Below, in pieces: positions 1 to 64,000 of a DNA stretch of 64,000 nt. The position numbers and the translations under genes were made by a program. The notes beneath the pieces were generated by a model. The model saw nothing but the letters and a program-made list of their open reading frames with translations. It was not told the DNA's origin and did not search any database. Location: contig CAWCKJ010000003.1 of NCBI GenBank assembly GCA_963796105.1, positions 576,001-640,000 on the forward strand. The letters run 5' to 3'. Position 1 is the first letter of the stretch. The number at the start of each line of letters is the position of its first letter. This DNA comes from a candidate division FCPU426 bacterium. GTDB taxonomy: Bacteria; Oederibacteriota; Muellerivitia; Muellerivitales; Muellerivitaceae.

Positions 1-574
1 TGGTCATATCGGTCTGGATGAATCCCGGCGCGATGGCGTTGCAGTTGATGTTCCGGCTCGCGAACTCCCGGGCCGTGGTCTTGGTCAAGCCGATGATTCC
101 CGCCTTGCTGGCGGCGTAATTCGCCTGGCCCGCGTTCCCGCGCACCCCGATGATCGAGGCGATATTGACGATTTTCCCGAAGCGCGCCTTCATCATCGGC
201 CTGACGAAGGCCTTGGTCGCCAAAAAGGTCCCCTTGAGGTTGACCGCGATCACGTCGTCCCATTCCTTGTCGCTCATTCGGATGAGCAGGTTGTCCTTGG
301 TGATTCCGGCGTTGTTGACAAGGATATCCACTTTGCCGAAGGTTTCCAGGACCTTGTCCGCAAAGGCCTCAACCTCCGCCGCCTGGGTGACGTTCACGTT
401 GAAGGTCAAGGCCTTGACCCCGAGCTTCTCTATTTCCTGGGCGGTCTCCGGCATGCTCGCCTCGATTCCCCCAAGCGCGATGTTGGCCCCGTTCCTGGCC
501 ATTTCCAAGGCGATGGCCTTGCCGATTCCTCTGCCCCCGCCCGTGATGACGGCTACCTTGTCCTTGATTTTCAT
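1..574 (-). CDS. fabG: 3-oxoacyl-ACP reductase (3' end runs off the window)
   Basis: Manual translation from ATG 574: MKIKDKVAVITGGGRGIGK...NNAG...NYAASKAG, an SDR with TGxxxGIG and YxxxK motifs. Start overlaps the fabD stop (ATGA). Confidence 0.95.
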   Translation of the reverse strand, partial: MKIKDKVAVITGGGRGIGKAIALEMARNGANIALGGIEASMPETAQEIEKLGVKALTFNVNVTQAAEVEAFADKVLETFGKVDILVNNAGITKDNLLIRMSDKEWDDVIAVNLKGTFLATKAFVRPMMKARFGKIVNIASIIGVRGNAGQANYAASKAGIIGLTKTTAREFASRNINCNAIAPGFIQTDMT

Positions 575-1506
575 GCTCCCCCTCCCAATGCTTGAATGGC
601 TGCTTTGTTCCCGGCGCCCTGGACGGCAGCGCCCGGGATGATTTTCCGGATCAACCCCCCGAGGACCAGACCCGGCCCCACCTCGATAAAACGGTTTATC
701 CCGTCCCCCGTCATGGCCTCGATGGCCTTGATCCACTGCACCGGTGAGGTCAACTGCCGGACCAGGCTTTCGCGGATGCTACCCGGTTCCTCCAGGATAA
801 CGGCGTCGATATCGGAGTAATAGGATACCTTCGGTTTGGAAAATTCAACTTTTTGGAGATCATCGCGGTAAAACTTGGCGGCCGGCTCCATCAACCGGCT
901 ATGAAAAGGCCCGCTGACAGCCAATTCCATTGCCCGTTTGGCACCCAAAGTCTTGGCCTTTGCGCAGGCTTCCAGCACCGCTGGCTTCTCGCCGGAAATG
1001 ACGATTTGGCCCGGGCAATTGATGTTCGCTGGTTCCACAATCCCCAGGTGCGACGCTTCCCTGCAGGCTTGTTGGACTTTTTCCTCATTGAGTCCCAGCA
1101 CCGCAGCCATGGTGCCCTTTCCTTGGCCTGCGGCTTCCATCAACTCGCCGCGTCGGCGGACCAAGCGGACAGCGTCCTCGAAGGATAAGGCCCCGGCCGC
1201 CACCAAGGCGCTGTAGGCGCCCAGGCTGTGTCCCGATACCCCTTGATAGGAAAAACCATTTCGGTTCAGCATGGTGAACGCCGCGACCGAAGCGGTCAGG
1301 AGCGCCGGTTGCGTCACGGCTGTTTTCTTCAGTTCCTCCTCCGGCCCCTCGAAGCAAATCTTGGAAAGGCTGAAACCCAGGATGGAGTCCGCCTTCTCAA
1401 AGAGGGCACGGGCTTCAGGGTAAAACTCGAACAGGTCCTTCCCCATCCCGATGGATTGTGATCCCTGGCCCGGGAAAACCAGGCCGGTCTTGTTTCCGAT
1501 CACCAT
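571..1506 (-). CDS. fabD: ACP S-malonyltransferase
   Basis: FPGQGSQ, GHSLG and SGPFHS motifs; fab operon context. Confidence 0.97.
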   Translation of the reverse strand: MVIGNKTGLVFPGQGSQSIGMGKDLFEFYPEARALFEKADSILGFSLSKICFEGPEEELKKTAVTQPALLTASVAAFTMLNRNGFSYQGVSGHSLGAYSALVAAGALSFEDAVRLVRRRGELMEAAGQGKGTMAAVLGLNEEKVQQACREASHLGIVEPANINCPGQIVISGEKPAVLEACAKAKTLGAKRAMELAVSGPFHSRLMEPAAKFYRDDLQKVEFSKPKVSYYSDIDAVILEEPGSIRESLVRQLTSPVQWIKAIEAMTGDGINRFIEVGPGLVLGGLIRKIIPGAAVQGAGNKAAIQALGGGA

Positions 1507-2492
1507 TTCAACACCGCAGAGGCCAGGGTCGTTCCGGCGCCAAACGCCACCAGGGCGACGTAATCCCCTTTCTTGATGCGGCCGCCTCTCAGGGCCTGGT
1601 CGAGCGCTATGGCCACTGAGGCGGCGGAGGTGTTGCCGACCTTGTCGATATTGACAAAGAATTTCCCCTCCGGGAAGCCCATCTTTTCCCGGATAGCCTC
1701 GATGATGCGAAGATTGGCCTGGTGGGGAATGATGAGGTTGATTTGGTCCAAGGTGATTCCCGCGCGCTTGGCGGCCTCCTTCGTGGCGTCGGTCATGATA
1801 TTCACGGCGATCTTATAGACCTCCCGGCCGGCCATTTTCAATGTGTGAAGATTCTCCTGAAGGGTATTTTCAGTCGGGGGAAATTGCGATCCCCCGCCGG
1901 GGATCCTCAATAGCTCCGCGTCCTTGCCGTTGGCCGATAGAAATGTGGATAAAACCTCGGGTTTGCCCTCGACGGCCTCGCCCAGGACGACCGCTCCGGC
2001 CCCGTCCCCGAAAAGCACGCATGTGGATCTATCCTTCCAGTCCGTGAAGGCGGTCAATTTTTCCGCCCCAATGAGTAGGACTTTTTTATAAAGGCCGCTC
2101 TCTATCAGGGAGCGGGCGACGGCGATTCCATAGATGAACCCAGAGCAGGCGGCGGAGATGTCGAAAGCCGCGGCCTGGGGGGCGCCCAGCTTGGCCTGCA
2201 CCCTGCAGGAGGCGGAGGGGGTGGGGGAATCCGGGGTGATGGTGGATACGATGATGACATCCAGGTCCGTGGGTTTCAAACCGGCGTCCGCCAAGGCTTT
2301 CTTGGCCGCCTCAGTGGCTAAGTCGGAAGTGAATTGGTCCGGCGCGGCGACTCGACGCTCCTTGATCCCGGTCCGGGTGGTAATCCATTCGTCGGAAGTC
2401 TCCACCATCCTTTCCAAGTCCTGGTTGGTGAGTATCTTTTCCGGAAGGTAGGATCCCACTCCCAGGATTCCAGTTCGTCTATTCGCGCTCAC
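1500..2492 (-). CDS. fabH: 3-oxoacyl-ACP synthase III
   Basis: AACSGF, LFGDGAGA, HQAN and GNTSAAS motifs. Confidence 0.97.
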   Translation of the reverse strand: MSANRRTGILGVGSYLPEKILTNQDLERMVETSDEWITTRTGIKERRVAAPDQFTSDLATEAAKKALADAGLKPTDLDVIIVSTITPDSPTPSASCRVQAKLGAPQAAAFDISAACSGFIYGIAVARSLIESGLYKKVLLIGAEKLTAFTDWKDRSTCVLFGDGAGAVVLGEAVEGKPEVLSTFLSANGKDAELLRIPGGGSQFPPTENTLQENLHTLKMAGREVYKIAVNIMTDATKEAAKRAGITLDQINLIIPHQANLRIIEAIREKMGFPEGKFFVNIDKVGNTSAASVAIALDQALRGGRIKKGDYVALVAFGAGTTLASAVLKW

Positions 2493-3556
2493 TTGGCCTC
2501 CCCGTTCCGGGACTTGGTTTCGATTTTGTCAGCGACTTGCCCGTACCGGGCGATTCTTTCCTTCAGCAATTCGTTCATCTTTCCATTGACCCCGCGCAAG
2601 GTGGCCCGGATGGCGTTCTTGATGGTCAAAGCGTTCGATTTCCCATGGCAGATCAGGCTGAACCCGTCAATCCCCAGCAGGGGCGCTCCCCCGTATTCCT
2701 TATAGTCAATGCTTCTCTTGAAACGGCGGAAGGCCGGGCCCGCCAAAAGCCCACCCAGGAGAGTGAAGAGGTTCGAACTCATCTCTTTTTTCAGGAGGTC
2801 GTAGACCAGTTCCCCGACCCCCTCAATGGCCTTGAGGATGACGTTCCCGACGAAGCCGTCGCAGACGGTCACGTCGCAGTTTCCGTTGACGATGTCCCTT
2901 CCTTCCACGTTCCCGATGTAGTTGAGGGGCGTTTTTTTCAGGAGGGCCTGGGCCTCGAAAACCAGCTCGTTTCCCTTGGTCTCCTCCTCACCGATGGAAA
3001 GAAGCCCCACCCTTGGATTCTTGAAGTTCAAGAGGGTCCTGGCGAAAACATCCCCCATGAGGGCAAACTGGAGCAGGTGCTTGGCCTTGCAGTCCACGTT
3101 GGCCCCCGCGTCGACCAGGACGCTGACCCCGTTCATGCTGGGCACCATCGTAACAATGGCCGGCCTATAGACCCCGTCGATCCTCCCGCAGGTCAAGAGG
3201 GCCGCGGCCATGGTGGCGCCGGAGTTTCCGGCCGAGATGCAGGCGACGGCTCCCCCCCGCTTCACGAGCTCCGAACAGCGCACGATGGAGGAATCCCTTT
3301 TCTGCTTGCAGGCCTGCGCCGGGCTCTCCCCCATTTCCACGACTTCCCGGGCGTCCACCAGGACGAATCCGGGAGGTGGCGCGCCTCCGCGGCGGGCAAG
3401 TTCTTTCTGGATGTCTTCCTTGCGGCCGACGACCAGCAGCTCGAAATCCGGGCCGGCCAAATTCCGGACTTCCTGGTTGGAAAGGGCCATGAGGGCGCCC
3501 TCGACGGTTTCCCGGGGGGCCAAATCACCGCCCATCGCGTCAAGAGCTATTTTCAT
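2489..3556 (-). CDS. plsX: phosphate acyltransferase
   Basis: IALDAMGGD N-terminus, DAGAN and GGAPLLG motifs. Confidence 0.97.
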   Translation of the reverse strand: MKIALDAMGGDLAPRETVEGALMALSNQEVRNLAGPDFELLVVGRKEDIQKELARRGGAPPPGFVLVDAREVVEMGESPAQACKQKRDSSIVRCSELVKRGGAVACISAGNSGATMAAALLTCGRIDGVYRPAIVTMVPSMNGVSVLVDAGANVDCKAKHLLQFALMGDVFARTLLNFKNPRVGLLSIGEEETKGNELVFEAQALLKKTPLNYIGNVEGRDIVNGNCDVTVCDGFVGNVILKAIEGVGELVYDLLKKEMSSNLFTLLGGLLAGPAFRRFKRSIDYKEYGGAPLLGIDGFSLICHGKSNALTIKNAIRATLRGVNGKMNELLKERIARYGQVADKIETKSRNGEAK

Positions 3557-3568
3557 GCCGGGGAATTG

Positions 3569-3751
3569 TTAGGCGATTTCAACGCTGATAACTTCTTTGC
3601 CCTTGTAAAATCCGCAGGTGGGACAGACGCGGTGGGGCAGTTTCGCGCTTTTGCATTGAGGGCAAGTCGAAAGGGACTTGGTCTTGATTTTCCAGTTGGT
3701 CCGGCGCTTGTCGCGGCGCTGGCGGGAATGTCTTCGTTTAGGATTAGCCAT
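3569..3751 (-). CDS. rpmF: 50S ribosomal protein bL32 (zinc-ribbon type)
   Basis: MANPKRRHSRQRRDKRR...CPQC...HRVCPTCGFY; GGAGG RBS upstream; start 3751 or 3754. Confidence 0.96.
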   Translation of the reverse strand: MANPKRRHSRQRRDKRRTNWKIKTKSLSTCPQCKSAKLPHRVCPTCGFYKGKEVISVEIA

Positions 3752-3823
3752 CATAACCTCCAAATTTAAAGCCGGCGGGGCCATGAAACCCGGCCCAAGA
3801 TCTCCATTGAGTTACCGCTGCTC

Positions 3824-4348
3824 TTAATCTACTTTCCACTTCTTCAAGGCATCCCACCGGGGATCGGAAGGCGGCTCCGAGCACTCGCAGGATTCAAGGT
3901 TCCTATCGCATCCGCATTGGGGGCATAGACCCAGGCAGTCCTCCCTGCATAAGGCCCTCATGGGGACCGAAAGCAGGATCGTTTGCCGGATTTCATCGGC
4001 CACATCCAGGACATCGCCCTCAAAAAAAACGGTTTCGGCCTCATCCGGGCCCCCGTCAACCTCGCCCGGCCGGAGTTGAAATTCGCTCCGCTGTCTATAA
4101 TAGATATCAAAAAAAGACTTAAATGGGTTCTCGAAATTCTTAAGGCACCTGTCGCAGTTCAATATCAGCCAACCCGACACCCAGCCTTTGGCTGAAATCA
4201 CGTCCCCGAGCTTGGAAACCTCGCAATGAATTTCCAGCGGGCCTGACTTCAAATCGGGGGATAAATCGATTCCAAGAGCCTCAGCCGGAGCCTTCTGCTC
4301 AAGAACCAGGTCTTCCCGTTCGAGAGAGCGCAACTCCACCTTCAGCAT
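3824..4348 (-). CDS. yceD: YceD/DUF177 family protein
   Basis: CDRCL, CREDCLGLCPQCG and DPRWDAL motifs; canonical position upstream of rpmF. Confidence 0.92.
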   Translation of the reverse strand: MLKVELRSLEREDLVLEQKAPAEALGIDLSPDLKSGPLEIHCEVSKLGDVISAKGWVSGWLILNCDRCLKNFENPFKSFFDIYYRQRSEFQLRPGEVDGGPDEAETVFFEGDVLDVADEIRQTILLSVPMRALCREDCLGLCPQCGCDRNLESCECSEPPSDPRWDALKKWKVD

Positions 4349-4539
4349 CTCGGCGCCTCCCCTTTCCCTAAAACTTCAACCCATCCGTCCCCTTCAAAGC
4401 GTTTCGCTGATGTGAGAAACCAATCCACAATCACCCAAAAACGAAAAACCCTTTGAAAAAGAAGATCGGAGTCAACGAAGAATAAGGAAACTGACTATAT
4501 CTTTTCAAGGATAAAATATGTCAAAAAAGAAGCAGGCCG

Positions 4540-4569
4540 ATTATAGGAATCACCGACTTTCAGTGTCAA
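4540..4569 (-). promoter_or_regulatory. sigma70 consensus promoter for yceD-rpmF-plsX-fab
   Basis: Minus strand reads TTGACA-18 nt-TATAAT. A weaker TTGACA-19 nt-TATAGT follows at 4494-4524. Confidence 0.75.
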
Positions 4570-4653
4570 GAAAATAGCCTGTTTTTCAGGGCTTTTGTCG
4601 TGATTAAGGGCGTCAGGTTACAAAATGTGACTCGTGTAAAACTTCAGCCGCCA

Positions 4654-5142
4654 TCAATGGCTGTAAATCTTCCTCAAGCCTTTTTCAACGACCGGCGGGA
4701 CAAATCCGCTCACATCTCCCCCGAAACAAGCGACTTCCTTGATGGCGCTGGAGGAGAGGAATATGAATTTCTCGTTGGGAACCAGGAATACCACCTCGAT
4801 ATCGGATAAAAGGCTCCGGTTGATGAGGGCCATTTGGAACTCATGCTCAAAATCGGATACAGCGCGGAGGCCCCGAAAGATGATATTGGCCTTGATTTGA
4901 CGGGCGTAATCCACCAATAAACCGTCGAAGGAGGAAACCTTGACGTCCGGAAGGTTGCGGGTGGTTTCTCTCAAGAAATGCATCCTATCCTTCGCCGGGA
5001 AAAGAACCTTTTTGGCGGGGTTGGACACGACGGAAATATAAAGCTCATCGCAGAGCTCAAAGGCCCTGCCTGCGATATCCAAATGGCCGAAGGTCACGGG
5101 GTCGAAGGAGCCCGGATATAAGCCGATTGTTTTCTTTCCCAT
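4654..5142 (-). CDS. coaD: phosphopantetheine adenylyltransferase
   Basis: YPGSFDPVTFGHLDI, RGLRAVSDFEHE and SSS motifs. Confidence 0.97.
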   Translation of the reverse strand: MGKKTIGLYPGSFDPVTFGHLDIAGRAFELCDELYISVVSNPAKKVLFPAKDRMHFLRETTRNLPDVKVSSFDGLLVDYARQIKANIIFRGLRAVSDFEHEFQMALINRSLLSDIEVVFLVPNEKFIFLSSSAIKEVACFGGDVSGFVPPVVEKGLRKIYSH

Positions 5143-5159
5143 GTTCTTCCTTTCAGGAC

Positions 5160-5750
5160 TCAAGCGGTTTCGGGCGCCTGGATCGGCCCGTTATTCTTAA
5201 AGAGGCTCAATAAGGTATCGCCGTATTTCTTCTGCCTCACCAGGGGATAAGGAAATTCCAGGTCCAACTCAGTATCCTTGGCGCCATGCTCGATAGCAAG
5301 GATCCCCCCTTCCCGCAGAATGGGATATTGCGTCAGAAGGCGCTGGATGCGCATTAAAACCCCGATTTCATAGGGCGGATCGGCCAACAGGATATCAAAT
5401 TTCCTTCCCTCTTGATGAAGCAAATAAAAGGCCCTGGAAACCTCCATCTCCATGATGCGGATGCCGTTTTGGGGGTCTTTCGGGTTGAGTCCCAGTTCCT
5501 GGAAGTTTTCTCGGATAAGCCTCAGGCTCTCAAAAGCGTTCTCCACGAACACCACTTCCGAAGCCCTCCGGCTGAGGGCTTCCAGGCCCAAGTTCCCCGT
5601 GCCCGAAAAAAAATCCACAACCGAACAGCCGGCCAGAGGCTCCAGCATATTAAACAGGGCGCCTTTGACCTTGTCCCCGGTTGGCCTGATTTTCATGTTC
5701 TTGGGGGCCTTGACGGTCCGGCTTTTTAATCTACCAGCGATGATTCTCAT
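5160..5750 (-). CDS. rsmD: 16S rRNA m2G966 methyltransferase
   Basis: MRIIAG...RPT...DFFSGTGNLGLEALSR...DPPY...YGDT. The longer ORF call runs into an upstream repeat element. Confidence 0.93.
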   Translation of the reverse strand: MRIIAGRLKSRTVKAPKNMKIRPTGDKVKGALFNMLEPLAGCSVVDFFSGTGNLGLEALSRRASEVVFVENAFESLRLIRENFQELGLNPKDPQNGIRIMEMEVSRAFYLLHQEGRKFDILLADPPYEIGVLMRIQRLLTQYPILREGGILAIEHGAKDTELDLEFPYPLVRQKKYGDTLLSLFKNNGPIQAPETA

Positions 5751-5764
5751 TCCAATTCCTCTAG

Positions 5765-5894
5765 CAGGCTGCTGAAAAAATAAAAATAGGCCCACAAAGC
5801 AGCCTGCGACCCCAAAGATTCCGCAGGAATCGTGGGGTTTCCGCAAATGTCGTCAGCTGAAAAAGTCCGTTTTGGGGAATTTTTCAGCACCTTG
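5765..5894. mobile_element. 130-bp MITE-like element, copy 1
   Basis: Terminal inverted repeats CAGGCTGCTGAAAAA...TTTTTCAGCACCTTG preceded by CTAG; near-identical reverse-complement copy at 46322-46451. Confidence 0.8.
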
Positions 5895-5951
5895 ATAAAA
5901 GATGGTCCCTTCGCCTGAGCGCAAAGGCATCCAACTGGCGTGAAGCCTTCT

Positions 5952-7922
5952 TCAACGGGATTTCGAGTCCTTCAGCTTCGCTTGAAAAGGGGATGCGGGA
6001 AGGCCGTTATTGCCGTTCAGGTTGCAAAGCGGGTTATCCCCCCAGGCGTAACGGATGGCTTTCGGGTCAGCCACTTGGTCGTTCCAGACCACCACGGTAT
6101 TACCCTTGATTTCCGCCTGGGCCCATTTGAATTTGCCGTCCCGCCCCGCGACGGCGAAGCCTTTCAAGGAGCCGGCCCCGCTTGATTTCAAACCCTCCTC
6201 GGCGTTTTTAAATGTGACGCGGATACGGTTTCCTTCAGCCATGGCGGATTCGTAAAGAGGGCTCAAATAGGGGCCCTTCATACCATAGGCTTTTTCCAAT
6301 GCAACCAAGGCCAATCGGCGCCCCACCTCGGTTTTATTCTTCGGGTGAATGTCATGGTCCTCGCCTAGGTCGATGAGAACAGCCATCCCCGTGTTGGGGA
6401 CCGAAAGGGTTCTGCTTTGTTGTTCCCTCAGGTCCGCCCAGTCGCTTTCGCTTGGTAGGTCCTTGGTATCCATGAAGCCCGGGAGCTGGGCGAATATAAA
6501 AGGCATGTCCGGTTCGCGCCACTCCTTCCTCCATCCACCGATCAGGGATGCCAGAAGTCCATGGTACTCCTTCGCCCTGGAAGTGTTTTGCTCACCCTGG
6601 TACCAGATCACGCCCCGAATGGGATAGGAAGTCAGCGGATGAATCATCCCGTCATAAAGCTGGGAGGGCATCTCCGCCATGGGCTTTGGATCGATCCCAA
6701 AGTAGATGTTTTGGATCGCCCCGGGTGTGAATGGCCGGGCTTTCCCCCATCCCGATTGTTTCAAGGAGGACAAGGGAATCCGGTAAAGCTTCCATTTATT
6801 TCCCGTCTCAAAGGCCTGCGTCCTGTAATTGTCCCAGTCGGAAATGGTCGGCTGGGAAAGGAACAGAATATATTTCCCGCTTCCCCTGCCGTAAAACTCG
6901 ATGGCCTCGAAATCGGTCAAGTCGAGGGTTTTCCCATCCTTTGCTAAAGGCGTCGTTATCCAACCCCAGGCATCCGGAAGAAGCTTGCCGGTCATATGCC
7001 CCAAGGGTCCTGGAACCGGGCCAGGAAGATTCTCAGTTGAGATGTCTATTTCCGAACCATCTTTTACGCCGGTGGACCAATATCCCGGGATCGTCTTTTC
7101 CTGGCGGCTTAAGGCGTTTCCATTGAATTGAACCGTCACGGGGGATCGGGTTGAATCACGCGGACGGAAACGAAGTCCCGACAGCCAGAAATCCGCGTCA
7201 AAACTGCCCTGTGCCCACATCTTTTTTTCCCAAGAGGGTTTTGCCTCCCATCTTTTCAAAGAGTTCTTGCAGGCAGGCCCGGTCTGGAAAGTTTTTTCAG
7301 GGATCCAGCTTTCAATATAAGTTCCGCCCCAGCAACTCTGGATCAGCCCCACCGGCACGTTTAATTTTTTACGAAGGTTGAGCCCGAAATGATAAGCCAC
7401 CGCGGAAAAATCCTTGATCGTGTCGGGTGTGCAAACCTTCCACTCGCCCTGGGGGTCATCCAGGGGTTTTGTGGAATTCCTGAGCGATTGTTTGAATATC
7501 CGGATCTTGGAATCAGTGGCTTGCGGCAGGGTTTTGGCCGAATCATGGGTATTAGACATCGGGAACTCCATGTTGGATTGTCCGGCCCCCACCCAGACTT
7601 CCCCCACCAGCACATCCTCGATTTTAGCCGTGGCGGAACCCTGGATGGTCAACTCATAGGGTCCACCGGCCCGAAGAGAAGCCAATTTAACTTTCCATTT
7701 TCCCTTCGAGTCCGCCTGGGTCGAGCCCGACTCGCCCGCCAGGGTGACGACAACCTTTTGGCCCGGATTGTCCTTACCCCACAACACCCCTGGTTTTCCC
7801 GCCTGGATCACCATGTGGTCCCCGATCAGGTACGGTAATACCAAAGCCGGCCATCCAGGCGCAGCGATCGAGCATAAAAAAAGGGATTCCAACACAGTTA
7901 GAATAAAACGCCTTAGGCCCAT
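5952..7922 (-). CDS. secreted sialate O-acetylesterase family (SGNH) protein with an inserted CBM11/CIA30-like domain
   Basis: Signal peptide; GEVWVGAGQSNM, WYQGE, DIHPKNK and RYAW motifs; central insert DLTDFEAIEFYGRG...WKLYRIPLSSLKQ. Confidence 0.85.
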   Translation of the reverse strand: MGLRRFILTVLESLFLCSIAAPGWPALVLPYLIGDHMVIQAGKPGVLWGKDNPGQKVVVTLAGESGSTQADSKGKWKVKLASLRAGGPYELTIQGSATAKIEDVLVGEVWVGAGQSNMEFPMSNTHDSAKTLPQATDSKIRIFKQSLRNSTKPLDDPQGEWKVCTPDTIKDFSAVAYHFGLNLRKKLNVPVGLIQSCWGGTYIESWIPEKTFQTGPACKNSLKRWEAKPSWEKKMWAQGSFDADFWLSGLRFRPRDSTRSPVTVQFNGNALSRQEKTIPGYWSTGVKDGSEIDISTENLPGPVPGPLGHMTGKLLPDAWGWITTPLAKDGKTLDLTDFEAIEFYGRGSGKYILFLSQPTISDWDNYRTQAFETGNKWKLYRIPLSSLKQSGWGKARPFTPGAIQNIYFGIDPKPMAEMPSQLYDGMIHPLTSYPIRGVIWYQGEQNTSRAKEYHGLLASLIGGWRKEWREPDMPFIFAQLPGFMDTKDLPSESDWADLREQQSRTLSVPNTGMAVLIDLGEDHDIHPKNKTEVGRRLALVALEKAYGMKGPYLSPLYESAMAEGNRIRVTFKNAEEGLKSSGAGSLKGFAVAGRDGKFKWAQAEIKGNTVVVWNDQVADPKAIRYAWGDNPLCNLNGNNGLPASPFQAKLKDSKSR

Positions 7923-8349
7923 GGCCGCTCCTCAGTCCCTGATTGAATCCCAATGTTAAAATAGGCGATTTGTGCTTGAAAATAATAACACGGCGGTTTG
8001 CCTGATTTTTATTTGAAATAATCCTCGCGATCCGAGTTTTACCTATACCAGCTTGTTGGTAACCCGCCAGATCAAACGCTTGCTAGCGCCCGCGTCCAAA
8101 AGGGCCGCATGAAATCGCGATGTTCTCATATCCCCCCTGACTTGCAATAAATCATCAGATAACCTGGTTTCTCCTGGTAATTCCCTCTGAAGTTGGCTGT
8201 TTTTCCGGGTTATTTAAGTTTTTTCACACCTTTTACATACGATTTTCCACCTATTCTCCAGAAACCCTGTATTATATGTGCTCCATCTGGGGCCTTTTGA
8301 GCCCGGATGGTGTTGTTAAATTTATAGTGAAAAGATGAGGTTTCATACA

Positions 8350-8550
8350 ATGGCTCAAGGTACAGTGAAGTGGTTTAAGAACGAGAAGGGTTTTGGTTTT
8401 ATCTCCCAGGACGGTGGTGAGGACGTATTTGTTCACCATTCGGCCATTCAAGGCGAGGGATACAAATCGTTGAACGAGGGGGACCGCGTGGAATTTGAGG
8501 TCACTCGTGGAGACAAAGGCCTAAAGGCCGAAAACGTCGTTAAGATCTAA
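8350..8550 (+). CDS. cold-shock protein (CspA family)
   Basis: [12 protein letters not shown] (RNP1) and DVFVHHSAI (RNP2). Confidence 0.97.
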
Positions 8551-8570
8551 CACATCTTTTCGAAAACCCA

Positions 8571-8607
8571 AAAGCCCTGCGGTTAAAACCGCAGGGCTTT
8601 TTCTTTT
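8571..8607 (+). terminator. intrinsic terminator after the csp gene
   Basis: AAAGCCCTGCGGT-TAAA-ACCGCAGGGCTTT followed by a T-rich tract. Confidence 0.9.
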
Positions 8608-8676
8608 CGGGTGAAGATTTTCCAGGAACTACGCCGGAAAAAGCGCCCGATCTCTCAATTAAAAAGGAGAAACCGA

Positions 8677-8976
8677 ATGCAAATCAACGAAGCGGATTTG
8701 GGAAAAATCGTGCAGCTGCCGGTCAAGCCCGAATGGGGCTTGGGAATCATCAGCAAGGTCGAGAATCGGTTCGCGCTCATATTGTTCCGCGACACCGGGG
8801 ACAAGACGGCCAAGAAATTCTACCGCGCCGAGAATAACCTGAAATTGGCGCCGGACCAGGAACAGCCGGATCTCCACAAAAGGGCCCGAGCGAAGAACAA
8901 GAAAATCAAGGTGAAGAAGGTTGTTGCCCGCCCCGTAGTTGCCGTTAAAGCCGAAGCTGAAGCCGAAGACGAGTAA
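8677..8976 (+). CDS. small DUF3553-like (SH3-like) protein with basic/acidic tail
   Basis: AAGGAG RBS; PEWGLGII motif resembles DUF3553. Confidence 0.55.
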   Translation: MQINEADLGKIVQLPVKPEWGLGIISKVENRFALILFRDTGDKTAKKFYRAENNLKLAPDQEQPDLHKRARAKNKKIKVKKVVARPVVAVKAEAEAEDE

Positions 8977-9059
8977 TTAACTCCCCAGAATGAATAGGAC
9001 AGGCCCCTCGAATAGAGGAGCCGGTCCTTCTTCCGGGAAGCCCCCCAGAAAATTTCCCC

Positions 9060-12059
9060 TTATTCCCCAGCCATAGCGGATACTGCCGGCCTCAATTTAA
9101 CGGCTTTGGATTTCAACTTGAGTGTCGCCGGCTCAAGACCCTTCGAGACGGCCTTCAAGACAATTTGTCCCTCATTTTTATCCGATTGTATGATTACCTG
9201 CGCCAATCCCGAGAAAAGGCTTCTTTTCCATCGGGCCGCGGAAATCACGGTCCTCACCGAACCCGGATCCGAGTTCAAGTTTTCCCATTTCTTGCGCCGC
9301 AGGAGTTCCGTCCCCACCACCGCGTAAACATTCCGGCCTTTTCTCAGGATGGATTTGGAAAGCGGATAGGGTTTGCCGGCGTTGTCACGCATGATCTTGT
9401 CGGCGATCAAGTGGCCGTTCACGTAAACGGCTTGTCCGTCCACCAGGCTTTTGGGCAGCAAGACAATCTCTGAATAATCATCCAACTTCGGCAGTTCAAA
9501 ACTGCCCCGGATTACCCTCACGCTTGGTTTTTCATCTGACACGTTGCCTTGATCCTTAGGCCTGCCCTGGAACAAATCCGTCCACTGGGAAACATCCTGA
9601 TCAAATTCCACCTCGGGTCTTTTTCCCAAATCCCCCCCATTCAGCATCTTGAGGCCCTCGATGCGAACCTGGGTCACTGCGTCAAAGTACCTGTCAGGCT
9701 CATGGCAGGATGGGTCGCCATTGCCCACACCGATGATTTTCCCAGGCCCTTCCAACGAAAAGAAAATCTCATTTCCCGCCGTGGGAATCATCCTGCCCTG
9801 CTTGTCCTTCGCCTCCACCGTCACCACCGAAACATCCTCACCATCAGCCTGGATGGTCGAACGGTCTGGAATCAGCGAGATCTTGGCGGGGTCTCCCGTT
9901 GTGTCTTGCTTCGCCACGGCCGCTTCTTTTCCGCCTTTGTATCCCCGAGCCAGCAATTCCCCCGGCTCATAAGGAACAGTCCAAACCAAATGGGAATTCG
10001 CCTCCATGGTCTTTTTACCCAGGCTCTTGCCGTTGAGGAATAATTCCACTTCCTCGCAATTGCTGATGGCCCAAACTTCGATGTCCTTACCTTCTTTGCC
10101 TTTCCAGTTCCAATGGGGCGTCAGGAAGAGAACCGGCTCGTCGGTCCACCAGGCTTTCAGATAGTCATAGCAATCCTTGGGGAATCCGCAGGTATCAAGA
10201 ACACCATATTGAGAGGAAATAGCGGGAAACTCGAAGGGGTTTTCCTCGCCCCTATAATCGAAACCGGTCCAGAGGAAGAGGCCCGATACGAAGGGCCGCT
10301 CCATGTAATATTTCCAGCTCTTCTCGATACCGGTCCCCTTGGGCTTCCGGTCAGTCGGCCCCTCGTGCGCGTTGGGTGTATCATCCTCATAGATGCCGCG
10401 GGTCTGGTGGGTGGTGCTTTCCTCGGTAGCCACGCTGGGTTGGCGGGGATAATCGGCGTGCTGTTGATCCATGTTCCCGTGCTCAAAATAGTTGTAACCC
10501 ATCAAGTCGATGACTTTGGAAATGCCGTTTCCCCAGCCTCCGCTGTCAGCCGCCGTGACCCGCCTGGTCGGGTCCAGCCGTTTCACGAAGTCTTGCATGG
10601 GAGCGGTGATTTGCTCGCCCTTTTCGTTGCCCTCAATGCCCCATTCCTCGTTGCCCAGGGACCAGGCGAAAACGCAGGGGTGGTTTCGGTCCTGGAGGAT
10701 GGTTCCCTTCAGCCTTTCCAGGAGTTCAGGGCTGTCCCCCATCAGGCGGTTTTCCACCAGAACCAGCATTCCCAGCCTGTCGCAAACATCCAACAGCTCC
10801 GGTGTGGGCGGGTTATGGGAACAACGGTAGGCGTTACAGCCGAATTCCTTCAAGCGCTTGATCCGGTATTCCTGCAAGGCGTCCGGCAAGGCCACTCCCA
10901 CCCCGGCATGATCCTGGTGGTTGCAGGTGCCCTTGAGCTCCACATGCTTGCCGTTGAGGAAGAATCCCTTGTCAGGATCGAAAGTCATCGTTCGGATGCC
11001 GAAGGGAGTTTCGTAACTGTCAACTATTGAATCACCATAGATTACGGTTGTTACGAGCTTGTATAAGGATGGCGATTCAAGCGACCAAAGTTTAGGTTTC
11101 GATATTTTGATTTGAACCGGAAATTCTTTATTGGCCCCCGGATCCAGCGAAAGCCCATTCAGCTGACCCGAACCCACGATTTTGCCCGTCGAATCCAAAA
11201 TCTCCTGGTCTATCTCAAACGCCGCCTTTTCGGTCCCTTCGTCCGCTACTATGGTCCGGGAGGTAATTACAGCTGAATCCTCACCCACTTCCGACGTGAC
11301 GAATGTCCCGTTGTAATCCACATGGAGGGGAGACGTTTTGGTCAGCCAGACATGGCGGTAAATCCCGGCCCCCTCGTAAAACCAGCCCTCCTCCATCGTC
11401 GCGTCCACCCGAACCGCCACGACGTTGTTTCCCCCGTAATTCAAGCAATCGGTGATGTCATAGCGGAAATTGTTGTATCCGCTGGATTCCCGGCCCATGT
11501 AAAAACCGTTCACCCACACCACCGAGTCCCGGAAAACCCCGTCAAACTCGACACTGATTCTCCGCCCCTTGTCCGACTTGGGTATGAAAAAGGTTTTGCG
11601 GTACCAGCCCACACTGTTTCCTGGAAAGTTGCGCCCGATGGCCTTGTAGCCGTGGCTAAACCCTCCCTTCTCATCAAATGGGAGCTCTACCGCCCAGTCA
11701 TGGGGAAGGTTCAGGAGCCTCCAGGCCCGGTCGTCAAACAAGGGGTCCGCGGGTCCGTCGCCGAAACCGGTTTTAGCGAAGTACGAAAAATAACCAGTGG
11801 CGTGGCCGTAATCCTTGTCTGTGTCGTAGGGATGTCCGAAGGCGAAGCGCCAGCCGAAGTCCATCAAGAGATGTTCCCGAGGGCTGCCTGCCATGAGCCC
11901 GCCTGGCGATTGGCTATCTTTGGCTGTGCCAATTGAAGAATCAATTGGCAATGGGTCCTGGGCCGCGTGAATTCGCGGGATTCCTAAGCCAACGAATGCC
12001 GTAACAAAAAATAAAGTAATGATCCTGATGGTTTTTTTCATGAGTGTCCTTTTAAACAT
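9060..12059 (-). CDS. secreted glycoside hydrolase family 2 beta-galactosidase-like enzyme
   Basis: Signal peptide; LPHDW, GAGIYRHVWL, YRCSHNPP, RNHPCVFAWSLGNEE and WTGFDYRGE motifs. Confidence 0.92.
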   Translation of the reverse strand: MFKRTLMKKTIRIITLFFVTAFVGLGIPRIHAAQDPLPIDSSIGTAKDSQSPGGLMAGSPREHLLMDFGWRFAFGHPYDTDKDYGHATGYFSYFAKTGFGDGPADPLFDDRAWRLLNLPHDWAVELPFDEKGGFSHGYKAIGRNFPGNSVGWYRKTFFIPKSDKGRRISVEFDGVFRDSVVWVNGFYMGRESSGYNNFRYDITDCLNYGGNNVVAVRVDATMEEGWFYEGAGIYRHVWLTKTSPLHVDYNGTFVTSEVGEDSAVITSRTIVADEGTEKAAFEIDQEILDSTGKIVGSGQLNGLSLDPGANKEFPVQIKISKPKLWSLESPSLYKLVTTVIYGDSIVDSYETPFGIRTMTFDPDKGFFLNGKHVELKGTCNHQDHAGVGVALPDALQEYRIKRLKEFGCNAYRCSHNPPTPELLDVCDRLGMLVLVENRLMGDSPELLERLKGTILQDRNHPCVFAWSLGNEEWGIEGNEKGEQITAPMQDFVKRLDPTRRVTAADSGGWGNGISKVIDLMGYNYFEHGNMDQQHADYPRQPSVATEESTTHQTRGIYEDDTPNAHEGPTDRKPKGTGIEKSWKYYMERPFVSGLFLWTGFDYRGEENPFEFPAISSQYGVLDTCGFPKDCYDYLKAWWTDEPVLFLTPHWNWKGKEGKDIEVWAISNCEEVELFLNGKSLGKKTMEANSHLVWTVPYEPGELLARGYKGGKEAAVAKQDTTGDPAKISLIPDRSTIQADGEDVSVVTVEAKDKQGRMIPTAGNEIFFSLEGPGKIIGVGNGDPSCHEPDRYFDAVTQVRIEGLKMLNGGDLGKRPEVEFDQDVSQWTDLFQGRPKDQGNVSDEKPSVRVIRGSFELPKLDDYSEIVLLPKSLVDGQAVYVNGHLIADKIMRDNAGKPYPLSKSILRKGRNVYAVVGTELLRRKKWENLNSDPGSVRTVISAARWKRSLFSGLAQVIIQSDKNEGQIVLKAVSKGLEPATLKLKSKAVKLRPAVSAMAGE

Positions 12060-12102
12060 TAAATGCTTATCCGCAAAGTACCTGCGGTCTATTTTTTAAA
12101 CT

Positions 12103-12292
12103 TCCCCCTCTGAAAGAGGGGGATAGAGGGGAAGTTAGCCTTTAGGGTTACTCAACAAAAACCAATACCCCCCCAATCCCCCCTTTTTCACCCCCATTTC
12201 ATCTATATGATAATAACAAATGGAGAATGGGATCGTCCCCATGCCCAATGTCTTTGTTTTTCAAAGGGGCATGGGGGAAGGGGGGGGATAAC
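12103..12292. repeat. C/G-run palindromic REP-like sequences
   Basis: CCCCCTCTGAAAGAGGGGGATAGAGGGGA, CCCCCCAATCCCCCTTTTT and GGGGGAAGGGGGGGATA in one intergenic gap. Confidence 0.5.
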
Positions 12293-12403
12293 TTTGCAAA
12301 AATCGAATCAGAAAAGCACTTGCTAAATCTTAGTAAACCACAGGGACTTTGCGGATAAACTTGTAGAAACTTTTTAAAACGGGTATCAGGATACAGCAAA
12401 AAG

Positions 12404-13090
12404 TCATTTCACATCCCGTAAAAACGGCTCAAAAACGTCCTTTTGCCCGGCGGCAATCTCAATAGCCTCTTTCCAGGCATACCGATAGGGGGAATCAAAC
12501 TCTTCCCCATCCGCGTTCTTCTGGCAATCCTGGCAGTATTGTTCCAAATGGTCCGCCAGGGTTTTCAGGCGCAAGCTCATTTTTTCGGCCAGCTTTTTTT
12601 TGAAATCGGCATCATCAAGCTCATCCATAACCATCAACAGGTGGGTAAGGCAGACATGGAAATGATCCAGGAAAGCCTTCCGCATTTCGGGTTCACCCAA
12701 GCCTTTTATCAAAATACTTATATAGTGCCCGCGGATTTGGAGCGCCTGGCGGCATCCGGGGCACATGTCATGTACCTCCCATTTTGGAAAGAGGTTATTA
12801 TGAGTCGCGTTCTTTTCCAGGAACGAAGCGGCAATTTGGGCCTGTTCCTTATACAGGATGGACAGCGCCAAAGTGTCGCGGAAACCGGCCAGGTGATGGG
12901 CATGGTACGGGCAATAACCCCGGGACGACCTCAAATCGACCCTGGCCCCAGGCCCATTGACGTTTTCATAAAGGAAAGCGTCGAAATAGGAGTGAACCGC
13001 TTCCTTTTCCAGAACGCAAAGGCCGCAATTTTTGGACTTTTGGAATGTCTCCAAAACCTTGAAATATGGCGTATGTTTTTCCACGGTCAA
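12404..13090 (-). CDS. DUF6062-like Cys/His-rich protein
   Basis: CGLC...LYENVN...GYCPYH and CPGC...CLTH (duplicated CxxC/CxxH). TTG start with AAGGAGG RBS overlaps the TPR gene stop. Confidence 0.7.
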   Translation of the reverse strand: MTVEKHTPYFKVLETFQKSKNCGLCVLEKEAVHSYFDAFLYENVNGPGARVDLRSSRGYCPYHAHHLAGFRDTLALSILYKEQAQIAASFLEKNATHNNLFPKWEVHDMCPGCRQALQIRGHYISILIKGLGEPEMRKAFLDHFHVCLTHLLMVMDELDDADFKKKLAEKMSLRLKTLADHLEQYCQDCQKNADGEEFDSPYRYAWKEAIEIAAGQKDVFEPFLRDVK

Positions 13091-13446
13091 TTCCCTCCTT
13101 TTGTTTTTTCTTGATACCATTGCTTGAAGGTTTTTTCCAAAAGCTTCAGTAATTCATGAACCGGAGTTTTTAATTTTTCAGTCTTTGGAACAGCTAATGC
13201 TAATTCCCTGGCTTCCTCCAAACGTCCTTGTTCATATAGGCAAACCGCCAATTCATATAGAAATAAAGGCTCATAAGGATTGAGGAAAATGGCGCGGCGG
13301 AACTGTCCTTCCGCCAGCTTAAAAGCTTTGTGCTGAAGGAAATAAATTCCCAGGTTTAATTGGCCATACCCTAGGTAGGGACTTGGCCTGAGGGCTTCTT
13401 CCCGCAGGGTTTCCCTGTCTTTTCTTTTTTGACCCTTACGCGGCAT
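13087..13446 (-). CDS. small tetratricopeptide-repeat protein
   Basis: LGIYF...AEGQFRRAIFLNP...LAVCLYEQGRLEEA TPR pattern. Confidence 0.8.
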   Translation of the reverse strand: MPRKGQKRKDRETLREEALRPSPYLGYGQLNLGIYFLQHKAFKLAEGQFRRAIFLNPYEPLFLYELAVCLYEQGRLEEARELALAVPKTEKLKTPVHELLKLLEKTFKQWYQEKTKGGN

Positions 13447-13528
13447 ATCAAAAAGCCTTTCCAGGTTCCCCCACGGCGTTGTAAAAAACTGAACTCAGGA
13501 TGGTAAACAGGGATGTTATTTCCCAGTT

Positions 13529-15244
13529 CTATTCAGTTTTAACAGACCACTCCAGCTTTCCAGCCTGTTCCAATGCCACTTGGAGATCTTCCCCTGAATC
13601 CTGTCGTCCTTCCATGAGTCCTTGGATGGTTTCCATCTCGTCCCTGACATGCCGCTGGAAATCTTTCGTCATGCTTTTGACGGTTTCCATCATGGCCTCA
13701 GTCCATTGAGTGCATAAGCGGTAAATGTGATTCTCCACCTGCCTGGGGATGGACTTGAGAAAATGCCGGTGGACCAGGGGCCGGAAAATCCACATGGGCA
13801 CCAGGAACCAGACGCCCTCAAAGGGGGTGTCAAACACATTTCCCAAGTGCATGGATAGCTTTTCGGGACGGGCCACCTCACCCCCAAAAACAGGACCCGC
13901 GTAATCGAAATGCAGCGCCTCCTTAACTTTGTCGGAAATTCGGTCTGCGAACGCCCTGGCCGCGCGGTTCACGGAAGCCTCGGCTTCGCGCACATGGATT
14001 TCCACGGCTGGGGCATATTCCCGGCCAAGCAGACCAAGTCTTTGAGTCAATCGCTGCTCCAGCCAGTTCTGATATTTTTCGGTTTCCTTGCCCAAGTGGC
14101 TTCTCCAACCCCGTATATCCATTTCCAATTCCGATTGCAGATCAAGCGCTAACCCATTCCTGTTTGGGAGAAGCCTTTCCTCAAGCGCCTGCCTGATCCG
14201 GTGGCTAGCGATGTCCTGTAGGTTATACAACTCATTATCCAGCGTGGCGATGTATTGCCATTCCCCTTTGATCAAACCGGACAGTTCCTCACGCGCCTTT
14301 TGACCCGCCTGAGCCGCCTTTAGGGCTAATTCCAGGTATCCTCGGCAGGACTTTAATAGGGCCTGGAGTTTAAAACGGAGAATTTTTTCCGATTCGAGGG
14401 AAGAATGGGACACCAAATGGTCCAAGAGAAAACGGCGCAAGGATTCCAGGGCCTCCTCGTATCCAGGTCTTGTGGAAACTGGCATGACCGTAATCCCATG
14501 GTTAAGGCGGTTTTTCAGTTGGAACCGGACATATCCAAGGATGGATTCCATTTGTTCCTTAGAGACAAGGTCGGCTTTGGTCACTAGAAGAATCGTCTTG
14601 GGGGTGCTCTCCTCCAACTGTTGTATCAAGGATAGGTCATCTTCCGACAACGGGTGGTCCGAGGATACCGCCACCAGCGCCACACCCACTTTTGGAATCC
14701 AGTCCATTGTGGCGGCCGTGTTATGGGCATGGAGGCTTCCGATGCCCGGCGAGTCCACCCAACGCACGCCCTCCCAGGACCCAATCCCCTCCAATTCGAC
14801 GTCCACGCGGGAAACTTCTTTTCGGTTCTCAGGATTTTCCCTTTCAGTGGCGTAACACGCGATGAGATTTGGGGCAATATTTTCATTGTGTCCATCCAGG
14901 TAATGGACGGTCATTTGGTCGGAAACCCCTGACATTACGCGGGTGACGACCGCCGTGGCGGGCAAAACATCCGTGGGAAGGATGTTCCTCCTCAATAGGG
15001 CGTTTAAGAGAGAGCTTTTCCCGGCCTTGAACCTTCCTAAAAGCACGATGTCCAGGGAATCGGATTCCTGGGAAAACTCCGAAAGTTTTTGAAGTGGGGC
15101 TAACAAAGCCGGGATTTTAAATCGGCGGCTGGCAGAACCGATGAACGACAGGACTTCCGTTGCCCGAAGGTGGTAGCGTTTGAAAGCTTTCTGGACGCCA
15201 GTATTAGGTTCTGGTTGTTCTTGGAAAACCGGATTCATGGCCAC
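13529..15244 (-). CDS. bacterial dynamin-like GTPase
   Basis: G1 GRFKAGKS, G2 LPAT, G3 DSPG, G4 TKAD; helical stalk and hydrophobic paddle WFLVPMWIF. Confidence 0.88.
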   Translation of the reverse strand: MAMNPVFQEQPEPNTGVQKAFKRYHLRATEVLSFIGSASRRFKIPALLAPLQKLSEFSQESDSLDIVLLGRFKAGKSSLLNALLRRNILPTDVLPATAVVTRVMSGVSDQMTVHYLDGHNENIAPNLIACYATERENPENRKEVSRVDVELEGIGSWEGVRWVDSPGIGSLHAHNTAATMDWIPKVGVALVAVSSDHPLSEDDLSLIQQLEESTPKTILLVTKADLVSKEQMESILGYVRFQLKNRLNHGITVMPVSTRPGYEEALESLRRFLLDHLVSHSSLESEKILRFKLQALLKSCRGYLELALKAAQAGQKAREELSGLIKGEWQYIATLDNELYNLQDIASHRIRQALEERLLPNRNGLALDLQSELEMDIRGWRSHLGKETEKYQNWLEQRLTQRLGLLGREYAPAVEIHVREAEASVNRAARAFADRISDKVKEALHFDYAGPVFGGEVARPEKLSMHLGNVFDTPFEGVWFLVPMWIFRPLVHRHFLKSIPRQVENHIYRLCTQWTEAMMETVKSMTKDFQRHVRDEMETIQGLMEGRQDSGEDLQVALEQAGKLEWSVKTE

Positions 15245-15338
15245 GCCCCAGTTCTAAAATAGGAAGTTTCAGCCTTGAGCGGAGTCACGTGGAAGGTTTT
15301 GGAAGGAAGGCTCCGGCGCCAACCACGGTACTGCCGTG

Positions 15339-15385
15339 GTAGGAGTCATCAGCCTTGAGGGCGGTTTAAGGGGAACTCCATCCCC
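15339..15385 (-). promoter_or_regulatory. fluoride (crcB) riboswitch upstream of the dynamin operon
   Basis: Minus strand GGGGATGGAGTTCCCCTTAAACCGCCCTCAAGGCTGATGACTCCTAC matches the crcB consensus (GAUGG-GUUC, AAACCGC, GCUGAUGAC-CCUAC). Extended -10-like TGCTATAAAAT lies just upstream. Confidence 0.88.
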
Positions 15386-15479
15386 AATAGGTATTATTTT
15401 ATAGCATGAGGGGCCGCTTGAGGCTGTTTTGTTTGGGGATTTCCAATGCCGGAAGCATAAAAAGCGAGTCTGAATGCCA

Positions 15480-16676
15480 TTAACCCTCTTCATCCAGCAA
15501 ATCTTCATCGGACCTTTTTCCCGGTTTTGGAAGAAGATGGCCAGGATGGAAAAATTTTCCGGCGATGAGAGTCGGCACGACCGCGCTCGTGATAACCACA
15601 GCCACCAAAAAGGAATATTGGTTCTGCGTCACGATATTATGTGAGAAACCGTATAAAGCCGAGATGGTCCCAAAGGTAAGCCCGGTGGACATCATCAAGG
15701 TGTAATACCAGCGCTCATCGTGTTTTTTCCTGAATTTCCCGACCACGGGGTATAAACCAAATATCTTGGACCCGACTTTTCCAATTAAAAGGGCGATGAA
15801 AACAATGGGCGCGGATATCAGGGCCGGCAGGGAAACAAGCGTTCCTGCCCGGAGAAAATAAAAAGGTGTAAGAAACCCGACAGTCAGGGTCCTCATACGG
15901 TGAATCCAATGGACATCGTTGGTCGAGAACTCGGCCAGGACCATGCCGATCAGATACGCCGGAAGAACCGCCTCACTGCCGGACCAAAGAGCTAAAGAAC
16001 CCAGCCCGAAGAGTACAAGTATGACCCATTTCGTCTTGACCGCGTTGGTGTGGCTCGAATAGGTTTTGGATAACCAACGGCTGACGAGCGGCAGAATCAA
16101 TAGCACGAAAACGGTCACCAGGACAAATATGACCGTTTTGTAAGTGAATGGGGCGAAGAGCAATCCGAGGGCAATGACCGTGCCGAGATCGTTGATGAAA
16201 CAAGCCCCGAGTATTCCCTTTCCGAAATCGGTCTTATTGAAGCCGGTTTCCAGCATCACGGCATAGACGACCGCCATGGAGGTGGTTGATAAGGACACTC
16301 CACAAAGCAGGCTGGCTTGGGGGTCCCATCCCAGGAAATAGCGGGCGATGGCAGCGCACCCGAGAAACGGGGCGAAGAAGCCGAAGAGGCCGATAATAGA
16401 GACTTCCTTGAACTTCCTTTTCATCACATCCGGCTCAAGCTCCGCTCCGGCCAGGAAAGTAAGAAGCACGGCCCCGGCGGAGGCTAAAAAACGCAGCCAC
16501 TCCAGGTTGGAACCGAGTATTGATGCCGCGTCGCCGTACAACGAAGCTAACGCCGCGACAGCCACACCCACGCAGATCTCAATCAGGGCGATGGAAACCT
16601 TAAGGTGGTAGGCTATGACGGCGGAAATGATGGACAACCCAAGCCAGATTGCTGCGATGGTGTAAATTTGCTGCAT
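15480..16676 (-). CDS. cation:proton antiporter (CPA2 / Na_H_Exchanger family)
   Basis: About 12 TM segments; LTFLAGAE, STTSMAVV, FINDLG and MSTGLTFG motifs. Confidence 0.88.
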   Translation of the reverse strand: MQQIYTIAAIWLGLSIISAVIAYHLKVSIALIEICVGVAVAALASLYGDAASILGSNLEWLRFLASAGAVLLTFLAGAELEPDVMKRKFKEVSIIGLFGFFAPFLGCAAIARYFLGWDPQASLLCGVSLSTTSMAVVYAVMLETGFNKTDFGKGILGACFINDLGTVIALGLLFAPFTYKTVIFVLVTVFVLLILPLVSRWLSKTYSSHTNAVKTKWVILVLFGLGSLALWSGSEAVLPAYLIGMVLAEFSTNDVHWIHRMRTLTVGFLTPFYFLRAGTLVSLPALISAPIVFIALLIGKVGSKIFGLYPVVGKFRKKHDERWYYTLMMSTGLTFGTISALYGFSHNIVTQNQYSFLVAVVITSAVVPTLIAGKFFHPGHLLPKPGKRSDEDLLDEEG

Positions 16677-16719
16677 GTTGAAATCTCCCTTTATTTGATG
16701 GATCTAAATACCCAGTCAG

Positions 16720-16753
16720 GGCATAAAAAAACCCGCTTGGCGGCGGGTTCTTT
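16720..16753 (-). terminator. intrinsic terminator in the antiporter leader (likely riboswitch expression platform)
   Basis: Minus strand AACCCGCcgccaaGCGGGTTTTTTT between the aptamer and the start codon. Confidence 0.75.
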
Positions 16754-16793
16754 ACAAGTTGATGAAAGACTCCACCGCCGTAATCACTGAGCA

Positions 16794-16840
16794 GTAGGAG
16801 TCATTAGCCCCGGAGGGCGGTTAAAGGGAACTCCATCCCA
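16794..16840 (-). promoter_or_regulatory. fluoride (crcB) riboswitch upstream of the antiporter
   Basis: Minus strand TGGGATGGAGTTCCCTTTAACCGCCCTCCGGGGCTAATGACTCCTAC matches the crcB consensus. Confidence 0.9.
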
Positions 16841-17027
16841 TAAAAGTTAATGGCGATACATTACTACAGCATGGAAAATAAAAACAATACTTTTACAATT
16901 CTTTTTCGAGATTTGTTACGAAATTTTTCCCAGCGGTTTTACAAACAATCAGCCAAATTGATCGCGCAAAGGCGCTCAACCCATACCTTTTGCGCTTCGG
17001 CGTCAATATTTTTTTTCGTAAGTTTCA

Positions 17028-17471
17028 TTACCAGACATTTTTATAAACAGGATTTCCCAGGGCATCCTTGTGGGTGCAATCTATTAAAACAGTTCCTGTC
17101 GTTGAATCATAGAGCCAATGGGCCGTGTCCTTTAGTTTTGTGGCATCTATTTTCCCAGTCGAGTCCAAAAAGGGATAAGTTTCCACTTGGTTCGAGGGCG
17201 GATGACCGTATTTTTCCAAGTGCAGGATGGGTATTTCTTTCAAATACTTCGGGACCAAATCCCTCAAATCCTGCGGCCAAACCCCATGACTATCGCCAAA
17301 GTAAACACTCGCCGCCGACTTAAGTGACCCTAAACTCCCTTTGGCGGAGCCTTCCCTGCTCTTCTCCATCATTTGAAGAAACCGGGAGGTTGTGACGCTC
17401 GTAAAATAAACTACTACGGTCAAGACCAGAAGGCTTGCCCAAACAACCCTGAAATTCGTTTTAGAGTCCAA
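17028..17471 (-). CDS. pilin/pseudopilin (GspG)-like protein with one N-terminal TM segment
   Basis: TM followed by KSREGSAKGSLGSLKSAASVYFGD..G.WP..L..LVPKYL; no clear GFxxxE prepilin site. Confidence 0.55.
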   Translation of the reverse strand: MDSKTNFRVVWASLLVLTVVVYFTSVTTSRFLQMMEKSREGSAKGSLGSLKSAASVYFGDSHGVWPQDLRDLVPKYLKEIPILHLEKYGHPPSNQVETYPFLDSTGKIDATKLKDTAHWLYDSTTGTVLIDCTHKDALGNPVYKNVW

Positions 17472-17534
17472 TGATTTGCTCCCGCGCCGGACAACGGATT
17501 AGAACTATGGCGTGAATTAATCATGAAGTGAAAT

Positions 17535-17945
17535 TTAAGTATTTCTGTTCCGATAATAATCCATAAAAACGGAGGGTGAAACTATTTTCACTTGATGATA
17601 ACTCGAAGGAAAATGCTTAAGATTGCCGGTCACGAGCATCCCCGCTTTTCCCGCCACAGCTACTTCCAAAAAAGCATCGTCCCGAGGGTCCGATAGACGC
17701 CGGGCCAATGGTTTGGAAGCCACGACATCGCCTTTGATTTTCATTTGCTCTAAAAGAGCCTCCGTTTCCTCTTTACGAAATGGAAATTTCGGCCGGCTCA
17801 AAACCTCGGAATATTCCGAGAAAATGCGGGCATCAAAACATAACGAAAGGGCTCCCGATGAGATTAACCGTACGATTTCGCCAGGCGGGCCATACGGGGA
17901 TAAAAGACCCGAAACCAAGACATTTGTATCGATGACAACCTTCAC
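17535..17945 (-). CDS. PIN-domain (VapC-like) toxin
   Basis: VVIDTNVLVS, EYSEVL, DPRDDAFLE and LVTGNLKHF motifs. Confidence 0.9.
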   Translation of the reverse strand: MKVVIDTNVLVSGLLSPYGPPGEIVRLISSGALSLCFDARIFSEYSEVLSRPKFPFRKEETEALLEQMKIKGDVVASKPLARRLSDPRDDAFLEVAVAGKAGMLVTGNLKHFPSSYHQVKIVSPSVFMDYYRNRNT

Positions 17946-18229
17946 CTTTGGCGTTCTTTCCGAACGGCTTCGATTTCATCGTTAATTTCCTTCAAGGACA
18001 TTTTAGAAGTGCCCTTGGCCACGGACCGGCTTTGCATTCTTTCCACCGCGATCATGGCCCTGACCTGGCGAAGGGCGGCCAGGGAATCCTCCATATCGTC
18101 TTCAGTAACAGCTGAAACAAGGGCAATCGGCTTTCCATTGGACGTTAATAGAAAGTCTTTCTCCTTGGCTAAGTCGCTCCAAACCTTACCGGACTTAGAG
18201 CGGAAATCACGGACTGACACGAACTTCAT
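17942..18229 (-). CDS. Phd/YefM-like antitoxin
   Basis: MKFVSVRDFRS...LLTSNGKPIAL; AGGAGG RBS; GTGA overlap with the toxin start. Confidence 0.85.
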   Translation of the reverse strand: MKFVSVRDFRSKSGKVWSDLAKEKDFLLTSNGKPIALVSAVTEDDMEDSLAALRQVRAMIAVERMQSRSVAKGTSKMSLKEINDEIEAVRKERQR

Positions 18230-18290
18230 AAAAGCCTCCTTCGATTGGATACCATTAGTGTACACATTTGGTACACAATCGGCAATGATT

Positions 18291-18480
18291 TAGTAGGCGC
18301 CCGTGGTCTGCCTGTAGGCGTCCCAGAACCTGCCAGTAGGCGGCCGGGATCTGCTAGTAGGTGCAACCGTGCCGACGGTGGTTCCCGACTATGCCGACGG
18401 TAGTTTCAGGCTATGCCGACGGTGGCTCTTGACCATACCTACGGTAATTCCAGACCATGCCGACGGTGGCTCCCGACCTC
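18291..18480. repeat. two adjacent 21-22 bp tandem repeat families
   Basis: About 4 x AGTAGGCG-N-CTGCY, then 5 x TGCCGACGGT-N12 with 22-bp period. Confidence 0.8.
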
Positions 18481-18534
18481 ATGAATACAGGACCCCCAAA
18501 TCGTGCCTACAGGACTTCCGGCCTAGCTATACGG

Positions 18535-18862
18535 AACTGGGTTATCGGTTTTCCGAATACTGGGTTGAGCCCCCCATACTGGTTTGTACTGGGTTGGGGC
18601 TTCCAATACTGGGTTGCGGGTTTCCCGAATACTGGGTTGTACTGGGTTGGGGCCTCCAATACTGGGTTGAGGGTTTCCCGAATACTGGGTTGTACTGGGT
18701 TGGGGCCTCCAATACTGGGTTGAGGGTTTTCCAACTACTGGGTTGTACTGGGTTGAGCCCTCCAATACTGGGTTGAGGGTTTTCCAAATACTGGGTTGTA
18801 CTGGGTTGGGGCCTCCAATACTGGGTTGAGGGTTTTCCAAATACTGATATGTACTGGGTTGG
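18535..18862. repeat. 53-bp tandem array of TACTGGGTTG decamers, left part
   Basis: Unit AATACTGGGTTG-TACTGGGTTG-GGGCCTCC-AATACTGGGTTG-AGGGTTTYCCR starting at about 18575, 18628, 18681, 18734, 18787 and 18840. Confidence 0.95.
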
Positions 18863-19120
18863 TGTCACTGGCCAGCCACTTTAACCCCCCTGGCCGCCTA
18901 CTTTGCCCCCCCTCTTTTGGGCACTTCGAGGGGTGCCTGTTTCGGGGACTTCGACCCCTGCCTTGCGGGGCCTCTTTTTTAGATTAATTTAGACCCATCA
19001 AACTCCTTTCACAAGATGCGTTTTGCTTCCCCAACATTGGATGATACGAAGTCCCGCGCAAATCCCGTAACCAATAGGCGCAAGATTGCACGAATAAGAC
19101 AGCATCGAACGATGGGTTTC

Positions 19121-19900
19121 TCATAGTTTTGCCTCTTTTTCCCTGCTGTGTTCTTTTTTCATTTCTTCGCGCATGGAACGGGTCCGAAAGGAAGGGCCCT
19201 GAATGACGACGGCAGTGGCATGGTGGACCAGGCGGTCCATGGCAGCCGAGGCTAGGAGGGCGTCGCCGAAAAGCTCCGGCCACTCCCGCAGACTGCGGTT
19301 GGTGGTAAAAATCAAGGAGCCCTTTTCATAACGCTCACAGATGATGTCGTAAAAATCCTCGGCGACCTTGGTGTCGAAGGGCTTGAGACCCCAGTCGTCC
19401 AGGATCAAGAGGTCGGGTTTCAGGAAGGATGCGAATCGGTTTTCCCAGGTACCGTCCCCGCGCGAGGCCGCTAATCGTTGGGCCGCATGCGAGGTCTTGA
19501 TAAAGAGTACCTCATAACCCTTGCGGCAGACTTCATGGGCCAAAGCGCAGGCCAAATGGGTTTTGCCCACACCTGAGGGACCGATGAAAAATAGGTTCTC
19601 TTTTCGCTCCACGAAAGAACAAGTACCCAAATCCAGGATTTGTTGCCGGTTGATGGCCGGGTTGAAGGCGAAATCGAACCCCGTTAGAGTCATATGGGTT
19701 GAGAAGCCCGCCTTTTTCAGCCTTCTTTGGAGTTGGCCCACTTGGCGGCGCTCCAGCTCATCCAACAGCAACTGGCCCAGGAAATCCATATAACCGATCT
19801 GGGATTCAATGGCCTGCTGGTTTCGGATTTCCAGCGTCTCCAACATACCTGCGAGTTTTAACCTTCTCAGGTGCGGCTCCAACTGATGTTTATTTTCCAT
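19121..19900 (-). CDS. istB: IS21 helper AAA+ ATPase
   Basis: GPSGVGKTHLA, LLILDDWG and DRLVHH motifs; ATG 19900 with GAGGAGG RBS. Confidence 0.96.
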   Translation of the reverse strand: MENKHQLEPHLRRLKLAGMLETLEIRNQQAIESQIGYMDFLGQLLLDELERRQVGQLQRRLKKAGFSTHMTLTGFDFAFNPAINRQQILDLGTCSFVERKENLFFIGPSGVGKTHLACALAHEVCRKGYEVLFIKTSHAAQRLAASRGDGTWENRFASFLKPDLLILDDWGLKPFDTKVAEDFYDIICERYEKGSLIFTTNRSLREWPELFGDALLASAAMDRLVHHATAVVIQGPSFRTRSMREEMKKEHSREKEAKL

Positions 19901-19913
19901 ATATGCTTCCTCC

Positions 19914-21470
19914 TCAATTTTTATCCAGAGCCAAGGCACGGAGGAAATCCTCCGCGGGCCGGGCGAAATCGAAAGACGACTGGGGTTTGAGTGAAGGATC
20001 CGACGGCGGGTCCAACGGGTTTTGATCGAGGTTCTTTTGAAGGATGTTTTTGATGGATTGGTACGTGTAGTTTCCGAAATGGAGGGCCCTTAGACAGGCT
20101 GCCTCCAGACGGGAAGGCAGGTACTTTTCCCTCAAGCGCAGAATGCCCTGGGCTTTGCGCAGATGGTCCAGGGGGTGGGAGTGTTCCAGCAGGAGTTGGA
20201 TTAATTGATGGGTATTAGGTCCAATGGCCTGGGCCTGTTTGAGGCACCATTGTGGGGTTCGTTCCAAGAAGACCGCTTTTTCAGGGGGATAGTGGCCCGG
20301 GTTGGTGCGCCAGGTTCCCTTGCGTGTGGCCTTGGCGTGGGAAGCCACGCATTCGTGTTTGAGAAATATATCAACGGTGGTGTCGGTTAATTGGGCCAGT
20401 AGTTTTTGGCCCCGAAGACGGTAGGGAGCCGAGTAATAGGAACCTTCCACGACTACGTGGCAATCGGGGTGCAGAGTGGCTTCTTTGAAGAAAGTTGGAT
20501 GGTAAGCCGCGGTAGGCAGGGGCAAAAGGGCCTTCTGTTCCACGCTCTGGAAGACGGCCAAGGGTTGAAGCCGGGTGGTGCCATGATCCCGTAAACCTGC
20601 CTTGTTCATCACCCAATCGCGGAGTTGATGGTTGGCATCGGTGCGGCCCTGGAAGGAACGACCCTTGAAGAAGGAATTACGGACATAGGGCACGCCGCGT
20701 TCAACTTTACCCTTGTGGCGTGGAGTGGCGACGCGGCAAGGGGAGATGATGAAGCCGTAATGGTTGGCGCATTCCACGTAGGTACGGTTGGCCAAGGGAT
20801 CATAGAGGGCCGCCTTGACGATGGCGCTTTTCAGGTTATCGATTACGATTTTTTTAGGGACTGAATTGAAGAACTCGAAAGCCCGGCGGTGGCAGGCGAT
20901 CCAGGTTCTCACGTCCTGTGCGAATACAATCTCGGCGTACATATGCCGGGAATGGGAAAGGGTCATCACGAAAACCCAGGCCTTGGCTTGCTTGCCACGC
21001 GTCTCGTCCCACAAGCGGCCCAAAAGCCCGAAATCCACTTGGGCCTCCTCGCCGGGCGCAACCTCCAGCCTCACGTAGGCGGGTTTCTCATTGCGAAAAG
21101 GCTCCGTATACCTCTTCAGGGTCGAGTAACTCCCCTTCCACCCGTGCCGCTCTTGAAGCATCTCCTGGATGCGAATCAAGGTGAAATCTTCCTTCAACCA
21201 TTCTTGGATGATTCCCTTGAGGGCCTCCAAGGCATGAGCGGGAACGGGCGTGGATTTTTCGCCGTCTTCCCAAGCCTTCGCCAAATCCTTTTCCAGGGGA
21301 AGTTCCCCTTGGAGAAAGCCATGTTCTTTCGCCCAACGCACGTATTGCTTGACCGTGTGCTTATTGCATCCCAGGGCCCGGGCAGTGGGTTTGAACCCGC
21401 CCAAGGCCTGGTAAGTCCTCAAAATCTCACGAATAGTCGCCATGTCGCTCTGCCTCCCTTGTCGGGTCAT
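19914..21470 (-). CDS. istA: IS21 DDE transposase
   Basis: PGEEAQVDFG, IVIDNLKS and KGKVERGV motifs. Confidence 0.96.
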   Translation of the reverse strand: MTRQGRQSDMATIREILRTYQALGGFKPTARALGCNKHTVKQYVRWAKEHGFLQGELPLEKDLAKAWEDGEKSTPVPAHALEALKGIIQEWLKEDFTLIRIQEMLQERHGWKGSYSTLKRYTEPFRNEKPAYVRLEVAPGEEAQVDFGLLGRLWDETRGKQAKAWVFVMTLSHSRHMYAEIVFAQDVRTWIACHRRAFEFFNSVPKKIVIDNLKSAIVKAALYDPLANRTYVECANHYGFIISPCRVATPRHKGKVERGVPYVRNSFFKGRSFQGRTDANHQLRDWVMNKAGLRDHGTTRLQPLAVFQSVEQKALLPLPTAAYHPTFFKEATLHPDCHVVVEGSYYSAPYRLRGQKLLAQLTDTTVDIFLKHECVASHAKATRKGTWRTNPGHYPPEKAVFLERTPQWCLKQAQAIGPNTHQLIQLLLEHSHPLDHLRKAQGILRLREKYLPSRLEAACLRALHFGNYTYQSIKNILQKNLDQNPLDPPSDPSLKPQSSFDFARPAEDFLRALALDKN

Positions 21471-21633
21471 GCCGTTCTCCTCACATGAAGTGAAAAAAGA
21501 AAGGAATGACGGTTAGAGAGGCCCTTGGCAAGGGGGTCAAAGTCGGTGGCCAGACAGGGGGTCAAAGTGACTGGCCAGAGGTGGGGTCAAAGTGCTTGGC
21601 CAGCTAGGGGGTTAAAGCTCGCGGCCAATGACA

Positions 21634-21814
21634 GTTGGGGCTTCCAATACTGGGTTGAGGGTTTTCCAAATACTGGGTTGTACTGGGTTGAGGCTTCCAA
21701 TACTGGGTTGCGGGTTTTCCAAATACTGGGTTGTACTGGGTTGGGCCTCCAATACTGGGTTGAGGGTTTTCCAAATACTAGGTTGTACTGGGTTGGGCCT
21801 CCAATACTGGGTTG
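21634..21814. repeat. 53-bp TACTGGGTTG array, right part
   Basis: Continues in register after the IS target duplication; about three further units. Confidence 0.95.
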
Positions 21815-21847
21815 TGGAATCCTGAAACCTTGGAACTGGCTTGGAAC

Positions 21848-22140
21848 CACGGAAATCACGGCTCCGGCCAACGAAAACCACGGCACCGGATGGCGGAAAT
21901 CTCGACGTCGGACGACGGAAAGCCCGTCACCGGACGATGGAAATCCCGCACCGGACGGTGGAAATCCCGACATCGGATGGCGGGAACCCCCTCCACGTAT
22001 GGTGGAAATCCCGATTCTGCGGTCAGGACTCCCGACACTTGCGGGCAGGGCATCCAGCATCTGTGGACAGGCTTCCGACACCTGCGGGCAGGGCTTTCGG
22101 CACATGCGGGCAGGGTTTCTCGTCACCGGACGGCGGAATA
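21848..22140. repeat. two further 21-22 bp tandem repeat families
   Basis: About 7-8 x CGGAYGRYGGAAATCCCG-like units, then 5 x TGCGGGCAGG-N11/12. Confidence 0.8.
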
Positions 22141-22580
22141 TCCAGTGGTGATTCGCGCAATACCCCCAAAACTCTTTTAAAAAAGCATCCTGCCCAGCGG
22201 CTGTGCAAAACCCATTTTTCCGAGGAAGTTTTGTCCCGCCACGGGACAATATTGTCACGTTAATTGGTTTAAACCCGAAATTTTGTCCCTCGGCGGTACA
22301 AATAACACCCAAGGGGTCCCAATCAAGCAACTTTTGGGCAATCGCGCAACTTCCCAATCGATTCGCGCAAGGTTGAATCGCGCAACCCTTCTATGGACTC
22401 AGGGCTGGCATCCAATCGCATGATTCTTAGCTTCTAGTCTTTACCCTGCGACGGGGCAAAATGTCGCCGAGAAACACTGCCATGTCGCCGGTAAACCGGA
22501 TATGTCGCGTGGAAAACCCAAAACTCCATTGGGAAATCCAATCCAGGCTGAACCCTTAGTTCCCGGCAATAGGTGCCCAT

Positions 22581-24707
22581 TTAATGTATTGGTTTTTTAT
22601 TGAAAAAAGATTGAGACTGCGCCGCTAGGGTGTCGAGCTCTTGAAGGGTTTGAGGCGAGGGACGATACATTGAATCCCATTCTCCCGCATCTAAAAAAGT
22701 TTTTTTAGCTTCCGAATAACGTCCGGCTTTTAATAAAATTTTTCCTAAATTGCTGTTCACAATACCATTGGTTCCATATTGCAGGGCTTTTTGGAACGCA
22801 GGAAGGGCCATATCATATTGTTTGTTCCAATAGTAAATATTCGCCAGCTTACCCCAATAATAAAAAGAGAGGAAAGGTTTGCCTTGGAAAAGAGATTCCC
22901 GGTCTCGAAGGAATCGGATTATATCCTCATAGGATTTGCTTAATGGATGGTTGAATAACATATAATCCGTCTCCCGTAGGATTTGATTGGTTTCACTCCA
23001 ATCTTCTAGAATTTTTCTATTATCGGACGTGAGAGGAATAAAAGCCCCAAGGCCGGAATCGACATGTGCAGCACCGTACAATTCAATAAAAGCGATACCT
23101 GTAAATATTTTGGACAAAAGATTCCTACAACTATCATCCGCAATGATAGCGGCCCAAGAATCTTTACCAGGGTCTAAAGACGGATTGACAAGCGAATTAA
23201 AGGAATAGGTGCCAACGGTCAAATATGCCGGCAACCATTCATTCATGCAAAAATCTGAGTAAATGTGGCCAGGACCATAATGGGCATTTTGTTTTGAAAG
23301 ATTCTGGCAAAGTAAAACCATTGGATTCAAGTCGGAAAAATTTCTGTTTGTATTATCAATAGTTTTCGCAAAAGCGTTGGTATCTAAGCTGATGGATACG
23401 GAAAATACTAACCCAATAAATAAAAGCTTGATCGAATCATTAGGCAAACTCTCCAAGACTTTAAAAAATCCCAAAATTATAGTGACAATCAATATGGGTA
23501 ATAATGGTGCTAAATGATAACCAATATTGCTATTGGCCAATAAGCAAGGTAGGAAAAAAACAGCGGAACTAACAGCAATCCATTTTGCCATTGGATGATG
23601 ACGAATACGCCACCATTCCGCAGTTCCGATGAAAAAAAAGCTTCCCAGAATGGGATTAAAAAGTCCACCCCATCCCGAGTAATAATAATAACTGCAAGCG
23701 TAATTTTTAGGCCAACTCGTCCAAAATAAGTTCGTGAAACAAAAAGCATTCTGCCAGAAATGCCAATGTACCGCTTCATTGCCTGTTTGGTTGAAGACTA
23801 ATAGCTTCCAAATATATGCACCAAAATTTTCCCTATAAGCCTCTATACCCAGGGGCAAAGTCGTTAAAAAAAACGCCAATAGACAAAAAACAAAGTCCCA
23901 TTTCGCACGAAACCGTGAATGAAGAAAGTACCACCCAAGAGTGAGAATGATGCATATAGCTATCAGAGGCCAAGCGAAATAAGTGTAAAAGCCAACCCCT
24001 AGTAGAATTCCCAAGAAAATCCAAAGTAGAGCATGCTTACGCGAAGGGTCCGCCTTAAATAATTTAGCAAGTATCCAAAAAGCCAGGGCTTGGCAAGTAA
24101 CCATAAGGCCGTCTTCGCAAGAAAAGTACCCGAGGAAAACCGGCCAAAAACTGAAACCTAATAAAAGAAGACATGAAAAAGAAAAAAATCTTGAGAAAAA
24201 CGCTCGAAAAGCCAAGTAATTAAAAATCACGCTTAAGAAGGAAAAAATTGCAGGGACCAGCCAAAGGATCAAGAAAGAGAAATCAAAGAATTTAATGGCA
24301 ACGGTCAAAAACCAAATATAAAGTGCCGGAATTTGGTGGGAGCGGATGAATAAGTTCCAACTCCAATGGCTATTTAAGTGGATGGCGCAGTAGGCATTCT
24401 CGATTTCATCTACAACCGGAAAAGACAGGGACGAGTTTACGATAAATAGACGAAGAGCCAAAGCCAACCCAAAGGTTAAAGCAACCCATCCCGTTGTTGG
24501 GAAAAAATAATCCCGGGAGAATAAGGGTTGTTCCTTAGACAAAACCGGAGTCTGTTTTTTTATTAAGGCCCAACCCAGAGCACCAAAACCAAGGAGCCCC
24601 CCCAGCTTGATGCGCCAATCTAATTCTGAGTAAGCCAACAAGCTGTTAAGGCCCACCAGGAGTAAGAAAATGACGGTTTGTTTGTTTGTTTTGATAAGTA
24701 TTGGCAA
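22581..24707 (-). CDS. GT-C fold membrane glycosyltransferase (family 39/ArnT/PMT-like) with C-terminal TPR
   Basis: LALRL..DE motif after TM3, many TM segments, C-terminal TPR; visibly AT-rich compared with flanking genes; start uncertain. Confidence 0.65.
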   Translation of the reverse strand: MPILIKTNKQTVIFLLLVGLNSLLAYSELDWRIKLGGLLGFGALGWALIKKQTPVLSKEQPLFSRDYFFPTTGWVALTFGLALALRLFIVNSSLSFPVVDEIENAYCAIHLNSHWSWNLFIRSHQIPALYIWFLTVAIKFFDFSFLILWLVPAIFSFLSVIFNYLAFRAFFSRFFSFSCLLLLGFSFWPVFLGYFSCEDGLMVTCQALAFWILAKLFKADPSRKHALLWIFLGILLGVGFYTYFAWPLIAICIILTLGWYFLHSRFRAKWDFVFCLLAFFLTTLPLGIEAYRENFGAYIWKLLVFNQTGNEAVHWHFWQNAFCFTNLFWTSWPKNYACSYYYYSGWGGLFNPILGSFFFIGTAEWWRIRHHPMAKWIAVSSAVFFLPCLLANSNIGYHLAPLLPILIVTIILGFFKVLESLPNDSIKLLFIGLVFSVSISLDTNAFAKTIDNTNRNFSDLNPMVLLCQNLSKQNAHYGPGHIYSDFCMNEWLPAYLTVGTYSFNSLVNPSLDPGKDSWAAIIADDSCRNLLSKIFTGIAFIELYGAAHVDSGLGAFIPLTSDNRKILEDWSETNQILRETDYMLFNHPLSKSYEDIIRFLRDRESLFQGKPFLSFYYWGKLANIYYWNKQYDMALPAFQKALQYGTNGIVNSNLGKILLKAGRYSEAKKTFLDAGEWDSMYRPSPQTLQELDTLAAQSQSFFNKKPIH

Positions 24708-24844
24708 GATTAATTCCTTATCTAAAAAAGCATTTATCTTCTGTCTTTTCCGGCCGTCAGAAATTAAGTTGGTTTAAGATAAATTCGCAATTTAATATTT
24801 CTTAAGAAATTCTGCTCACAAAGTTCTCGTAGAATACTTTTAAA

Positions 24845-24923
24845 TTATACATCCCGGCCTTTGAGCCAAAACCAAAGGGTTCCAACTAGGCCGAAGCCAG
24901 TGGCGGTAAAAAGGTTCAATTCC
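24845..24923 (-). pseudogene. diverged duplicate of the last 25 codons of the MFS gene
   Basis: Translates ELNLFTATGFGLVGTLWFWLKGRDV* versus ELNLFTATGFGLIGTLWFWLKGRDV* at 25246-25324. Confidence 0.9.
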
Positions 24924-24967
24924 AAAAAAGGTGATTATCCTTAATAAGCCACATTGGTTTTTCATTA

Positions 24968-25111
24968 TCACTTGGGTTCTAAAAGAATTTTCTTCCACAA
25001 AGGAATTATCGGAATCTTTTTTCCATTGATCGTCTTTACCCCCTCCTGCTCAAGGGTTAGAATGCCTCCCTTTTTAACGCCCAAATTGGAAATAACCACC
25101 AACAGACCTTT
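24968..25111 (-). pseudogene. C-terminal remnant resembling an AAA_14/DUF4143 ATPase
   Basis: KGLLVVISNLGVKKGGILTLEQEGVKTINGKKIPIIPLWKKILLEPK* resembles the typical tail of that family; no start codon. Confidence 0.45.
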
Positions 25112-25245
25112 TATTAACCAGTTCTACAATGTAAACACTTTTAGCAATAATCGTTTACATTGTAATATCACCATCTATTCCCTCCAGGACCACTTTCCCC
25201 TCTCACGGGCATTGTCTTTATCCCAAAGAAAGTTCTTAAATTCAC

Positions 25246-26448
25246 TCAAACATCCCGGCCTTTGAGCCAAAACCAAAGGGTTCCGATCAGGCCGAAGCCA
25301 GTAGCAGTAAATAGATTCAATTCCGGGCTAAATGCCCAAAGAAAAGCTCCCCCTAACGCGGCAAGCGACACGATCGTGTCCCTTAAAAGATAATAAAGGC
25401 CGAACATTCCGGCCTTTTGATCCTGCGGAGCCAATTCCAAGATAAGGGCTTTGCGGGCCGGTTCCCCGAATTCCTTTAATCCCCTCAAGACAAACACCAA
25501 TGCCAGCCACCAGAACGAACGGCTGAAATAAAGACAGAGGGGGAATGCCGTGAAAAAGAAAAAGGTCATCAAGACAAAGGGTCGTTTCCCAGCTTGATCT
25601 ACCATTCGGGCGACCGGAAGATAAACCAGAAAGGCAGTCCCCATTTCAATAGCCGTCAGGGTTCCGAAATCAAAAGCTGTCACCGGATGGGTTATTTCCT
25701 TCATGCACCAAAGAATGACAAAGGGGTAGGGTATCTGCTCACAGAACCGGATGAGAATATCCGAAACCAAAAGGCTTCTTAAATCTGGAACCATCTTGCT
25801 AAACAACTTGAAAGGGTTGCCAATCGCCTTACCCTCTCCCTTCCCCGCTTCTCCCATCAAGGCCCATAGGACACCCGATCCTATTAGGCACATAACCAGG
25901 GCCAGGTAAAAGGCCATCCGGACCCCGTCCTTATCCCCATAGACCCCTATGAGGTAACCGCATAGGAGCGGTCCCACAGCCATTGGCACCCGTCTAACCA
26001 AGGAATGTAGGGCGACCCCCATTGTGTGTTTGCTGGAGGGCATGACCTTGGAAACCAGGCTCATGGCGGGTGGCAAGGAAACAGCGGACCAAGTGAGGAA
26101 TAAAACCGCACCAGCCACCGCAAAAACCCAGTGGGGGGCAAAGATGGCCAAAAGGTAACCCAACACCGCCAGCAAGGTGTAAAAAAGAAGGGTGTTTCGG
26201 GGACCGAACTTTTCAGAGATCCACCCAGCAGGAAAAGAAGAAAAAGCCGAAAGAAGGTTCTGGAAGAAATTCAGCGTTCCAATCGCGAAGATGCCGCCGC
26301 CCAGGGCGATAAGGTAGATAGGCAAAAACCTCTCGCCCATGCGCTCTCCCAGGCCGACCAGCATGGTGAGGATCAGCAGGCCAACTATGCTTTTCCGAAG
26401 ACCCAAAAACTCAACGATTCTCTCTTTTATTCCCCGGCTCTCTGCCAT
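25246..26448 (-). CDS. MFS transporter
   Basis: 12-TM pattern; motif A-like GWISEKFGPR and DQAGKRP. Confidence 0.9.
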   Translation of the reverse strand: MAESRGIKERIVEFLGLRKSIVGLLILTMLVGLGERMGERFLPIYLIALGGGIFAIGTLNFFQNLLSAFSSFPAGWISEKFGPRNTLLFYTLLAVLGYLLAIFAPHWVFAVAGAVLFLTWSAVSLPPAMSLVSKVMPSSKHTMGVALHSLVRRVPMAVGPLLCGYLIGVYGDKDGVRMAFYLALVMCLIGSGVLWALMGEAGKGEGKAIGNPFKLFSKMVPDLRSLLVSDILIRFCEQIPYPFVILWCMKEITHPVTAFDFGTLTAIEMGTAFLVYLPVARMVDQAGKRPFVLMTFFFFTAFPLCLYFSRSFWWLALVFVLRGLKEFGEPARKALILELAPQDQKAGMFGLYYLLRDTIVSLAALGGAFLWAFSPELNLFTATGFGLIGTLWFWLKGRDV

Positions 26449-26487
26449 TGATGCAAACTCCTTTTAAGGAACAACCTCAGCAAATCT

Positions 26488-26694
26488 TTTTGCCACGGAT
26501 GCAGGGGATTCATGGAATAAAATCCAAAAATACCCAAACATGGCTGATATGAACCGGTATTCCGAACCACGTAAAAAAAGTTTTTCCGATGGTCAAGAAT
26601 CCGCTTCATAGCCTTCGGCTAGGGTTGTTCAACCCTCTGCCACGCCTAAAAGCCTTTAAGCCATCCCTTGCATCCCATGAATCCGTGGCTAAAA
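26488..26694. repeat. inverted-repeat dispersed element (GCCACGGAT...ATCCGTGGC type)
   Basis: TTTGCCACGGATGCAGGGGATTCATGG ... CATCCCATGAATCCGTGGCTAAA; the right arm is also present at 27945. Confidence 0.55.
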
Positions 26695-26908
26695 CTTCTT
26701 TTGATTTTATCTTGTTTATTACGAAATCTGCGCCAAGTTAAGAACAGCCTGGTAACGGCTTTCCAACCTCCTTCTTAAGAACCGGTTCTCTTCCCGAACA
26801 AGGCCTGGGTCCTTGGTCACCAGGGCCTGAGCACCCCTTCTCGCTTCCTCCACCACATCCACATCCCTCTTCAAGTCCACAATCCTGCCTTCCCTGCGCC
26901 CCGACTGG
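26681..26908 (-). pseudogene. diverged 228-bp duplicate of the recG 3' end plus downstream flank
   Basis: Colinear with 27945-28172; encodes QSGRREGRIVDLKRD...QAVLNLAQIS* with 3 of 62 residues different and many synonymous changes. Confidence 0.93.
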
Positions 26909-27030
26909 TTTATCAGGACAAAAAGAAAAACCCCGCAAAAGCCTTATCCAGCTTGAGCGAGGTTCGTTTTCGGTTCGAGTGTCAGACATCAAATTTTCTG
27001 CCTTTTTTCACTTCCCCGTCATATGCATAG

Positions 27031-27369
27031 TTATCGAATATTATGTTTTCTCGCCTTTTCAATCTCATTAACAAATTCCACACGGTCTTTTGCGCTATCC
27101 CTTAGTCCCATGCCAAGAACCTTTTGTGCATGAGGCTGAATAGCCTTCATAAACGCCTGCCATTTAGGGTCGTTCGATTGCAGGTCTTGTGCTATCGCCC
27201 GGTCAATAGCTTCACGGGCATACGAGGAAAAATCCTCTACTTTTAGTTCCCGCATGGCCTTAAACCAATACTGCCTTTGCCGTGGGTCAACCCGGAACCG
27301 AAGCATAGCCTCTTTGCGCACCGCATGCGCCGCTTGTTCCCGCTTGGAATACTTTACTAATGTTTTCAT
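27031..27369 (-). CDS. putative ribbon-helix-helix protein (candidate antitoxin)
   Basis: KEAMLRFRVDPRQRQYW..AM...FSSYAREAI RHH-like pattern; GGAGG RBS. Confidence 0.55.
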   Translation of the reverse strand: MKTLVKYSKREQAAHAVRKEAMLRFRVDPRQRQYWFKAMRELKVEDFSSYAREAIDRAIAQDLQSNDPKWQAFMKAIQPHAQKVLGMGLRDSAKDRVEFVNEIEKARKHNIR

Positions 27370-27408
27370 CGTGCCCTCCATGACCTAATTGTAGCTACAT
27401 CGTTGCCA

Positions 27409-27732
27409 CTAGTCAACATTGGCCTTTTCCCCCGTCAGGAAAAGTTTGTAAATCCAGCAAGTTTCCTCCCAAACCTTATAAACCGCCCGAATGGTGATTT
27501 GCCTGTCTTCGCTATGAACCCAAAAGGTCATGGGATTAAATTGGTCACGGGCTGGAATCGAAAAATAATCAGGGTGGGGCGGGTATTTTCCAAGGAGCTT
27601 CTTGAGCTTTTCGTAAATCTCACCCAATATCTGGCCCTTATCTTTAATGGCCAACATAGATTTCTTCTTGGCTTCAACGCTTGGGAATTCTCGAACAACC
27701 CAATGCTTAACATCTTCCGGCCGAATGTGCAT
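27409..27732 (-). CDS. small basic hypothetical protein (candidate RelE/ParE-like toxin)
   Basis: 107 aa; C-terminal IRAVYKV...CWIYKLF beta-strand pattern; directly upstream of the RHH gene. Confidence 0.4.
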   Translation of the reverse strand: MHIRPEDVKHWVVREFPSVEAKKKSMLAIKDKGQILGEIYEKLKKLLGKYPPHPDYFSIPARDQFNPMTFWVHSEDRQITIRAVYKVWEETCWIYKLFLTGEKANVD

Positions 27733-27804
27733 TTCCTATGCTCTCCAAAGTTTAAGGAGTCCTTCGTGTTGATTATATCCATCAAGAATTAACCCGCTAG
27801 TCCC

Positions 27805-27867
27805 ATAAATGAAGCTTTCCGAGAGGCTTGGGCCTGAAACGCTGATCAACCGGTTGGCCGCATCCCA
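27805..27867 (-). pseudogene. RHS/YD-repeat fragment
   Basis: WDAANRLISVSGPSLSESFIY resembles a single YD repeat. Confidence 0.4.
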
Positions 27868-27982
27868 TGCATGCCAGCCTTCTATAAAATTTAAGGAGGC
27901 TGATATCGTACCGATTTCCAAATAACTTTATATAAAATCGGCACATCCGTGGCTAAAACTTCTTTCGTCTTTATCTTGATTA

Positions 27983-30367
27983 CTAAGAAATCTGCGCAAG
28001 ATTCAGGACAGCCTGGTAACGGCTTTCCAATCTCGTCCTTAAGAACCGGTTCTCTTCCCGAACCAACCCCGGGTCTTTGGTCACCAGTGCTTGCGCATCC
28101 CTTCTCGCTTCTTCCACCACATCCACATCCCTCTTCAAATCCACGATCCCGCCTTCCCTGCGCCCCGACTGGGCCACGCCAAAAATCTCGCCGGGTCCCC
28201 TCATTTTCAAGTCAAACTCTGACAGCTTGAACCCATCCAGGGTGGAAACCATGATTTTCGTGCGCTCCACGGCTTCGGATGAAATCAATGGTGAAGTCAC
28301 CAGGAAACAATAGGATTGGGCCTCACCCCTCCCCACCCTTCCACGCAATTGGTGCAATTGAGCCAGCCCGAACCTCTCTGAATGCTCCACCACCATAATG
28401 GTGGCGTTGGATATATCCACCCCAACCTCCACAACCGTGGTTGATACCAGGAGCTGGTATTCCTTCCTCAAGAACGCCGCCATGACCCGGTCTTTTTCCT
28501 CTTTCTTCATCTTCCCATGCAACAATCCCACCCGGAACCCGTGGAAAACTTCCTTCTCGAAATAGTGGTGCATCTGGATGGCGGACTTCAGGAACAGCTT
28601 GGATTCCTCCACGACCGGGAAAACCCAGAATGCCTGCTCGCCTTTCAAAAGCCTAGACTTGACGAAATCGTAAACCTCTTGCTTACGGCTTTCGCTTTTC
28701 CAAAAAGTCTGGATGGCTTTTCTCCCCTTTGGGAACTCGTCCAAAACCGACAAATCCGTATCCCCATATTCCGTCAGGACCAATGCCCTTGGAAATGGCG
28801 TGGCCGTCATCATGAGGCAATCGGGCCGTTTCCCCTTCTCCTCCAGCGCGGCCCTTTGGAGAACCCCGAATTTATGGCGCTCGTCGATGACCAGGAAACC
28901 CAGGTTCTGGAATTGGATATCCTCCTCCAAAAGCGCGTGGGTTCCGACCGCCAGGTCAATCTCGCCTGATTTCAACCTGGCCAATGCCTCCCTTTTCGCC
29001 TTGGCCCTCATGTCCCCGGTAAAAAGCAGGATCTTCATCCCCAGGGGTTCCAAAAGGCGCGTCAAGGTTTGGAAATGCTGTTGGGCTAGGATTTCAGTCG
29101 GGGCCATGAAGGCGCTCTGGACTCCCGAGTCAGCCGCGTAGAGGAACGAGATGGCCGCCACCAGGGTCTTGCCGCTTCCCACATCCCCCTGTAAAAGCCG
29201 GTTCATGGGATAGGGCTTGGCCATGTCCTCCCGGATTTCCTTCAGGACTTTTTTCTGGGCCCCGGTCAATTGATAAGGGATGGTTTTCCGGAATTGGAGT
29301 ATTTGGCTTCCCTCAAAAACATACTGCCGTCCCTTTTCGCGCCGCTCGATTTCCCTTCGCTTGAGCAGAAGGAACGATTGGAGAAGCAGAAGCTCGTCAT
29401 AGGCCAGCCTCTTGCGGGATTCCTCGAATCGTTCAAGAGTCTCAGGCTTGTGAATGCCAAGGATGGCGTCGGCGAGCGATATTTTCTCCCTCGGTGTTTT
29501 GTCCCCCGTCTCACGGAGAAGGCCCTCATATTTCCCCAGGACGGAATTGATCGTGTTACGCCAGAAAGCCTGGTTCAAGGTCGGGGTGGAAGGGTACATG
29601 ACGACTACCTTTCCATCCCTCAGGGCCTTTTCCTCCTCCGGCAAAAGGAACTCGAAGGTCTCGCCTTTCCCCACCACCTGCTTTCCCCACTTCGACGATT
29701 GGGGCGCCTCATGGAGGATGACCCAACGGCCATTCACCATTTCTTTTTTGAGGAAGGGCCGGTTGTACCAAATCCAGGCCAAGTGCCCGCTCGCGTCCTC
29801 CAAATTCACCTTCATGGTCTCCCTCTTCCACTGGCTGGTGCTGGAGACCCCGTTGATCCGGGCAAGGATGAAAGCAGGCTCCTCCAGGTTGGCGCATTGG
29901 GCGATGGGCTTGAAGTGGCTCGCATGAAGCGCCCATTTGGGCCCGTAATAAAGCAGGTCTTCCACAGTCTTGAGGCGGGTGAGCTGGAAAGCGCGGGTCT
30001 TATCTTTTGGAATGAAGGGCAAAACCGAGTCGGACAAACTGAGCCTATGGGTCGAAACGGGGGGCGGGACTGGTATGGGCTGGTCCTGCCAGGCCTTGAT
30101 CCTGTCGCAGGCGGAAAGCACCAGCTTTTCCCGCTCCTCTTTGGATAGGGTCATGTACTGCGAAAAGGACCTGCGAAGGTCAAGGAGTTGGGCCTTTAAA
30201 TCAGCCTCAGCGGGGGCGTTCGAGGCCAGTTTGGGGGTAATTTCGTCCAGTCTTTCCAGGATATAGCGGTCCAAACCGCCGACCACGGAACGGTTCAGGT
30301 ACCCCTTTTTTTGTTCCAGAAGCAGGGGTTTCAATAATGGTTTGAGTTTTTGCGCGACCAGCGACAT
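27983..30367 (-). CDS. recG: ATP-dependent DNA helicase RecG
   Basis: LLQGDVGSGKT, DERH, MTATPFPR, QLRGRVGRG and RGPGE...QSG motifs. Confidence 0.97.
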   Translation of the reverse strand: MSLVAQKLKPLLKPLLLEQKKGYLNRSVVGGLDRYILERLDEITPKLASNAPAEADLKAQLLDLRRSFSQYMTLSKEEREKLVLSACDRIKAWQDQPIPVPPPVSTHRLSLSDSVLPFIPKDKTRAFQLTRLKTVEDLLYYGPKWALHASHFKPIAQCANLEEPAFILARINGVSSTSQWKRETMKVNLEDASGHLAWIWYNRPFLKKEMVNGRWVILHEAPQSSKWGKQVVGKGETFEFLLPEEEKALRDGKVVVMYPSTPTLNQAFWRNTINSVLGKYEGLLRETGDKTPREKISLADAILGIHKPETLERFEESRKRLAYDELLLLQSFLLLKRREIERREKGRQYVFEGSQILQFRKTIPYQLTGAQKKVLKEIREDMAKPYPMNRLLQGDVGSGKTLVAAISFLYAADSGVQSAFMAPTEILAQQHFQTLTRLLEPLGMKILLFTGDMRAKAKREALARLKSGEIDLAVGTHALLEEDIQFQNLGFLVIDERHKFGVLQRAALEEKGKRPDCLMMTATPFPRALVLTEYGDTDLSVLDEFPKGRKAIQTFWKSESRKQEVYDFVKSRLLKGEQAFWVFPVVEESKLFLKSAIQMHHYFEKEVFHGFRVGLLHGKMKKEEKDRVMAAFLRKEYQLLVSTTVVEVGVDISNATIMVVEHSERFGLAQLHQLRGRVGRGEAQSYCFLVTSPLISSEAVERTKIMVSTLDGFKLSEFDLKMRGPGEIFGVAQSGRREGGIVDLKRDVDVVEEARRDAQALVTKDPGLVREENRFLRTRLESRYQAVLNLAQIS

Positions 30368-30567
30368 TCAAGCCTCTGGCTAAAGGGATGGAAGACGCGT
30401 CATCATAGCATTTTCCCCTGGAAACTTGGCCCCAGTAGAAACCTGAAAATACCTGTTAAATTTCCGCGACTTTGCTTATAATGCCGCCCTTGGTCGGCCC
30501 TCCGGAAAGAACATTCGGGGACAGCCTGGGCCACCCATCATATTCTAAAAGTTTGAGGAGAGCTTTC

Positions 30568-30873
30568 ATGGCGCAAGTTTGTGACATCTGTGCGAAGGGC
30601 CCGATCAAGGCCCGTAAGATTACCCGTCGGGGAAAAACCAAAAAATCAGGCGGTATCGGGTTGAACATCACCGGCGTTCATCTCAGGCGCCAAATGGCCA
30701 ATCTGCACGTCATCCGGGCCATGGTCAATGGGAGCCCCAAGAAACTGCTGGTCTGCACCCGTTGTCTTCGTTCGGGAAAGATCACCAAGCGCCCGACGGT
30801 CCGCAAGCCTATCGTCGCAGCGGCCCCAGTAGCGCCGGCCGCTCCCGCAGCTCCAGCCGCAGCCCAAGCCTAG
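30568..30873 (+). CDS. rpmB: 50S ribosomal protein bL28 with Ala/Pro-rich tail
   Basis: MAQVCDICAKG...RRQMANL...VCTRCLRSG; GAGGAG RBS. Confidence 0.93.
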   Translation: MAQVCDICAKGPIKARKITRRGKTKKSGGIGLNITGVHLRRQMANLHVIRAMVNGSPKKLLVCTRCLRSGKITKRPTVRKPIVAAAPVAPAAPAAPAAAQA

Positions 30874-30953
30874 AAACTCTAATTTAAACTGATCCCTGTG
30901 CGGTGCGAAGCACCACTGTGGTTAAGCTGATTTTCCGTTGGTTGTTTTTAGGT

Positions 30954-31358
30954 TTATCGAAGAGCCCTGCCTAGCAGTTTCCAAGTGTTGCCCTTCCAGG
31001 CCCAAACAAAGGTTTCCGAGGAAAAGCTTTGCACGCTTCCCACCTGGAACGTCCAATTCAACTTAACCTTGGCGGTCTTATCGTTGAGCCAGGCCATGGA
31101 GGCGATTTGGCCGCCCGTCAAGGTCGAGCCGTCCACCCAGCTTTTTTTCAAGGCGCTTTCCAAGGCTTCCGGGCTGTCAAAGGTCCCTGCCGTCATCCCG
31201 TAAACCCCGCTCCAATTTCCCTGCACCACCGAGTTGGCGAAATTTTCGGTCATAATCTTCAAAGCTTGTTCCCTCCCCACCTTTTCCTCGGGGGATATGG
31301 AACAACCCACCATTCCAAGGACCAGGATTCCAACCGCGGCCAGCCATAAATTCCTCAT
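30954..31358 (-). CDS. lipoprotein, possibly NTF2-like
   Basis: Lipobox MVGC after a signal peptide. Confidence 0.65.
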   Translation of the reverse strand: MRNLWLAAVGILVLGMVGCSISPEEKVGREQALKIMTENFANSVVQGNWSGVYGMTAGTFDSPEALESALKKSWVDGSTLTGGQIASMAWLNDKTAKVKLNWTFQVGSVQSFSSETFVWAWKGNTWKLLGRALR

Positions 31359-31389
31359 AGAAGCGCCTCTTCCGTTTACCAGTTAAAAG

Positions 31390-31845
31390 CTATTTAAGAA
31401 ACTTCTTCTCGATATCCTTTATTTCCTGCACCCGGCGGGCGTGTCGTCCCTTGTCGTCGAATGTAAGGGAGAGCCAATAGTCCGCCAGTTTCAGGTTGGC
31501 CTCGATCGGCAAATCCCGCCCGGCCAAAACCAGGACATTGCAATCGTTGTGGGTTTTCGTGTCATGGGCCATCTTTTCCGACATCACCAGCCCCGCCCGG
31601 ACCCCAGGGACCTTGTTGGCCACGATGGACATGCCCAGCCCGTTGCCGCAAAGCAGGACACCCTGGTCCACCTTTTTTTGCGCCACGGCTTCGGCGACTT
31701 TCTCGGCGTAAACGGGATAATCGTCATTGGGATCGATCTTGACCGCACCGCAATCCAGCACCTCATGGCCTGACGCCTTGAAATGCTTGATGAGCGCCTC
31801 CCTTGCGTCGAATCCGGCGTGGTCGGCCCCAATTGCGATTTTCAT
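31390..31845 (-). CDS. rpiB: ribose-5-phosphate isomerase B
   Basis: IGADHAG, DDYP, CGNGLG, ANKVPG, HND and RHARRV motifs. Confidence 0.95.
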   Translation of the reverse strand: MKIAIGADHAGFDAREALIKHFKASGHEVLDCGAVKIDPNDDYPVYAEKVAEAVAQKKVDQGVLLCGNGLGMSIVANKVPGVRAGLVMSEKMAHDTKTHNDCNVLVLAGRDLPIEANLKLADYWLSLTFDDKGRHARRVQEIKDIEKKFLK

Positions 31846-31854
31846 TTTCTCCCC

Positions 31855-32310
31855 TTAAGCCTGGCCGAATCGGCCGGCGGATTTTAAAAGATAAGTTTCC
31901 ATCTGCCCCAGCACCCTCCGGTAAGCCTCCAAAGGCTGGCCTATCGGGTCCTCGACATCCTCCTGCCCCATCCCCGCGAACTCGGAAAAAAGAAAAACCT
32001 TCCCCGCCAAATCCGGCAGTTTCTTGAGAATCATCTCCTTGTGCCTTTGCGTCATGGTCAGGATCATGTCGCTTTCCACGGCCTCCGCCTTTCCCAAAGG
32101 CCTGCTTTGGTGCCCCGAGAGGTCGATCCCCTTTTCGAGGGCCGCCTCCATGGCCTCAGCCGTGGCAGGCACCCCGGCGAAAGCGGCCAGCCCGGCTGAC
32201 CTCACATTGAGGGAAAGCCCCTTCTCAACCGCCCATTTTTTAAGCAAACCCTCAGCCATGGGACTGCGGCAGGTGTTTCCGGTGCAAATGAAGAGGATAT
32301 TTTTGAACAA
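31855..32310 (-). CDS. low-molecular-weight protein phosphatase (YwlE-like arginine phosphatase)
   Basis: CTGNTCRS P-loop and DP motif; ywlC-ywlE-ywlF gene order. Confidence 0.9.
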   Translation of the reverse strand: MFKNILFICTGNTCRSPMAEGLLKKWAVEKGLSLNVRSAGLAAFAGVPATAEAMEAALEKGIDLSGHQSRPLGKAEAVESDMILTMTQRHKEMILKKLPDLAGKVFLFSEFAGMGQEDVEDPIGQPLEAYRRVLGQMETYLLKSAGRFGQA

Positions 32311-32337
32311 AGCGTTTCTCCAGGGGAAAGCGGGGCG

Positions 32338-33009
32338 TTATCCCTGGATCAGCTGTTCCAGGTAATGTTCGATTCTCGCGACTTCCTCAAGGGAAACACA
32401 GCCGGTTCGGACAATATGGTAATCACTGCGCTCAATTCGGGCGACGGCGGTCTCTCCGCCCAGGGGGCAGACCCCAGCGTCGATGGCCGCGTCCACCACG
32501 TCGAGGATTCCGGGGTCGATCTCGTCAAAACGAACGGGGCTCCTGGCCCCCGAGAAATTGGCGCTGGAAACAACCAATGTGTCCCCGACATTGCGGAGCA
32601 ATTCCAAGGCGATGCCATGGTCGGGACAGCGAAGGGCGACGGTTCCATCCGGTCCTATCGCGCCTGGAGCCAGGGAAGCCACCTTGGCTTTCTTGATCAG
32701 GGTCCAGGGGCCGGGCCAGATTTTCTTGAGGACATCCAGATCCCTATCCCTGAAATCGGCGATCTCAAGGGCCACTTCCGGCCGTGAAATCAGGATGGAG
32801 AGGGACTGGTTCATGGGGCGGTCTTTCAACTTGAATATGCGCTTGAGGGCGTCAGGCTTCCGCACGGAACAGCCGATATCATAGACGGTGTCCGTAGGGA
32901 AAACGGCTATCCCGCCGCTTTTAAGCACCCTCGCCACTTCCAATAGGTTTGGCTGGGTGAAGGGCAAGGATTTTATGTCGGTTTCTTTACCGTTCATTTT
33001 CTTTCTCAT
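32338..33009 (-). CDS. tsaC: L-threonylcarbamoyladenylate synthase (YrdC/TsaC)
   Basis: FPTDTVY, KDR, WPGPWT and SSAN motifs; start uncertain. Confidence 0.85.
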   Translation of the reverse strand: MRKKMNGKETDIKSLPFTQPNLLEVARVLKSGGIAVFPTDTVYDIGCSVRKPDALKRIFKLKDRPMNQSLSILISRPEVALEIADFRDRDLDVLKKIWPGPWTLIKKAKVASLAPGAIGPDGTVALRCPDHGIALELLRNVGDTLVVSSANFSGARSPVRFDEIDPGILDVVDAAIDAGVCPLGGETAVARIERSDYHIVRTGCVSLEEVARIEHYLEQLIQG

Positions 33010-33218
33010 TTCGTAAACATCCCCGTTTAAATACATCAATATCCAGTCACATGATTTTCTCAAAGAAACACGAATATTTCAGCAGGAAACCGTACTTTTT
33101 TTCGAGTTTTCTCTGAGTCCGTTCGTTGCCACAATCTAAAAAGACTCGGTTGACTATTCAAGCTTTGGACGGTCCATCAGGCATCAAAAGTTGCGTCTTT
33201 GGCGGGTTGGAACTGAAA

Positions 33219-33339
33219 CCTCTGAAAAACTTATATAAAGCTTCAAACAGAGGTTTCGACCCCAAAAATTTCCGCAGGAAATTGTGGGGTTACCATTAAT
33301 GGTTGCTGAAAAGTCGGCGAATTGCCGACTTTTCAGAGC
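33219..33339. mobile_element. diverged MITE-like element related to 5765-5894
   Basis: CTCTGAAAA...TTTTCAGAG ends; shared core CGACCCCAAA-stem-GCA-stem-GTGGGGTT. Confidence 0.6.
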
Positions 33340-33346
33340 ATAAAAA

Positions 33347-34648
33347 CTATTTTTTTCCAAATTTATATTTATAAACCTTGTTTTTCAAGGCGCGCCAGCC
33401 GATGTCCTTGCGGTAATGGGCGCCTTCGAATTTGATCAACTCGACCGCCTGGTAAGCGGTAAACAGGGCCTCACGGATGTCATTTCCAACACCTGTGACG
33501 CAAAGAACCCTTCCACCCGTCGTGACAACCTGGCCGTCCCTAACGCCAGTCCCGGCGTGGAAGATAACGCTGTTGGGTATTCGAGAAGCTTCCTGGAGTC
33601 CCGTGATGGATTTGCCCTTGGGATAACTCCCTGGATATCCCTGGGAAGCCATCACTACGCTGGCCGAGGCGCCCTCATCCCACTCGATTTTGGATTCCGA
33701 TAGCTTCCCTTTCGCCACCGCCATGCAGATATCCACGAAATCGGACTTAAGCCTGGGTAAAACCACCTGGGTCTCGGGATCTCCGAACCGGCAGTTATAT
33801 TCAATGACCTTGGGGCCGTTCTCGTCGATCATCAGACCCGCGTAAAGCACGCCCCGGTAAAGGATGCCCATGCGCTTCAGGGCCTCCACGGTGGGCTTGA
33901 GGATCTTATCCATGACTTCTACGTTGATTTCATCTGTCACGACCGGAGCGGGAGAATAGGCCCCCATGCCGCCGGTATTGGGGCCCTTGTCCCCGTCATT
34001 CACCCTTTTATGATCCTGGGCGCTGACCATGGGAACGATGGTATCCCCATCCACGAATGCCAGGATGGAGGCCTCCTCGCCATCCAGGAATTCCTCAATG
34101 ACGACCTTGTCCCCCGCTTCCCCGAAAACCTTCTTTTTCATGGCTTCTTCCAAGGCCGCTTCCGCCTGGGCGCGGGTCTCGCAAACAGTCACTCCCTTGC
34201 CGGCGGCCAACCCGTCGGCCTTGATGACGACAGGAATCTTTTGGAACTTCAAATAAAACATGGCCTTGTCGTAACTGGTGAAGGTCTCGGCCTTGGCGGT
34301 GGGGATGTTGTTATCAAACAGGAGTTTCTTGGTGAAGGCCTTGCTGGATTCCACTTGGGCCCCCGCCTTGGAAGGCCCGAACACGAGGAAACCTTCCTTC
34401 ACAAGATCATCCGCCAAACCCATGGAGAGGGGTACTTCCGGCCCTACCACCACCAGATCAGGCTTGTGGTCTTTTGCCCACTTTAATAAGCCGGAAATAT
34501 CCTCAGCCTTGATATCCAAGCATTCCGATGTTTGGGAGATGCCAGCGTTTCCCGGCACGCAATAGATCTTGGGTTTATGGGAAGATTTTGCCAGCGCCCA
34601 GCAAATGGCGTGCTCCCGGCCTCCTGAACCCACTACCAAAATGTTCAT
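33347..34648 (-). CDS. purD: phosphoribosylamine-glycine ligase
   Basis: GSGGREHA, KADGLAAGKG and GPNTGGMG motifs. Confidence 0.98.
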   Translation of the reverse strand: MNILVVGSGGREHAICWALAKSSHKPKIYCVPGNAGISQTSECLDIKAEDISGLLKWAKDHKPDLVVVGPEVPLSMGLADDLVKEGFLVFGPSKAGAQVESSKAFTKKLLFDNNIPTAKAETFTSYDKAMFYLKFQKIPVVIKADGLAAGKGVTVCETRAQAEAALEEAMKKKVFGEAGDKVVIEEFLDGEEASILAFVDGDTIVPMVSAQDHKRVNDGDKGPNTGGMGAYSPAPVVTDEINVEVMDKILKPTVEALKRMGILYRGVLYAGLMIDENGPKVIEYNCRFGDPETQVVLPRLKSDFVDICMAVAKGKLSESKIEWDEGASASVVMASQGYPGSYPKGKSITGLQEASRIPNSVIFHAGTGVRDGQVVTTGGRVLCVTGVGNDIREALFTAYQAVELIKFEGAHYRKDIGWRALKNKVYKYKFGKK

Positions 34649-34657
34649 TTCAATTCC

Positions 34658-36232
34658 TCAGTGTTTGAAATGCCTGTAATTCGTGAAGATCATCGGGATG
34701 CCGTGCTGGTTGGCGGCCTCGATGACTTCCTTGTCCCTCACGCTCCCACCGGTCTGGATGATGGCCGCGATTCCGGCTTTGGCGCAGGCGTCCACGCTGT
34801 CCCGGAAGGGCAAAAGCGCGTCGGAGGCCATCACGCATCCCTTGGCCTTTTCCCCCGCCTGGGCAATGGCGATCTCAAGGGATCCCACACGGTTCATCTG
34901 GCCCGCTCCCACGCCGATGGAAACCCCGTCCTTGACCAGCACGATGGCGTTGGATTTAACGTGCTTCACGAGCTTCCAGCCGAATTCCATGTCTTTGGCC
35001 AAGTTGGCGGCGGGCTGTTTGTCCGTCACCACTTTATACTGGAACTTATCCTCCACGACCTGGTCGAACTCCTGGACCAGGAATCCACCCTGGACCCTCC
35101 TCACATGATAACCCTGGACCATGTCCTTCATGGTCCCCAATCCCTCCACCGTCATGACGCGCAAATTCTTGCGGGCCTCGAATAGCTTGACGGCCCCCGC
35201 GTCATAGGAAGGCGCGATCATGATCTCGAAGAAACTCAACTTTTCCAGGATGGCCTTGGCGGCTTTCTCATTGACTGGTCGGTTGACAGCCACAATGCCG
35301 CCAAAAGCTGAAACAGAGTCCGCCTCATAAGCCTTCACGAAGGCCTCGATGACATCCCCCGCCACGGCCGTTCCACAGGGATTGGTGTGCTTGATGATGG
35401 CGGCCGCCGGTTCGTCGAATTCCTTGACCAGCATGAGCGCCGAGTCCGCGTCCATGATGTTGTTGTAGGAAAGCTCCTTCCCCTGCAACTGCTTCCCGTT
35501 CACGATCGTGGGAAGGTTGTTCTTGCGGTCGAGGTAAACCGCGGCCGGCTGGTGGGGATTTTCCCCGTAGCGCATTTCCTGGAGCTTTACCCCGGACATC
35601 GTGAAAATATCGGGCCATTTCTTTTCCGAAAGATGCCGGTGCAGGTACTCGTGGATCATCCCGTCGTACCGGGCGGTGGTGCCAAAGGCCTCGATGGCCA
35701 ATTCCTGCCGCAGTTTGAAGGTGGTGGCCCCGTCGTTTTCCTTCATTTCCTTGATGATGTCCGCGTAGCGGGCCGGGGAAACCACTACCGTCACGCTTCG
35801 GTAGTTCTTGGAAGCTGACCGGATCATGGAAGGCCCGCCGATGTCGATATTCTCGATGGCCACGTGCAGTTCCACGTTGGGCTTGGAAATGGTGGCCTCA
35901 AAGGGGTAGAGATTCACGCAAACCAGGTCGATCGGCTTGATGTTGTGCTTGGCGATCGTGTCCATGTGTTCCTTGTTGTCGCGAAGGGAAAGCAGTCCCC
36001 CGTGCACCACGGGATGCAGGGTCTTCACCCGGCCGTCGAGCATCTCCGGGAAACCCGTCACCTCAGAGATGTCCTTCACGGGTATTCCCGCGTCCTTGAT
36101 GGCCTTGGAGGTCCCGCCGGTGGAGATCAGCTCTACCCCCTGGGACACCAAAACCTTAGCAAACTCGATCAACCCCGTCTTGTCCGACACACTCAATAAC
36201 GCCCTTTTGATTTTCACCAAGTCCTCTGCCAT
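34658..36232 (-). CDS. purH: AICAR transformylase / IMP cyclohydrolase
   Basis: ALLSVSDK, GRVKTLHP, RYGENPHQ and RHFKH motifs. Confidence 0.98.
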   Translation of the reverse strand: MAEDLVKIKRALLSVSDKTGLIEFAKVLVSQGVELISTGGTSKAIKDAGIPVKDISEVTGFPEMLDGRVKTLHPVVHGGLLSLRDNKEHMDTIAKHNIKPIDLVCVNLYPFEATISKPNVELHVAIENIDIGGPSMIRSASKNYRSVTVVVSPARYADIIKEMKENDGATTFKLRQELAIEAFGTTARYDGMIHEYLHRHLSEKKWPDIFTMSGVKLQEMRYGENPHQPAAVYLDRKNNLPTIVNGKQLQGKELSYNNIMDADSALMLVKEFDEPAAAIIKHTNPCGTAVAGDVIEAFVKAYEADSVSAFGGIVAVNRPVNEKAAKAILEKLSFFEIMIAPSYDAGAVKLFEARKNLRVMTVEGLGTMKDMVQGYHVRRVQGGFLVQEFDQVVEDKFQYKVVTDKQPAANLAKDMEFGWKLVKHVKSNAIVLVKDGVSIGVGAGQMNRVGSLEIAIAQAGEKAKGCVMASDALLPFRDSVDACAKAGIAAIIQTGGSVRDKEVIEAANQHGIPMIFTNYRHFKH

Positions 36233-36253
36233 ATATCCTCCATTTGATTAAGG

Positions 36254-36403
36254 TGTCATCGCGAGAAGCCGCTCCAATCGGGGCGTTAGCGACGTGGCGA
36301 CCTCAGTTAGTCGTTCGATTCAGCTTTGTTATAAGCTTTAATTAAACTGTGGTTGCTTCCTCGTCATCGTCCGCCTATTCGGCGGACACTCGTCGCAATG
36401 ACA
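36254..36403. repeat. REP/RPE-like palindromic element (TGTCATYGCGAG...CGCAATGACA)
   Basis: Arms TGTCATCGCGAG..GTGGCGACC and GGTTGCTTC..TCGTCGCAATGACA; a left-arm copy lies at 37086-37136. Confidence 0.7.
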
Positions 36404-36446
36404 GAAATTTTATTATTCAACTAGGCGTTGTTTATCTTTTGATAAT

Positions 36447-37070
36447 TTAAAACAAAACTTTCACTCTGCCCTCATCCACCTTGATTTTTCCATCACAAAA
36501 CAACTTCACAGCCTCGGGATAAATCTGGTGCTCCACTTGTAATACCCTTTTGGCCAGGGATTCGGGCGTGTCATTCGGCAGGACCTTCACGCTTCCCTGA
36601 AGGATAATGGGCCCCGCGTCCACTCCCTCCGTCACGAAATGCACCGTTACCCCAGACTCCTTCTCCTTGGCCGCTATGACCGCCTCATGAACATGGTGGC
36701 CGTACATGCCTGGACCCCCGAACTTTGGCAAGAGAGCCGGATGAATGTTCATTATTCGGTTCGGGAAGGCTTTCACCATGACGCTTGTCAGTATCCGCAT
36801 ATAACCCGCGAGGCAGACAAGGTCGATCTTCTTGGCCTGGCAGATTCTCATGATTTCCCTGTCATAATCCTCCCTCGTCCCCTGGAAACCCTTACTGGGG
36901 ATGCAAACAGCCTCGATTTGGTGGTTTTCAGCCCTTTCCAGGGCCTTGGCTTCGGGAACGTTGGAGAAGACCAGGCTGATCCGCCCGGAGATGTTTCCCG
37001 ACTCCTGGGAATCGATCAAAGCCTGGAGGTTGGAGCCGCCCCCTGAAGCCAATACTGCGATTCGAATCAA
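36447..37070 (-). CDS. purN: phosphoribosylglycinamide formyltransferase
   Basis: ASGGGSNLQAL, LAGYMRIL, NIHPALLP and DAGPII motifs; TTG start chosen behind a G-rich RBS. Confidence 0.96.
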   Translation of the reverse strand: MIRIAVLASGGGSNLQALIDSQESGNISGRISLVFSNVPEAKALERAENHQIEAVCIPSKGFQGTREDYDREIMRICQAKKIDLVCLAGYMRILTSVMVKAFPNRIMNIHPALLPKFGGPGMYGHHVHEAVIAAKEKESGVTVHFVTEGVDAGPIILQGSVKVLPNDTPESLAKRVLQVEHQIYPEAVKLFCDGKIKVDEGRVKVLF

Positions 37071-37085
37071 TTGACCCCCCAGATT

Positions 37086-37136
37086 TGTCATTGCGAGCCT
37101 CCGCACCGATAGGCGCGTTTAGAGGCGTGGCAATTC
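37086..37136. repeat. half REP/RPE-like element
   Basis: TGTCATTGCGAG...GCGTGGCAATT. Confidence 0.55.
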
Positions 37137-37147
37137 CATTTAAGATT

Positions 37148-39157
37148 TCACTTTCTTATGAGTGTTGCGGCTTCAATACTCTTCAAATTGGCCAGAGTTT
37201 CCTTATTTTCGGGATCCAAGTCCAAGACTCTCTTGTAAAGCCCGACGGCGTCCTGGGCGCGGCCCGACATTACCAGGCAATTCGCGTCATCCACCAGGGC
37301 CGGAACGCAAGTAGGATAATCCAATACCAATTTTTGATATATAGCCAAAGCTTCCGAATATTTTTTCTGATCCGCCAGTTTTCTGGCCGATTGATATTCA
37401 GGAAGCTTGAAGATTAAAACAGGATCAAGGCTGACGGCCCTTTTCATTTCCGCCGAGGCGTCCTCCTGACGGTTCAATTTTTCGAGGACCTGAGCCTTTT
37501 TGAAATGAAGCAGGACATAATCCGGGGAATACTTACCCACGGCCTGGTAATCCGCTAAAGCCAGCTCCAAATCGCCCGGCTGTCCCCAATCCGCGTAGGC
37601 TGAGCCCCTGAAATAAAGAGCGGTCAGGTTTTGCGGTTCAAGCGTGAGAACCTGGTTGTAGGACCAAATAGCGTCCTCCCATTTCCCGGCTTCCGAAAGA
37701 TTTTCCGCGGTTTTCAGCTCCACATCCGCGGCCTGGCACTGGAAAGACCTTGATAATTGCATCAGGGAAAGAAGCGCGATAATGGCCGCGAAAGGCAAAA
37801 CAAAGACTTTCCATTTCCCGATGTCGAATAACCGGCAGCGGATCGGAAAGCCTTCCAGGTGGTAAAACCTCTGGGACAATCCCACCGGCATGGCGGCGAA
37901 GAATAGCAATGGAACCAGGGTGGAAGGAAGAAAGCAATTCAGGTCGAACAAGTTGTCAACGCCCACCCCCGTGAATAGCGCGAAGGCCCCTGCTCCCAGG
38001 GCCCTGGGAATGGCCCTGGCCGAGTAAAGCCTCCACCATTGGGAAAGAACGAACCATATGAACAGCAGGAGCAGAACCAGGCCCACCACGCCTGTCTCAG
38101 CCGTCCATTCCAGAACCCAGTTATGCGCGTGGTTGACCTCGTAGCTTCTTTCTGTCTGCCACATCATGAGCGAAAGGGGACGGTAAGTGGGAAAAGCCGC
38201 GCTGAAAGCCCCGAATCCAACCCCCGTGATCGGATGATCCTTGATCATTTCCAATGTCCCCTTCCAAACTTCCTTCCGAAACTTGAGGGATTGGACTTGG
38301 GGGTTGTTAAATTCAACAGCCAGGCGGTGAGCAGATACCGCCAAGAGGCCGACAAGGCACAAGGCCCCGAGTATTAAATATTTTGTGTTTTTCCTTAATT
38401 TCTCCTGATCCATTCCTTTGAACAAAAATAGGAAAAGGAACACAAGAAGTCCGGCGTAAAAGCCAACCATTCCCGCTTTGCTCCCCGTCCAAATCAAGGC
38501 CAGGAAACTAACAAGGGCCAGGGAGAGCCAAAGGATCTTGGTACTGGGTTGGGCGGCCTTAAAATACAAAGCCAGGGAGATGGGCCAAACCATCAACAGA
38601 TAACCAGCCAGGAAGTCCGGATTTCCCATCCCGGCAATCACCCTTCCCTGGAATTGGTCCTGGACCACTTTCACCCAGGCTCCTCCGCCTGCGCCAAACG
38701 CTTGCGAAAGGGCCCAAAGGGCCGTCACCAGGGCGCTCACCAGAAAAACGATGAGGATGTTCTCGGCCTTCCAAAGCTCAAAACAAACCAGCGTCGCCAC
38801 GAGATACCAGACAGTAAAGCAAGCCCCGTCCATCAGGGAAATCCAACCCAGCTTGGAATAGGGGGAGAGATAAACGGAAAGGGCCAACCAGGCCGCCACG
38901 GCCAGAAGGGGCAAAAGAGCGTTGGACCAGACCAAAACCGTCCGGCCGGTCAAGGATACTTTCAAGACCCAGGCCGTCAAGATGAGGGCCACCATTACTT
39001 GCGTGAGGGCCAGCTTGGGGTGGATGGGGTCGGCGCCCTCGATTTGGGTGAGAAAAGGAAGAATGGCGATGAAAAGAACCGAGAGGAAGATGGGCGCCCG
39101 GTCCAGGGCCAGGGCCCATCCGTTCACCCGCGTCACTGGTTGTTGGTTTTGTTCCAT
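37148..39157 (-). CDS. O-antigen ligase/polymerase-like (Wzy_C) membrane protein with C-terminal TPRs
   Basis: GNPDFLAGYL, TGSKAG, HPITGVGFGAF and HAHN..LE motifs; TPRs. Confidence 0.88.
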   Translation of the reverse strand: MEQNQQPVTRVNGWALALDRAPIFLSVLFIAILPFLTQIEGADPIHPKLALTQVMVALILTAWVLKVSLTGRTVLVWSNALLPLLAVAAWLALSVYLSPYSKLGWISLMDGACFTVWYLVATLVCFELWKAENILIVFLVSALVTALWALSQAFGAGGGAWVKVVQDQFQGRVIAGMGNPDFLAGYLLMVWPISLALYFKAAQPSTKILWLSLALVSFLALIWTGSKAGMVGFYAGLLVFLFLFLFKGMDQEKLRKNTKYLILGALCLVGLLAVSAHRLAVEFNNPQVQSLKFRKEVWKGTLEMIKDHPITGVGFGAFSAAFPTYRPLSLMMWQTERSYEVNHAHNWVLEWTAETGVVGLVLLLLFIWFVLSQWWRLYSARAIPRALGAGAFALFTGVGVDNLFDLNCFLPSTLVPLLFFAAMPVGLSQRFYHLEGFPIRCRLFDIGKWKVFVLPFAAIIALLSLMQLSRSFQCQAADVELKTAENLSEAGKWEDAIWSYNQVLTLEPQNLTALYFRGSAYADWGQPGDLELALADYQAVGKYSPDYVLLHFKKAQVLEKLNRQEDASAEMKRAVSLDPVLIFKLPEYQSARKLADQKKYSEALAIYQKLVLDYPTCVPALVDDANCLVMSGRAQDAVGLYKRVLDLDPENKETLANLKSIEAATLIRK

Positions 39158-39340
39158 GGTTTCTCCGAGGGGAACATTTTAACCGCAATTCGGAAAAACG
39201 GAGACAAAACACGGCATTTCACCACAGGGGCACGGAGACACAGCTAAGCACAAATATTTTTTTATTGATTTTTTCAGAGGAACGTTAAATCACAGAGATA
39301 ATAAAAAATCGGATATGTCAAAGTTTATTTTTTAGGCCGT

Positions 39341-40372
39341 TTAAACGAACTCGACGCCTTTTTTACCCTTGATGACTTCCCCGACCAGGCGGGGATAAGC
39401 GCCATTCTTGCGGAGCTTTTTCATGGCCTTTTCGGCCTTTTTGGCGCTGACGATCAAGACCATCCCTAAACCCATGTTGAAGGTCCGGTAGGCGTCCTCT
39501 TTGGGCACATTCCCCTTCTTGATCAGCCATTCCATGATCGGCAGAACTTTCCAGGACCCTTCCTTGAAGCGGATCCGGCAGCCCTCCGGCAAAACTCTCG
39601 GCGGATTGTCGATCAGGCCGCCGCCGGTGATATGGGCCATGGCCTTGATATTCACCTCAGAAAGGGCTGGGTAGATTTCCCGGAAATAGGATTTGTGGGG
39701 TATCAACAGAAGGTCGCCAATGACACCCTTGAGTTCCGGCACCCGGTCGGTAAATTTCAGGCCGGCTATTTCGGTCACGATTTTCCGGGCCAGGGAGTAG
39801 CCGTTCGTGTGCAGAGACACCGAAGGAAGCCCGATGCAAACGTCGCCGGGCTTCACCTCTTCGCCCCGGATGATATTCTTTTTATCGACAACCCCCACGA
39901 TGGTTCCGGCGATGTCGTAGTCCCCTTCCTTATACACCGAGGGCATCTCAGCCGTTTCCCCGCCAATCAGGGCCATTCCCGCCTTTTGACACTCTTCCGC
40001 CATACCGGACACAATTTCTGCCACCACCGAGGGGTTTAATTTTCCCGCCGCGATGTAATCCAGGAAAAACAGGGGCTTGGCGCCTTGCACTAAAATGTCG
40101 TTGATGGAATGGCCCACCATATCACGGCCCAGGTTCCGGTATTTTCCCATGGATACGCCGATCAGCGTCTTGGTGCCGACCCCATCCGTGGAAGCCACCA
40201 ATACGGGCTTCTTGTATTCTTTGGATTTGAACTCATAAAGCCCGCCGAACAGGCCGATATCGGAAAGAACCGAGGCGTTGAAGGTTCTCTTAACGAGGCC
40301 CTTGATCCGCCGGACGGTTTCGTTACCCTTCTCGATATTGACCCCCGCGTCTTTGTAACTGACTTGTCCCAA
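39341..40372 (-). CDS. purM: AIR synthetase
   Basis: YKDAGV, DGVGTK, GGETAEMP and HITGGG motifs. Confidence 0.98.
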   Translation of the reverse strand: MGQVSYKDAGVNIEKGNETVRRIKGLVKRTFNASVLSDIGLFGGLYEFKSKEYKKPVLVASTDGVGTKTLIGVSMGKYRNLGRDMVGHSINDILVQGAKPLFFLDYIAAGKLNPSVVAEIVSGMAEECQKAGMALIGGETAEMPSVYKEGDYDIAGTIVGVVDKKNIIRGEEVKPGDVCIGLPSVSLHTNGYSLARKIVTEIAGLKFTDRVPELKGVIGDLLLIPHKSYFREIYPALSEVNIKAMAHITGGGLIDNPPRVLPEGCRIRFKEGSWKVLPIMEWLIKKGNVPKEDAYRTFNMGLGMVLIVSAKKAEKAMKKLRKNGAYPRLVGEVIKGKKGVEFV

Positions 40373-40447
40373 TTGATTTCTCCGATTTCAGGTTGAGGAA
40401 GTGGTTATTTTGACCTGCCCCCGATGAATTTTCCATCTATTTGGTGA

Positions 40448-40684
40448 TTATACCGTCCGGTCAAACCCTGTTAAATTCTCAGGCGGTTCGGGTGAGGGCT
40501 CTTGGATTTTAGGTTTATTTCCACCGCCGTTCGAATATTCGTCCAGTTCCCTGCGTTCATGGTTCAAGAGATTGAATAAATAGCGGGAGTATTGGGTAAA
40601 ACGCCTGCGGCGCGCCCCGACGATGCTTGCGGGCGCGGAGGAAGTAACAGGATCCACCGGGGGAAACGGATCATCATCCTGCAT
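40448..40684 (-). CDS. small hypothetical protein, paralog of 44633-44872
   Basis: GAGGT RBS; DPFPPVDPV N-terminus and GFDRTV C-terminus shared with the paralog. Confidence 0.55.
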   Translation of the reverse strand: MQDDDPFPPVDPVTSSAPASIVGARRRRFTQYSRYLFNLLNHERRELDEYSNGGGNKPKIQEPSPEPPENLTGFDRTV

Positions 40685-40913
40685 CGAATGACCTCGAATT
40701 GAAATTCAGCGGCTTGGTCAGTTACATCTACAAAGTAAACCCTTTCTGCCCTAAAATCAAACCCTTGCCAAAGAAATCCTTTTTCCACAGGGACACAGAG
40801 GCACAGTAATACAATAAAAAACAAAAAGTTTTACTTTTCTATATTCTAGGGATTCAATAGTCAAAATTTAGTTTATTGACCTTAATTTTCTTTGGAGATT
40901 GAATTTTTAATCC

Positions 40914-42256
40914 ATGAAAAAAACCACAATAGTTATTCTGTTTTGCGGTGTTGTTTTTGGCCTTTGGTCTTTATCCCACGGCCAAACCCCGAGGGAAACC
41001 CCCTCCAAGGACGTTTCGCCGCTGCGCAAGTACGCCTATGGAAAGTCCGGGGAATGGCTTTACGAGAGCCTGCAAACCCTTCGGCTCCCGAAAACAAGGC
41101 CCTTGAAACTGACCGAAAGGAAACTCAACCTTCCGGTGGATTGGAGCCTCCAGGGCAAGGAAAACCAGGAGGTTTTTCCCCTCTCCAACCTCCGAGCGGT
41201 GGATTACAAAGACAAATCCAAGTCCGCGACAGCCTTCTTTGCCGGGTTCCGCGTAAAATATTACGCGAATGGAGGCAGTCTCTTTGACCAGTACGAAACC
41301 CAACTCAAGATTTCCAAACACCTGACAAACGGGCAGAAAAATATAATCCTGGGCCAAGAACCTCAAACGAGGAACCGCTCGATTGTTTTTTACCTGGCCT
41401 TCAAGAGAAGCCAGGTTCAGATTGTCTATTATCCCGGGAAAATTCTGTTCAAGGGCGGGGACCGGAACCATATGGAAAAATGGCTTCCCGCGGTGCCCGA
41501 GAAGATGAAAAACGGTTTGAGGAGGGATTACGCCCTTGTCCAGGATTCCCACGGCCTTCTCGGCCTATTCAACGGGACTTTTGAAAGGGTTGACAACTTC
41601 CTGAGGTGGAATGAACCGGGCGGGGCCAGGAAGTACGGCGGTTTGTGCTACGATTTCACCACCCTGGAGGAACCCCAGGAGGAAATGGCCACCTTTGCCA
41701 TATACAAGAAAGGAAGGGTGGCCTTGGGAACCTATAAGAGCCTTCCCCAGAAACAAGATATCCGAACTTTCGTGCAAAACCGATTTATGGTCATCGAAAA
41801 CGGAAAACCCGCCAGGGACGCTGATCCCGATTCCTTCTGCGAGTTCCACGACAATATCGCGCGTTCCTACCTATTCACGGATAAATACGGCCGAATCGGT
41901 TACATCTGGACCCTTTACACACCGCCGAACGTCCTAGCCCCCATCGCGCTGAAAATGGGCGTGGAAAACATGATGCTTTTGGACATTCACGCTCCCGTGA
42001 GCTGCTCCATCGCCGACCCGACGGGACCCCTGTTTTTTCATCCTGGCGGGACTACATGAAAAGATCCTTCGACCTGGTACCGAACTTCTTCAAGCTCTCC
42101 CCATTGAAATCCTCAATCGCGTGGTTGTCCGAGGCATTGCAGAGCCGGATCCAGACTCATTATTCCAAGGAAGCCTTCGAGCTGGGAACCGAGGCCTATT
42201 TCGGGGTTTTTATGCGGGGTTCTCCCGAGGCAAAAAGAGTCCGGGAGGTTCGATAA
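40914..42256 (+). pseudogene. exported phosphodiester-glycosidase (DUF2233/NAGPA)-like protein, split by an apparent frameshift
   Basis: Signal peptide; FNGTF, ATFAIY..G, ARSYL and MLLD motifs. ORFs 40914-42059 and 42056-42256 join if the T6 run at 42033-42038 gains one T. Confidence 0.5.
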
Positions 42257-42276
42257 CCCAACCGTTGGTTTATTCT

Positions 42277-43599
42277 TCAGGACAGCTTATCAAGCCTGGA
42301 GCGCACGTAAGCGACGGTTTCCTTCAAGCTGTAGAGCATCGGGATGAAGTTGCTGGAAACCCGTACCCGGTTGACCCTGTCTTCCAAATGCTTCATACGG
42401 GCCAAAATATCCTCACCAGGCGGCTTACCACCCAGCTTGTCAATCTCCCTCTCCAACCAATGAAGCTCGCCGTAAAGCAGGAAAATTTTTCTCTGCATTC
42501 TCCATCCGTAGAGGGACGCCAAACCTTTGCCCAGGGGATAAAGCAGGCCAATCACCGGCAGAAGAAGGACCACCGCTTGTTCCACCAGCGCCGCGAGCCA
42601 GAAAGGCATGTAACGCTGCAGGAAAGGCCGTCCGGACTTGTAGAAATGCCTCGCGTCATTGCTCAACTCGATCTCGAGGGCTTCCGGCGCCGGAAACTCC
42701 CCGGCTTTTTGGAAAACCCCGGCGTGTGAATGGATCTGCGAGGCGGTTTCCAGCAATAAATACTGAAGGGCCGGATGCAGGTCACCCCGCACAATGAGGC
42801 TGGTTTTCGTGGCAAGCAAGGCCGTGTCACGGGGAGGCAGATCGTTTTCCAAATCCCCGATTCCCGCCGGAAGGACCCTCTTGTATAAGGCGGGAAAGAG
42901 CGCCACATAAGCGTCGGCCCGGCCAAAGCTGGCCAAATCGATCCCCTCGGTCGTTATCAACTGCCGGATAATCGGGGAACCCCAATTCAGCATGAGAACC
43001 GCGGCGTCAATCTTCCCCTTGAGCAATTGCGAGGTGGCCTCCTCCGGGGAAAGGTTCAGTTCGTGAAACGATCCGATATCCAGGGCGTTTCGTTTCAAAA
43101 GCTCATCCATTAATGCGCGGGAATCGCTCCCCTCCGGCCCGACCGAAACTCGTTTTCCCCGGAAGGCGAACAAACCTAAATCAGATGTAACTTTGCGGGA
43201 GAAGAACCATACAGGTTCATACCCCAGAGTACCCAGGGAAACGAGAGCGGGGGAGTCAGTGTCGGAAGCCACTCCTCCTTCCACGAAACCCAATTGGACC
43301 CCCGAATGAGAATCACGAAGAAGCTTGAGGTTCTCCACCCCTCCTGCGGTAGGCCGCAGGATCAAGTCAATCCCCTCTTTCGCCAGCAATATCTTGTAGT
43401 GTTTTCCCCACCAGGCATAAGAGCTTCCTTCCGGACCTGTGGCCATGGTGATAGTGCGGGGAGGGAGCGGATGAATCGCGGAGAAAAGCCAAAAGATGGC
43501 GGCTATGATGACCAACGCGAAAATGATAACAGTCTTCACTATTTTCCTTGGGGGAATAGGCCGTAACCCATCAAGATTATGGACCGGTTTGTTCACCAT
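42277..43599 (-). CDS. TAXI-family TRAP solute-binding-like protein with C-terminal TM extension
   Basis: MATGPEGSSY, TAGGVENL, GKRVSVGPEGS and RYMPFWLA motifs. Confidence 0.8.
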   Translation of the reverse strand: MVNKPVHNLDGLRPIPPRKIVKTVIIFALVIIAAIFWLFSAIHPLPPRTITMATGPEGSSYAWWGKHYKILLAKEGIDLILRPTAGGVENLKLLRDSHSGVQLGFVEGGVASDTDSPALVSLGTLGYEPVWFFSRKVTSDLGLFAFRGKRVSVGPEGSDSRALMDELLKRNALDIGSFHELNLSPEEATSQLLKGKIDAAVLMLNWGSPIIRQLITTEGIDLASFGRADAYVALFPALYKRVLPAGIGDLENDLPPRDTALLATKTSLIVRGDLHPALQYLLLETASQIHSHAGVFQKAGEFPAPEALEIELSNDARHFYKSGRPFLQRYMPFWLAALVEQAVVLLLPVIGLLYPLGKGLASLYGWRMQRKIFLLYGELHWLEREIDKLGGKPPGEDILARMKHLEDRVNRVRVSSNFIPMLYSLKETVAYVRSRLDKLS

Positions 43600-43696
43600 G
43601 CAGCGCTCCTTTTGAGGCCTTCAAATTCCGCATTTCGTAAAATCAGTTCCAGTCAATCACCAATATTTATAAATATAATCGGAAGGTCAAGCCTCT

Positions 43697-44311
43697 TTAT
43701 TTCGGGGGAAATGAATGCGTGACCGTGATAAGCCCAGGATACTCCAACGCTTGACCCGCGATGGTCATATAAGGCTTTACCTGGAGTGTCACCTTGGTGG
43801 GGGCGGAACCCTCTCCCGCAATGCCCATGGCTAGGTTGACCATCGAGTCCAAATTGTTCCCCGAGAGCGCCTTGACCAGGTCGAGGGAGATGTCCAGGGG
43901 AAGAGCGCTGATTCCCCCATTGGGCGCGATCTCAACCGCCTTCTCCATGGTTCCGTTCGTCAACTGGTTACCGTCCACGAGAAGCACCCACTCCATTTTG
44001 CTCAAGCCAGCGGGAGAAGCGTTCGGGTTCTGGACCTCCAGATTGACCGTAAACTGGAGCGGCAGGGACCCCGCCGAAAAGGCCTCCTGGAGCTTGAGCA
44101 GGTTCAAGGCGCTGATATCGGAAATGCTGTCCCCCTGGAGAACGATTCCAGCCAACGAGGCTTTATCCACCGAGGCCAGCCTGAATTGGCACTTGGTGAA
44201 TGTCGTCATTTCGTTCACCTGTTTCATCACTTCCGAGCAACCGGAAATAACAAAAGCGCCTAAAGTCATTAAGCCTATTAAACCCATCCTTCCCCTTCTC
44301 GAAATTCTCAT
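43697..44311 (-). CDS. LEA_2-like lipoprotein
   Basis: Lipobox ISGC; VQNPN motif. Confidence 0.75.
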   Translation of the reverse strand: MRISRRGRMGLIGLMTLGAFVISGCSEVMKQVNEMTTFTKCQFRLASVDKASLAGIVLQGDSISDISALNLLKLQEAFSAGSLPLQFTVNLEVQNPNASPAGLSKMEWVLLVDGNQLTNGTMEKAVEIAPNGGISALPLDISLDLVKALSGNNLDSMVNLAMGIAGEGSAPTKVTLQVKPYMTIAGQALEYPGLITVTHSFPPK

Positions 44312-44324
44312 GGATTTTCCTCTT

Positions 44325-44597
44325 TCAAAGTTCTTGTTTTTGAGAGTCCATCAAATAAGCGCCGCTCCTTTTCCCGCTAAACGGCCTTTCACAATCCCAG
44401 CAAAAAAGATCCTCCCCCTCAATCGAACAACCGCCCGAAATGATGAGTTTATCGTTCTGAAGACCCGCATAATGATCCGGAAGCTGTGAAGTCATATGGC
44501 CATAGACAATCAAAGCCAATTTTTCACCCTTGCAACGTGGGCAAGTCTCGGTTTTTAAATATTCCCTGATATCCTTTTCATTCACAGGTCTATTCAT
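44325..44597 (-). CDS. small zinc-ribbon hypothetical protein
   Basis: CPRC...IVYG...GGC...CWDC. Confidence 0.65.
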   Translation of the reverse strand: MNRPVNEKDIREYLKTETCPRCKGEKLALIVYGHMTSQLPDHYAGLQNDKLIISGGCSIEGEDLFCWDCERPFSGKRSGAYLMDSQKQEL

Positions 44598-44632
44598 CCT
44601 CTTTCTCCAAACAGGCTTGATTAAATATCAAA

Positions 44633-44872
44633 TCAGGCCTGGGTGTCAAATCCGGAAGAGGGGCCGTCCCCCCTCGAGCCAGGGGGACGATCGGACCGGT
44701 TCCCTTCCTTTTGCTTTCGTTCCCTCCTCATTTTCCGCCTCCGCAGGATCATTTGGTATCGAAGGTACCTCGCCAAGGGCCGCAGGGGTCGTAGGACGAA
44801 ATCCCTCGCGTTTCGGTTGGGATCCGAACCCGCGACGGGATCAAGGGGAGGTATAGGATCTTCATGGGGCAA
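44633..44872 (-). CDS. small hypothetical protein, paralog of 40448-40684
   Basis: GAGGTG RBS with TTG start; DPIPPLDPV N-terminus and GFDTQA C-terminus. Confidence 0.55.
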   Translation of the reverse strand: MPHEDPIPPLDPVAGSDPNRNARDFVLRPLRPLARYLRYQMILRRRKMRRERKQKEGNRSDRPPGSRGDGPSSGFDTQA

Positions 44873-45029
44873 GCAGCACCTCGCAGTTCTTCTTTTGTCA
44901 TCATCCCATTCGCCCTATTGTATCAAATGTTCATTGTCCCCAGAATTTATACTCAAGCATTCTGTCCGGAACATGATTTTCCTCCATTTACAAAAATCGC
45001 CACGGGGTCTAAATTAACCCAACGTCAAA

Positions 45030-46316
45030 TTGGACATTTCCGGAGAAACAAACTTGGTAGAAAAAAATCTCAACTTGAAATGGACGGTCATCTATCTGAT
45101 TGTCTGTTCCATTCCCCTTTTTGCTTTTTTCTTTTCCGTCCAGATGACCGGAATCATTCACCACCGGGTAGTGGGCAATTACCTGGTTTACGCCCCGGAT
45201 TTGTGCCTTCTTTTGGTGGCCATCCTGGGCTGGCAGATCAACCAAACCCGGGTGTTTTGGGCTTCCCTGGCCCTATTAGGGCTTTATCATTACCTCCTCC
45301 AGCCCACCTCTTTATTCACTCTGGAGGCAAACAGGCTCAAATCATTCGATATCACCGCTGTGGCTTTCCCCCTTTTCCTGGCCATTCTTTTTTCCATCAA
45401 GGAAAGCAAGCTTTTCAGCGACCAAACCTTGACCCGCGTCCTCCTCTCCCTCTGCCCCTTCATCTTCTTGTCCGCCCTGTACGGATGGGCCCCTGACATT
45501 CCACAAAAAGTTTTTTTCTGGAATATCCTTTCAACCAAGTTCTCGGCTTGGCCGGATATCACCCTCCTTTCCATGGCCATCCTTGGCTTGGCCGCCTTCA
45601 TCCTGGACGATGCCAAGATCAAGCCATTCCTTTCAGCCATCCTGACCACCTTAATCCCGTTGTATCTGGCCCTCTACGCCAGCCTTGTCCCGTCCGCCGT
45701 CACCCCGAGGGGCGACGCCCCTTTCCATGTGATTCTTTCCATGACCGCCCTCTCCGGGATCCTGCTCCATTCCATCCTTCACACCTATTGGCGGCGCGTG
45801 TACCACGACGCCTTGACCGGCATCCCGAATCGCCAGGCCCTGGATGAGAGGCTCCACACCTTGAGCGGAACCTTCGCCCTGGCCATGGTGGACATCGACC
45901 ATTTCAAGAATTTCAACGATACCTTTGGCCATGAGGAGGGGGATAACGTACTGAGGATGGTGGCCCAACACCTCCAAAGCCATCTGGGGTCCAAGGCTTT
46001 CCGCTATGGAGGGGAGGAATTTTGCGTGGTTTTCGAGGGGGAAGAAACTGCCGACGCCGAAAAACTACTGGAGGAAACCCGGGAGGGACTGGAAAACAGG
46101 AAGTTCACGATCCGAGCCCGGCGGCGGCGCAAGGGAGAAAGCGAGAGGGCTTTCAAGGCCAGGGATGGAGGAACGTCGGTCAAGATCACCGTCAGCGTGG
46201 GGGTCGCGACGGCCGGAGCCAAAGCCTCGTCCTCACACCAGGTCATAAAAAAGGCCGACCAGGCCCTTTACCAGGCCAAGGACAGGGGACGCAACCGCGT
46301 TGTCCTGGCGGAATAA
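45030..46316 (+). CDS. membrane-bound diguanylate cyclase
   Basis: Multiple TMs; DALTG, DIDHFKNFND and RYGGEEF motifs. Confidence 0.93.
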   Translation: MDISGETNLVEKNLNLKWTVIYLIVCSIPLFAFFFSVQMTGIIHHRVVGNYLVYAPDLCLLLVAILGWQINQTRVFWASLALLGLYHYLLQPTSLFTLEANRLKSFDITAVAFPLFLAILFSIKESKLFSDQTLTRVLLSLCPFIFLSALYGWAPDIPQKVFFWNILSTKFSAWPDITLLSMAILGLAAFILDDAKIKPFLSAILTTLIPLYLALYASLVPSAVTPRGDAPFHVILSMTALSGILLHSILHTYWRRVYHDALTGIPNRQALDERLHTLSGTFALAMVDIDHFKNFNDTFGHEEGDNVLRMVAQHLQSHLGSKAFRYGGEEFCVVFEGEETADAEKLLEETREGLENRKFTIRARRRRKGESERAFKARDGGTSVKITVSVGVATAGAKASSSHQVIKKADQALYQAKDRGRNRVVLAE

Positions 46317-46321
46317 CCTAG

Positions 46322-46451
46322 CGGGGTGCTGAAAAAGCTCCCAAAACGGACTTTTTCAGCTGACGACAACAGTGGAAACCCCACGATTCCTCCGGAATCT
46401 TTGGGGTCGCAGGCTGCTTTGTGGGCCTATTTTTACTTTTTCAGCAGCCTG
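46322..46451. mobile_element. 130-bp MITE-like element, copy 2 (inverted relative to copy 1)
   Basis: Reverse complement of 5765-5894; flanked by CTAG and ATAG. Confidence 0.8.
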
Positions 46452-46507
46452 ATAGGCTTAACAATATTTTCCGGGTAATTCTCAAGAGCCCTTAAACCTT
46501 ATAGACA

Positions 46508-47926
46508 TCAACACTTCTGCAATTCGAGGCTGTATTTCTCCGTTTCCTCGTCAAAAGGAACGGGATATTTGGCTGTGAAACAAGCGGCACAATGCCCCGA
46601 GGGGGTCCCTTCCACCGCTTTCATCATCCCCGCGACCGAAAGATAGGACAGGCTGTCCACCCGAAGGTAGGTCTTGATCTCCTCCAGGCTGTGGGTGGCC
46701 GCGATCAGCTCGTTGCGGCTGGGAAAATCCATGCCGTAAAAGCAGGGCGAGATGATAGGAGGCGAGGTGATGCGCAGATGAACCTGCCGGGCGCCCACGT
46801 TGCGCAGCATCTTGACGATCTTGCGCATGGTGGTTCCCCGCACGATCGAGTCGTCGATCAGGATCACCCTTTTCCCCTCCAGGGATTCCTTGACCGCGTT
46901 GTACTTGAGCCTGGCCCCGAAGTCCCGGATGGATTGGTTGGGTTCTATGAAGGTGCGGCCGATATAGTGGTTGCGGATAAGGCCCAGCTCATAGGGGATC
47001 CCCGACTCCTCGGAGTAACCCGTGGCGGCCATGTTGGAGGAATCCGGAACCGGCACCACCATGTCCCCCTCCACGAATGCCTCCTGGGCCAGGATATGAC
47101 CCAGGCGTTTGCGGACCTTCTGGACGCTGGTGTTGTAAATGCGGGAGTCGGGCCTCGCGAAATATATATACTCGAAAATGCACTGGGAGTGGGTGATGCG
47201 CTCAAATGGCTTGATAGAGACCAAGCCGTTCTCGTTGATGAGGACCATTTCCCCCGGCTCCACGTCCCGCACGTACTTGGCGTCGATGATGTCGAATGCG
47301 CATGTCTCGCTCGCCAGGACCCAGCAATCCTCCAGTTTGCCCAGGCAGAGGGGGCGGAATCCGTTGGGGTCCCGCACGCCGATCAATCCGTCGTCGCATA
47401 GAACCAGGAGCGAGTAGGCTCCCCGAACCTGCTTGAGGGACTCGATCATGCTCTCAATGAGGGTATGGCTGGAATTCCGGGCCAACAGGTGGACGATGAC
47501 CTCCGAGTCCACCGTTGAGACGAAAATAGAGCCACGGGCCTCCAACTCGTCCCGGATGCGCCGGGCGTTGACGAGGTTGCCGTTGTGGGCGATGGCGATG
47601 CTCCCACGGGAATACTCCACCGCGATGGGCTGGGCGTTTCGAAGCTGGGAGGAACCAGTCGTGGAATAACGCACATGCCCGATAGCCGTCTTGCCGGGTA
47701 GTTCCTTGAAAGCTTCCTCGGTGAAAATATCCGCCACCAAGCCCATCCGCTTGTGGTTGTAAAGATGGCCGTCAATCATGGTACAAATGCCCGCGGACTC
47801 CTGGCCACGGTGTTGGAGGGAATGAAGGCCCAGATAGGCGAGTTTTGCGGCCTCAGGGTGGCCGTAGATCCCGAAAACTCCGCACTGATCGTGCGGCTTG
47901 TCATCATCCAACCACTGCTGTGCCAA
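46508..47926 (-). CDS. purF: amidophosphoribosyltransferase
   Basis: Propeptide then CGVFG; QHRGQE and DDSIVRGTT motifs; Fe-S cysteines. Confidence 0.98.
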   Translation of the reverse strand: MAQQWLDDDKPHDQCGVFGIYGHPEAAKLAYLGLHSLQHRGQESAGICTMIDGHLYNHKRMGLVADIFTEEAFKELPGKTAIGHVRYSTTGSSQLRNAQPIAVEYSRGSIAIAHNGNLVNARRIRDELEARGSIFVSTVDSEVIVHLLARNSSHTLIESMIESLKQVRGAYSLLVLCDDGLIGVRDPNGFRPLCLGKLEDCWVLASETCAFDIIDAKYVRDVEPGEMVLINENGLVSIKPFERITHSQCIFEYIYFARPDSRIYNTSVQKVRKRLGHILAQEAFVEGDMVVPVPDSSNMAATGYSEESGIPYELGLIRNHYIGRTFIEPNQSIRDFGARLKYNAVKESLEGKRVILIDDSIVRGTTMRKIVKMLRNVGARQVHLRITSPPIISPCFYGMDFPSRNELIAATHSLEEIKTYLRVDSLSYLSVAGMMKAVEGTPSGHCAACFTAKYPVPFDEETEKYSLELQKC

Positions 47927-47949
47927 AGGAAGCTCCTTAATAGATTAAG

Positions 47950-50178
47950 TTATGCCATCATCTTTTCAATGGCCTGGAAATACAAGTCCCCCGCCTGGGA
48001 AACCGGAATCTCCAAGTGGTTCTCAATCACAATCTTTGCCCCTTCCACCAGGCCTATTCTGGAGCAGGGCACCCTGTATTTAACGGCCAGCGCCTCGACC
48101 TTCGCGGCGTCCCCCGGTTTACAGGATAGGATAACACGGGACTGGGACTCTCCAAACATAAGCCCGTCCGCCCGGCCCTTGCCGGGAAGAGATACCTTTG
48201 CGCCCCAAGCAGGAGCTTCATGGGTAAGCCCGGTAAAGCAGCATTCCGCGAAAGCGACCGCGAAGCCGCCGTCGGAACAATCGTGAGCGCTTTGAAGAAG
48301 CCGGCCGTCCGCCATGGCTTTCAGGGCAAGATGCAGGGAATGCTCCGCTTTCAAATCCATCCTCGGGCAAAGACCCGTATTCTGGCCGTGGATTACCTCC
48401 AGGTAGCGGCTTCCCCCGATGGAATCCAGATTCAAGCCCAGGAAATAAACCAGGTCGCCCTCCTTCTTGAACCATTGCGTGACCGCCTTGTCCACTTCCT
48501 CCAGCAACCCGATGACCCCCACAATAGGAGTCGGGTCGATGGCCCCGCCGGGATTCTCGTTATAGAAGGAAACATTGCCGCCGACGATGGGGATGCCGAA
48601 AGCCTGGCAAGCTTCCCCCAGCCCGGCAATGACCCTGTCGAAATAATAATAAACCTCGGGTTTCTCGGGGTTCCCGAAATTCAAACAGTCCGTGAGGCCG
48701 ATAGGCTCGGCTCCGGAACAGGCTATATTTCGGGAGGCCTCCGCCACGACGATTTTTCCGCCCTCATAGGGATCCAAGGCGCAATAGGACCCGATGCCGT
48801 CGATCGCCATGGCCAATCCCATCCTAGTCCCCTTCACCCTGAGGATACCAGAGTCGGATCCTGGGCGGATCAGCGTGTTGGTACGGACCATGTGGTCGTA
48901 CTGATGATAAACCCAGCGCTTGCTTGCGATGGTCGGATCAGCTAAAAGCCTTGCCAGGATTTCGCCAGTGTTGTCCGGAACGGAAATGGAAGATTCATTG
49001 AAAGCCTTGTGTTTTTTTAGGATTGCCGGTTCCGCCTTGGCGGGATGGTAAATCGGGGCCTCCGTCAGGGAATCCGCGGGGACATCCACCACCACATGGC
49101 CCTCTTCCTTGACTACCATTCGTCCGGTATCGGTCACGAACCCGATGGTGGCCGCGTGCAAGTCCCACTTTGCCAGGATTTCGTGAACTTCCTTCTCGCG
49201 GCCCGGTTTGGCGACGAGAAGCATCCGCTCCTGGGACTCGGACAGCAGGATCTCATAGGGTGTCATGCCCTTCTCGCGCTTCGGGACTTTGGCCACGTCG
49301 ATCTCGATACCGGCTCCCCCACGGCTCGCCATCTCACAGGTGGAACAGGTCAGACCCGCGGCCCCCATGTCCTGGATGCCCACTAGGAGGTTTTTATAAA
49401 TTAGTTCAAGGGTGGCTTCCATCAGGAGTTTTTCCATGAAGGGGTCAGCCACCTGGACCGCGCTTCTTTTCTCAGTGGACTCGTCGGTAATCTCGGCGGA
49501 AGCGAAGGTGGCGCCGTGGATTCCGTCCCGGCCCGTGGTGGCCCCGATATAAATGACCGGATTGTTCATGCCGGACGCCCTGGCCCGGATGATCTGTTCG
49601 TGCCGCACCAGCCCTACCGACATGGCGTTGACCAGGCAGTTCTCCCCGTAGCTTTCGTCGAATAGGACCTCCCCCGCCACAGTGGGAATGCCCATGCAAT
49701 TCCCGTAATCCGCGATGCCTCTTACCACGCCGGAAAACAGCCTTTTGACTTTGGGATCGGTCAGGGGGCCGAATCTCAGGGAATTGAGTGAAGCCACGGG
49801 CCTGGCGCCCATGGTGAAAATGTCACGCAGAATGCCCCCCACGCCTGTAGCCGCGCCTTGGTAGGGCTCAATGGCGGAGGGATGGTTGTGGGACTCGACT
49901 TTGAAAGCCACCGCCCAGCCCTCGCCGATGTCCAGGATGCCCGCGTTCTCGCCAGGGCCCTGAAGAACCTTGGGGCCTCTGGTGGGCAGGGTTTTCAGGA
50001 GCGCGCGGGAATGCTTGTATCCGCAATGCTCGCTCCACATGACAGAATAAACGCCTAGTTCCGTCAGGTTGGGTTTGCGTCCCAGAATTTCCTGGATGCG
50101 GAGGTATTCCTCGGGCTTGAGGCCGTGCTCCTTGACCACCTCCGGAGTGATTTCCTTGTCAGCGGTAAAAGGGGTCAT
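47950..50178 (-). CDS. purL: FGAM synthase large subunit
   Basis: [22 protein letters not shown] and SESQERM motifs; ATGA overlap with the purQ stop. Confidence 0.97.
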
Positions 50179-50873
50179 TTCGCGGCCGCCATGGCGGTGA
50201 GGATGGAATTCCATATGAATTTGCCATCGCTGCTGCCCAACAAGTCTTCCCCGGTCCTGTCCGGATGGGGCATGAGGCCGAAGACGTTTCTTTTCGCGTC
50301 GCAAACACCCGCGATATTCTCAAGCGATCCGTTGGGATTGGAGTCAGGCGTGATCCGGCCCTGCGGATCGCAGTAGCGCACGATGACCTGGTGGTTATCC
50401 GAAAGCTTTTTCAACCCGTCGGAATCGATGAAATAATTCCCTTCCCCGTGCGCGATGGGGATTTTCAAGACCTGCCCGGCCCGGCAAGAGCGAGTAAAAG
50501 GAGTGTCGGTCTCTTCCACGCGGATATAGACGTAACGGCAGCTGAACTGGAGGCTTTTGTTTCGGATCAAGGCACCCGGAAGCAGGCCCGCCTCGCAAAG
50601 GATTTGGAATCCATTACAAATGCCGATCACCAGGCCGCCCTTGGCGGCGAAATCCGCCACAGACCTCATGACGGGTGAGAAGCGGGCGATCGCGCCCGTA
50701 CGCAGGTAATCGCCATAGGAAAACCCACCCGGAACCACAACGCAATCGGGGTTTCGAAGGTCTGTGTCCTTGTGCCAGACCATTTCCACCGGCTGGCCCA
50801 TGACCTCCCTGATCACGTACTCGCAATCATGGTCGCAATTGGAACCTGGAAAAACCGTCACCGAAAATCTCAC
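50175..50873 (-). CDS. purQ: FGAM synthase glutaminase subunit
   Basis: [23 protein letters not shown] and MPHPDR motifs. Confidence 0.97.
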
Positions 50874-50961
50874 TTAAATCCTCTTTTTCCCATCAGGGAG
50901 TCGTTCAAGATCACGGCTTGGCGTTTCAATCCCCGGTTCCCGCGGGTATCGACACGGGAAT

Positions 50962-51216
50962 TCACTTTTTTTCAACCGTAAACCGGTAGGATTCGATATT
51001 GGGGTTGGCCAGGAGCTTGTCGCAGATCTCGTCAATCTGTTTTTTAACCTCGGCCTCCGAAAGGCCGCCGTCGAATTCCATCTCAGTAAACTTGCCCATC
51101 CGGACACCCTGGACGGACTTGTATCCCATCTGGTTCAAGGCCCTTTGCACCGTGGCCCCCTGGGGGTCCATGACCGAAGGTTTTAGTGTGACATAAACGC
51201 TCGCGTGCCAGATCAT
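50962..51216 (-). CDS. purS: FGAM synthase PurS subunit
   Basis: LKPSVMDPQG and LLANPNIESY motifs. Confidence 0.96.
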   Translation of the reverse strand: MIWHASVYVTLKPSVMDPQGATVQRALNQMGYKSVQGVRMGKFTEMEFDGGLSEAEVKKQIDEICDKLLANPNIESYRFTVEKK

Positions 51217-51247
51217 TCTCGGCTCCATTCAGTATTAAACTGGGTTT

Positions 51248-52543
51248 TTAAAGAATCCCCGCCCTTTTCAGGATGTAATCCACGTTCTTCAGATGGACTG
51301 AAAGATCGAAACATTTCTCCACCTCGAAAGCCTTCATCCTAGACCTGACTTCCGGATCCTGCCGGACCAGTTCCCTGAAATCCAGCTCGTTTTTCCAGGC
51401 GTTCAAGGCGTTGCGTTGCACGATGGCGTAGGCTTTCTCCCTGGTACAGCCCTTACCCACCAGGGCCAATAATACCTGTTGGGAGGAAACCAGGCCCCTC
51501 GTCAATAAAATATTTCGTTTCATCCGCTCGGGATAGACGTTCAACTTCTCGATGATTCCGATGAATTTCTCAAGCATATAGTTCAACAGGATGGTGGCGT
51601 CGGGAAGGATAATCCTTTCCGCCGAGGAATGGGTAATGTCCCTCTCGTGCCAGAGGGCCACGTTCTCCTGGGCGCTCAAGGCGTAGCCCCTCATCACGCG
51701 GGCCAACCCAGCCACACGCTCCGCCGTGAGGGGATTGCGCTTGTGTGGCATGGCGGAAGAGCCTTTTTGGCCCTCGGTGAAAAACTCCTCAGCTTCCAAC
51801 AGCTCGGTGCGTTGGAGGTTCCGGATTTCGGTGGCGAATTTTTCCAGTGAGCAGGCAATGAGGGCCAGGACCGAAAGGAAATAAGCATGCCGGTCCCTCT
51901 GGAGGGTTTGGGTGGAAATCGGGGCGGCCTGGAGGCCCAGGCTCTTGCAGACTAACCGCTCAACTCTGGGGTCGATATTGGCGAAGGTTCCCACTGCCCC
52001 GGAAATCTTGCCGACCGCGATATGCTCCCTGGCCTGTTCCAACCGTTCCACATGCCGCAGGACTTCGTTGTACCACAAGGCCATTTTAAGGCCGAAAGTC
52101 ACCGGCTCAGCGTGAACCCCGTGGGTCCGGCCGATCATGAGGGTATCGCGGTGCTCCCGGGCGCGTCTTTTCAAGACCTTCCCCAAACGGTCCAACTGGG
52201 CCAATAAAAGGTCCGTGACCCTCACCAATTGGAGGGCCTGGGCCGTATCCACCACGTCAGTGGAGGTGAGTCCTAAATGGATAAACCGGGAAGATGGGCC
52301 CACAAATTCCGCCACTGAAGTCAGGAAGGAAATAAGGTCGTGGTTTGTTTTTTTCTCGATAGCTTCGATGCGCTTGAGGGAAAAACGGGCCTTTTTCTTG
52401 ATGATAGCCAGGTCTTTGCGCGGGATCCGCCCTAAGCGGTTCCAGGCCACGCAAGCGGCGATTTCCACCTTAAGCCATGACTCGAACTTGTTTTGTTCGG
52501 ACCAAATACCGCCTATTTCAGGCAAGGTGTAACGGGATATCAA
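51248..52543 (-). CDS. purB: adenylosuccinate lyase
   Basis: GRTHGVHAEP and GSSAMPHKRNP motifs. Confidence 0.98.
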   Translation of the reverse strand: MISRYTLPEIGGIWSEQNKFESWLKVEIAACVAWNRLGRIPRKDLAIIKKKARFSLKRIEAIEKKTNHDLISFLTSVAEFVGPSSRFIHLGLTSTDVVDTAQALQLVRVTDLLLAQLDRLGKVLKRRAREHRDTLMIGRTHGVHAEPVTFGLKMALWYNEVLRHVERLEQAREHIAVGKISGAVGTFANIDPRVERLVCKSLGLQAAPISTQTLQRDRHAYFLSVLALIACSLEKFATEIRNLQRTELLEAEEFFTEGQKGSSAMPHKRNPLTAERVAGLARVMRGYALSAQENVALWHERDITHSSAERIILPDATILLNYMLEKFIGIIEKLNVYPERMKRNILLTRGLVSSQQVLLALVGKGCTREKAYAIVQRNALNAWKNELDFRELVRQDPEVRSRMKAFEVEKCFDLSVHLKNVDYILKRAGIL

Positions 52544-52866
52544 GAAAAACCCCTTATCTCGTTTTAAACGGCGGCTGGAGGGTAGGCGAGGGAGAGAGCG
52601 TTGAAAAGCGGGATCAGTATATAAAGACTTGGCCCTTCAACCAATAAAAAAAGCCAACACTTTTGGCCATCATCAAAATTTTAACCGTGATGGAAAATGG
52701 TTGGACAAATGTCCTCACAAAAGGAAAAAAACATCCGGCAGCAAACTTTTCGATGCCAACAGGCTGCCTTTATCCATAATTGTCGTTTATATCCATTAAA
52801 TACCCTGAATATTTTCCAACTATCTGTTTAGGATGTTCTTTTTCAATCATCCGGTTGAAAGCGGAA

Positions 52867-53925
52867 TTATTCCTGAAATCGATTCGCCTTCCAAAGAGCC
52901 ACAAAAGCCCCCAGGCAGCGCAGGGCGTCCTCCGCGACGCTGACAGAACTTCCTCCCAAACCACAAGCGGTCGAGAAAAAGGAACGGCCTGTCAACTCCC
53001 CCTTCCCTATCCCTTTTTTCGCGAGAACCTCAATAGTATCTTCCCAGCGGTTGTACAGTTGGGCGGGATCGGCGAATTGGCCCAACACCATACCGGTGGG
53101 CACCATTCCCCATACAAGGTTGCCTCCCTTCCGAAGGTATTTTTTCAGGCTTTCTGGATCCCGCGTGAGGTGATCCATAAATTGAAAAGCGTCGAAATGA
53201 AAAAACTCCGCGGAGGTCTCAAAAGCCCAAGGCCAGGGTCCCGGGCCGCAGCAATGAAGGCCCACCAGCGCCCCATCCTCCTGCAGCCTTTCGATAACGC
53301 TGGAATGCCACTCCCGGATATCTTTCCAACGGATACCGTAGTTTTTAGGTTCAAAAGCATGTCCAAGGAAAGGCTCATCGAGAAAAAGCACGACAGGCTT
53401 CCCCAATTTGGAGAGTTCTCGTAATTGCCAGCGGGCATGCAGAATGACATATTGGGCGAGCAAATCCATCGCATCCTTTGAAACCAGGACGGGCTTACCC
53501 TCGTCATCCTTCACCAGCAATCCCCAAGTCAGGGGTCCCACCATCTGTCCCTTGACCGCGAGGACATGTCCTTTTTGGAGCCGTTCGGATTCCTCCAGGA
53601 ACTTGTAAAAGCCAGAGGCCTCATCCTGTTTGAAAGCGGCCCTTTCCAGTTGTTGAATCCTATTTTCCTCAACGATCCGTTCCAAAGCCTCTTTCAACCC
53701 CACTGGCGACAAGGTCAGGAGAGGTTGTTCCGATGACCCCCAATTCAACCCCGGAAGACCCGAAAGACCTTGCAAATTCATGCGTTCCTTAGTGGATTTT
53801 TTCGGAAGTTGGGGCCAAGCCGGCACTTCGGGAAATCCCTGGATTTGGGACTTGATGGCAATATATGGATCCAGGGCCGGCAATGATCCAACCGCGATAC
53901 GGGCGCCTTCCGCTAATCCATCCAT
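52867..53925 (-). CDS. single-barrel methionine synthase-like (URO-D/MetE superfamily) protein
   Basis: VGSLP, WPQLP, KGQMVGPLT, DEP, HCC, WGMVPT and ACGL motifs. Confidence 0.75.
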   Translation of the reverse strand: MDGLAEGARIAVGSLPALDPYIAIKSQIQGFPEVPAWPQLPKKSTKERMNLQGLSGLPGLNWGSSEQPLLTLSPVGLKEALERIVEENRIQQLERAAFKQDEASGFYKFLEESERLQKGHVLAVKGQMVGPLTWGLLVKDDEGKPVLVSKDAMDLLAQYVILHARWQLRELSKLGKPVVLFLDEPFLGHAFEPKNYGIRWKDIREWHSSVIERLQEDGALVGLHCCGPGPWPWAFETSAEFFHFDAFQFMDHLTRDPESLKKYLRKGGNLVWGMVPTGMVLGQFADPAQLYNRWEDTIEVLAKKGIGKGELTGRSFFSTACGLGGSSVSVAEDALRCLGAFVALWKANRFQE

Positions 53926-54686
53926 GGATGATCCCCCCAGGGCCAATCGGCAAAATGAAAGAACTGGTGTTTGGCGGTCAAATTTAAATGAAGCGGAGTC
54001 ACGGAGATATAGCCAGCCCGGACTCTCGAAACATCCGATTCGGGATGTTCCTGGGCCGGCTCGCTGGGGCTGTCCAGGATGTAGTTGTAGTGGTCTTCCA
54101 ATTCCTCGTGCTTGCCTAGGTCCTCGATATGCCTGAATTCCCCCTGGTGGGTCAAAGCCACCCCCTTAATTGAATCCGGGGGTAATGGCGGTACATTGAC
54201 ATTCAGGAATATTCCCGGGGCCAAACCCCTATCCTGAATCCACTGGGCCAACTTCCGGGTGAATTTAGCGCAGGTCCTGAAATCCTTCGCTTGGTGGCTG
54301 GTCAAAGAAATGGCGGCCGAGGGAATTCCCAAAAGCACAGCCTCAGCTGCGGCGGCAACCGTGCCGGAATAAATGATCAAGGAACCGTAATTGGCACCCT
54401 GGTTAATCCCAGAAAGCACTAGATCCGGTTTCCAGGGTAAAAGTTTCAGGACGGCCGTGCGGACGCAATCCGCGGGAGTGCTGGATATGCGGAATGAATA
54501 ACGAACTCCAGGCCAGGGAGATTCCCGGACTTTAAAGGGAGTATTCAAGGATATGGAATGCCCCTGGGCGCTTGCCTGTTTCTCCGGGGCGGAAATGGCC
54601 ACTTCCCCGAGGGAGCGAATCTCCTCGAAAAGGGCTTTTAAACCCGGAGCCTCAATGCCATCGTCATTGGTAAGCAAAATCTTCAT
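53913..54686 (-). CDS. surE: 5'/3'-nucleotidase SurE
   Basis: ILLTNDDG, TPADCV, SGINQGAN and YSGT motifs. Confidence 0.96.
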   Translation of the reverse strand: MKILLTNDDGIEAPGLKALFEEIRSLGEVAISAPEKQASAQGHSISLNTPFKVRESPWPGVRYSFRISSTPADCVRTAVLKLLPWKPDLVLSGINQGANYGSLIIYSGTVAAAAEAVLLGIPSAAISLTSHQAKDFRTCAKFTRKLAQWIQDRGLAPGIFLNVNVPPLPPDSIKGVALTHQGEFRHIEDLGKHEELEDHYNYILDSPSEPAQEHPESDVSRVRAGYISVTPLHLNLTAKHQFFHFADWPWGDHPWMD

Positions 54687-54807
54687 GCGGCATAGGATAA
54701 GGCCTAAGACCCGCCTCGGACAATAGCGCAGGATGAAAAAATAACCGGTATAATCTCCCGCAAGAATTAAAAGCGGATCTCTTTCGAAGTCGCGGATTAA
54801 GCCGGTT

Positions 54808-57141
54808 TTAAAAAAGATCGCCCAGATTGAAATGGAGGACGCCGCCCGGGGGCGCGGCTGAAGTTGAAAGCTGGGAATCGATGGGCCAGCCATAATCGAG
54901 GCGGATCGCCATGACGGTTCCTGGAATGGTAAGGCGAAGGCCCAACCCAGCCCCATATTGAACATGGGACTCATCCAGGTTCAAGATCGTCGTCCAAGCA
55001 TTTCCAGCGTCGAAAAACAATACACCCCGAAGAGGCCCGACTATCGGGTGTTTGAGTTCCGTGTTTGAAACAAATAATCCGTCGCCGCCCGCAACGGGCC
55101 CGACGCTCCGCTCGTTATACCCGCGGATGGTATCCGTGCCTCCGGCGAAGAATTTCTCATAGAGAGGCACGTCCGTGAATCCCCGGCCGAGAAACCAGTA
55201 GCCCTGTCCCGCGCCGACCCTAACATGCTCTCCGAGGACAAACCCCGCCACTAATGGGATAAAATGGCTAGAATCCCCAATCACCTTAATGAAGTTGGTA
55301 TCCGCGCCCAAAGGGCCTCCGGCGAATTCCAGCGACAATTGGTGCTTCCACCCGGTTGTTGGCTCAAAAACATTATCCCGATTATCAAAAACGATTCGCG
55401 GAGTGAAACTGCTGGTGGTTTGGTCAGTAGACTGGATGAATTGAGGGGTGCCGGGGATATTGTAATAAGGATCTACACCCCCGATATCCACGTTCTCAAA
55501 GAGATAAGTTCCATAAACGTTCCAGAAACGGCTTAGTTTCCGCCCCAAGCTGAGGGATGCTCCATACCGTTTTTCCGTATAAAAGTTGGTAGTGTTATCT
55601 TGGGGATTCGGCACGGCAGTGGTGTAAATCCTATCGGTATCAAAAACGTCGATTCCGAAGGATGTCCTCGTGTTAAAAAGCCAGGGTTCCGAAAATCCGA
55701 TATCAAAGCTCGTCTGGGATGCCCCGAATTGGACATTGATACTCCCATGAAGACCATGTCCCAATAGATTCGCCTCGTCGAGTTTGACCGTTCCTACCAG
55801 GCCGTCCACAGAGCTATATCCCCCGCCGACGCTGATGGTCCCGGTTTTCCTTTCCTTCACCCGGAAGACCAATATTTCCTTCCCGGGGGTGTCCCCAGGC
55901 TCGACTTCCGGATTCACCTCGTCAAAATAGCCCAAGTTGTAGAGGTTCTGGGCGGAACCCCGGATCAGGTTGGCCTCGAATTTGTCCCCGGCGTTGATCA
56001 TCAGCTCCCGCCGGATGACATAATCCGCGGTTTTGTAATTTCCGACGATTTTGACATCCTGGACATAGGCAACCTGGCCCTCAGTGATATCGAAAGTCAA
56101 ACTTACTTTCTTCAATTCCTCGTCGTAGTTCAACGTGGGCTTTACAGTTGAATAGATATACCCCTTGTCCGCGTAAAGGGTTTTCATTTTACGGGTTCCA
56201 TCATCCAGGTTGCTCTTGCGTAAAACCTCGTTTTTTTTCAATCCCAGGGCCTTGGAGAGGTCCTCATCATCGAAAAGAACATTGCCATGGAATTCCACCC
56301 CGGCCAAACTATACTTCTCACCCTCCTTGACCTTGAACGCAATGAACACCTTTCGATGGGTGGGATTCATGGTTTCCTGATGGCTTAAAACAGCGGCCTT
56401 GAGATAGCCTTCATCGTGGTAAAAATCCTCGATTTTCTTGATATCCTCGTCCAAAAGATCCGGCTTGTAATTGTCTCCAGGATGGTTATTCTTCATTTGT
56501 TCAGCGACTTTTTTCTCGCTGAAAGCCTCGGCGCCCGTCACTGTCACCTTGGCGACCTTGACCTTCCTGCCTTCCGAGATGTTAAAAGTCACTTCTGCGG
56601 TATTGGCGTCAGCATTGACCCTGCTCTTGGCTGTCACGCTTACGTTGGAATAGCCCTCATCCAGGTAAAGTTTCTTGATGGCGGCCACATCGCCGTTGAG
56701 CTTGGCCGGGTCGAATGTTTCCTTGGGCGAGCTCTTGATTTCCTGGAGAAATTTCGAGGAACCCCATTTTTTCTGGCCGATGAAAATAATTTTGCTGATC
56801 TGCGGCCTTTCCTTCACCTGGAAAGTCAATACAACTTGGCCGGGCTTGACCGCCTGGTCCACGTCCGCCTTGACGTCGGTAAAATCCCCCATATTGAACA
56901 GGTTGTGTATGTCCATACGGACCCGCCGGAGGGAGAAGATGTCCCCCTCTTTTTCGATCAAATGGCCGTAAATGAGTAGGGCGGAAACATTCTTGTTCCC
57001 GGAGACTTTAATGGAAGCGATCTTGGCCGTCAGGTCGCTTTGACCCATCAGGGGAGCCGCAGCGGAAAGCATGAAAAAGCCAAGAACCAGGGAACCCATG
57101 GCCGGAAAACTTCTTCTGGCTGGGATTGAATTCGGAATCAA
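54808..57141 (-). CDS. bamA: outer membrane protein assembly factor BamA
   Basis: Five POTRA-like repeats, IRGY motif and C-terminal Phe; start uncertain. Confidence 0.93.
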   Translation of the reverse strand: MIPNSIPARRSFPAMGSLVLGFFMLSAAAPLMGQSDLTAKIASIKVSGNKNVSALLIYGHLIEKEGDIFSLRRVRMDIHNLFNMGDFTDVKADVDQAVKPGQVVLTFQVKERPQISKIIFIGQKKWGSSKFLQEIKSSPKETFDPAKLNGDVAAIKKLYLDEGYSNVSVTAKSRVNADANTAEVTFNISEGRKVKVAKVTVTGAEAFSEKKVAEQMKNNHPGDNYKPDLLDEDIKKIEDFYHDEGYLKAAVLSHQETMNPTHRKVFIAFKVKEGEKYSLAGVEFHGNVLFDDEDLSKALGLKKNEVLRKSNLDDGTRKMKTLYADKGYIYSTVKPTLNYDEELKKVSLTFDITEGQVAYVQDVKIVGNYKTADYVIRRELMINAGDKFEANLIRGSAQNLYNLGYFDEVNPEVEPGDTPGKEILVFRVKERKTGTISVGGGYSSVDGLVGTVKLDEANLLGHGLHGSINVQFGASQTSFDIGFSEPWLFNTRTSFGIDVFDTDRIYTTAVPNPQDNTTNFYTEKRYGASLSLGRKLSRFWNVYGTYLFENVDIGGVDPYYNIPGTPQFIQSTDQTTSSFTPRIVFDNRDNVFEPTTGWKHQLSLEFAGGPLGADTNFIKVIGDSSHFIPLVAGFVLGEHVRVGAGQGYWFLGRGFTDVPLYEKFFAGGTDTIRGYNERSVGPVAGGDGLFVSNTELKHPIVGPLRGVLFFDAGNAWTTILNLDESHVQYGAGLGLRLTIPGTVMAIRLDYGWPIDSQLSTSAAPPGGVLHFNLGDLF

Positions 57142-57323
57142 AAAAACCTCCATAAATGCGTTAAATGGCTTTATCACAACCCGGAATCGTCTATTGAAAG
57201 GCGACCAAAGGGCGGTATTCTAACATGGTCAGGGAATATCGCCAAATAATAATGGCCTCATTTTGGACGTTTCGGGAGGTTAAAACGGCTTACGGGGCTC
57301 CAATGGAGAGTCAAAAAAACAAT

Positions 57324-60300
57324 TCATTCCTCGGAGGTAGCTGATATCTTATCTTCTTTTATCTGCTCGTTGAGATTGGGGTCCTTGACGGTAATTCGGA
57401 TAGTGTAATCCTGGTCGGGACTTAAATTCCCGATGACAGCCTCATGGCGGTAATCCCAGCTGTTGTTTTCCGGTATCACAAGGCGGATCAACTGTTTATC
57501 CGAGTCCAAAACGCGGATCTCGCTTTTCGTAACTTTGTCTGTGATCCACTCCAAATGAAACTTGCCTGGGCCTATGGGATAAGCTTCAAATTTCTCGAAA
57601 TGTGGTTTTTCCTTATCCCCTTTCTTGGGCATGATAATGTCTGGCAGGTCGGTTTTATAACCCAGAAGCACACTTGTTTCCTGTTGGCCATTTTGGTTCG
57701 TTCCGACGCCTCCTGTCACAATTAATTTCGGATTGATCGCGTAATCCACGGATAATCGTCCTTCGGGAACTGCAATACCTGTATTAACATCCCGACCAAT
57801 ACCAAAATCCGTTTTCAATGTCAATTTTTTATTGAGAGGCTTGATCAATTCAACAGTTCCAACCGATTGAGTATCTCCGACGATAGTTTTTCCCGCCGAG
57901 CTCCCCAAACCCGGTACAGGAGTCAAAGCAGCAGCACCGGTTCCCCCTGGTATTGGATTGCCTTTTATTACAACATCCACGCCAAAAACATCTTGAGTCA
58001 AAGAACGGGAGATTCTAGTCAACTCATTCGTAGCAATTCGGTTAAAAGCGTCAATTAAGGCGGCATTTACAGCCTGACCATATTTTTGCTGATAATCTTG
58101 TTGTAGTTGCTGGCTGTTGTAACCGAGCCCTGTCATATCCCTCCCAAATAGAATGTAGGACAATAAAATCTTCTGTTGGACATCCTTATCGTTGGTACTG
58201 AAATGGGGATTGGAATCCAGGGTAAAGTCGACCTTCCCAAATGTACCCTTGAAGTCAACCCAGACATCCATGTCCGTTTGCCGGGTAAATCCATTGGTAG
58301 TAACGTCCACATTCAAAAGTTTGTCCACCCCTCTGCCCCTCATGTATGGCAGTTTCCCCTTGGGGATATCCAGCCAAACACTTTCAACATTGAATCGGTG
58401 GCTTAAATAACTGAGATACCCCTGACTTGCCGTCGCGGTTCCATAACAAAGTATTCCGGATTGTTGGGGGGTTTTATCCGAATCTTTCCCCTCAATTTTA
58501 AGCTTTACGTTCGGATCAACTTTAACTTCGAGATATTGGGAGTTGAAATCATTTGAATAGTAAGTCCCGGACCCAGAGACTAGGGTTAAATCGAAAACAA
58601 CGTTAGCTAGTTCCTTGTACTCGATTTTCTCACCCTTCTCATCAACAGTCTCAACGGGAGGCCAAGTGTAATGACCCGTGTCTAAAAGCGCGGTCCCGAC
58701 CACATGCACCTCTGAAAGGGGACCCTGGATGAGAAGGGGGTCTTCGGTCGAAGATCCGTAAAAGAAAATCTCCCCCCATTCACCTTTACGCATGATGTCA
58801 GGGATATTAAGGAAAAGACCATGGTCCCCTACTGTCTTGACCCTAAAATCCAGATATTGAGGAATGAAATTAACCAGCCGCATTTTGGTCTGCTCCGCGG
58901 GAGGGGAGGTAATAAAAACCCTTCCCTGGCCGATGCGGCCGTTTAAATCCTCAACAACCAATTTATTGTCGCGCACCTTGATCCGGCCGTTAATGTCTTC
59001 AATGGATTTAGCCACGAGGGTTGGAACCATCTGACATTGCTTCAAGTCCAAGTCCATGTTGAGGATCGGATCATCCAATGTCCCGCCTACATGGGCCGAG
59101 AAGTCCATCAGGCCGGAGGCCTTTTTAGCGAGGCCCGCGGCCAAGATCAGGCTGAAATCGCCCTGGGCCATCTGGGCGTTGATGTCCATCTCCTGGTTTC
59201 TCACCTTCAACCAGCTCTCATGGTTCAAAGCGAGGGGCATTTTCCCCTCGACCTGGAAGCTGTAAAGGCCTTTTCGGGTGAGTTGGATTGGACTCTCCTT
59301 ACTGCCGATAAAAAGCATGTTTTCCTTAGCCTGAACCTCACCGTCCAGCAGATCAAACGGGAGGTCTCCCGCCTTGCCGTTGGATACCGAGAGGGATCCT
59401 GTGAAAACAGGATCTGCCAGGGTACCCTCGAGTATCAAATGGTAATGCCCCGTCCCAGTGAGGGGGAACCCGGGAAACAGCCACTTCCCCACATCCTCAA
59501 TGGGAATATTCCCGGCATCCGACGTCAGATGACTTTCTCCCTTCAGGTCCAGCGTTCCATCCACCGAAAAGGTGCCAGGGGAATGAAGAAGCTGGATGTC
59601 CTTGAACTCGATTAAATCGTTCTTGGATATATCCAACTGCCCGACCAACTGGGGTTTTTCCTCCCCTAAGGGTAAAAAATCGATGATTTTATGGTGAACC
59701 CGGAGGGACAAGACAAACGGATTGGGAGTCTTCGTTCCTGTGACAGGCCCAAGAACAGAGATATTTCCTTGAAAAGTAGGCCGGTCCTCCTTTTCCTCAA
59801 GGGCCAATTTCCCGTCCAGGTGAACCCTGCTGCTTAAGTTGAAAACAGCGATCGGCACATTGGAAGCGGAGCCATCGAGACTCAGCAAAATTAGGGATGG
59901 GTCGTCAGGGTCGGGCGTTAATTTCCCATCCTCAATATTGATTTCCCCGCGCGCAAGTGTGATTTTGTTTTTCTCCAGGAAGAATTTTCCACCGCTTTCA
60001 GTGAAATGAAGTTTGGCGGAAGGAACCTGGTAGTTGTCGTAAACCAAATTTTCCCCCTCCAGGGAAAAACCGGCTAAGAGTTTTGCCCAAGTGCCGGTCA
60101 CCGAAAGATTTCCATTTACATCGCCCGCCACTTTGTGCTTATCCGAATTGAGATCCAAGAGCGAAAGAATGTTCGCGAATTTCTCATCCCGGCAAGGCCC
60201 GTTCAGATCAATTTTGCAGTCTGGATCCCAGATAGCTTTTTGTGAGGCCAGGGTGCCTGAAAGGGCGTATTTCGCCTTGTCTTTTTCCAGGGATAATTCC

Positions 60301-63107
60301 AGTGAAATCAGGGTTTTGTCCCCAGAAAAGCGGAGTACCAGCTTGTTGAACGCGTATTTTTGGGCCACGCCCTCGGTAATCAGTATGTTTCCAGTTAGCG
60401 GCAAATCGGACAATGCCCCCTTGAGGGATACTTTTCCAGCCACGGTCCCGGAAGTTTTCAGGGAAGGCGGTAGGAACTGGGTCAATTCGGGCATTTCTGA
60501 CAGGAGAGTGGGTTCGATTTTCAGGTCAGCCTGGATCTGGACCTGCTTTCCGGAAAGATCCAAGTAGGCTGATCCCGCGACGGCATTTCCCATGTGGACC
60601 CGGCCCTTCAATTGGAGGTCTTCACTGGACGCAGCCATGCTGAAATCCCTGAACTGGTAGGGCTTCTTCAAATCGCCGATGGAATAATCTTTTGCTGTGA
60701 AAGTACCATTCCAATTTTTCCAAAAAGGATCGCCTGTCTGGGCGTTCCAAGTGAAATCCCCGCTCAGGAATGGACCGTGCCCCAGTTGGAATTTTTTCGC
60801 CTGCATCTTCAAATCCATTGTTCCTGGTTCGGATTGAATATCCCAGCTCCCCGTGGCCATAAACCGATTTTTACCCTGTGAAATATTCAACTTCCTGATT
60901 TGTATTTTTCCCGGGACAGGAGCCAAAAGAGCATCAATGCGGTCCGCCCACCAATCCCCGGCTTGAAAGGAGGTCACCGTTCCCTCCCCGTCCAGAATGG
61001 GGTTCTTGCGGATCCCCCCCAAATGGAAATTGCCGGTGATGGAGCCCTTAAAGGGTTGCGGAGGGGTGGTCCAATTCACCAGATAAGCTATTGCATCAAT
61101 TGGTATTCCAACCGCCTTGATTCTCAGGTCCAGGGGGGATTCGTCCTTTAATCCGATCCGTCCCTTCACCGAAAACACACTGCCCCATTCCAGGTGGTTG
61201 AATTCCAGCTTACCGGATTCCCATGCTAAATCCCCGTTGAGGGGCTGCGATTCCTCCCCCATGGCAACTTTCTCGGATGAAAAAAGCATCTGGGCCTTCG
61301 GCTCTTTCCGAGTTCCGCTGATGAGAACATCCCAATTGACGTGGCCAGCCACGTCTGGAAATTGCTCCTTAAAAAACGGAATATCCTGGACTGATATATC
61401 CTTCCCGTGTATTTGAAGGTCAATAACCTTGTCCTCGTCCTTTGGCAATTCGCCGGACCAGCTGAGGTGACCCGTTTTCTTTCCGAGGAAAAGTTCAAGT
61501 TTATCGATTCGCCAAGAGTCGGTATTTTCAGTGAATTTGAAAGCCATTTTGGTTTTGCCATTGATGGTGGTGACAAGCTCCAATTTCCCGTCTTTTAACT
61601 GCGCTTTGCTTTGAATGTCATAACGGAAGAGGTTATTCCTCAAAAGGCGGTTTAGAACGATTGAACTCGTGCTTGAAAAAACAGGGTCCTGTAAAGTCCC
61701 CCCCACAACAATTTGGCCGTCGCCCGACAAATTCTTGATGCTGGATCCCTCCGGCAAGTCGCTTGCGTTCAGGCCGATTAAGGAGGCGGTCAAAGAAATG
61801 GGCGCGTCGGGTTTCCCGGTAAGGCCGATCACGCCACCCCCGTTAAAACGTCCTCCATACAGTGTCCCATTCAAATCCTGGATTTTGAACTCACCGTCTT
61901 GATAACCACCCTGAACATCGAGGGAATCCAACTGAATGTTTCCGACATGGGAGAGGCCGAGTTCCGCCTTCCCGGTCAAGACGGGTTTCTGGAAGGTGCC
62001 GGCGGCCTCCAGAAGAGCTTTTCCCTCTCCATCGCTTTTAATCACTTTGATCTTCAGGATATCCGTGAAAAAACTTGAAAGGAGCAAATGATCTGTCAAG
62101 GTAGTGAAAGCCAGGGGACTGTTGTCAAAAGGAATGGTTCCTTTGGCCCTCCAGGGAATCTCTCCTGTGAAAAACTTGAGTTCCTCCGGGATATTGATCC
62201 CGCTCGGACGAATCAACGCTTTTCCGTTAATGCGTGAAAAAACCACACCCATAGGCCCAGGCGCAGCGACAGTGGCATCATGAACGCTCATTTTCGCGTC
62301 ATACCACATCCCCCGGGAAAGGCGGAAAACCAGTGGGATTTCAGCGTCCAGGGTACCAGCTGTCAATTGCCAACCCGCCAAATCTTTCAAGACCATCCCG
62401 GCGGAGGCAAGAGGCCAATCCTCCAAATTTGCCCTGCCTGATACCTTGAAATCATCCAAGTGGAGGCTTCCGTTATAACGGAGAATCCCAGGGTGAGCGC
62501 TTGCCTGTGAATGGGCCGTCAAGTTGAGGGACCAGCTTTTTCCATTCTGGGAAAGCGCGTCAAAATCCACCGCTTCCAATAGGCATTGAGAGGATTTTCC
62601 AGACTGTATGAAAAAAGAACCGAGACGCACATTCACCCTGGGAGCTGGAACCATCAGCATGGGAAAGGGAACTGGAGCGGAAATGGATTGCGGCGAACCG
62701 GAAGCCGGGGATTTCGTATCAGAATGAATGAGAAAAACCTGGGGGCGGATAAAGGAAAGGCTGCGAAGACAACTTTCCAGGTCTTTTTTTCGGAAGAGGA
62801 GATTCACCAGATCAAGATTGACCGAGACTTGATCGACTAGAAGGCGAGTATTCCAGGGCGAACCATCCAGGTACATGGAAACATGGTTGAGGATGACGTC
62901 GCCGGTTAATCCTCCTCGAACTGACCCAATGTTCACGGAAGAATGGAGGCTTTTGGCCAGTTCTTTCTCCACCAGGGGGCGCAATTGAGTATCCACGATC
63001 CTGTTGAAGAGAAGAAAGAGAGATCCCAATATCCCAAAGGCAAGGCCTATACCCAGAAGCAGCCTGGATCTTCTGGGCTTCCCTTCCATGGGAATGCTAC
63101 GGGTCAA
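57324..63107 (-). CDS. tamB: TamB/AsmA-like giant periplasmic protein with a C-terminal FN3-like domain
   Basis: N-terminal TM anchor, repeated GTLxDP beta-taco motifs, adjacent to bamA. Confidence 0.75.
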   Translation of the reverse strand: MTRSIPMEGKPRRSRLLLGIGLAFGILGSLFLLFNRIVDTQLRPLVEKELAKSLHSSVNIGSVRGGLTGDVILNHVSMYLDGSPWNTRLLVDQVSVNLDLVNLLFRKKDLESCLRSLSFIRPQVFLIHSDTKSPASGSPQSISAPVPFPMLMVPAPRVNVRLGSFFIQSGKSSQCLLEAVDFDALSQNGKSWSLNLTAHSQASAHPGILRYNGSLHLDDFKVSGRANLEDWPLASAGMVLKDLAGWQLTAGTLDAEIPLVFRLSRGMWYDAKMSVHDATVAAPGPMGVVFSRINGKALIRPSGINIPEELKFFTGEIPWRAKGTIPFDNSPLAFTTLTDHLLLSSFFTDILKIKVIKSDGEGKALLEAAGTFQKPVLTGKAELGLSHVGNIQLDSLDVQGGYQDGEFKIQDLNGTLYGGRFNGGGVIGLTGKPDAPISLTASLIGLNASDLPEGSSIKNLSGDGQIVVGGTLQDPVFSSTSSIVLNRLLRNNLFRYDIQSKAQLKDGKLELVTTINGKTKMAFKFTENTDSWRIDKLELFLGKKTGHLSWSGELPKDEDKVIDLQIHGKDISVQDIPFFKEQFPDVAGHVNWDVLISGTRKEPKAQMLFSSEKVAMGEESQPLNGDLAWESGKLEFNHLEWGSVFSVKGRIGLKDESPLDLRIKAVGIPIDAIAYLVNWTTPPQPFKGSITGNFHLGGIRKNPILDGEGTVTSFQAGDWWADRIDALLAPVPGKIQIRKLNISQGKNRFMATGSWDIQSEPGTMDLKMQAKKFQLGHGPFLSGDFTWNAQTGDPFWKNWNGTFTAKDYSIGDLKKPYQFRDFSMAASSEDLQLKGRVHMGNAVAGSAYLDLSGKQVQIQADLKIEPTLLSEMPELTQFLPPSLKTSGTVAGKVSLKGALSDLPLTGNILITEGVAQKYAFNKLVLRFSGDKTLISLELSLEKDKAKYALSGTLASQKAIWDPDCKIDLNGPCRDEKFANILSLLDLNSDKHKVAGDVNGNLSVTGTWAKLLAGFSLEGENLVYDNYQVPSAKLHFTESGGKFFLEKNKITLARGEINIEDGKLTPDPDDPSLILLSLDGSASNVPIAVFNLSSRVHLDGKLALEEKEDRPTFQGNISVLGPVTGTKTPNPFVLSLRVHHKIIDFLPLGEEKPQLVGQLDISKNDLIEFKDIQLLHSPGTFSVDGTLDLKGESHLTSDAGNIPIEDVGKWLFPGFPLTGTGHYHLILEGTLADPVFTGSLSVSNGKAGDLPFDLLDGEVQAKENMLFIGSKESPIQLTRKGLYSFQVEGKMPLALNHESWLKVRNQEMDINAQMAQGDFSLILAAGLAKKASGLMDFSAHVGGTLDDPILNMDLDLKQCQMVPTLVAKSIEDINGRIKVRDNKLVVEDLNGRIGQGRVFITSPPAEQTKMRLVNFIPQYLDFRVKTVGDHGLFLNIPDIMRKGEWGEIFFYGSSTEDPLLIQGPLSEVHVVGTALLDTGHYTWPPVETVDEKGEKIEYKELANVVFDLTLVSGSGTYYSNDFNSQYLEVKVDPNVKLKIEGKDSDKTPQQSGILCYGTATASQGYLSYLSHRFNVESVWLDIPKGKLPYMRGRGVDKLLNVDVTTNGFTRQTDMDVWVDFKGTFGKVDFTLDSNPHFSTNDKDVQQKILLSYILFGRDMTGLGYNSQQLQQDYQQKYGQAVNAALIDAFNRIATNELTRISRSLTQDVFGVDVVIKGNPIPGGTGAAALTPVPGLGSSAGKTIVGDTQSVGTVELIKPLNKKLTLKTDFGIGRDVNTGIAVPEGRLSVDYAINPKLIVTGGVGTNQNGQQETSVLLGYKTDLPDIIMPKKGDKEKPHFEKFEAYPIGPGKFHLEWITDKVTKSEIRVLDSDKQLIRLVIPENNSWDYRHEAVIGNLSPDQDYTIRITVKDPNLNEQIKEDKISATSEE

Positions 63108-64000
63108 ACGGCGGTGGGAGACACGGGTTGGTGCTCCTCGGCCGTAAAGGAGAGATGGTCGCCCGCGGACTTCAGCACGAGGCGTTTTCCTTCCTTCACG
63201 GTTCCCCGAAGCAATTCCTCCGCCAAAGCGTCTTCCACATACCGCTGGATGGTTCGTTTCATCTGCCGGGCCCCATAAACCTTGTCATAGCCCTTCTCAA
63301 TCAGGAAATCCCGTCCAGACTCATCCAGTTCCAGGGTGATATTCTTATCCTTTAAGCGCTTTTGAACATCCAGCAATTGGAGATCCACGATCTTCTCCAA
63401 ATGGCTGCGTTCCAGGGGATGGAACGTGATGATGTCGTCCACCCGGTTCAGGAACTCCGGATTGAAGGCTTTTCTCAATTCAACCAGGATCTTGGCCTTC
63501 ATGCTGCTGAAGGGTTCTTCAGATCTTTCTGAGCTGAACCCGAGATTCTTCTCGATCCCGAGCTCCTTGGTTCCCAGGTTGCTGGTCATGATGACAACGG
63601 TATTTCGGAAATCCACCACCCGTCCGAGACTGTCAGTCAATCGTCCATCCTCCAGAATCTGGAGCATGATGTTAAATATCTCCGGATGGGCCTTTTCGAT
63701 TTCGTCAAAAAGGACAACGCTATAAGGTTTGCGGCGGACTTTCTCGGTTAATTGCCCCCCCTCATCATGGCCCACGTAACCCGGAGGTGCTCCCGCGAGG
63801 CGCGAGACGTTGAATTTTTCCATATATTCGCTCATGTCAAAACGGATCAAGGCATCCTCGTCATCGAACAGGAACTGAGCCAAGGCCCGGGCCAGCTCGG
63901 TTTTTCCAATCCCCGAGGGACCCATAAACATGAAACTTCCAATTGGTTTTTTGGGGTTTCCAATTCCGGCCCTGCTGCGGCGGATAGCCTTGGACAAAGA
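63104..64000 (-). CDS. clpC: Clp ATPase (ClpC-like), C-terminal part
   Basis: GPSGIGKTELA, DMSEYMEK, PPGYVG and PEFLNRVD motifs; 5' part lies outside the window; ClpC versus ClpB is inferred. Confidence 0.8.
   Translation of the reverse strand, partial: SLSKAIRRSRAGIGNPKKPIGSFMFMGPSGIGKTELARALAQFLFDDEDALIRFDMSEYMEKFNVSRLAGAPPGYVGHDEGGQLTEKVRRKPYSVVLFDEIEKAHPEIFNIMLQILEDGRLTDSLGRVVDFRNTVVIMTSNLGTKELGIEKNLGFSSERSEEPFSSMKAKILVELRKAFNPEFLNRVDDIITFHPLERSHLEKIVDLQLLDVQKRLKDKNITLELDESGRDFLIEKGYDKVYGARQMKRTIQRYVEDALAEELLRGTVKEGKRLVLKSAGDHLSFTAEEHQPVSPTAV

Follow-up and report, generated by a model that had tools for sequence, protein, structure and literature searches.

Why would a bacterium place a dynamin-like GTPase under a fluoride riboswitch? 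The question is raised by a locus on the minus strand of the window (the whole stretch of DNA analysed, 64,000 nucleotides from a candidate division FCPU426 bacterium), where an earlier note had placed a crcB-type aptamer at 15339-15385, ahead of a dynamin gene, and had proposed a fluoride-stress module. The aptamer is genuine: the Infernal search suggested in that note, run as Rfam cmscan, matches the fluoride model RF01734 in full (model positions 1-64) at 15333-15394, minus strand, with 61.8 bits (E 9.8e-15) against a gathering score of 34 bits, and the core lies exactly where it had been put. Over 54 such aptamers 92.5% of the cells of P1, P3 and the pseudoknot are paired, with 61 two-sided changes, and the score exceeds those of 500 out of 500 shuffles and of every slid control; the structure tested was the Rfam consensus with the pseudoknot added. 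The core's 3′ end stands 95 nt from the dynamin GTG at 15244 (an alternative ATG is at 15238), as had been estimated. Ahead of the aptamer, the extended −10-like element TG-C-TATAAA / TAAAAT described earlier is present at 15396-15406 (minus strand), and its hexamer is conserved in homologues: a TAnnnT precedes the aptamer by 5-22 nt in 53 of 64 homologous leaders versus 12 of 192 control windows. A strict sigma-70 scan made no call there. Judged from its sequence, this aptamer, the second of the locus, appears to sit in a 5′ leader behind a −10-like promoter element.

The gene that follows (13529..15244, minus strand; 569-571 aa) was rightly called a dynamin-family GTPase. Its Dynamin_N domain (PF00350) is recognised with E 2.6e-19 and 70 bits against a cut-off of 27, and the G motifs are intact (G1 GRFKAGKSS, the G2 Thr, G3 DSPG and G4 TKAD), in columns conserved over 58 sequences. 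The AlphaFold2 model (pLDDT 86) comprises a G-domain, a helical neck, a trunk and a hydrophobic trunk tip, and its top Foldseek matches are IniA (E 4e-20), BDLP (9e-20) and Cj-DLP. By its G-domain and by the neck, trunk and tip of this model, the protein is in fold a bacterial dynamin-like protein (DLP) of the BDLP/IniA/mitofusin type. It shares this layout with Mycobacterium IniA and Nostoc BDLP, at 14-17% identity and with TM-scores of 0.34-0.36 over the whole chain of what are hinged proteins; fluoride-aptamer control is not reported for either. IniA is tied to drug tolerance (PMC6104087). Residues about 465-485, at the trunk tip, are hydrophobic and conserved, and the protein may bind membranes through them, since its fold and tip match those of lipid-binding DLPs (PMC6104087, in the part available). 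EngA, Era and EngB identities were considered and all score far below cut-off.

The survey of homologues proposed in the earlier note shows how far the pairing recurs. It comprised the best 80 of about 595 loci per scan, kin included, 160 in all. Among these listed loci an aptamer lies directly ahead of the dynamin in 65, in front of the first gene of the run leading up to it in 54 and elsewhere in 4; 6 have no anchor, 20 are too short, and only 11 lack an upstream aptamer despite at least 3 kb of upstream sequence, so that homologous operons do not generally go without it. A partial match in L030 (26.8 bits) was dropped from these counts, and hand-edited labels were not used in them. Aptamers number 207 in the 1.81 Mb of homologue loci versus 4 in the 4.98 Mb of the bacterium's own genome; 54 of these same aptamers went into building our model R1, and Rfam alone finds one in 14 of 20 loci tested. 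An even sample of Acidobacteriota gives the same picture: of the 13 genomes that carry this dynamin group, 11 have an Rfam aptamer no more than 5 kb upstream of it, distant dynamin matches are aptamer-linked in 0 of 6 cases, and the group stands downstream in 11 of the 22 aptamer-bearing genomes, which makes the link a common one. Among relatives, an aptamer precedes six of the seven full Dynamin_N domains, and in the seventh the 5′ end is interrupted by an IS21 insertion. The link of the aptamer to this dynamin group is thus conserved far beyond chance. Linked members carry 11 phylum labels in a FastTree tree, whose long branches were flagged and which is used here for spread and not for claims of transfer; seven of the context labels made for it were assigned manually (L011, L018, L030, L105, L121, L122 and L147), those above L085 being outside the tree. 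It could be argued that the dynamin simply travels with fluoride islands, without useful regulation, as the patchy distribution and the IS21 elements near the cassette, both in this genome and in G001, would allow. Against this, the dynamin has its own aptamer directly upstream in 65 listed loci, and platforms and gene orders differ across deep branches, which leaves such hitch-hiking extremely improbable.

The bacterium's own genome carries the arrangement twice. In the window, a first fluoride aptamer (16788..16849, minus strand; RF01734, 46.7 bits by Rfam cmscan) precedes a CPA2-type cation:proton antiporter of 398 aa (15480..16676, minus strand; PF00999, E 3e-28; TIGR00932, E 4e-26 but below that model's cut-off), and contig C5 holds a second full cassette of aptamer, antiporter, aptamer, dynamin, TPR and DUF6062 genes, in which the paralogue of the dynamin aptamer scores 57.2 bits with RF01734 and the TAAAAT hexamer is retained. 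Both cassettes keep both aptamers although the two dynamins are just 75% identical. No match to Fluc was found in this genome, which has one CLC without aptamer linkage, and neither a second type of dynamin paralogue nor a stand-alone N-domain partner is found in it. Its only two full dynamin domains are those of the cassettes, and among 60 relatives just 5 possess a full domain, which is aptamer-linked in 4. Metal fluorides inhibit GTPases, and the earlier note had suggested that the dynamin compensates for a poisoned one; it would then be a spare copy for a housekeeping GTPase, of the kind known for enolase. The enolase precedent is real (PMC11139923 and PMC5533749, as far as their available parts go), and enolase occurs in 38 of the 160 listed loci. 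Such compensation is nevertheless disfavoured, and in our view very unlikely, because this genome has no constitutive dynamin for which it could stand in, and because the protein is none of EngA, Era and EngB.

The genes that keep company with the dynamin in the listed loci include Fluc, the antiporter (whose family is present in 50 of 160), enolase, USP and MutS-like genes, and uncharacterised NTPases recur there (AAA-like in 43 and MutS-like in 10 of 160). They might suggest a soluble NTPase machine, made of the dynamin, the MutS-like ATPase, a small AAA ATPase, TPR and DUF6062, that rescues complexes trapped by metal fluorides, membranes being secondary; DLP G-domains do bind GDP-AlF4 (PMC6104087, part seen). 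However, the protein folds like known membrane remodellers, with its hydrophobic trunk tip conserved, and the partners differ from locus to locus, so that we consider this machine distinctly unlikely. Alternatively, the fluoride-induced dynamin could dispose of fluoride or of the damage it does, by budding vesicles or building a compartment that clears away F−, precipitated metal fluoride or poisoned proteins, or by organising patches of Fluc or antiporter. Vesiculation has been linked to some DLPs (LeoA; PMC6104087, in the section available), the dynamin is often beside Fluc or DUF190 (33 and 56 of 160 listed loci), and this genome, as said, lacks a Fluc match and an aptamer-linked CLC. Yet the dynamin is the sole gene behind its aptamer in many loci (e.g., L059, L064, L077 and L114), and there is no signal for cargo or for a fluoride-binding part; we regard disposal as unlikely.

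A further possibility is that fluoride is a proxy, the regulon answering acid or weak-acid stress and the dynamin giving general envelope or phage protection. HF uptake increases at low pH (PMC11139923, available part), many carriers have titles naming bog, fen or palsa, DynA of Bacillus subtilis limits phage spread (PMC8844932, likewise in part), and there are weak PADLOC matches to LeoA/LeoBC. These matches span only short P-loop stretches, though, the neighbours are fluoride genes and not defence genes, and the aptamer fits the canonical RF01734 model in its entirety; such a proxy role seems highly improbable. Both DynA, which acts in membrane surveillance, and Eleos (LeoABC) belong to the same dynamin superfamily, but the DynA model gives 42 bits against a cut-off of 1600, and the gene context of both differs from that of the cassette. 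An Eleos/LeoABC identity was rejected, with best stretches of about 45-53 residues round the P-loop and no leoABC arrangement seen. The best sequence match of the window's dynamin is to DLP1/DLP2 of Campylobacter jejuni (E 9e-24; PDB 5OWV/5OXF; PMC6104087), for which no fluoride link is described. Those two proteins must join in a tetramer to bind lipid efficiently (PMC6104087, part available), whereas each cassette here has a single DLP, and a paired operon of the Cj-DLP1/2 type was rejected for this genome. A second dynamin paralogue is found in 25 of 160 listed loci, and in 14 of 24 cases it has an aptamer to itself. Such a paralogue is frequent in homologous islands, and its extra N-terminal domain is reminiscent of the assembly domain of C. 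jejuni DLP1.

Behind the dynamin, on the minus strand, come a small TPR protein of 119 aa (13087..13446; PF13432, TPR_16, E 1.7e-8) and an all-helical DUF6062 protein of 226 aa (12404..13084; PF19538, E 2.3e-11). The first belongs to a distinct family with the pattern RE-x-LRP-x-P-x-LGY ... FRRAIWLNPYEP among the members compared. The second has two CxxC and two CxxH sets, likely to form two metal sites; C20, C23, C58, C108, C145 and H148 are invariant, and H61 and C111 at least 90% conserved, in 37 sequences. Translational coupling of this gene had been proposed, and the TPR stop TGA is indeed followed after 2 nt by the GTG at 13084, with AAGGAGG within the TPR tail and the tight spacing retained on C5; the start, however, is likely 13084 and not 13120. 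The predicted DUF6062 structure (pLDDT 92) found nothing in Foldseek at E ≤ 0.001 and nothing clear in fold comparison (best Z 5.3), an Atlas search returned DUF6062 clusters only, whose automatic ABC-type names we do not trust, and our paper search found no literature on the domain. Co-folding of dynamin and DUF6062 scored 0.00 in a run without controls, which counts neither for nor against contact. DUF6062 is tied to dynamins by gene fusions, in L053, L058 and L161. A fixed dynamin-TPR-DUF6062 module is not supported: TPR occurs in 12, DUF6062 in 18 and both in 4 of the 160 listed loci (8 of 84 for each among loci of at least 12 kb), and either can also follow an aptamer of its own or lack a dynamin neighbour. 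Of the fluoride-stress module as first conceived, the aptamer-dynamin pairing stands, whereas the regulon may include TPR and DUF6062 or do without them.

How the aptamers would act on their genes can be followed in part by folding (ViennaRNA). The first riboswitch has a predicted expression platform at 16725..16802 (minus strand), where one hairpin invades the 3′ end of the aptamer and a second precedes a U-tract; with the aptamer formed, the predicted probability that the 3′ arm of the second hairpin and its U-tract are unpaired rises from 0.14 to 0.46 (0.16 to 0.47 in the C5 copy), so that this hairpin is predicted to open partly. In the dynamin leader, a competing hairpin at 15307..15356 (minus strand), which would absorb P3 and a pseudoknot strand, is found in the minimum-energy fold of both copies and in the alignment of the two leaders, with no U-tract after it in the window, and a further hairpin over the ribosome-binding region and dynamin start (15236..15289, minus strand) is predicted in both. 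Equilibrium folding shows no change in access to the ribosome site when the modelled ON state is compared with the OFF state (0.29/0.29 and 0.17/0.19 in the two copies); neither an ON/OFF switch of the window's dynamin leader nor a translational relay, in which a freed strand captures the anti-RBS, was reproduced. Among homologues two types of platform are clearly wired to the dynamin, one terminator-like (16 of 67 leaders), the other one in which CUCCU of the aptamer base-pairs with the ribosome-binding site that serves an in-frame ATG (17 of 65, largely from one Acidobacteriota clade). By analogy with these leaders and with the known riboswitch class, control of the window's gene would be of the ON type. 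Between the dynamin and TPR genes, a hairpin followed by a run of U is predicted in the window and not on C5; it may reduce read-through.

Known fluoride riboswitch regulons (crcB motif RF01734; PMC2864571, PMC11139923 and, for the E. cloacae FRM operon, PMC5533749, in the parts seen) have the same aptamer and share neighbours with the dynamin islands, namely Fluc, Na+/H+ antiporter, enolase, USP, MutS-like and formate hydrogenlyase-like genes (PMC11139923, PMC5533749, same parts). Their terminators overlap the aptamer, as in many dynamin homologues. Unlike them, the window's riboswitch has as its output a dynamin-like GTPase with TPR and DUF6062, in a genome without a Fluc match. The word 'dynamin' is absent from the main text of both PMC11139923 and PMC5533749 and from the searched supplements of PMC2864571, and no paper on the fluoride aptamer-dynamin link was found in a literature search that could not cover Baker 2012, in keeping with the earlier note, which knew of no characterisation of such a module.

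Fluoride very probably controls the dynamin gene, on the evidence of its aptamer and of homologous leaders and, given such control, we lean modestly towards a membrane-protecting role for the protein; that the aptamer-headed dynamin is both fluoride-induced and membrane-stabilising we hold to be about evenly balanced between right and wrong. Aptamers are repeatedly wired to this dynamin group inside fluoride islands, and since they recur before it twice in this genome, in most related genes and in many lineages, it is likely that these dynamins form a component of the bacterial fluoride response, undescribed so far, that protects membranes. Fluoride comes in as HF, makes the cytoplasm acidic and reduces the proton-motive force; as cytoplasmic fluoride rises, the aptamer would switch the dynamin gene on. 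Recovery of pH would fall to the antiporter and export of F− to Fluc in genomes that have it, and the dynamin would bind, tether or reseal the inner membrane and keep it sealed during the stress, with TPR and DUF6062 likely acting as adaptors. More tentatively, a dedicated and widespread dynamin clade might be a core fluoride effector: a membrane-remodelling machine, completed by the second paralogue or that paralogue's free N-domain, by DUF6062 as metal-binding partner and by TPR as adaptor, that protects by a route other than Fluc/CLC-F export.

If this more tentative reading is correct, the antiporter-dynamin cassette would, with no Fluc match here, be the whole riboswitch-controlled defence of this genome, and one of its two proteins, antiporter or dynamin, could provide a third route to fluoride resistance. 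For most bacterial dynamins no trigger is known; a defined small-ion inducer would make their cellular role directly testable. DUF6062 and the small TPR family would gain their first functional context, and the fluoride response a membrane-remodelling arm, one that would matter for the engineering of organofluorine degradation, where fluoride toxicity is a limit (PMC11139923, available part).

The dynamin-like GTPase of the window (13529-15244) is headed by a fluoride riboswitch aptamer on the minus strand at 15333-15394, a full-length Rfam match (RF01734) of 61.8 bits, which bears out what the earlier note had proposed; the spacing from aptamer to gene agrees with the sequence as well, and the -10-like element before the aptamer and the tight TPR/DUF6062 junction are both present as stated there. 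A first aptamer, also full length (46.7 bits; 16788-16849, minus strand), heads a CPA2-type antiporter (15480-16676) lying between the two aptamers, and the dynamin is followed by a TPR gene (13087-13446) and, last in cassette order, a DUF6062 gene (12404-13084). Just upstream of this cassette is a PIN_3/Phd-YefM toxin-antitoxin pair (17535-18265, minus strand), and at 17028-17471 (minus strand) a 147-aa ORF with a hydrophobic stretch at its N-terminus, without Pfam or NCBIfam match and presumably resembling a pilin or GspG. In the stretch 18550-21815 an element of about 2.77 kb (19121-21470), which we take to be of the IS21 family from its istA/istB-like ORFs, is inserted in an array of roughly 50-nt repeats and has near-identical copies elsewhere on contig C3 and on C11.

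A search of the whole source genome gave four fluoride aptamers. The two outside the window belong to another complete cassette, on contig C5, where they stand in identical gene order, each heading its gene, and the dynamin there is 75% identical to that of the window. Both aptamers have thus been retained in each diverged copy, and all four riboswitches of this genome serve antiporter and dynamin cassettes. Four aptamers and yet no Fluc/CrcB match anywhere in the genome (96.8% complete) make the CPA2 antiporter a candidate that may export fluoride. The only CLC, again counted over the whole genome (locus L219, C12:11822-15847), has no aptamer nearby, and its GHGVP and GREGP motifs are presumably those of the chloride type, not of CLC-F. 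A third, distant DUF6062-like gene (contig C4, 1008465-1009136) is likewise without a nearby aptamer.

Homologous loci were collected with an alignment of 58 dynamins, taking the 80 best of at least 595 in genomes and the 80 best of at least 592 in metagenomes. A covariance model built from 54 aptamers, whose stems and pseudoknot covary, was run over all 160 with a cut of 30 bits. An aptamer stands no more than 520 nt before the dynamin P-loop codon in 65 loci, heads a co-oriented upstream gene run in 54 and lies elsewhere in four; 11 loci whose upstream flank reaches 3 kb or more show none by this model and cut, 20 were too short and six lacked the anchor motif. Grouping at 70% identity (62 groups) gives 29 direct, 14 run-head, one elsewhere, seven none, seven short and four unanchored. 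Because the model was derived from the same loci, 20 of them were checked with Rfam only, which matched 14 as against 17 by our model; the Rfam gathering cut missed L014, L015 and L042, which score 44-50 bits with the latter. Some aptamers are variants, in which P1 and P3 are separated by an additional stem or core letters are changed (L036:1963-2037, L058:5901-5968, L012:7797-7862, L014:1306-1365). Aptamer-linked members span 11 phylum labels, these being the submitters' own.

Samples drawn without regard to similarity point the same way. The source genome and 60 relatives hold seven full Dynamin_N domains, six of them downstream, by position, of an Rfam aptamer (two of these repeat loci from the counts above, and another two closely resemble each other). 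The seventh, in the same-genus genome G001 (L220:7505-10014), is orthologous to the C5 copy; there an IS21 element, lying a few codons inside the gene, has cut it off from its riboswitch leader and antiporter. Twenty-three relatives carry an aptamer, and of the 19 aptamer loci fetched from them, four have a dynamin behind the aptamer and most of the rest have Fluc there. One option in the earlier note was compensation for a fluoride-poisoned GTPase; for a housekeeping enzyme this is a poor fit, since the source genome carries no unlinked full dynamin domain that it could back up. Among 80 evenly drawn Acidobacteriota genomes (seed excluded), 13 have a strong dynamin match (E <= 1e-50), in 11 of which a same-strand aptamer lies within 5 kb upstream; for distant matches in the same sample the count is 0 of 6. 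Conversely, 11 of the 22 aptamer-bearing genomes have this dynamin group downstream (11/21 without the unpublished G088, which counts in the denominator only), in an RNA search limited to 55 scored candidates in each genome, which variants may have escaped.

How the switch would work was considered in the 67 leaders where the aptamer directly precedes the dynamin (65 from the loci and the genome's own two copies). A hairpin engulfing the aptamer 3′ end, then a U-run, is predicted in 16 of the 67, and in 17 of the 65, mostly from one clade, the aptamer's CUCCU lies opposite the ribosome-binding site that serves an in-frame ATG; either design would give ON control. The dynamin leader of the window has a predicted competing hairpin, kept on C5, with no U-run after it, and access to the start region under a second hairpin is unchanged between ON and OFF in a two-state folding model. 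This leader also contains a degenerate repeat of the 3′ half of the aptamer (15260-15282, minus strand), which is not preserved in the C5 copy. The antiporter leader is predicted to fold into two tandem hairpins (16725-16802, minus strand), and in both genomic copies the strand set free when the aptamer folds would, by prediction, pair with the second, U-tailed one and loosen it. The scan called no terminator after the antiporter gene and ahead of the second aptamer, so transcripts reading through from there may supplement the internal promoter.

The aptamer-dynamin unit is conserved, but the dynamin/TPR/DUF6062 module of the earlier note is variable, with TPR and DUF6062 together in only 4 of the 160 loci. 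Neighbours include DUF190 (56 loci), the antiporter (50), a small AAA-like ATPase (43), enolase (38), Fluc (33), USP (29), a metallophosphoesterase (25), a second dynamin paralogue (25), MFS (24), a 148-aa helical protein (24), DUF6062 (18), TPR (12) and MutS-like pairs (10), and hydrogenlyase-like genes recur too; many of them appear in the published fluoride regulon (passages of PMC11139923, PMC5533749 and PMC2864571). The 148-aa protein is a free form of the N-terminal domain of the second paralogue; in 14 of 24 cases that paralogue carries an aptamer of its own. It is about 680 aa long and often lies in divergent or convergent orientation relative to the first dynamin (examples of it or of the free domain are L024:1903-3954, L037:5567-7624 and L050:6042-6470, among others). 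TPR is the first gene after the aptamer in L010, L022, L043, L097 and L109, DUF6062 is fused to dynamin in three loci, and in L227 it stands behind an aptamer with dynamin absent. The conserved unit is the aptamer with the dynamin, and the trio represents one layout within a modular regulon. Four further families with weak or no Pfam label recur in these islands: a 245-aa AAA-like ATPase (L135:1661-2437), a 295/330-aa family (L083:3355-4242), a Cys-rich 193-aa protein (L055:570-1184) and a 159-aa protein (L165:7632-8102) that we take to be HAD-like.

The GTPase retains G1-G4 and its structure model is confident, with Cj-DLP2/1, BDLP and IniA as the closest solved relatives by sequence, and IniA and BDLP by fold. 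Its trunk tip carries a conserved aromatic, hydrophobic stretch, and at the matching position Cj-DLP2 and BDLP bind lipid, according to a passage in PMC6104087; by analogy, the window GTPase would bind lipid there. DUF6062 is modelled as all-helical with eight conserved Cys/His residues, likely two metal sites, and a literature search on it found nothing.

The predicted fluoride control of the dynamin is well supported by the comparison of loci. Most likely, fluoride would switch the gene on and the dynamin, to judge from its family, would guard the membrane, with the antiporter and exporters handling pH and F-. It could possibly act instead in disposal by vesicles, have a soluble rescue role, or give general acid or phage protection.

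Among the papers listed, the literature search found no treatment of a link between the fluoride riboswitch (crcB) and dynamin, in line with the earlier note, which knew of no characterisation; a gene-table mention in Baker 2012, Breaker 2012 or the additional files of Weinberg 2010 is possible and would bear on novelty. The dynamin is a real and conserved output, apparently not described before, of a riboswitch class that is itself known, and the proposed function of the riboswitch-linked dynamin is testable.
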